Source: a virus (Duplodnaviria > Caudoviricetes). From it: DNA of 27,602 bases. The position numbers and the translations under genes are program-made. Where the stretch lies: positions 1 through 27,602 of the IMG/VR virus record IMGVR_UViG_3300046786_000428. One strand, 5' to 3'. Shown in pieces: positions 1-27,602 of the stretch (its first letter is position 1; every line of letters begins with the position of its first letter). A model generated the notes under the pieces. The model made no database searches. It was not told where the DNA came from and worked only from the letters and a program-made list of their open reading frames with translations.

Positions 1-60
1 GACTAGGCGTGTTTCCTTTTGCGTTTGTTAGTGGGCTTGGCGCTCGATCTGTAGCTGAAC

Positions 61-190
61 AAGGGCAAGGGCGGCCCGGTGCATGGCATGGCGTGGCAGG
101 GGGGGTAGGCCACGGGGCGGGAGGCGTGCCGGGTCGCGGGCCGACGCCCCTTCAATCGCGTATAGATGAGTTCACCCCGCACTTCCCCCC
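61..190. other. G-tract/C-tract non-coding site (candidate packaging/terminus signal; G-quadruplex-capable)
   Basis: G runs at 63-65, 69-71, 99-105, 114-117, 119-121, 131-133 and 138-140, followed by C runs (147-150, 174-177, 185-190). No convincing ORF. The function is inference. Confidence 0.35.
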
Positions 191-212
191 TCAACTTTGC
201 TTATAAGATTAC

Positions 213-241
213 TTGCCGAACTTCACCTCCACAAGTAGCTT
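213..241 (+). promoter_or_regulatory. sigma70-like promoter, leaderless transcript
   Basis: TTGCCG(213-218)-17 nt-TAGCTT(236-241); ATG at 249 lies 7 nt after the -10 box. Confidence 0.65.
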
Positions 242-248
242 ATGGAAT

Positions 249-467
249 ATGGGACGCAACGCAGTATCGCTCGCAGGTCGCCGTTTCGGCAAATTGGTGG
301 CCGTGGAAATCGTGGATCGTAACCAGTTCCGCAACTCGCGGTGGCTGTGCCAATGCGATTGTGGAGGCGTTAAAACGGTCCTCTACCAAAACCTCGTCAA
401 TGGCATGGTGACATCGTGCGGATGCGTCAAACGCGGTAGGAAGCCAAGGGAGCAGCGGGCGAACTAA
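249..467 (+). CDS. stand-alone zinc-binding module protein (N-terminal domain of HNH/AP2-type homing endonucleases), 72 aa
   Basis: MGRNAVSLAGRRFGKLV..SRWLCQCDCG..NLVNGMVTSCGCVKRGRKP; start moved to ATG 249 because of the promoter; paralog of 2565 and 6093. Confidence 0.8.
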   Translation: MGRNAVSLAGRRFGKLVAVEIVDRNQFRNSRWLCQCDCGGVKTVLYQNLVNGMVTSCGCVKRGRKPREQRAN

Positions 468-490
468 CCCCATCCAAAATTCCTTCCAGT

Positions 491-508
491 AGAATAACTT
501 ATCCATTT
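491..508 (+). repeat. AGAATAACTTATCCATTT box, copy 1
   Basis: identical 18-mer at 1967-1984; 16-mer core at 2508-2523; variant at 2778-2790. Confidence 0.85.
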
Positions 509-534
509 ACACCTCACCCATCTCCAACTACACT
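506..534 (+). promoter_or_regulatory. sigma70-like promoter of the methyltransferase
   Basis: TTTACA(506-511)-17 nt-TACACT(529-534); ATG at 546. Confidence 0.65.
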
Positions 535-545
535 TACCTCCCAAT

Positions 546-1307
546 ATGAACCACCCTCTACTCCTCCTTGGCGACTGCCTTGAACGCATGACCGAAATCC
601 CTGATGGCAGCGTTGACCTCATCCTCACAGACCCTCCTTACGGCACAACGGCGTGCAAATGGGATGCGGTGATTCCGTTTGAACCCATGTGGAAGCAGGT
701 CTGGCGCGTCCTAAAGCCAAATGGAGCCGCAGTATTCACTGCCGCCCAACCCTTCTCAAGCGCCCTAGTAATGAGCAACGTTGCTGAATTCTCATATCAG
801 TGGACGTGGATCAAATCTAAGATCACTGGAGTCCTTAACGCGAAGAAAATGCCTGTTCGTAAACACGAACAGGTGCTCGTCTTCGGACGGACGAAAACCA
901 CCGGAACCTACAACGCCCAAGGTCTCGTCGCGAAAGGAACTGTGACGCGGCAAGGTGGAAACAGCCAGAATTACGGTTCGCGCAGCAGCAAACCTTACAC
1001 CCAAGAGTGGTCCAACTGGCCGAGAGACGTGCTCGAAATTCCGTCTGAGGGGGCTACGGTCCACCCCACCCAAAAACCCGTCGCCCTGATGGAATACCTC
1101 ATCCGCACCTACACCAACGAAGGTGAGACGGTGTTAGATTTTACTGCTGGATCATTTACAACAGGTGTTGCGTGTGTTAATCTTAACCGTAGTTTTATTG
1201 GGATAGAGTTAGATAAAGGCTATTTCGATACAGGTATTAACAGAATTAAGGAGCGCATTAGATGCCTAGATTTAAAGATAGAACCGGAGATAAGCACGGA
1301 AGATTAA
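546..1307 (+). CDS. site-specific DNA methyltransferase, N4-C/N6-A, beta class
   Basis: GDCLE..VDLILTDPPY (motif IV) precedes HPTQKPVALMEYLI..VLDFTAGSFTTG (motif I)..FIGIELD; the 3' part from ~1135 is AT-richer than the 5' part. Confidence 0.93.
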   Translation: MNHPLLLLGDCLERMTEIPDGSVDLILTDPPYGTTACKWDAVIPFEPMWKQVWRVLKPNGAAVFTAAQPFSSALVMSNVAEFSYQWTWIKSKITGVLNAKKMPVRKHEQVLVFGRTKTTGTYNAQGLVAKGTVTRQGGNSQNYGSRSSKPYTQEWSNWPRDVLEIPSEGATVHPTQKPVALMEYLIRTYTNEGETVLDFTAGSFTTGVACVNLNRSFIGIELDKGYFDTGINRIKERIRCLDLKIEPEISTED

Positions 1308-1847
1308 CCGTAATATCACATTCAGGCAAAGACCATAGAAATAAGCACTTATGGCTTTGCTTGTGTGAGTGCGGGAATGAAAAGGTTGTGGTTTCAGATA
1401 ATTTATCCAGCGGCAAGTCCAATAGTTGCGGCTGCCTAAAGTCTGAGTTTTTAGCTAGAAAGGGCAATCAGTATGGTCTTTACGAGGATAGGGAAGTTGC
1501 ACTTCTAAAGGTTCAATACAGCCACCTGAAAAGGCGCAATAAGTTGAAGAGTTTTTCTGATGTAATCAGCTTTGACGATTTTTGCACAATTTCAAAGTCA
1601 CCATGCAAATATTGCGGTCTTGAATATTCAAAGGAAATTGAGGACAGGTTAAACGAAAGTAAGAAGCAAAAGAGACTATCTGACCATGTTTTAAATTGCA
1701 ACGGTGTAGACAGGGTTGATAGTTCAAAAGGCTACACTGTAGAAAATAGCGTGGCTTGCTGCAAGTATTGCAATACAGCTAAAAACACGATGACAGAAAG
1801 TGAGTTTTACACTTGGATAAAGAGGGTTTATGAGTTTAACTTTTAAC
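1135..1847 (+). mobile_element. free-standing homing endonuclease insertion carrying a replacement 3' end of the methyltransferase
   Basis: AT-rich block between the GC-richer MTase 5' part and a second, displaced copy of the MTase C-terminus at 1848-1973; left boundary approximate. Confidence 0.8.
1262..1846 (+). CDS. HNH homing endonuclease with N-terminal zinc module
   Basis: [26 protein letters not shown]-terminus; C-terminal [33 protein letters not shown] beta-beta-alpha-metal nuclease motif. Confidence 0.88.
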
Positions 1848-1973
1848 GGCACGACCGGAGTAGCTTGTGTCAACACAGGCAGGAACTTCATCGGTATCGA
1901 GCGTGACGATGGCTACTTCGCGATTGCCAAGGAACGCATCGAGAAGGCAATGGGGATTACTCCCTCAGAATAA
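1848..1973 (+). pseudogene. displaced original C-terminus of the DNA methyltransferase
   Basis: translates to [41 protein letters not shown], collinear with [33 protein letters not shown] in 546-1307; no start codon. Confidence 0.9.
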
Positions 1974-1984
1974 CTTATCCATTT
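1967..1984 (+). repeat. AGAATAACTTATCCATTT box, copy 2
   Basis: identical to 491-508; contains the TAA stop of the displaced MTase end and overlaps the next -35. Confidence 0.85.
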
Positions 1985-2011
1985 GCCAACTCCCACATCC
2001 CGCACTAGAGT
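1983..2011 (+). promoter_or_regulatory. sigma70-like promoter
   Basis: TTGCCA(1983-1988)-17 nt-TAGAGT(2006-2011); ATG at 2027. Confidence 0.65.
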
Positions 2012-2026
2012 TGTTTCGTTACCAAT

Positions 2027-2512
2027 ATGACCGAAACACCTCCAAAAGACCCACCCCTTCCTCGTTACCACGACCTGACAGGCCAAGTCTTCTCACGCCT
2101 GACAGTCCTCTCCTACGCGGGTAAGGCTTCCCACGACTCCCTCTGGCTGTGCCGGTGCTCCTGCGGAAGGGAGAAAACAGTCCGCTACTCTGGCCTTGTG
2201 CGTAGCCGGTCAACGTCCTGTGGCTGCTATCGGCGTGAAGTTCACGCCAAGCGTTGCGAGCGTCCAGAGGGCCATCAGCGCACGCAGAACAACCCTCTGT
2301 GGCGCATTTACTCGTCAATGAAGACACGCTGCTACAACCATCGCAACCCAAGCTACCGTAACTACGGCATGAAGGGCATCGAGATGTGCCAGCGTTGGCT
2401 GGACAGCTTTGACGCCTTTGTGGATGACATGGGGCAGCGTCCTGCGGGTGCTCGTCTGGCTCGTCTGGACAAGAATGGCTCCTTCTCATCCTCCAACTGC
2501 CAGTGGAAATAA
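2027..2512 (+). CDS. zinc module + degenerate HNH (homing endonuclease-derived, probably inactive)
   Basis: DLTGQVFSRLTV..WLCRCSCG..TSCGC; PLWRIYSSMKTRCYN..YGMKGIEMCQRW..SFDAFVDDMGQRP is typical of phage HNH/AP2-type proteins, but the usual LDRID reads LARLD and the ORF stops right after NCQWK. Confidence 0.82.
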   Translation: MTETPPKDPPLPRYHDLTGQVFSRLTVLSYAGKASHDSLWLCRCSCGREKTVRYSGLVRSRSTSCGCYRREVHAKRCERPEGHQRTQNNPLWRIYSSMKTRCYNHRNPSYRNYGMKGIEMCQRWLDSFDAFVDDMGQRPAGARLARLDKNGSFSSSNCQWK

Positions 2513-2523
2513 CTTATCCATTT
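2508..2523 (+). repeat. AATAACTTATCCATTT box, copy 3
   Basis: 16-mer identical to the core of copies 1 and 2; contains the TAA stop of 2027-2512; TTGCCA follows at 2528-2533. Confidence 0.85.
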
Positions 2524-2564
2524 CCTCTTGCCATCCATCCACCGGCATAGTAGAAGACAACCAA

Positions 2565-2777
2565 ATGGGCCGCACCTCCAAATCCCTCATTGGCAACCGC
2601 TACGGCAAATTGCTCGTAACCGAGTTCATCAGCCGCAACGACCATCAAAACTCCCGCTGGTTCTGCGTCTGCGACTGCGGAGGCACGACCGAGGCCATGT
2701 ATCAGAATCTAGTCCAAGGAAAGGTGAAGTCCTGCGGGTGCATGAAGAGGGGCAGAAAACCTCCACCTTCCACTTGA
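2565..2777 (+). CDS. stand-alone zinc module protein, 70 aa
   Basis: MGRTSKSLIGNRYGKLLV..NSRWFCVCDCGG..YQNLVQGKVKSCGCMKRGRKP; clearly similar to 249-467; ATG at 2565. Confidence 0.82.
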   Translation: MGRTSKSLIGNRYGKLLVTEFISRNDHQNSRWFCVCDCGGTTEAMYQNLVQGKVKSCGCMKRGRKPPPST

Positions 2778-2802
2778 AACTTATCCAATTAACGACTAGC
2801 GT
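2774..2802 (+). promoter_or_regulatory. sigma70-like promoter with box variant AACTTATCCAATT in the spacer
   Basis: TTGAAA(2774-2779)-17 nt-TAGCGT(2797-2802); ATG at 2815. Confidence 0.6.
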
Positions 2803-2814
2803 TACCACCTCGAT

Positions 2815-3192
2815 ATGACACTCCAAGATATGAGCACCTCAACACCCGACTACTGCGAGCCGTGGACTATTCAAGAAGGCCATCTTTCCACAAGCCTGTT
2901 TGATGGCAAAGGAGCTTACTTTGCCGACATCCATGAGCTTGTTGGTGAAGATAGCTCTGTTGCATGGGCTAAAGCAGAGCGCATCATCGCCTGTGTCAAC
3001 GCCTGCGCTGGCGTGGCTGACCCGGAGAAGGAGATTGCCACCATGCGCGAGGCGATCCGTGAGGCTAACGCAGCCCTTGGCGGATGCCTTAAATACATCC
3101 TGAAATTACCGTTGTCAGGCAGTGATTCCGAATGCGAAACAATGGACGACGCCCACGATGCTCTACGCAAACTCCAACCCTTCATCAAATGA
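2815..3192 (+). CDS. hypothetical phage protein
   Basis: 125-aa ORF behind a promoter; PW..AERIIACVNACAG motif of the kind seen in small phage early proteins; ATGA overlap with the next gene. Confidence 0.75.
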   Translation: MTLQDMSTSTPDYCEPWTIQEGHLSTSLFDGKGAYFADIHELVGEDSSVAWAKAERIIACVNACAGVADPEKEIATMREAIREANAALGGCLKYILKLPLSGSDSECETMDDAHDALRKLQPFIK

Positions 3193-3377
3193 ACTCAGCC
3201 CACGCAGCCCTTCTTCAATGGCTTCAAGATAACCCCGGCTTTTCAATCATCGTTTGGGGGCCGGATGTGAAGCAGCCCTACTGGCTTGTCCGTAGGCCAT
3301 CCCCTCATTGCATCGACGGGATTGGAGAATCCTACGAAGCCGCCTGCTACGACCTGCTTCAGCAACTCAAGCGATGA
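3189..3377 (+). CDS. hypothetical protein, 62 aa
   Basis: ATG 3189 overlaps the upstream stop (ATGA) and its stop overlaps the next ATG. Confidence 0.65.
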   Translation: MNSAHAALLQWLQDNPGFSIIVWGPDVKQPYWLVRRPSPHCIDGIGESYEAACYDLLQQLKR

Positions 3378-3523
3378 AACCACTCCTAGCCATCTGCCTA
3401 CTTCTGGCCTCTTGCCAGAGTAAGGAGCGCCCCACCTTCCGCGACTACCTCGACCTGTGGTTTGTCGTGCCTGAGAATCCTTTTAAGCCACATGACGCAC
3501 ATCCAGACCAAGACCATCATTGA
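3374..3523 (+). CDS. small lipoprotein, 49 aa
   Basis: MKPLLAICLLLAS-C: basic N-terminus, hydrophobic core, lipobox LASC; ATGA coupling. Confidence 0.65.
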   Translation: MKPLLAICLLLASCQSKERPTFRDYLDLWFVVPENPFKPHDAHPDQDHH

Positions 3524-3758
3524 CCTGTTCCTTTCAACAACACCGGGCATGCGGTCAACCTCGACCGCTGCATGTGTGGCGGTGATCGCAGAAATGGGCC
3601 AAGCCACGGTTTATGACGTGACGGCAAGGCTCGGAACCACCCGAGAATCTGCCACCAGAACCCTAGCATCACTTGTTGAGGCCGGATTTCTCACAGTTGA
3701 GAAAGGATCAGCCGGAATCCACGGCAAGAAACGCAACATCTACCGAATCAAAGCATGA
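3492..3758 (+). CDS. winged helix-turn-helix DNA-binding protein
   Basis: ATVYDVTARLGTTRESATRTLASLVEAGFLTVEK..RNIYRI pattern (MarR/ArsR/TrmB-like wHTH); ATG 3492. Confidence 0.75.
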   Translation: MTHIQTKTIIDLFLSTTPGMRSTSTAACVAVIAEMGQATVYDVTARLGTTRESATRTLASLVEAGFLTVEKGSAGIHGKKRNIYRIKA

Positions 3759-4168
3759 ACACACCCACACCACCCGCAGGATACAAGCTCGTCAAAGGAG
3801 AGGACATTAAGGACCGCGTGCCGGAAGGGGCGCTGTATTGGATACCTTGTGGCGAAGAATGGGACGAAGTTTGCTACAAGAAAATTCCACCCGAAAGCAG
3901 TCTAATGGGAGCTTTCTACGCCATCCCGGAAACCAAGCCTGAGCCGGTTGCCAACAACCCTCTCTCCCAGCAAGAAGGCGGCAACCACTACAAGGGGCTT
4001 GCCATCCAGCCGGTCGAGTTCATTCAGGCCAACAAGCTGTCGTTTCTGGAGGGGTGTGTAGTAAAGCGCGTCTGCCGCCACCGGGCGAAGAACAAGGCCG
4101 AGGACATCCGCAAGGCCATCCATGAGCTTAGGCTGATTTTGAAGCTGGAGTATGGGGAGGAAAGCTGA
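3755..4168 (+). CDS. DUF3310 (SaV-like) domain protein
   Basis: QEGGNHYK..IQPVEFIQAN.L.FLEG.VVK..CR...KN.AEDIRKAIH.L signature in the C-terminal half. Confidence 0.85.
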   Translation: MNTPTPPAGYKLVKGEDIKDRVPEGALYWIPCGEEWDEVCYKKIPPESSLMGAFYAIPETKPEPVANNPLSQQEGGNHYKGLAIQPVEFIQANKLSFLEGCVVKRVCRHRAKNKAEDIRKAIHELRLILKLEYGEES

Positions 4169-4241
4169 AAAATCCGCTTGATAGCCTTTAGCAAAGGGGC
4201 TTACTTACTCAATCTTCAAAGAGAGAGCCTTAGCTAAGCCT

Positions 4242-4988
4242 ATGCCCACCAAAAACAAGATGAAAGTCCTCACGATGGAGGCTGGTTTGATCCAGTCCCT
4301 GTCTCATTTACCGCACACCCAAAAGCTGCTTTACCGGGTTTTATGGGAGATGGCGGACCCAATCGGCGTCGTCCAGTATGACATCGGCCTGATTTCGGAG
4401 CATTGCGGCGTCAAACTGCGCGAAGAGGACTTTCTTGCCCTTGGGAAACGGGTTTGCCAGATCAACGACTACGAATTGCTGTTGCCGCTTTATCTGAAGG
4501 CCCACGCCCCCACGCTATCTCCCAAATGCCGTGGTCAGGCGAAGATTTGGCGTCTCATTAAGCAGCGTTTCAGGGCGACTCCAGACCACATGCGCCCATT
4601 TTACGACTTTTGGGAGAAATGCGGCGTTCCTGACTGCGCCCCCGAGATGCTCGGGGTTTACCTTGGAGAGGACAAGCCTCTCCCGAAGTGGCTCATTGAA
4701 CACCGCGAGAAGATCAAGAAAGCTGAATCAGTTGATACGCCCTACGGATGGCCGGAAGAAGTGGTCGAGAAGTTCAAGATGTTCATCCAGCGCAGGGTTG
4801 GCGCTGCTTACGACAGCACGACGAAGGCTGACTGCAATAGGACCGAAATCGACTCTCAATCTGTCCTTCTTCATCAGCAAGTGGTCGGCGAGGCGCTGAA
4901 TCGAAAGATTTCACCCGAGGTTATCAGCCAGTCCATCTACGAGGCCACTGTCGGAAACTACAACACCATACGCATTAAATTGAAATGA
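4242..4988 (+). CDS. putative replication initiator / replisome organizer-like protein
   Basis: N-terminal KLLYRVLWEMADPIGVVQYDIGLISEHCG resembles phage replisome-organizer N-terminal wHTH domains; recalled similarity only. Confidence 0.45.
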   Translation: MPTKNKMKVLTMEAGLIQSLSHLPHTQKLLYRVLWEMADPIGVVQYDIGLISEHCGVKLREEDFLALGKRVCQINDYELLLPLYLKAHAPTLSPKCRGQAKIWRLIKQRFRATPDHMRPFYDFWEKCGVPDCAPEMLGVYLGEDKPLPKWLIEHREKIKKAESVDTPYGWPEEVVEKFKMFIQRRVGAAYDSTTKADCNRTEIDSQSVLLHQQVVGEALNRKISPEVISQSIYEATVGNYNTIRIKLK

Positions 4989-5674
4989 AACTTACTGAGG
5001 AAGAAATTGCGATTGGGAGAGCTGAATTTGAATCAAACGTGGTCAAATTTGGTAAAATGCCAGACCAATCAAATCCGCATTACGTTGGATTGGGTCAATG
5101 CTGGGATTGGAAGGGTCCGGTAATGGGCGGATATGGAAGGCTCAAGAGCTTGAACAAAACCATATCTATTCACAGGTTTTCCTACTTTATTCACAATGGA
5201 GAGATACCGAAGGGCATGGTTGTTATGCACCGCTGCGACAACAAGATTTGCGCCAATCCCGATCATCTTGAGACTGGAACCAGTATCCAAAACATTAAAG
5301 ATGCTCACAAAAGAGGGCTGTGTAAGAAAAGAAAGCGGTTTAAAAGCAGCTTAGATTTCCAAGTCCTCATGGCGGCTTCGTCAGGAAAGGTTTCTGAAGC
5401 CATACATGAAATTTTCGACGTTCTTCACAATCTTTCCGAGGAAAGTGATGAAAACCGAAGGGTTTTGACAAGATTTCGATCTACTCACGCTTGGTTTAAA
5501 TTGGTTGAAGCGATTGATGCCAACTTCCTTTATGCTGTGCATGAGTTTGCGCCTCATCTGCTTTGTCAGGCTCACATTTGTGAATTGCCAGCCAAGAAAA
5601 ATATAACCTTGAAGGGGTTCAAGGAAGGGTGGTTGATGGATGGCAGAAAGGCAGACACTCTCATCTATGAGTAG
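4985..5674 (+). CDS. HNH endonuclease (HNH_3-like) with C-terminal extension
   Basis: CWDWKG..GYGRL..IHRFSYFIHNGEIPKGMVVMHRCDNKICANPDHLETGT..NIKD; AT-richer than flanks. Confidence 0.88.
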   Translation: MKLTEEEIAIGRAEFESNVVKFGKMPDQSNPHYVGLGQCWDWKGPVMGGYGRLKSLNKTISIHRFSYFIHNGEIPKGMVVMHRCDNKICANPDHLETGTSIQNIKDAHKRGLCKKRKRFKSSLDFQVLMAASSGKVSEAIHEIFDVLHNLSEESDENRRVLTRFRSTHAWFKLVEAIDANFLYAVHEFAPHLLCQAHICELPAKKNITLKGFKEGWLMDGRKADTLIYE

Positions 5675-5687
5675 ATCATAAACTTGC

Positions 5688-5716
5688 TTGACCCAACCAT
5701 CCCTCCACCGTATAGT
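5688..5716 (+). promoter_or_regulatory. sigma70-like promoter
   Basis: TTGACC(5688-5693)-17 nt-TATAGT(5711-5716); ATG at 5732. Confidence 0.75.
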
Positions 5717-5731
5717 TAATCGCAACACAAT

Positions 5732-6040
5732 ATGACCCTCCCCAACATCCAGTCCCAACACCCGGACATTCACGCCTCGTTTGTCGAAGCCTCCGATCTT
5801 GAGCGCCAAGCCTCCGATCTACTCAAGCGAGCAAATCAACTTCGCATCAACGCCCTCGAAAAAATCCGCATGCGCCAAGGCTGGTCAAAAAGCCACCTCG
5901 GCAAGGTGATCGGCTTCCAGCCTGAGTCTCGGTTCATCTTCCGAATCCTTCAGGGTAAGTATCCGATGAAGGCGGGGTATTTGGAAAAGGTGGATGCGGG
6001 GATGAACGCCCAGCTCTCCGACGCGCAGCGTTCGGAGTAG
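5732..6040 (+). CDS. coiled-coil + XRE-like HTH protein
   Basis: helical N-terminus, then LEKIRMRQGWSKSHLGKVIGF..FIFRILQGKYPM; paralog-like to 7051-7359. Confidence 0.7.
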   Translation: MTLPNIQSQHPDIHASFVEASDLERQASDLLKRANQLRINALEKIRMRQGWSKSHLGKVIGFQPESRFIFRILQGKYPMKAGYLEKVDAGMNAQLSDAQRSE

Positions 6041-6056
6041 CGCCACGGTTCTCTTC

Positions 6057-6085
6057 TTGCCATCCCCTCAAATTACCGTAAGTAT
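6057..6085 (+). promoter_or_regulatory. sigma70-like promoter, leaderless transcript
   Basis: TTGCCA(6057-6062)-17 nt-AAGTAT(6080-6085); ATG 6093 lies 7 nt downstream. Confidence 0.5.
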
Positions 6086-6092
6086 GGCCTAA

Positions 6093-6311
6093 ATGGCATA
6101 CCCACCCAAGTCCCTCAAAGGCCGTCGCTTTGGCCGTCTGAAAGTTATCAGCTTCCTTGAACGCAATGAGCACTCCAACTCCAAATGGCTTTGTTGCTGT
6201 GATTGCGGCAAGGAAACCGAGGCTTACTACCAACATCTCACCCGTGGCGAAAAGAAGTCGTGCGGGAAATGCGGTCTGGTGAAGCGAGGGGTTAAACCGA
6301 AGAAGAAATGA
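6093..6311 (+). CDS. stand-alone zinc module protein, 72 aa
   Basis: KSLKGRRFGRLKV..NSKWLCCCDCG..YQHLTRGEKKSCGKCGLVKRGVKP; third mini paralog. Confidence 0.82.
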   Translation: MAYPPKSLKGRRFGRLKVISFLERNEHSNSKWLCCCDCGKETEAYYQHLTRGEKKSCGKCGLVKRGVKPKKK

Positions 6312-6478
6312 ACCACCAACTCGCCACCCCTAAATCCGAGTCAGAACGCCGCGAGGAGCGCCGTGGCCTCCAGCAGCTTCATCCCGGCAATCGTTTCCGG
6401 CTGATGGCTGGACTGTCGATGTTGCCAGAAAAGGAGCCACGGCCTGTGAATGAACGTGTTGATAACCGGCAAACATGA
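6308..6478 (+). CDS. hypothetical protein, 56 aa (not in ORF track)
   Basis: MNHQLATPKSESERREERRG..RQT*; ATG overlaps the upstream stop (ATGA) and the ORF fills the gap to the next gene. Confidence 0.5.
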   Translation: MNHQLATPKSESERREERRGLQQLHPGNRFRLMAGLSMLPEKEPRPVNERVDNRQT

Positions 6479-6490
6479 GTATCCTCCTTT

Positions 6491-6898
6491 ATGGACTCCC
6501 TCATCACCCAGCTTCGCGCCCTTCAATTCCTCGCTCACCGGGCGCACAACGTCATCAAATGCCCGACATTCTTCGAGGACCATGAGTTCCTTGGTGAGCT
6601 TTACCCGGCTTACGAAGCAGCTTACGACAGCGCCGTTGAGCGTGTGATTGGCCTTGGGACTGAGAAGTTGAGCCTCGCCAAGATCAACATCGCGGCATCC
6701 AAGATGTCCGACATCCTGCCCAACGAGACGAAGCCAGAACCTTTCTTCCGCGCCATTCTCAAAGGCGAGAAAGACCTGTGCGGTATGATTGATGAGGCGG
6801 TCAAGGATGCCTCGCAAGGCACGCAGAACTTGCTTCAGGGATTCGCCGATGACGCGGAAAAAAGGCAATTCCTTCTCAAGCAGCGTCTTTCCGCTTGA
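6491..6898 (+). CDS. Dps-like ferritin-fold protein
   Basis: H-x11-H-x14-D-x3-E ferroxidase spacing (HNVIKCPTFFEDH..YDSAVER), the Dps signature; four-helix bundle length. Confidence 0.85.
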   Translation: MDSLITQLRALQFLAHRAHNVIKCPTFFEDHEFLGELYPAYEAAYDSAVERVIGLGTEKLSLAKINIAASKMSDILPNETKPEPFFRAILKGEKDLCGMIDEAVKDASQGTQNLLQGFADDAEKRQFLLKQRLSA

Positions 6899-6922
6899 AG
6901 TTTACGGGAATAGTGGTGTAAG

Positions 6923-7038
6923 TTTGCAATGCCAGAACGCCTGCGGGTGGCGTGACAGTCGGAGAGGACAACACTCGAATCAGACACGCAACTTCCGCAA
7001 GCCTCGTCGGAGCCAGTTGTTGAATAAACGAGGCGCAA
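6923..7038 (+). ncRNA. candidate structured RNA / 5' leader
   Basis: follows TTGAAG(6895-6900)-18 nt-TAAGTT(6919-6924); stems ACGCC/GGCGT (6937-6953), GTC/GAC (6958-6969) and GCCTCGT/ACGAGGC (7001-7034). Confidence 0.35.
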
Positions 7039-7050
7039 TTTCCCACCTAT

Positions 7051-7359
7051 ATGAACCGAGAACTCAAAATACACCTACGCGAACTTAAAGCCAAAATGAA
7101 AACCCGTGACCGTGAAGTTGCGGAACTTGAAGCCAAGGCAAAGAAGGCCTTCCGCGATCACAACAAGGCGATGAAGGCCACAGTGATTCAGCTTGGCAAG
7201 CTCATCCGGCAGTCCGGAAAGGATCGGCAAATGAAAAACTACCAGCTTGCGGCGGAGATTGGTATTGCGGAGGCGGTCCTCTCATTGCTCGCCAACGGCC
7301 TCTACAACATGGGTGACAAATACCTTGCCAAGATTGAGGCTTGGGTTGAAAAACAGTAA
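7051..7359 (+). CDS. coiled-coil + XRE-like HTH protein
   Basis: long N-terminal helix, then LGKLIRQ..MKNYQLAAEIGIAEAVLSLLANGLY. Confidence 0.78.
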   Translation: MNRELKIHLRELKAKMKTRDREVAELEAKAKKAFRDHNKAMKATVIQLGKLIRQSGKDRQMKNYQLAAEIGIAEAVLSLLANGLYNMGDKYLAKIEAWVEKQ

Positions 7360-7364
7360 GGTTT

Positions 7365-7958
7365 ATGAACGAAATGTCCAAATCTCATCCGCTGCGAGTC
7401 CGTCACGGCGATTACTCCTTTATCAAGGGCAATGTGCTCGACATCGGGTGCGGTCCAGACGCCATCAAGCTCGATCCACCATCAACAGTTCGAGGTTGGG
7501 ATTTACCGGATGGCGATGCTCAATACCTTGCCAGCATTGATGATAAGACTTTTGATTGCATTGTCAGCGCCCACTGCCTTGAGCATGTCATGGACCCTGC
7601 AATTGCGCTCCAAAACTGGAGCCGAGTCCTGAAGGAGGGCGGTTACATTTACGCTCTTGTCCCACTTTACTCGGCCTACGAGAAGTTCCGTGACTTTAAG
7701 TTTGGCAGTCCACATGCTGCTCGATTCAACCCGGACCATAAAACCTCTTGGGACATTGTAAGCTGTCAAAAGCCCATCAATCACGAACATTACGACTACA
7801 AGCGTATCGTGGAAATTGGCAAGCAAGCTGGATTGCACCTCGTTGATCTTCGACTTGAACTCGATGGATTTCACTGGGAACAGTGGAAGAATCCAGATTT
7901 CGACTCCACTATGCACGGAGGGTTGGCGCAACTCTGCATCATCTATCAAAAAATCTAA
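7365..7958 (+). CDS. class I SAM-dependent methyltransferase (Methyltransf_11-like)
   Basis: VLDIGCG..GDAQYL..TFDCIVSAHCLEHV.DP..ALQNWSRVLKEGG. Confidence 0.9.
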   Translation: MNEMSKSHPLRVRHGDYSFIKGNVLDIGCGPDAIKLDPPSTVRGWDLPDGDAQYLASIDDKTFDCIVSAHCLEHVMDPAIALQNWSRVLKEGGYIYALVPLYSAYEKFRDFKFGSPHAARFNPDHKTSWDIVSCQKPINHEHYDYKRIVEIGKQAGLHLVDLRLELDGFHWEQWKNPDFDSTMHGGLAQLCIIYQKI

Positions 7959-7960
7959 CC

Positions 7961-9604
7961 ATGACCCTTCCCGTTGTTCTCAACATTGCACCCCACGAAA
8001 AGCGTCAGGCTGAAAAACTGATTCGCTACATCAAAGAACTGGACGGGACGGAGGTGATTATGATGAAGTTTGATGATCCTCCGGGGATGCGTTATCCCGA
8101 GGTGGCGAATTGGGCGTTTAAGCAATGCTGCAAGCAGATGCGTGGCAAGCCTTTCATCTGGATTGAGGCTGATTCCATTCCGCTCAAGGCTGGGTGGGCC
8201 AAGGATTTGACCGAAGAATACGAAAAGGTCGGGAAACCGTATCTCTACGTCAAGACGCTCAATCCGCCGTTCGACAATTACACGGGTATTGGCGTTCAGG
8301 GGCCGGACGCCTACGACCAAGCTCCAGACGGCTTTAAGGAGGGAGGTTTCGATGAATGGATTGTTCGTAACTACGGCGACCTGATTGGTCGAACAGACCT
8401 CATTCAGCACAGTTATGGATTCTACGACAGCAAGGGCGATGCTACGCTGCATGAGTTTCCGCGTGATTTGAGGCTGATCCGAAGCGATGCGGTTATCTTC
8501 CACAAAGACCAGAAGCAGGGTTTAATCGACCACTTGATGCCAAGTTTGAAGAGTGATGACGTGGTAAATGTCTCTACGGTCGGCGATTTGGGCGATGCGG
8601 TTCTGTCTCTAGCAACCCTTAATCACCGTGGCGGGATGTATGACTACTACCTCCGGGATAATGGGGCCACGAAGGGAATCGTTAATCGCGTTCACATCTT
8701 GAAACCGCTGCTGGAAGCGCAGCCTTATATTGGGTCAGTCCGCATCTGGAAACGAGAGGAAATTCAATGGGCATCCGAAGGATTCCGCCCCGGCTGGCAT
8801 AGTAGAGACTCCTCTCTTGCTGGCGCTCACGCATCACATGCCAAAAGTGTTGGGTTTATCAAGGAGATGCCAGACTTCTCAAAGCCTTGGCTGACTGTCG
8901 AGCCTGACAATAAGTTCTCTGGCAGGGTTGTCATCAACCGCAGCCCTCGCTACAATAACGATTCATTCCAATGGGGCAGGGTCGTGAAGTTCTATGGAGA
9001 CAGGCTTTTGTTCATGGGGCTTCCCGAAGAATACGCCGCATTTTGCCAAGCATTTGGCAACGTCCAGTATCTCGTCACCGAAAACATGCTTGAGGCCGCA
9101 AGGGCCATTGCCGCATCCAAGCTATTTATCGGGAATCAAAGCGCCTGTATGACTATTGCGGAGGGATTGAAGCATCCGCGCATCCAAGAAGGCAGCTTGT
9201 GGTGCTGTGACTGCGTTTACCCGAATGCCAGCAACGCGCAGTATGTGTTTGATGGCTCGATGACACTTCCATCATTTGATGGCGATGACAGCCTTGTGAT
9301 CGAATCGCAGTTGCTTGGTTGGAAAAACTACATCCTCAACGAAGTTCCCAACTGCGGACGCGGGCGCTACGGATGGTATTACCAGCACAATGACGTGATG
9401 ATCTGCGAAGGAGCTTTCGAGTTCGCATGGAGGAAGCTACGCAAGATGACGCAATGGGCCGATGAGGTTTGCCAGAAAGCCGTCGTTGATTTCACGGTGG
9501 CCTTGAATCCTCAATGGTTCGAGCGTAAGGTTCGTCTGCCGCAGCTTGACGTTGCCCGTAGGGCGTTGAGGAATGCGGGATACACAGAGCATCCAATTTT
9601 ATGA
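7961..9604 (+). CDS. two-domain glycosyltransferase (GT-A-like N-terminus + GT9/heptosyltransferase-like GT-B C-terminus)
   Basis: N-terminal FIWIEADSIPLKAGW (ExD metal motif)..AVIFH; C-terminal GDLGDAVLS..PLLEAQPYI..MLEAARAIAASKLFIGNQS..IAEGLKHP typical of GT9-like enzymes; ATG 7961 follows the upstream stop. Confidence 0.72.
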   Translation: MTLPVVLNIAPHEKRQAEKLIRYIKELDGTEVIMMKFDDPPGMRYPEVANWAFKQCCKQMRGKPFIWIEADSIPLKAGWAKDLTEEYEKVGKPYLYVKTLNPPFDNYTGIGVQGPDAYDQAPDGFKEGGFDEWIVRNYGDLIGRTDLIQHSYGFYDSKGDATLHEFPRDLRLIRSDAVIFHKDQKQGLIDHLMPSLKSDDVVNVSTVGDLGDAVLSLATLNHRGGMYDYYLRDNGATKGIVNRVHILKPLLEAQPYIGSVRIWKREEIQWASEGFRPGWHSRDSSLAGAHASHAKSVGFIKEMPDFSKPWLTVEPDNKFSGRVVINRSPRYNNDSFQWGRVVKFYGDRLLFMGLPEEYAAFCQAFGNVQYLVTENMLEAARAIAASKLFIGNQSACMTIAEGLKHPRIQEGSLWCCDCVYPNASNAQYVFDGSMTLPSFDGDDSLVIESQLLGWKNYILNEVPNCGRGRYGWYYQHNDVMICEGAFEFAWRKLRKMTQWADEVCQKAVVDFTVALNPQWFERKVRLPQLDVARRALRNAGYTEHPIL

Positions 9605-9798
9605 CTACATACGAACATCAAAACATCGGCATGATCGAATCTCATGCAAAAATGAGAGACGACATACTCAAAGCCATCAGGGATTTTGAGGAAAAAACAA
9701 GATTTATGGTCTGCGACATAGAAATAAGCCGAGGTGGCCGCACTAGCGGCGATGTTATTTATGGAGTCTATCTTCCAATCACGCCAAAGGATCGGTGA
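9601..9798 (+). CDS. hypothetical protein, 65 aa
   Basis: ATGA overlap with the upstream stop; fills the gap. Confidence 0.6.
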   Translation: MTTYEHQNIGMIESHAKMRDDILKAIRDFEEKTRFMVCDIEISRGGRTSGDVIYGVYLPITPKDR

Positions 9799-9853
9799 AA
9801 AACCGTAAGTTTCGCTTGCCAACCTTACAGCCGTGACTACTTAGTCCGGCATA

Positions 9854-10927
9854 ATGATCCTAGCCATCCCCGTATCGAAGTCGGACGTTCATCTACTCGC
9901 CAAAAAGGCGGAACTCATCAAGAAACTTGGCCCGTATCCGCGCCACATTCTTGTGATGGTGCCAGATGAAACGGTTAAGCAGCCCGCAGCGGAAGTTTTC
10001 GCTGAACTCAAGCCGCTTTTCCAAGATGCCCACCTGTTGCCGGTCAGCCTGAATCTCACCGGCTGGCCTGTTGCCGCGAATCGTCACTTCAAGATGACGG
10101 CTGCACAGATTCACGCCACAGGAATCAAGGAGGCGTTCTACTTCTTTGAGTTGGACAACGATCCGATGGTTCAAGGCTGGCTCGACAAGCTCCACGATGA
10201 GTATGTGGAGGCCAACAAGCCCTACATGGGCCATGTCACGCCCACTCGCGGCTTTGAGATGACGCCAGAAGGTCCGCAGCCTGCGCTTGGCGAGGATCAC
10301 ATGGTCGGAACTGGCATTTACCCGCCGAATCTGGCAGCGTATTCGACCAAGCTGACCTCAGTGGACAAGTATGCTCCGTGGAGCCGCCTGCCAATGGAGC
10401 CGTTTGACGTGGCAATGCGCCATGAAATCGCCCCGCACGCTCACAATACGAAGCTGATTCAGCATAATTGGCGCACTCGGAACTACCGCTATGAAGGCGA
10501 TTCCATTGTTTGCGACGACGCGGAAGGCGTTGGACCCAACGAATCCCACAAGAAGCCTTGGAATGGCGTGGCTATCGTCATCCACGGGTGCAAGGACGGC
10601 TCGCTGACCGAACTTCTTCTCAAGAAATCTCCCAAGACTCACCCCATTGATTCCGCCAAGGTTGAGGTGGCTGCGACAGGGGAAAATGCCGCAGGTTCAT
10701 TGACGCCGCTCGCCGCCGACGGTCAACCTAGCGGCGAACCTCCTAAACGCCAGCATCCTACGTTCCTTGGGACGCAGATTGGCAAGCTGGTAGCCGCCAA
10801 ATCGCAGAAGATCGCTGATTTGGCGAAGGCTCTAAGCATCACCAATGAGCAAGTTGAGGCCGAGATTGCCAATACCTCGAATGGTCTGGCGATTTCTGGC
10901 AAGGCGAAATGGGTGAAGAAAGTCTGA
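9854..10927 (+). CDS. GT-A-like glycosyltransferase-related protein with C-terminal HTH-like tail
   Basis: GWPVAANRHF..FYFFELDNDPMVQGWLDKL.DEY....KPYMG..GTGIYP..LIQH..IHG aligns by eye with the N-terminal domain of 7961-9604. Confidence 0.6.
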   Translation: MILAIPVSKSDVHLLAKKAELIKKLGPYPRHILVMVPDETVKQPAAEVFAELKPLFQDAHLLPVSLNLTGWPVAANRHFKMTAAQIHATGIKEAFYFFELDNDPMVQGWLDKLHDEYVEANKPYMGHVTPTRGFEMTPEGPQPALGEDHMVGTGIYPPNLAAYSTKLTSVDKYAPWSRLPMEPFDVAMRHEIAPHAHNTKLIQHNWRTRNYRYEGDSIVCDDAEGVGPNESHKKPWNGVAIVIHGCKDGSLTELLLKKSPKTHPIDSAKVEVAATGENAAGSLTPLAADGQPSGEPPKRQHPTFLGTQIGKLVAAKSQKIADLAKALSITNEQVEAEIANTSNGLAISGKAKWVKKV

Positions 10928-10955
10928 TTTTTAACCAAAACCAACAAAACAAAAT

Positions 10956-11261
10956 ATGGAAAACACGACACCAGACCAACAAGAAGCCTTTGTCTATCAA
11001 ACGAAACAATGGCGCAAAGACCTAGACGAATGCCTCCAGCGCCTTAAGCAAGGCAGCGACAAGGGATACACTGGAGAGCGTGCGCCAGATCATCCCGTGC
11101 GCTCGTCTCGCGAACGCAGCTTGGCCGTGACCAAGATTGAGGAGGCAATCATGTGGCTCGGCATGGACCTCAAAGCACAGAACACACCGAATCCCTACCC
11201 ACACAGCAAAGACCCAACATCACTTGTGATCGATCCAACAGCTGATGGACTGAAAATGTAA
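10956..11261 (+). CDS. Acb2/Tad1-hairpin-like protein (candidate immune-signal sponge)
   Basis: helix..LQRLKQG..SSRERSLAVTKIEEAIMWLG resembles the SRE.S/A.A.T..EEA.MW helix of Tad1-type proteins. Confidence 0.55.
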   Translation: MENTTPDQQEAFVYQTKQWRKDLDECLQRLKQGSDKGYTGERAPDHPVRSSRERSLAVTKIEEAIMWLGMDLKAQNTPNPYPHSKDPTSLVIDPTADGLKM

Positions 11262-11677
11262 TGACAATCACCGAACCAACATCAGGCCGTCACGCCATCC
11301 GACCATCTGAAATCGGATGGGTGTTGGAGCCTCGAACCGGCAATCCCAGCGAAGGCGTCCTGTCTCTCATTGTTGATAATGAGGGCAAGGTGACTGGCGA
11401 TATTGCCCGCACAAACGAGGGTATGCGCGTCAACAAGGCGGCAATTCAGTTCAACGAGGGCTTTATCTCCATGCCAGCCCTTTCAGCCGTGGCGGATGTC
11501 ATCAACGACGCCATCACGAAGCTGACCATGAAGGGATGCTCGCTTTTCTCGCTGGAAGTTGAGCTGACGCCATTGCTTCAGCCTAAGCTGATTTTGACCG
11601 GCGTGGACTCGAATGGGTTTACGGAGGGAGCGGAAAACACCCTTGATTCCCAAGGAAAGGGTGGAACTATCGGCTGA
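11261..11677 (+). CDS. hypothetical protein
   Basis: 138-aa ORF, TAATG coupling to the upstream gene. Confidence 0.7.
   Translation: MTITEPTSGRHAIRPSEIGWVLEPRTGNPSEGVLSLIVDNEGKVTGDIARTNEGMRVNKAAIQFNEGFISMPALSAVADVINDAITKLTMKGCSLFSLEVELTPLLQPKLILTGVDSNGFTEGAENTLDSQGKGGTIG
11643..11670 (+). promoter_or_regulatory. possible promoter for the head operon
   Basis: TTGATT(11643-11648)-16 nt ending in TGG-AACTAT(11665-11670); ATG 11680. Confidence 0.35.
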
Positions 11678-11679
11678 TT

Positions 11680-13947
11680 ATGGAACTTACCACCGCCCTC
11701 AACAATTACGCGCCACCAGTCGTTGATACGCAGGGTGTGCCACTAAAACGCCGCATTCAGTCTGTTGATGGCGCTCGATCCCTTTGGTTCCGTATGCAGC
11801 AGGCGGACCTTGCCAGCAATCAGCAGATGGCAAAGGTGCAAGCAATGGTGGACGGCAGGGAGCCTTACGACCCGGCGATGCTCCAAAAACAGGGCTTGGG
11901 CTACATGTCCAACTTCAATCCGGGCGATGCGAAGAGCTTCCTCGACCAGTCTGTTGCCGCCTTCATGGACCTCATCACCGGCTCTGAAGGCCTGATTGAT
12001 GTCCAGACCAAGTATGGCGACATTTCGGAGCGCCAGAACATTTCCCAGCGGATTTCCCTGCATCTGAGCCGGACAATTCGTAACTGGCCTGAGTTTTTCT
12101 ACCGCTACGCCTTCATTCCGCACTACCGGACTCTGCACGGAACCGGAATTGCCTATTTTCCCGATCCGAATAACTGGCAATGGGACGTAACCAGCCTGAG
12201 TTACCTGAAAATCCCCCGCCAGACACGCACCTGTGAGGACGCGATTCAGTATGCGGCGATGAAGAAACTGGAGCAGCCAGACCAGTTGATGAAATACATC
12301 ACGCTTGGTCAGTATGCCGAGGATGAAGGGTGGAATATCGACGCCTTGAAGCGGGCGATGCAGAATGCCTATCCGCAGATCATCGACCCCTACAACTGGA
12401 TGGACTGGGAGCAGCGTTGGAAGAACAACGACCTCGTTTTGGGCGAGACTGGCCCTACCATCCCGCTGATTTACATGTGGATTCGCGAGAACGACGGCAC
12501 CATCAGCCTGATGATCTTCGCGGAAACGGGCTTGGCGTCCAACGATGGCACCAAGGAGGACTTCTTGTTCTACAAGCAGGGTGTTTACCGCTCGGCACAG
12601 GAGGCTTTCATCTTCTTCACGAAGGGGATCGGCACCAACGCAACCTTTCACGGTGTTCGTGGCCTTGGCGCTGACATGTTCAACGCCATGCAGCAGCTTA
12701 TGCGCCTGCGAAACAAGGCGGTGGACGTGGCGTTCGCCAGCGGTCCTACTTGGCAGGTTGAAAGCGAAGAGGCGGTCGAGAACTTCCGCATCGTTCCCTA
12801 CGGTTTTGGCTTCCTTGCCACACCGGGGGCCACGTTCGTTCAGCAGCAGCCGCCAGACATCAGCCGCTCGCTGGTTCCTGCGCTGGAAATGCTCCAACAG
12901 ACGGTCGGAACGAACATCGGGCAATACACCTCGACCAAGACGCTCGACACCGGACGCGAGATTTCCAAGTTTGAGGCGATGGCCCGTCTGGACCTCAATG
13001 CCCAGCTTTCGGTCACTGAAATCAACCTGTTCATGCAGCCGCTTGACCGCTTGTTTAATCAGGTGGTGCGACGGATGCTTCGGAAAGGCTACGAACGTGG
13101 TGATCCGGGCGGTCAATACGTTTGGGAGTGGTTTGAACGCTGCCTTGAAGATGGCATTCCGATGGAGGCGCTTGAGAAGATCGACCTGCGCTATACCAAG
13201 GCTGCTCGCACCATTGGCTCCGGCTCCCCTGCCGCACGTCGCCTTAGCTACGAGTCCCTGATGGGTCTGTATCCCTACTACGACGACTACGGCAAGCAGC
13301 AGTTGGTGCGTCTCCAGACCGCCTCTGTGGCTGGCTGGGACATCGCTAATCAGCTCACGCAGCCTCCCGGAGCCGAGCAGCGTCCTCCGATTGATGCTGC
13401 GATTGCGGATTCTCAGAACGTGGCGCTGGCTCAAGGATACGACCAGATGATCCTGCCGAACGAGAACAAGCGGGTTCACCTCGAAATCCACATCGGCAAG
13501 CTGTCGGAATACTACCAGCAGTTTGACGAGGCTGGACAGAATCCGGCGCTTTACGCGGAAATCGTGCCTCCGATGGCGAAGATTTTCGACCACGCTGCAC
13601 AGACGCTCGAAAGCTACACCGGCAACGACGCTCCGTTGTTCCGTCAGCAACTTCAGCAGTTCAACGAAATCATCACGAACGGCACCCGCCACTTGCAAAA
13701 GGAAGAGGCGCGTCAGGCTGAAGAACAGGGCCAGCCTCAACAGGACCAAGGGCCGTCTGAAATTGAGAAGATGATGGCGGAATGGCGCATTAAGATGGAT
13801 CAACGCGAAGAAGAGTTCCGCGCCAAGATGCAGCAGCGCCAGCAGGAGGCTGCTCAAAAGATGGCCCTCAAGCAGCAGGATTTCGCCGCTGACCTGTCCC
13901 GAAAATCCGCAATGGCACAACTCCAACGAGCTATTTCACCCACATGA
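11680..13947 (+). CDS. putative portal protein
   Basis: 755 aa; first gene of a portal-small-scaffold-capsid order; Q/E-rich C-terminal coiled coil like podovirus portal barrels. Confidence 0.7.
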   Translation: MELTTALNNYAPPVVDTQGVPLKRRIQSVDGARSLWFRMQQADLASNQQMAKVQAMVDGREPYDPAMLQKQGLGYMSNFNPGDAKSFLDQSVAAFMDLITGSEGLIDVQTKYGDISERQNISQRISLHLSRTIRNWPEFFYRYAFIPHYRTLHGTGIAYFPDPNNWQWDVTSLSYLKIPRQTRTCEDAIQYAAMKKLEQPDQLMKYITLGQYAEDEGWNIDALKRAMQNAYPQIIDPYNWMDWEQRWKNNDLVLGETGPTIPLIYMWIRENDGTISLMIFAETGLASNDGTKEDFLFYKQGVYRSAQEAFIFFTKGIGTNATFHGVRGLGADMFNAMQQLMRLRNKAVDVAFASGPTWQVESEEAVENFRIVPYGFGFLATPGATFVQQQPPDISRSLVPALEMLQQTVGTNIGQYTSTKTLDTGREISKFEAMARLDLNAQLSVTEINLFMQPLDRLFNQVVRRMLRKGYERGDPGGQYVWEWFERCLEDGIPMEALEKIDLRYTKAARTIGSGSPAARRLSYESLMGLYPYYDDYGKQQLVRLQTASVAGWDIANQLTQPPGAEQRPPIDAAIADSQNVALAQGYDQMILPNENKRVHLEIHIGKLSEYYQQFDEAGQNPALYAEIVPPMAKIFDHAAQTLESYTGNDAPLFRQQLQQFNEIITNGTRHLQKEEARQAEEQGQPQQDQGPSEIEKMMAEWRIKMDQREEEFRAKMQQRQQEAAQKMALKQQDFAADLSRKSAMAQLQRAISPT

Positions 13948-14261
13948 CCCTAAAACAACAATGGCTTGAGGACGGCCTCGCGCCACAACTGAAGCAACTC
14001 ATCGAAAGCGACGTTTTCAAACGTGCTGTCGAGGTAATCAAAGAGCACACCGAACCAAGCGACGAGTTTATCAAGATCGTCTATCGCTCACAGCCAGAGC
14101 ACGCCGAGAAGGTAATTGCGGCCACACATCAGGTGATGGCAGGTGAACGACGGGTTTTTCGCATGCTTGCCTCTCTTGCCAATGCCAAACGAGTCGAGAA
14201 TGGCGAACTACCGCCTCCATTCGACCACTACAACGAACAGTATTTTGAACCACGCCAATAA
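13944..14261 (+). CDS. small head-module protein
   Basis: 105-aa helical ORF, ATGA-coupled to the portal, before the scaffold. Confidence 0.7.
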   Translation: MTLKQQWLEDGLAPQLKQLIESDVFKRAVEVIKEHTEPSDEFIKIVYRSQPEHAEKVIAATHQVMAGERRVFRMLASLANAKRVENGELPPPFDHYNEQYFEPRQ

Positions 14262-14267
14262 CACCCT

Positions 14268-15461
14268 ATGACACCAGCACCAGCAGTAGCCGTCCCTGAT
14301 CCAAACATCGCCGTTGATACCGTTCCCGGAGAAGGAAACTTCGACGCCACGGTGATGATGGAGCGTTTCAACGAGTTCACCAAGGCCAAGGAGCCTGAAG
14401 CGAAGGTTGAAGAGCCTGTCAAGGAAGAGGCAAAGGTCGAGGAGCCGACTAAGACCGAGGAAGTCGCCAAGGTTGATGACGGCGAGATTCCAGAGGATTT
14501 TCCCACCAAAAAGCACGCCACACCGGAGGCCATCAAGACTTGGAAATCCATGAAGGATGAGCTTTCCACGCTTCGCTCGGAGCTGTCTGAGCTGAAGGAG
14601 AAGCAGCTTCCAATCAAGGACAAGGAGCTTCAAGAGCGCCTGATTGAAATCGAGGAGGCCAAAAAGAAGCTGGCCGAGTTCGAGGGCAAAGACCTGTCTC
14701 AATACGAAAAGCGCATCAAGGAGTTGGAGGAGAGGGATGCGGAGAATGAGAAGTTCCGCAGCATCCACGATGTCGTGAACTCCCGCGCCTTCCAAGAGGA
14801 GGTGATTCGCCCATCTGAACAGATTGGAGCGGCAGTTGAGGAACTCGCGCAATCCTATGACATCTCGCCGGATGTGTTGAAGGAGGCCATGAAACTCGAA
14901 GACCCAATCGAGCTTCGTAAAAAGCTGCGTGAACTGACCTTTGAGTGGAATCCGATGGATGCGGCTGAGTTGGCAAAACACGCCAAAGACCTTCGTGACA
15001 TCGTGAGCAAGTCGCAATCCATGCTCGACAACGCCGAGAACGCCAAGAAGGAACTCAAGTTCATTGAGGAAACCGAGGCCAAGAAGAAGGCGGAGGCGGA
15101 GGAAATTTCCATCCGGGCCGCGAACGAGGCTGTCGAGAAGCAGATCAACGAGAAGTTCGCCTTCTTGAAGGAGTATCCCGATGTTCTCGAAGCCATGAAA
15201 TCGTCCAAGTTTGAGGACACGCCCGCCAACCGCGCCCTCGCGGCCAAGCTGGCACCGCTCGCCACCAAGCTGAACGATCTTTACACGGCGGAGAAACAGC
15301 GCGTCATGCAGCTTCAGGAGGAGATAAACAAGCGGAATGCCGCCAAGCCGAACGCCAGCACGAACGTCAATCAGCCGGTCAAGGAAGCCGCGCCTGAGCC
15401 GGGAGGGCTTGATTGGGAAAGCTCTTGGAGCCGATTCCAGAATGCTCAGAGGGCATCGTAA
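14268..15461 (+). CDS. putative capsid scaffolding protein
   Basis: E/K-rich, with a low-complexity N-terminus (EAKVEEP repeats) and long coiled coils; immediately upstream of the capsid gene. Confidence 0.72.
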   Translation: MTPAPAVAVPDPNIAVDTVPGEGNFDATVMMERFNEFTKAKEPEAKVEEPVKEEAKVEEPTKTEEVAKVDDGEIPEDFPTKKHATPEAIKTWKSMKDELSTLRSELSELKEKQLPIKDKELQERLIEIEEAKKKLAEFEGKDLSQYEKRIKELEERDAENEKFRSIHDVVNSRAFQEEVIRPSEQIGAAVEELAQSYDISPDVLKEAMKLEDPIELRKKLRELTFEWNPMDAAELAKHAKDLRDIVSKSQSMLDNAENAKKELKFIEETEAKKKAEAEEISIRAANEAVEKQINEKFAFLKEYPDVLEAMKSSKFEDTPANRALAAKLAPLATKLNDLYTAEKQRVMQLQEEINKRNAAKPNASTNVNQPVKEAAPEPGGLDWESSWSRFQNAQRAS

Positions 15462-15479
15462 ACCAAATGGCTACACATC

Positions 15480-15513
15480 AACCCGCATGGAGTAAAATCT
15501 ATGCGGGTTTTTT
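15480..15513 (+). terminator. intrinsic terminator
   Basis: AACCCGCATGGA-GTAAAA-TCTATGCGGGTT then a T-run; TTGACA follows at 15515-15520. Confidence 0.8.
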
Positions 15514-15544
15514 GTTGACATATCAACCATAATAGCCAAAGAGT

Positions 15545-15759
15545 CGGCAACGAGCAGAAAATGCGTTAGTCTCATGTCGTAGGACCGCTCACCCACGGAA
15601 AGAGGCACCAAGAGCTTAAACTCACCGGCAACGGTGTTCATCTTCGCTCGGATGGAAAGCAGAACGAACAGCTACGGCGCGTGCCGATAGCACCTTGTTT
15701 GTTCACAAAAAGCTATCCCTCAAAACACACCTCTCTCCGCCCACAGGGCACCTACCGTT
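15545..15759 (+). ncRNA. structured 5' leader of the major capsid gene
   Basis: CACCG-GCAA-CGGTG (15623-15636, GNRA loop); TTCATC/GATGGA (15637-15656); GAACGAACA-GCTA-CGGC/GCCG-TAGC-TGTTTGTTC (15662-15704). Confidence 0.5.
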
Positions 15760-16938
15760 ATGGCATGTTCAAACGATATCAATAATTACTTCGTTTCCGA
15801 AGCAAATCGTCTCTCTAGCGATACTATGTATCGTAACTGGGCAACCTCTCCTTGGGACACCGAGGAAATTGTTCCTAAGACCCGTTGGCCTGATGGCATG
15901 GGCGCAACCCCGAACTTCCTTACGTTCGAGCGCAGTATGCCTCTTACGACCGGAATTACTTTCCAAACCTACGGCTTCAATGACGGAGGCGAAGGTGACG
16001 GCGGCGGTTCTTGCACTCCTCCTACGGCTACCATTTATCAAGCCTCTACTCGTCGCACGATGAGCTTGAAAAAGGCCGCTGTCGAATCCGAGCAGATTTG
16101 TATCGAAGACGGTCGTATGGCTTGGGAAATCGTCCAGCAGGGTTCGCACATCCTCCGCAACCTTCAGAATAACACCCGCTACGCTTGGTCCGTCCAACGC
16201 AAGACGGAGTTCACTTCGATTTGCTCCAACAAGGCTGTGGCTGACTCGTCCATGACGACCTCTAGCTCGTCCTTTGGCACCGGCACCATCGGCACTATCA
16301 ATCGTGAGATGCTCGACTACTGGTATGACCGCCTCGTTGCTGATGGCGCTCACCAGAACAACGGTCTTGGCACCAACGAATACGGTCAGCCGGTCCTTCC
16401 GCTGATTCTCAGCCGTGAAGCGCAGGCCACCCTCGTCAACAACGAGACGAGCTTGAACAACATCCGCTGGTCGAACAGCGCCGACAAGCTCCTTGGCCCT
16501 CGCGGTTCCTTCGTGAACCTTGAAGGCTTCAAGCACAAGATCGACATTCAGGCTCCTCGCTGGAATCTGGTTGGCGGTGCTTGGGTGTCCGTTCCGTTCT
16601 ACCTCCCCGCCACCTCGGCTGGTCAGGATGCTGAAGTCAATCCTGACTACTACACTGCTCAGTATGAAGACCTCTTCATCGCCAGCAATCAGGTGGTCAA
16701 GTTTGCCATCCCCGGTGCCTCCCTTCAGGCTGGCCCGATGAAGTTCAAGCCGCAGGATTACCTCGGCAACTTCGAGTGGCGCAACATCCAAGACAACGTA
16801 TGCAACAAGGACGGCAACATTGGCTACTTCCGTGGCATCCTCGGCTACGGCGCACAGCCCGGCATCCCTGAATACGGTTGCGTCCTTCGCTTCCGCCGCT
16901 GCCCGATCAACTGGAGCGTGAACACCGCCTGCTCGTAA
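15760..16938 (+). CDS. putative major capsid protein
   Basis: 392 aa, strongly biased codon use, preceded by the scaffold and its own leader, followed by a strong hairpin. Confidence 0.75.
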   Translation: MACSNDINNYFVSEANRLSSDTMYRNWATSPWDTEEIVPKTRWPDGMGATPNFLTFERSMPLTTGITFQTYGFNDGGEGDGGGSCTPPTATIYQASTRRTMSLKKAAVESEQICIEDGRMAWEIVQQGSHILRNLQNNTRYAWSVQRKTEFTSICSNKAVADSSMTTSSSSFGTGTIGTINREMLDYWYDRLVADGAHQNNGLGTNEYGQPVLPLILSREAQATLVNNETSLNNIRWSNSADKLLGPRGSFVNLEGFKHKIDIQAPRWNLVGGAWVSVPFYLPATSAGQDAEVNPDYYTAQYEDLFIASNQVVKFAIPGASLQAGPMKFKPQDYLGNFEWRNIQDNVCNKDGNIGYFRGILGYGAQPGIPEYGCVLRFRRCPINWSVNTACS

Positions 16939-16963
16939 TCCCGCAACGGACCTAACCTCAACC

Positions 16964-17008
16964 GGGCGGGGTCGGCTTTGACAAGAAGCTGGCCCCGCCC
17001 ATTCTCTT
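16964..17008 (+). terminator. GC-rich hairpin after the capsid gene (weak terminator or mRNA stabiliser)
   Basis: GGGCGGGGTCGGCTT(16964-16978)/AAGCTGGCCCCGCCC(16986-17000), followed by an imperfect U-tract ATTCTCTT. Confidence 0.65.
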
Positions 17009-17014
17009 ACCACC

Positions 17015-17275
17015 ATGCTCACCTTTAAAGCCCCCCAAGGATGGGAAATCCCCCAAGACGCACAGCCCGGCAAACCCTTTTCTGCCGTTGGTACCTTCAC
17101 TGTCGATGACGACGGCAATGTTACCTTGACCGAAATCGACGGTTCTGCCATCGAAGCTCCCGAAATGGAGATGGAGATGGAAGTCGAGGAAGAAGGTGAG
17201 ACTCCTGAAGCTGGTATGACGGATATTGAATCCGCCATGAAGCGAGCCGAAGAAATGGGACTCTTTGCCAAGTAA
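17015..17275 (+). CDS. small acidic protein
   Basis: 86 aa, with an EMEMEMEVEEEGE tract. Confidence 0.7.
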   Translation: MLTFKAPQGWEIPQDAQPGKPFSAVGTFTVDDDGNVTLTEIDGSAIEAPEMEMEMEVEEEGETPEAGMTDIESAMKRAEEMGLFAK

Positions 17276-17279
17276 CCTT

Positions 17280-17483
17280 ATGCCCGGCGAATCACAAACC
17301 CTCTTAACACCACCTCCGGTTGACACGCAGCACTTGCTGAATGCCATCCGCGTTGCGCTGGTCAATCTCAATCACCCCGGCACGATCACCTATGATCCGC
17401 TGACCAAACCACCGCCTCCTGTCAGCCCTCAGACGTTGTATTACGCAATTCTTCGAGCGGCTCAGGGAGATGTTCAATCTTAG
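17280..17483 (+). CDS. small protein with two PPPV-helix repeats
   Basis: ATG 17280; TPPPVDTQHLLNAIRVAL and KPPPPVSPQTLYYAILRAAQ. Confidence 0.7.
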   Translation: MPGESQTLLTPPPVDTQHLLNAIRVALVNLNHPGTITYDPLTKPPPPVSPQTLYYAILRAAQGDVQS

Positions 17484-17487
17484 CTTT

Positions 17488-17586
17488 ATGGCTGGCATCA
17501 CACAGACGCTCCCAGTTCCGCCTCCAGTGGATGTGAACACCATCCTGTATAACATCTACCTAGCCATTCTTGCTCAGACGCCATGA
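17488..17586 (+). CDS. 32-aa microprotein with one PPPV-helix repeat (not in ORF track)
   Basis: MAGITQTLPVPPPVDVNTILYNIYLAILAQTP*; homologous to the upstream gene; stop overlaps the next ATG. Confidence 0.7.
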   Translation: MAGITQTLPVPPPVDVNTILYNIYLAILAQTP

Positions 17587-17942
17587 TCCCCGGAACATCC
17601 GCTCAACTTGATGCCAATCTGGCTTACGTCCAAGGCGACACTTGGGGCGGGATTCCTACGATCACCGTTACGCCAGCGCCATCCTATACGGCTGATAGCG
17701 CCATCTTTGCCATTAAGAGGCAGGCGTCCGACATTCAGGTGGTCAAACAACTCAGTTCAGGCGATGGTGAGATTGTCATCAGTGACGACACGAACTGGAT
17801 TTTCACCATTCCGGCGCAAACATTAGCCCTCAATGCAGGAACCTACGTCTGGCAATTCCGAGTCACCGACAGCAATGGAGGCATTCAAACCTACCTCCAA
17901 GGCTCCATGCAAGTTCTCCCACAATACTCCCTCCCAGCCTGA
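17583..17942 (+). CDS. Ig-like beta-sandwich virion adaptor (BppU N-terminal-like)
   Basis: YVQGDTW..FTIPAQT..L.AGTYVWQFRVTDSNG.IQTYLQG.MQV; precedes the fibre gene. Confidence 0.6.
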   Translation: MIPGTSAQLDANLAYVQGDTWGGIPTITVTPAPSYTADSAIFAIKRQASDIQVVKQLSSGDGEIVISDDTNWIFTIPAQTLALNAGTYVWQFRVTDSNGGIQTYLQGSMQVLPQYSLPA

Positions 17943-20900
17943 TGAGCACGACCGTCAACGTAACGACGCCAGCAAGCAAGCCCACCGTTTACGTCACCCA
18001 AGATGGGGATGTGACAGTGGACATCAGCTACAATCCCGTTGGGACCACTTCTGGTGACGTTTATGGGCCTGCATCATCCACGGATAACGCCATCGCTCGC
18101 TTCGATGGAACGACCGGGAAAGTTATCCAAAACTCAGGCATCACGATTGCTGATGGCGCGTCTGGCACTCTTTCTGGCACTAATAGCGGGGATGTTACGC
18201 TGGACTCAACGGTTACGGACATCCTTACCATCACTGGTCAGGACATCTCGGCAGACGATCAAGGCTCTGACAAACTGGTGTTTTGGGATGAATCTCAAAG
18301 CAAACTCACATCGCTAACTGTTGGTAGTGGCCTGTCTATTACTGACACCACCATTACCGCGACCGGAAGTGGAGATGTCGTTGGCCCATCGTCCTCAACA
18401 GACAATGCTCTGGTTCGCTTTGATGGAACTACTGGAAAACTGGTTCAAAACGGGCAAATCACCGAGTCTGACACGGGCGACCTAGCCAACGTGAACAGCA
18501 TCGCGATGGACACGACGCCAACTGGCTCGCTGTCATCTCAAGGCCAGATGATGTGGAATGCGGGCGAGGAAACGCTGGATATTCAGCTTAACGGATTCGC
18601 CCTCCATGTTGGCGAGCACGTCGTTTACCACGTCAAAAACAGCACCGGATCGACCATCGCCAAGGGCGTCCCCGTCATGTTCAGCGGAACCGACGGCAAC
18701 AGCGGCAAGCTGCTTGTGCAGCCGTGGAATGGCACGGGTCCATCCACCTACTTCATGGGCCTCACCGCCGAAGACCTGAGCAACGGCGAGGAAGGCTTTG
18801 TCATCTCCTTCGGCAAACTTCGCGGCATCCAGACCAACGGCGGCAACTACGGCGAGTCTTGGTCTGACGGAGAAATCATCTACGCATCCACGACGACTGG
18901 ATACCTGACCAAAACCCAGCCAGCGGCACCGAATCCACACATTCAAGTGCTGGCGGTTGTAAGTGCCCACGCGAGCAACGGGACTTTTTTCATCCGACCC
19001 ACTCTTGGCAGCAACATCAAGGACGACGAAGGCGTGACGATCACCAGCCTTTCTTCTGGTCAAATCCTTGTGGCAAACGCGGCTGGAACGGTATTCGAGA
19101 ACAAATCCGTCTCGGGCGATGCCACCTTGGCAAACACCGGGGCTTTGACGCTGGCAAACACTGCCGTCACTCCCGGCGCTTACACATCCGCAAATATCAC
19201 GGTGGACTCCAAGGGCCGCATCACTGCCGCTGCAAACGGTTCTGGCGGAGGCTCAGGCACAGTCACCAGCGTAGCTATCTCGGGCACAGACGGCATTCAG
19301 GTGGACTCAGGTTCGCCCATCACGACCTCTGGCACGATTCAGCTTGGCGTGGACGCGGCGACGATGAAAACCACGCTCGACCTCGCTGGCACGAATACCG
19401 GCGACCAGAATGTTTTCTCCACATTTGCGGTATCAGGACAGAGCAACGTGGTCGCTGATTCGACAGCCGACACCCTCAGCCTTGTTGCGGGAACCAACGT
19501 CACAATCACTACGGATGCCAGCACCGACAGCATTACGATCAATGCCACGGATGCCTATACAGGAGACGTGATTGGCCCGGCTTCGGCTGTGAATGGCGAC
19601 TTGGCTGTTTTCGACGGAACGACCGGAAAGCTGATTGCGGACGGAGGCTCGTTTGGCGACAACCTCGAACCTTTTGAGGGCATCAACGTCAAAAACTACG
19701 GCGCGACTGGCGATGCTCTGAAAGTCACGGATGCAGTTCTGAACGGAACAACTACTGTCACTAGCGCATCAGGTAAATTCACCGCAGATGCGGTTGGAAA
19801 GGTAATTTGGGGCGTCGAGACATCTAGTGGAGCCGCCCGCCTTTCCCAAACCACGGTGGCGGCTTACGTTTCTCCAACGCAAATCACCACTACCGATCCT
19901 GCGGCGGGTTCATATACTGGCATTAGCCTTATTTGGGGAACGGATGACACCGCCTCCCTCCAAGCCGCAATGACAGCGGCAAAAGCGACCGGCGAGCACG
20001 TTCACGTTCCGGCTGGCGGATACATCTTTTCCGAACTTCCGTTCGACGCTAACCGGGCATCTGTTGGCAAGGCTTCTGGCGTGATTGGCGATGGCAGCGG
20101 TTCGACTATTTTCTATCCAACACCGGACTACGATTTTGCCAGCACCACCATTGTTACTGGTATCTTTTATCGAGCTAATGGGTCATGTCGTGATGCTCAA
20201 GTATATGGTATTTCGGTTGATGGTTGTTACTATATCTGGTCTGGATCGGACTACCATGTTATTTCTGATGCTGGCGATAGAACACTCATCGAAGATGTCA
20301 GGATTGAGCATGTTAAGGGATTGACATCAATGGCACTCCTCACTGGAACAAGGCTTCATTGTTTCCGTCTCTATGCGGAGGGCGGTGGCTACTTGGGGGT
20401 TTGGGCCAGTGGCGGCAGCTATTACTTCGAGGATTGCTACACCGGCAATCATGCTTACTATGGTCTGCTGGTGGACTCCGTTAACGGAGCCTCGAATACA
20501 GGCATTACCTTCAAATGGTCTGGTGGTATTATTGACGAAAGTGGAAATTCCTCATGCCATGTCACATCAAGCTCTGATGTTGGATTTAGTCAGACAAGGT
20601 TCTTTGGGCCAGTTTCTTATTATGCGTGCGAGTTGGCATCCTCAAGCAACGCAAGGTTTGTTGAGTGTGAGATTATTCCATATACCAATTCCGGTAATCG
20701 CGGTGGTCTTAAAGTCGCTTCTGGCAACACGGCCTTTATCACCAACTGCCGCCTAGCAAGCTCTGGCTCACTTTACGCCCTCGATAACGCTGGCTCCGTG
20801 ATTGATGGCCTCGCAAACACCATTGGAACCATCAATGGCAACGCTCCCTACACACCTGTTTCGCTGCTTCAGGCATCCAATTCGGGCGGTTTCACCATCG

Positions 20901-22765
20901 AAGCCTCCAACGGAACCGACATCGGCAGTTTCGGCACAGCCAACACCGCCAACGTGACTTGGTATGGCTCGCACAACTTCGATGCCTCAACCGCCTCCAC
21001 GATTGCCGGATTCGGTGCAAGTAAGACGCTGGAATCCCTTTCCACGGCTACATATCCATCCCTCACCGAGCTTTCTTACGTCAAGGGTGTTACTTCCGCC
21101 ATCCAGACGCAGTTGAACGCCAAACAGGCGAGTGACGCGCAGCTTACCTCCCTCGCAGCCTTGTCCTACTCGGGCAACGCAGGAAAGGTCGTGGCTGTCA
21201 ATGGTGGCGAAACGGACTTCGAGCTTATCTCAGTTGGCGGAACCGGAACCGTAACCAGCGTGGCGATCAGTGGAACCGATGGAATTGAGGTTGATTCTGG
21301 CTCCCCTATCACCACTAGCGGAACCATCCAGCTAGGCGTCAATGTCGCCACGATGAAGTCCACACTCAATCTGAGCGGGACGAACTCTGGCGATCAAAAC
21401 GTCTTTTCCACCTTTGCGGTAAGCGGCCAAAGCAACGTGGTTGCAGACTCCACCAGCGATACTTTAACATTGGTGGCTGGAAGCAACATTACAATCACAA
21501 CTGACGCCTCCACGGACTCCATCACGATCAACTCAACGGCTAGCGGTTCTGGCGATGTGGTTGGTCCTGCATCCGCCACCGACAATGCGATTGTCCGGTT
21601 TGATTCCACAACCGGCAAGTTGATTCAAAATAGCGGAATTACTATTGCGGACGGAGCAAGCGGAACTCTCTCGGGTAGCAATTCAGGGGACGTTACTCTT
21701 TCCGGCACCCCTGACTACATCACCATCAGCGGGCAAACGATTACTCGCGGCCTGATTGACCTGACAACCGATGTGACTGGCGATTTGCCGCTGTCAAATC
21801 TGGCGCAGGCATCCGCAGCCTCAAAGATTCTTGGGCGTGGCTCGGCATCTGGCGCTGGCGATTTTCAGGAAATCACCCTTGGCTCCGGCCTTTCCATGAG
21901 CGGGACGACACTTTCTGCCTCGGGCGGAAGCTCCAATGTCGATGTCAAGCTCTACACTTCTAATGATACTTGGACAAATCCAAGTCCAAGCACGGCAAAG
22001 CGTGTTTTTGTGAAACTTGTCGGCGGTGGCGGCGGTGGCGGCAGCGGTCGTAAGGGTGCCGCTGGCTCGGTGCGCTGTGGTGGAGGCTCTGGAGCTGCTG
22101 CAAATGTTGTGGAAATTTGGGCGCTAACAACAGATTTTGGATCAACTGCCGGAGTTACCGTTGGCGCAGGTGGCTTGGGAGGCTCGGCAATCACTACTAA
22201 CAGCACTAATGGAAATCCGGGAGGCAATGGTGGAGAAACAACGTTTGCATCCAGCACTGCAAAAGGTGGGAATGGTGGCGGTGGTGGGACAAATGCAACT
22301 GGTTCTGCTGGAACTGGAGTTAGCAATGGATCATGGATTGGTATAACTGTAACAACTCAAATAAATGGAGTTGCGGCTTCAACAACTGGGGGGGCTGGAA
22401 GTCTTACCTCTTACACTAACAACTTGCCATCACCCGGAGGAAGCGGCGGAGGAATTACATCTGGAAATGCCGCGTCTGTTGGAGGTGCTGGCACCACGCT
22501 TGGAAACACAAATATAGGAAATATTTTAGGTGGAACAGCAGGAAGCATCGGCGGAAACGGCGGAAACGGAAACTCGGCTAGAGGCATTGGAACCGGCGGT
22601 GGAGGAGGAGGTAGCAGCATTTCTGGAAATGCAGGAGCGGGAGGAGACGGTGGAGGCTATGGCTCTAGTGGTGGAGGCGGCGGCGCTGCTGTTGATGATA
22701 CTGGAAACTCAGGCAAAGGCGGCGACGGAGCATCTGGTTACGCACTAATTATCACATTTGTCTAA
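17942..22765 (+). CDS. modular tail fibre/tailspike, 1607 aa, with central pectin-lyase-like beta-helix and Gly-rich C-terminus
   Basis: S/T/G-rich repeats; ITVDSKGRITAA fibre motif; INVKNYGATGD..TDDTASLQAAM..VHVPAGGY beta-helix start (~19679); TWTNPS..VKLVGGGGGGGSG..GGDGASGYALII Gly-rich domain. Confidence 0.85.
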   Translation: MSTTVNVTTPASKPTVYVTQDGDVTVDISYNPVGTTSGDVYGPASSTDNAIARFDGTTGKVIQNSGITIADGASGTLSGTNSGDVTLDSTVTDILTITGQDISADDQGSDKLVFWDESQSKLTSLTVGSGLSITDTTITATGSGDVVGPSSSTDNALVRFDGTTGKLVQNGQITESDTGDLANVNSIAMDTTPTGSLSSQGQMMWNAGEETLDIQLNGFALHVGEHVVYHVKNSTGSTIAKGVPVMFSGTDGNSGKLLVQPWNGTGPSTYFMGLTAEDLSNGEEGFVISFGKLRGIQTNGGNYGESWSDGEIIYASTTTGYLTKTQPAAPNPHIQVLAVVSAHASNGTFFIRPTLGSNIKDDEGVTITSLSSGQILVANAAGTVFENKSVSGDATLANTGALTLANTAVTPGAYTSANITVDSKGRITAAANGSGGGSGTVTSVAISGTDGIQVDSGSPITTSGTIQLGVDAATMKTTLDLAGTNTGDQNVFSTFAVSGQSNVVADSTADTLSLVAGTNVTITTDASTDSITINATDAYTGDVIGPASAVNGDLAVFDGTTGKLIADGGSFGDNLEPFEGINVKNYGATGDALKVTDAVLNGTTTVTSASGKFTADAVGKVIWGVETSSGAARLSQTTVAAYVSPTQITTTDPAAGSYTGISLIWGTDDTASLQAAMTAAKATGEHVHVPAGGYIFSELPFDANRASVGKASGVIGDGSGSTIFYPTPDYDFASTTIVTGIFYRANGSCRDAQVYGISVDGCYYIWSGSDYHVISDAGDRTLIEDVRIEHVKGLTSMALLTGTRLHCFRLYAEGGGYLGVWASGGSYYFEDCYTGNHAYYGLLVDSVNGASNTGITFKWSGGIIDESGNSSCHVTSSSDVGFSQTRFFGPVSYYACELASSSNARFVECEIIPYTNSGNRGGLKVASGNTAFITNCRLASSGSLYALDNAGSVIDGLANTIGTINGNAPYTPVSLLQASNSGGFTIEASNGTDIGSFGTANTANVTWYGSHNFDASTASTIAGFGASKTLESLSTATYPSLTELSYVKGVTSAIQTQLNAKQASDAQLTSLAALSYSGNAGKVVAVNGGETDFELISVGGTGTVTSVAISGTDGIEVDSGSPITTSGTIQLGVNVATMKSTLNLSGTNSGDQNVFSTFAVSGQSNVVADSTSDTLTLVAGSNITITTDASTDSITINSTASGSGDVVGPASATDNAIVRFDSTTGKLIQNSGITIADGASGTLSGSNSGDVTLSGTPDYITISGQTITRGLIDLTTDVTGDLPLSNLAQASAASKILGRGSASGAGDFQEITLGSGLSMSGTTLSASGGSSNVDVKLYTSNDTWTNPSPSTAKRVFVKLVGGGGGGGSGRKGAAGSVRCGGGSGAAANVVEIWALTTDFGSTAGVTVGAGGLGGSAITTNSTNGNPGGNGGETTFASSTAKGGNGGGGGTNATGSAGTGVSNGSWIGITVTTQINGVAASTTGGAGSLTSYTNNLPSPGGSGGGITSGNAASVGGAGTTLGNTNIGNILGGTAGSIGGNGGNGNSARGIGTGGGGGGSSISGNAGAGGDGGGYGSSGGGGGAAVDDTGNSGKGGDGASGYALIITFV
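19256..19549 (+). repeat. 98-codon internal duplication, copy 1
   Basis: GTVTSVAISGTDGIQVDSGSPITTSGTIQLGV..DASTDSITINAT; near-identical protein copy at 21245-21538. Confidence 0.9.
21245..21538 (+). repeat. 98-codon internal duplication, copy 2
   Basis: GTVTSVAISGTDGIEVDSGSPITTSGTIQLGV..DASTDSITINST; many synonymous differences from copy 1. Confidence 0.9.
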
Positions 22766-23133
22766 TGCAACGCATCGCTTACATCACGAACGGTTTTATC
22801 ACCAACGTCTCCTTGGCGAAAGACGATTATATTCTCCAAGACAACGAAATGATCGAAACCGATGCTCTTGCTGCTGGTTTCAGCTACTATCAGCCTCCGA
22901 TAGGTCCAAAAAAATGGGAGAACGTCCAAGCCTTCATGGGCGAGTTCACGATGCAGCAAAAAGCTGCGATTGCATTGTCTGTTGATCCCACCGTTGCGGC
23001 TTTAAGGCTTGAACTCACCACTTGGTTTTCTGAGGTTCACGCTGATGATCCCCGTGTTCAAGCTGGACTGGACAAACTGGTTGAGCTAGGAATTATTACA
23101 GAATCCAGAAAGGAGCAAATCGTCACGCCATGA
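22765..23133 (+). CDS. putative tail fibre assembly/chaperone protein
   Basis: directly follows the fibre; FMGEFT..AAI..DP.V..GLD.LV.LGIIT.SRKEQI is typical of post-fibre genes. Confidence 0.55.
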   Translation: MQRIAYITNGFITNVSLAKDDYILQDNEMIETDALAAGFSYYQPPIGPKKWENVQAFMGEFTMQQKAAIALSVDPTVAALRLELTTWFSEVHADDPRVQAGLDKLVELGIITESRKEQIVTP

Positions 23134-23588
23134 AAATCCCCCTCGATACCCAGCATTTTGACCTGCCCGTAGCCTTGGCATACCAAATTGCCGGTGCTCT
23201 TATCTCAGGGTTAGGTATAATTGCCACGACAGCTTACGGGTGTTATGCTAAAATCGCCGCGATTTCACCGGAGGAACTTGCCCTCCAACCTCTGCATGTT
23301 GTGTTGATCTTGTTCATTGTCGCCCTAGCTACTTTTATCGCCCTGATACTCCGGGCGGTGTGGGGCAAAGGTCTTTCTACAATGAACAGGTTTGCTGATT
23401 GTTTGGACGAGCTTACAAAGCTGCTCAAAGATATTGAAAGGGGAATCAAAGACCTTCAAGAGGATCAGAAGAATTCCCTCAGGGATTTCCAAAACCTGTC
23501 ACTTGATGCCCTGAAGGGAGCCTCAAAGGCTTCCAAAAACGACGACTTGACACAGCAAAATCATAAACGTAAGGTTACCTCACCATGA
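23130..23588 (+). CDS. two-TM membrane protein with C-terminal coiled coil (holin/antiholin-like)
   Basis: hydrophobic segments LAYQIAGALISGLGIIA and VVLILFIVALATFIALILRAVW; sits upstream of the lysis genes. Confidence 0.55.
   Translation: MKIPLDTQHFDLPVALAYQIAGALISGLGIIATTAYGCYAKIAAISPEELALQPLHVVLILFIVALATFIALILRAVWGKGLSTMNRFADCLDELTKLLKDIERGIKDLQEDQKNSLRDFQNLSLDALKGASKASKNDDLTQQNHKRKVTSP
23547..23575 (+). promoter_or_regulatory. sigma70-like promoter for the lysis genes, near-leaderless
   Basis: TTGACA(23547-23552)-17 nt-TAAGGT(23570-23575); ATG at 23585. Confidence 0.7.
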
Positions 23589-23770
23589 GTATTATCACTT
23601 ACATCTCTTCTCACTGGGTTGAAATCGGCGCTGCAATCGGCCTCATCATGGGCGGTGCTCGCATCATCGTGAAGCTCACTCCGACTCCAAAGGATGACAC
23701 CATTCTCGAAAAGATCATCGGGATGCTTCGCCACGTTGGCCTTAACGTCACCGACAAGAAGCCGGAATGA
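23585..23770 (+). CDS. putative small holin
   Basis: single TM followed by IVKLTPTPKDD, a motif of small phage holin-like proteins. Confidence 0.6.
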   Translation: MSIITYISSHWVEIGAAIGLIMGGARIIVKLTPTPKDDTILEKIIGMLRHVGLNVTDKKPE

Positions 23771-24006
23771 CCATTCTAGCCGCCATCACTGCCGCTCTCG
23801 AAGCCTTTGCCCAAGCGGCGAAGGCTTTTCCTTTGTGGCTCCAGTGGCAATCGACCAAGGAATGCGAGCAGCTAACCGAACAAATCCTCGACCATGAAAA
23901 CAAAGGCACTCCTCTTGATCGTAGCATCGCTGACAGGCTGCGCTCAAACCTCGCCTACCGTCGCCAACTCAATGCAACTTTACAGTCCCGACACGCTGGA
24001 GATTGA
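23767..24006 (+). CDS. putative i-spanin-like protein
   Basis: Ala-rich hydrophobic N-terminus plus helical remainder; overlapped by a lipoprotein gene in another frame. Confidence 0.45.
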   Translation: MTILAAITAALEAFAQAAKAFPLWLQWQSTKECEQLTEQILDHENKGTPLDRSIADRLRSNLAYRRQLNATLQSRHAGD

Positions 24007-24121
24007 GGCCGGAACGACCATTCAGGCCAAGAACGGCGTTTACAAGGCGCAGGTGGACGAGCGGTGGTATTCGGCAGACCTTTACATGAAGCGCGTGATG
24101 GAATCCTTGAACCCAAAATGA
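23894..24121 (+). CDS. lipoprotein, putative o-spanin (Rz1-like)
   Basis: MKTKALLLIVASLTG-C lipobox; overlaps the 3' 113 nt of 23767-24006 in the +1 frame. Confidence 0.62.
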   Translation: MKTKALLLIVASLTGCAQTSPTVANSMQLYSPDTLEIEAGTTIQAKNGVYKAQVDERWYSADLYMKRVMESLNPK

Positions 24122-24219
24122 TCGCCGATTTCTCGCCCTCGATGTTTGCCGGACTACTGTTTACCGCAGTTGTGCTTGTGATTTGGGGGCTGATAATCAT
24201 CAAGAATCCGAAGTTATGA
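24118..24219 (+). CDS. 33-aa single-TM microprotein (not in ORF track)
   Basis: MIADFSPSMFAGLLFTAVVLVIWGLIIIKNPKL*; ATGA overlaps at both ends. Confidence 0.65.
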   Translation: MIADFSPSMFAGLLFTAVVLVIWGLIIIKNPKL

Positions 24220-24797
24220 ACATCACTAAAGACCACTGGCTTGAAGGCGTGAAGCGTGACGTGATTGCGGGCGGCTCACCGATGCCCATCCGGCGCTTCC
24301 TTGTCATACATTTTACATCAGGAGCAACCGCACAGTCCTCCGTCAATTTCTGGAAGACGCCAGCCGCAAAAGGCGCTTCCGCTCACATCGTTATCGACCG
24401 TGATGGCTCCATCATCCAGTGTCGCCCATTCAACACGGTTTGTGGGCACGCTGGCAAATCGAAATGGAAGGGTTTTAACGGCCTCAATAGCTGCTCGATT
24501 GGTATCGAACTGGCAAACGCTGGCGATGATGCTAAACTGGCTTCTAGGTGGACTAAATTGCCGCTGGTAAAAGCTCGCCACAAGAACGGCGGACCTGTTA
24601 CGGAATGGGAGGCGTATCCCGAGGCTCAAATCAAAGCCTGCACAGAGCTGGCCCAAGCCCTCGTCAAACGCTACAATCTTGATGACGTGATTGGTCACGA
24701 CGACATCGCTCCAGATCGCAAGGTTGATCCGGGTCCGGCATTCCCAATGGGACAGCTTCGCGTTGCGTGTGGATTTCCCGCTGAAATCAAGAAATGA
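24216..24797 (+). CDS. endolysin, N-acetylmuramoyl-L-alanine amidase (Amidase_2)
   Basis: FLVIHFTSG..ASAHIVIDRDG..HAGKS..NSCSIGIELAN..VIGHDDIAPDRKVDPGPAFP; ATG 24216. Confidence 0.93.
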   Translation: MNITKDHWLEGVKRDVIAGGSPMPIRRFLVIHFTSGATAQSSVNFWKTPAAKGASAHIVIDRDGSIIQCRPFNTVCGHAGKSKWKGFNGLNSCSIGIELANAGDDAKLASRWTKLPLVKARHKNGGPVTEWEAYPEAQIKACTELAQALVKRYNLDDVIGHDDIAPDRKVDPGPAFPMGQLRVACGFPAEIKK

Positions 24798-24985
24798 CCC
24801 CAATCGAGCACCTCATGCAAGACTTCAACAAAACCGCTCCCGTCTGCCGCCAGCACAAGGAGCGGCCCAAGATTAGCTTTGACGGCGTGTGGTTTATCGA
24901 GTGCGGCAAAGGCTGCTCAATGCACGATGGCGACAATCCCGGCGTGACGCCAATTATGGTTCGATGGGTGGAGGAGATGAGGTAG
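24794..24985 (+). CDS. small Cys/His-containing protein (possible zinc ribbon)
   Basis: CRQH..WFIECGKGC; ATGA coupled to the endolysin. Confidence 0.6.
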   Translation: MTPIEHLMQDFNKTAPVCRQHKERPKISFDGVWFIECGKGCSMHDGDNPGVTPIMVRWVEEMR

Positions 24986-25004
24986 CTCGCCTCGGTAATT
25001 GCAA

Positions 25005-25616
25005 TCACGGCTGGAGAAAAAGGCTTTTAATTTCGCGAGCAGCCAAAATGACTCGCTCTCCAAAAAGCAAGTATGCCGCGAAAAGATAAAGCATCCCAGC
25101 CAATACCTTGTTTGCGCTCGCCCATTTCAGATGTTTTTCCATCGTTGTCTCTTTTGGTGTCAAAAGAGTCTTGGAAATCATTGTTTTGAGGGCTGAAATT
25201 TCACCCACAAGGTATTCATTGCCACGATTAAGTGGTGACACCGTGACAAGATAGCACTTGATTTCGCCTTGCGTGGGCCAGCGAAGGACATGGATCATAA
25301 CATGGATGGCCTCGCCGCTTTTGGAGCGATATTGCTTGTGCAGGTAGTATTCGTTTCTATCGCCAACCACCACGCCGCGAAGCAACTCTTGATCGTGGGC
25401 AAGGTCTTCGGTTTCCACCGTCAGCTCGGTCCATTTCTTCCCCTTAGTTTGGCCGTGGCCCACAAGCTCAACCGCAGACCAACCCAGCAGCCTTTCAAAA
25501 GACTGGTTAACCCAAAGAATCCCACCATCCTCGGTCGATACAAGCATGGGGCATGAAGTGGAGTTCACCCAATGAACAACCGCGTCTGATTGGTTTTTAA
25601 TCCAAGTGTGGGGCAT
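25005..25616 (-). CDS. PAS-domain protein with C-terminal transmembrane helix
   Basis: PMLVSTEDGGILWVNQSFERLLGWSAVELVG..WTELT...EDL..D..YYLHKQYRSKSGEAIHV (PAS core + PAC), then helix and VLAGMLYLFAAYLLFG TM. Confidence 0.85.
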   Translation of the reverse strand: MPHTWIKNQSDAVVHWVNSTSCPMLVSTEDGGILWVNQSFERLLGWSAVELVGHGQTKGKKWTELTVETEDLAHDQELLRGVVVGDRNEYYLHKQYRSKSGEAIHVMIHVLRWPTQGEIKCYLVTVSPLNRGNEYLVGEISALKTMISKTLLTPKETTMEKHLKWASANKVLAGMLYLFAAYLLFGERVILAAREIKSLFLQP

Positions 25617-25649
25617 TATTACTTCGTTTTGATTTAGGTTGGCGTTGCG

Positions 25650-25877
25650 TCACACCACCACCCTCCTCCCCAGCTTCTTAGGCTCAACCTTGGTGTGCAG
25701 ATTTGTCTCCATGACGATCATTCCAGCCTCGGTCTTGTAAAAGTCAACGACGTATTTGCAGGCGATGCCTTGGTCGAGATTGCGCCGGATCAAACGTGAC
25801 GCCCTTTCAGGTTCAAACACGGATTCGTGAAGTCCTTCGATGATGGCGTCTTCTAGGGTTTGTTCTTCGTAGGTCAT
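25650..25877 (-). CDS. hypothetical protein
   Basis: 75-aa ORF, ATGA-coupled in the minus-strand operon. Confidence 0.7.
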   Translation of the reverse strand: MTYEEQTLEDAIIEGLHESVFEPERASRLIRRNLDQGIACKYVVDFYKTEAGMIVMETNLHTKVEPKKLGRRVVV

Positions 25878-26092
25878 ATCTTCTTCGGTATCCCCTGACC
25901 AAACACCATCTTCGGCTTGCTGACAACCACTTTTGGAGCCTCAATTTTAGGCTGCGGGATGTTGTAGGGCACGCGGTTCTTTGCGGACCAAGCATGAAAG
26001 ACCGTTGGCAGCATTGCATCACCCGTGCAGAGGCAGGAATTGTTCCACAAGGAACGTCCGGCATTGTGGCAGGTGGGGCAGAGGTCAGGCAT
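25874..26092 (-). CDS. hypothetical protein with CxxC..CxC
   Basis: MPDLCPTCHNAG..SCLC; ATG at 26092 overlaps the upstream TGA. Confidence 0.6.
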   Translation of the reverse strand: MPDLCPTCHNAGRSLWNNSCLCTGDAMLPTVFHAWSAKNRVPYNIPQPKIEAPKVVVSKPKMVFGQGIPKKI

Positions 26093-26265
26093 CACTTCCA
26101 CTCATGGTTACAAAACGGGCAATGCCAGCTCCAATGACGGTCGTTTCGGATTTCGCCAATCACCTTCGAGAAGTGCGTGGCGTTGCCGAACAGGTGCCGT
26201 GACTTTTCCGGTATCTCTTTGCCGGTTAGATCGGCTTTGCGCTTGGGGCAGGAGTAGGGTGTCAT
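26092..26265 (-). CDS. small zinc-ribbon-like protein
   Basis: MTPYSCPKR..WSWHCPFCNHEW; start at ATG 26265 chosen. Confidence 0.6.
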   Translation of the reverse strand: MTPYSCPKRKADLTGKEIPEKSRHLFGNATHFSKVIGEIRNDRHWSWHCPFCNHEWK

Positions 26266-26281
26266 ATCCTCAACCTTACGC

Positions 26282-26473
26282 TTATTCGGAGGGGTGGTCA
26301 AGGGGTGTTGTATTCACCAACTTTGGCAAGTCTTGCCTTTTACCAACCTCAGGCACCTCGCAATTACGCATGGCCAAAATCTCGGCGGCGGAGATTCGCA
26401 GGTTGGCGTTAGTGGATTGGAGTAGTTGCCGGAGGGCGGCATCGCTCATTGTGGAGAGGGAGAAGTGTTTCAT
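26282..26473 (-). CDS. hypothetical protein
   Basis: 63-aa ORF starting 8 nt after the upstream stop. Confidence 0.55.
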   Translation of the reverse strand: MKHFSLSTMSDAALRQLLQSTNANLRISAAEILAMRNCEVPEVGKRQDLPKLVNTTPLDHPSE

Positions 26474-26480
26474 GTTTTAA

Positions 26481-26951
26481 TCAGTAATTTTTAGTGTCAA
26501 AAAGCTCTAGTTCTGACGGAGGCTGAGCTACCCATTTTCTTTTTCCTTTCTTTGTATGAGAATTAAGGCCCATTCGATCACGTCTTTCTTTCCATGTTTC
26601 AGACGATTTAATTAGCTGTAGAGCTTCCAAAAAATCACTCTCGTTTTTATTCCGAACGTGCAAAACAATAATACCGCTGCGCCTAAGATTGTATTCGTCT
26701 CGGTATGAATCGTATGCGGCAACGTGCTCAGGCCCATCAGATTCAACTGCGATGCCAAGTTCGTGACACCAAAAGTCAAAAATGCGAAAGCCCCAAGTGC
26801 ATTGACGGCTCCATTTATAACCAGTAGTTGCCAGTTTGGCCATAAGCCAGTTCTCATTTGGGTTGTGTTTTGCTTTTGCGATGTTTTTAGCCTTCATTTC
26901 ACGCATGTAAGCCGATTTTAACGCGTCGTTCTGAGCGCGTAGTGGCTTCAT
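26481..26951 (-). CDS. DUF559/Vsr-like PD-(D/E)xK endonuclease
   Basis: NPNENWL..WSRQ..GFRIFDFWCHELGIAVESDGPEH..YDSYRDEY..GIIVLHVRN; start probably ATG 26951 (alternative 26996); AT-richer. Confidence 0.85.
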   Translation of the reverse strand: MKPLRAQNDALKSAYMREMKAKNIAKAKHNPNENWLMAKLATTGYKWSRQCTWGFRIFDFWCHELGIAVESDGPEHVAAYDSYRDEYNLRRSGIIVLHVRNKNESDFLEALQLIKSSETWKERRDRMGLNSHTKKGKRKWVAQPPSELELFDTKNY

Positions 26952-27034
26952 GTATCGTGGTGTCAGGTTGTGTGGATCGTGGTAGCAGACTGGCATAGTT
27001 ACAACTTTCAACGGATTGCGAGTTAGGAAACGGG

Positions 27035-27467
27035 CACAGCTCGCCCCTTGCGGGGCGAAAAGCATTAAGTCTTTCAACTGGAAGCTGAGAAGTCCGAACA
27101 CTGCCTACCGTGCTAACGTGGGCTGGAGGCTCAATCCCTCCTCAATCCAGAGGAGCCACAACACTTCGGCGCTCGCGCAAACCTTTTACCATGCTGGGAC
27201 ATGGTATCCGCAGCGGGCATTTCATCGCTCTGCGGTAGCCGGGTCTTTAAATGGCGTCTTTTCCGCTTTCACAGAAGTCCACCACATCAAGCGTTTTGCT
27301 ATCGCCGCCATCCACCTTACATTGTTCCCTGCTCGGGATTTATGGGGATTAGATAGCTTCTGTCAGGCGCAATAGCGTTACCCGAAACGCAAAAGGCCGA
27401 CTGATTGCAGCAGTCGGCCTAAGCGGGTTCTCCCGGTTGGTCGGATCACTCCTGCAATGAGAGAACC
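27035..27467 (-). ncRNA. candidate ~430-nt structured RNA / attenuated leader
   Basis: many hairpins on the minus strand, including two GNRA-capped ones (TTCTGT-GAAA-GCGGAA; TCGCCCC-GCAA-GGGGCGA), TACCATG/CATGGTA, CTCCTC/GAGGAG and CCGCAG..CTGCGG; lies directly behind a promoter. Confidence 0.5.
27390..27420 (-). terminator. terminator-like hairpin in the leader (attenuator)
   Basis: minus strand AGGCCGACTG-CTGCAAT-CAGTCGGCCT-TTTG: perfect 10-bp stem plus short U-tract about 60-90 nt after the promoter. Confidence 0.65.
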
Positions 27468-27484
27468 TATTTGAATTCGCCCCA

Positions 27485-27513
27485 ACATTAACAACTTGCC
27501 CTCACCCGCGCAA
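27485..27513 (-). promoter_or_regulatory. leftward sigma70-like promoter
   Basis: minus strand TTGCGC(27513-27508)-17 nt-TAATGT(27490-27485). Confidence 0.6.
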
Positions 27514-27523
27514 GTGATATTCT
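27496..27523 (+). promoter_or_regulatory. rightward promoter (extended -10), near-leaderless
   Basis: TTGCCC(27496-27501)-16 nt ending in TGA-TATTCT(27518-27523); ATG 27532. Confidence 0.6.
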
Positions 27524-27531
27524 CCGAAATT

Positions 27532-27602
27532 ATGGCATCCGACCTCTACCTCTGTCGAAAAAACGGGCGTTTCTTCAAATACGACGCCGTTGAAGCTGTG
27601 TC
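27532..27602 (+). CDS. 5' fragment of a gene running off the window
   Basis: MASDLYLCRKNGRFFKYDAVEAV.. open to the window end, behind a promoter. Confidence 0.5.
   Translation, partial: MASDLYLCRKNGRFFKYDAVEAV

Follow-up and report, generated by a model that had tools for sequence, protein, structure and literature searches.

The window, by which we mean the entire stretch of DNA analyzed, is the 27,602-base record of an uncultured freshwater phage with an estimated completeness of 38%. One of its minus-strand genes encodes a 203-aa protein in which a PAS domain is followed by helices and a predicted membrane anchor (PAS-TM; Table 1). Pfam assigned PAS (PF00989, 33.8 bits against a cut-off of 22.6), PAS_9 (29.9 against 27), and PAS_8 (25.2 against 21.8) to this protein, and no family besides these three. 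We preferred the 203-aa start to the 180-aa database call because W5, Q9, L/V13, and W16 are conserved in the family described below.

An AlphaFold2 model built on the 95-sequence family alignment (mean pLDDT 92.9, pTM 0.71) placed a PAS fold, a five-stranded sheet with flanking helices, at residues ~11–128, followed by helices 132–152, 158–168, 170–185, and 188–201. The Foldseek PDB matches listed were all PAS/LOV-containing chains, with TM-scores by target of up to 0.87. Among the C-terminal helices, 170–185 is the hydrophobic one and those on either side are amphipathic. With 16 uncharged residues (mean Kyte-Doolittle 2.2), this hydrophobic segment is short, and it is kept in the family, with a mean of at least 1.6 in 90 of the 95 members; from the model, this helix is predicted to be the membrane anchor. 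No kinase, cyclase, or DNA-binding output (HisKA, HATPase, GGDEF, HTH) was found in any of the 95 members. The architecture given in the original prediction, a complete PAS domain, a helix, and one C-terminal TM with no output domain, was thereby borne out, the TM as a prediction.

Table 1. Features of the PAS-TM locus and peptidase-membrane modules near PAS-TM genes of other contigs
Feature	Position	Strand	Remarks
PAS-helix-TM gene, accessory	25005..25616	minus	203 aa; Pfam, AlphaFold2 model, purifying selection
PAS domain, residues ~11–128	25233..25586	minus	without DIT motif at end
Amphipathic linker helix 132–152, predicted coiled-coil-like	25161..25223	minus	length variable across family
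Amphipathic helix 158–168 with W165, predicted membrane-interface	25113..25145	minus	model and alignment
Predicted single membrane-inserted helix 170–186, ending at invariant G186	25059..25109	minus	model and alignment
C-terminal amphipathic helix 188–201	25014..25055	minus	model and alignment
Variable slot between two conserved convergent genes	24986..25649		3 other unrelated fillings in 8 relatives
Conserved 63-aa ORF, last of rightward lysis run, left slot border	24794..24985	+	relatives compared
Conserved 75-aa ORF, directly upstream of PAS gene, right slot border	25650..25877	minus	relatives compared
Conserved 75-aa ORF, same leftward run	25874..26101	minus	relatives compared
Amidase_2 endolysin (context)	24216..24797	+	Pfam
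Lysis-cassette membrane genes (context)	23130..24121	+	152-aa TM-coil ORF, 61-aa holin candidate, 79-aa/75-aa pair
Sigma70-like promoter candidate	26273..26301	minus	TTGAC, 17-base spacer, TAAGGT; heads leftward run
Peptidase-membrane module	L040:5791-8648		
Peptidase-membrane module	L029:6456-9410		
Peptidase-membrane module	L058:2601-4503		
Peptidase-membrane module	L078:1532-3880		
Peptidase-membrane module	L017:273-1624		
Peptidase-membrane module	L018:878-3252		

The PAS-TM gene is the final gene of a leftward run and faces a rightward run of lysis genes. In the latter, hydrophobicity and position suggest the roles of the 152-aa and 61-aa ORFs and a spanin-like function for the 79-aa and 75-aa lipoprotein-like ORFs, which overlap each other; no named holin or spanin family matched these membrane genes. 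At 24117-24121, the cassettes of two other loci carry a 1.7-kb block of three genes (332, 133, and 85 aa) that the window lacks (L081, 2493-4182; L083, 2917-4610), and a third locus (L087) has a 282-aa ORF behind the amidase that looks nuclease-like on inspection of its sequence.

The original prediction described the PAS-TM gene as convergent on the lysis cassette. While the two do face each other, the 63-aa ORF stands between the PAS-TM gene and the amidase gene, and the stop codons of the PAS-TM gene and this ORF are 19 bases apart. With the amidase as the query, 22 viral loci were retrieved, and neither tblastn nor a profile search detected the PAS-TM protein in any of these amidase-related loci. 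Eight of them, with amidases 88–96% identical, retain both flanking genes, and their DNA similarity to the window ends exactly at 24985 and 25650. The slot of all eight syntenic relatives holds unrelated DNA and no PAS-TM gene; one filling is common to six loci and two are singletons, each with a small ORF. The sequencing runs gave the same picture: 24985 is joined to 25650 via 174 other bases in runs X13 and X14 and via ~330 other bases in an X12 contig, run X8 has loose ends at both slot borders, and contigs of X5 and X15 continue from the flanks into the PAS gene, part of which is covered by X4. The PAS-TM gene is an accessory (moron-like) gene in a swappable slot and lies outside the lysis cassette of this phage. 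Because the slot is filled differently in all eight relatives, convergence with the lysis run is no evidence of function; it is explained as slot geometry, which corrects the local reading, and a link to this cassette is not supported.

The same comparison bears on the proposal that the PAS-TM protein is an essential, PAS-gated holin of this cassette. It is a small protein with one hydrophobic helix, encoded beside the amidase, and some distant PAS-TM genes lie directly upstream of endolysins. However, the gene is dispensable in the eight syntenic relatives and missing from all 22 amidase loci, it lies on the opposite strand while other holin candidates precede the amidase, and none of the 95 family members matched a holin PHROG, so that we consider this role highly improbable. 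An analogue is the holin T of phage T4 with its antiholins RI and RIII: T is an essential single-pass membrane protein, and through its periplasmic soluble domain a signal can alter lysis time. In contrast to T, the window protein is accessory, its PAS domain is predicted to be cytoplasmic, and it has no holin profile match.

No promoter or terminator was found flanking the PAS gene; a candidate promoter three genes upstream, shared within the run, likely drives it. The site at 26301 is present in the window and in seven of the eight relatives, the eighth locus stopping short of it. The motif is repeated at 23547-23575 (+), before the 61-aa holin candidate, with a near form in four of the five relatives examined, and weaker copies occur at 5688 and 7334 (+). 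This promoter-like motif (TTGAC-N17-TAAGGT), conserved in relatives, is located ~10 bases ahead of start codons and would yield very short leaders. Since it precedes both the PAS run and the 61-aa holin candidate, timing is not readable from it.

Three further regions of the window deserve mention. An extended -10 promoter match (10/12) followed ~110 bases later by a 10-pair hairpin and a T run (27394-27558, minus) lies in a gene-poor stretch conserved in relatives and possibly specifies a small RNA. Long open frames of 727 aa (11743-13926, minus) and 500 aa (15769-17271, minus) run antisense to the portal-like and capsid-like genes and are likely by-products because of high GC3 (0.67–0.71). 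Directly upstream of the portal-like gene, a 101-aa protein (10956-11261, plus) carries an Acb2/Tad1 hairpin domain (PF24729, 30.1 bits; cut-off 27) and is a candidate anti-defence signal sponge.

A phmmer search against 1.84 billion representatives gave 787 matches at E ≤ 0.001; among the best 150, the first 68 were all 176–283 aa long and 43 were long proteins. The family alignment consists of the window protein and 94 of 121 short proteins, the other 27 (near-copies, fragments, apparent frameshifts, and distant types with a different C-terminus) being left out. Of its residues, N37 and G186 are invariant, and G31, E50, W62, D75, G85, Y90, K94, K99, V110, R112, and P114 are at least 90% conserved; PAS_9 matched 89 of the 95 members at E ≤ 0.01. 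An atlas search with residues 128–203 alone gave no usable match. Two motif scans of viral contigs, in which 29 of 29 and 15 of 39 loci were of the family type (four of the latter repeats; the rest comprised 2 long proteins, 1 lone PAS, and 21 without a match), together yielded 40 contigs, and a genome scan gave three matches, all in Planctomycetota MAGs and two of them within the clade of the window. The original prediction of a stand-alone phage PAS-TM protein is thus matched by many viral orthologues.

We examined the relationship of this family to host signaling proteins. The PAS fold is shared with the PAS domains of multi-sensor histidine kinases (PAS, PAS_9, PAS_3), the nearest solved chains being 3bwl, 3mjq, and 8px4, and an Asp..Gly..Tyr..Lys-x-Tyr..Lys pattern in the helix/strand region is common to both. 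Unlike kinase PAS domains, the family has no kinase, has lost the DIT motif, carries W35 and R112-x-P114 and a C-terminal anchor, and forms a separate clade. A quick tree was computed from 92 PAS domains over 115 columns, with many of its forks unsettled. In it, the window protein, 39 family members, and 12 close loci grouped as a single clade (SH-aLRT 99), separate from the 26 kinase domains included. A search of 497–2000-aa proteins returned 23 multi-PAS signaling proteins covering 11–68% of the query, the best identity being 45% over 14% of the query, and none of them spans the complete PAS-helix-TM unit. Among in-gene variants in runs X5 and X15, part of which rest on single low-depth contigs, 19 of 22 were synonymous, compared with an expected 23% (pN/pS 0.05). 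The PAS-TM ORF is a real gene under purifying selection.

These results decide against a decaying fragment of a host kinase, the case named in the original prediction as a truncated kinase lacking viral orthologues. Although kinases often carry such PAS domains, the similar length of the first 68 matches, the synonymous variants, and the failure of any protein of 497–2000 aa to cover the whole unit rule it out for practical purposes. A subtler relation to host kinases is a dominant-negative decoy, in which the tethered PAS domain would pair with those of a sensor kinase or cyclase of the host, damping a stress or envelope pathway. The nearest long relatives are indeed multi-PAS kinases, the placement of the PAS-TM gene differs among phages, and the gene belongs to an accessory run behind a sigma70-like promoter, a setting in which host-takeover genes are often found. 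On the other hand, if the protein mimicked a host target, its sequence should follow that of the target, while the clade lies distant from each of the 26 kinase PAS domains sampled, the identity to long proteins is low and local, and the family-specific residues W35, R112, and P114 are retained throughout the clade. A decoy also leaves the peptidase association described next unaccounted for, and we regard it as unlikely.

From 26 close loci (>120 bits), 12 representatives of 11 lineages were selected. In the original prediction, enrichment beside endolysins would speak for a lysis role. No Pfam peptidoglycan hydrolase was found among 128 flanking ORFs of the 12 close loci. In 7 of the 11 lineages, a same-strand papain-like (six) or subtilisin (one) peptidase gene lies within 4.2 kb of the PAS-TM gene, with small membrane or lipoprotein genes as its neighbors. 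This association has p = 0.002 at a chance rate of 0.2 and 0.02 at 0.3, both the 4.2-kb cut-off and the module having been defined after inspection of the data; the calls in L078 and L058 rest on motifs (leave-one-out E of 0.095 and 0.49), and that in L040 is weak. L024, L028, and L035 have no peptidase nearby (the one in the L035 contig is ~28 kb away), and L041 is cut off upstream. In L040, the PAS-TM gene is the first in a 2.9-kb islet of peptidase and membrane genes amid host-like genes.

The recurrent module combines a papain-like peptidase with small membrane proteins and a lipoprotein-like ORF, and it occurs in phages with no recognized endolysin. Of 11 close virus records, 9 were matched by a peptidase profile, including five from which the profile had been built, while Amidase_2 was found in 1 of 11 and phage lysozyme in 0 of 11, with positive controls included. 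Among 129 ORFs of at least 90 aa in the near-complete carriers G409 and G407, no Pfam peptidoglycan hydrolase, kinase, or response regulator was found, in a survey that could miss shorter or unrecognized lysins. Because these carriers have no Pfam endolysin, the peptidase-membrane module may be their lysis cassette, and for phages of Planctomycetota we regard it as a lysis-cassette candidate. The contig of the window (38% complete) yielded no such peptidase.

Among more distant PAS-TM or TM-PAS loci, 4 of 14 adjoin an endolysin: lysozyme in L037 and L016, M15 in L011, and Amidase_3 in L036. The order is reversed to TM-helix-PAS in L036 and L012. Since the endolysin-adjacent proteins fall outside the clade of the window, PAS and a phage membrane anchor have been joined in more than one form. 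In syntenic large phages, the same site is occupied by PAS-TM genes that branch in separate regions of the tree (L013:5640-6314 versus L027 and L021:5782-6459), suggesting that PAS-TM types can replace one another. A stand-alone ETR1_N gene (ethylene-receptor-type N-terminal membrane domain, E = 3.7e-15; L039:3766-4272) lies directly upstream of a distant PAS-TM gene, with which it possibly forms a split sensor pair; a similar 3-TM gene in L019 (6308-6826) had no Pfam match.

Some neighborhoods suggest instead a late membrane protein that aids virion assembly or is packed with the virion. The PAS-TM gene is coupled to head or tail operons in L028, L058, L078, and L010, and in L028 it is coupled from the portal gene to the prohead protease gene with an overlap of 11 bases. 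However, its position among structural genes varies from phage to phage, it lies outside the structural operon in the window, and it is missing from all eight close relatives, which makes this role very unlikely.

On the family-level context, a role in regulating lysis appears to be the most likely reading, although we hold it tentatively. It is consistent with a selected, same-length family that has no output domain and stands apart from kinase PAS domains, with the peptidase-membrane module in 7 of 11 close lineages and the L040 islet, and with the carriers that have no Pfam endolysin and the endolysin-adjacent distant types. Against it count the opposite strand and the other occupants of the slot in the eight syntenic relatives, the close loci without a Pfam hydrolase, the lineages with no peptidase nearby, the placement of the endolysin-adjacent proteins outside the clade, the lack of a holin family match, the putative nature of the lysis role of the module itself, and the failure to find a peptidase of its kind in the contig of the window, which is 38% complete.

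We tentatively propose that the PAS-TM protein is an optional phage protein of PAS, linker, and anchor that would bind a small host ligand, shift its self-association in the membrane, and tune breach of the envelope in trans. The PAS domain would lie in the cytoplasm, because the sequence has no signal peptide and positive charge precedes the hydrophobic helix. Conservation of D75, Y90, K94, R112, and W62 suggests a polar pocket in which a small host ligand may be bound. Ligand binding would then act through a monomer-oligomer switch and not a phase-locked rotation. The DIT motif couples PAS domains to a signaling helix; a DIT-like motif is present in 1 of the 95 family members compared with 47 of 56 kinase PAS domains, and the linker from PAS to anchor, 67–123 aa long, shows neither a 3.5- nor a 7-residue periodicity. 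With the DIT motif lost and linker length free, a phase-locked signaling helix is disfavored and a self-association switch fits. The target would be the lysis step, as the family context in other phages suggests. In a broader and doubtful version, Planctomycetota phages would lyse via a protease and membrane-protein cassette with no classical endolysin, gated by a portable PAS-TM protein that responds to an intracellular ligand, and the phage of the window would have taken over this gate for control, in trans, of when its amidase-based cassette acts.

The loss of the DIT motif, the free linker length, and the lack of an output domain would also suit a membrane-bound sink for a host signal such as a defence or quorum molecule, or a superinfection blocker, that passes no signal on. 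Counter-defence genes are patchy among close strains, as the PAS-TM gene is, and the same phage encodes the Acb2/Tad1-hairpin protein. A sink would have no need of a conserved membrane anchor, whereas the family retains both the anchor motif and G186; we consider this reading improbable, about on a par with the decoy.

Several known PAS proteins are instructive for a ligand-driven lysis regulator. VqmA-Phage of vibriophage VP882 is a PAS-HTH ligand sensor that acts on qtip transcription and steers the lytic decision (PMC8284805; 10.1101/2019.12.19.881847). The PAS domain of VqmA houses the ligand-binding site and contributes the larger part of the dimer interface, the ligand is contacted by F67, F99, and K101, and K101R abolishes binding (10.1101/2019.12.19.881847). 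The window protein is likewise a phage-encoded PAS protein, but it has no DNA-binding domain and a predicted membrane anchor at its end. Judging from strand position in unaligned sequences, V110 and R112 of the family possibly stand at places that match these ligand contacts of VqmA. The heme PAS sensors FixL, DosP, and FG214 require one or two His ligands, and FG214 shows a ligand-driven monomer-dimer switch (10.64898/2026.03.15.711900). The FG214 switch, as reported there, is of the kind proposed for the window protein, and the PAS fold is common to both. A conserved heme-ligating His was not found among the 95 members: H74 occurs in 7 and D75 in 88, and the best-kept His is H109 (56 of 95), which may serve as a ligand. 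D75 occupies what we take to be the position of the FixL His, the sequences being unaligned. LOV photoreceptors carry a flavin-binding Cys motif, which is absent from the translation; C22 is found in 17 and C121 in 46 of the 95 members.

The phage proteins A0A6J5KZZ3, A0A6J5NY05, R9ZZL0, and S0A2B2 in UniProt/BFVD are small and PAS-like in fold, with 11–17% identity and automatic annotations only. The PAS model was matched by R9ZZL0 and S0A2B2, which are uncharacterized proteins of the Cellulophaga phages phi19:1 and phi18:3 and offer possible tractable systems. In the full-text literature, in which subscription journals are thinly covered, we found neither an account of phage PAS proteins that have a membrane anchor but no output domain nor one of the lysis genes of planctomycete phages.

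Known phage PAS sensors, represented by VqmA-Phage, act on transcription. The existence of a selectively maintained PAS family with a membrane anchor and no output domain suggests that phages read host chemistry directly at the membrane. A natural comparison is available between close strains that carry the PAS-TM gene and those that do not, and the soluble domain of 120 residues is easily screened for ligands. Beyond this phage, the family context suggests a module that may serve lysis in Planctomycetota phages.
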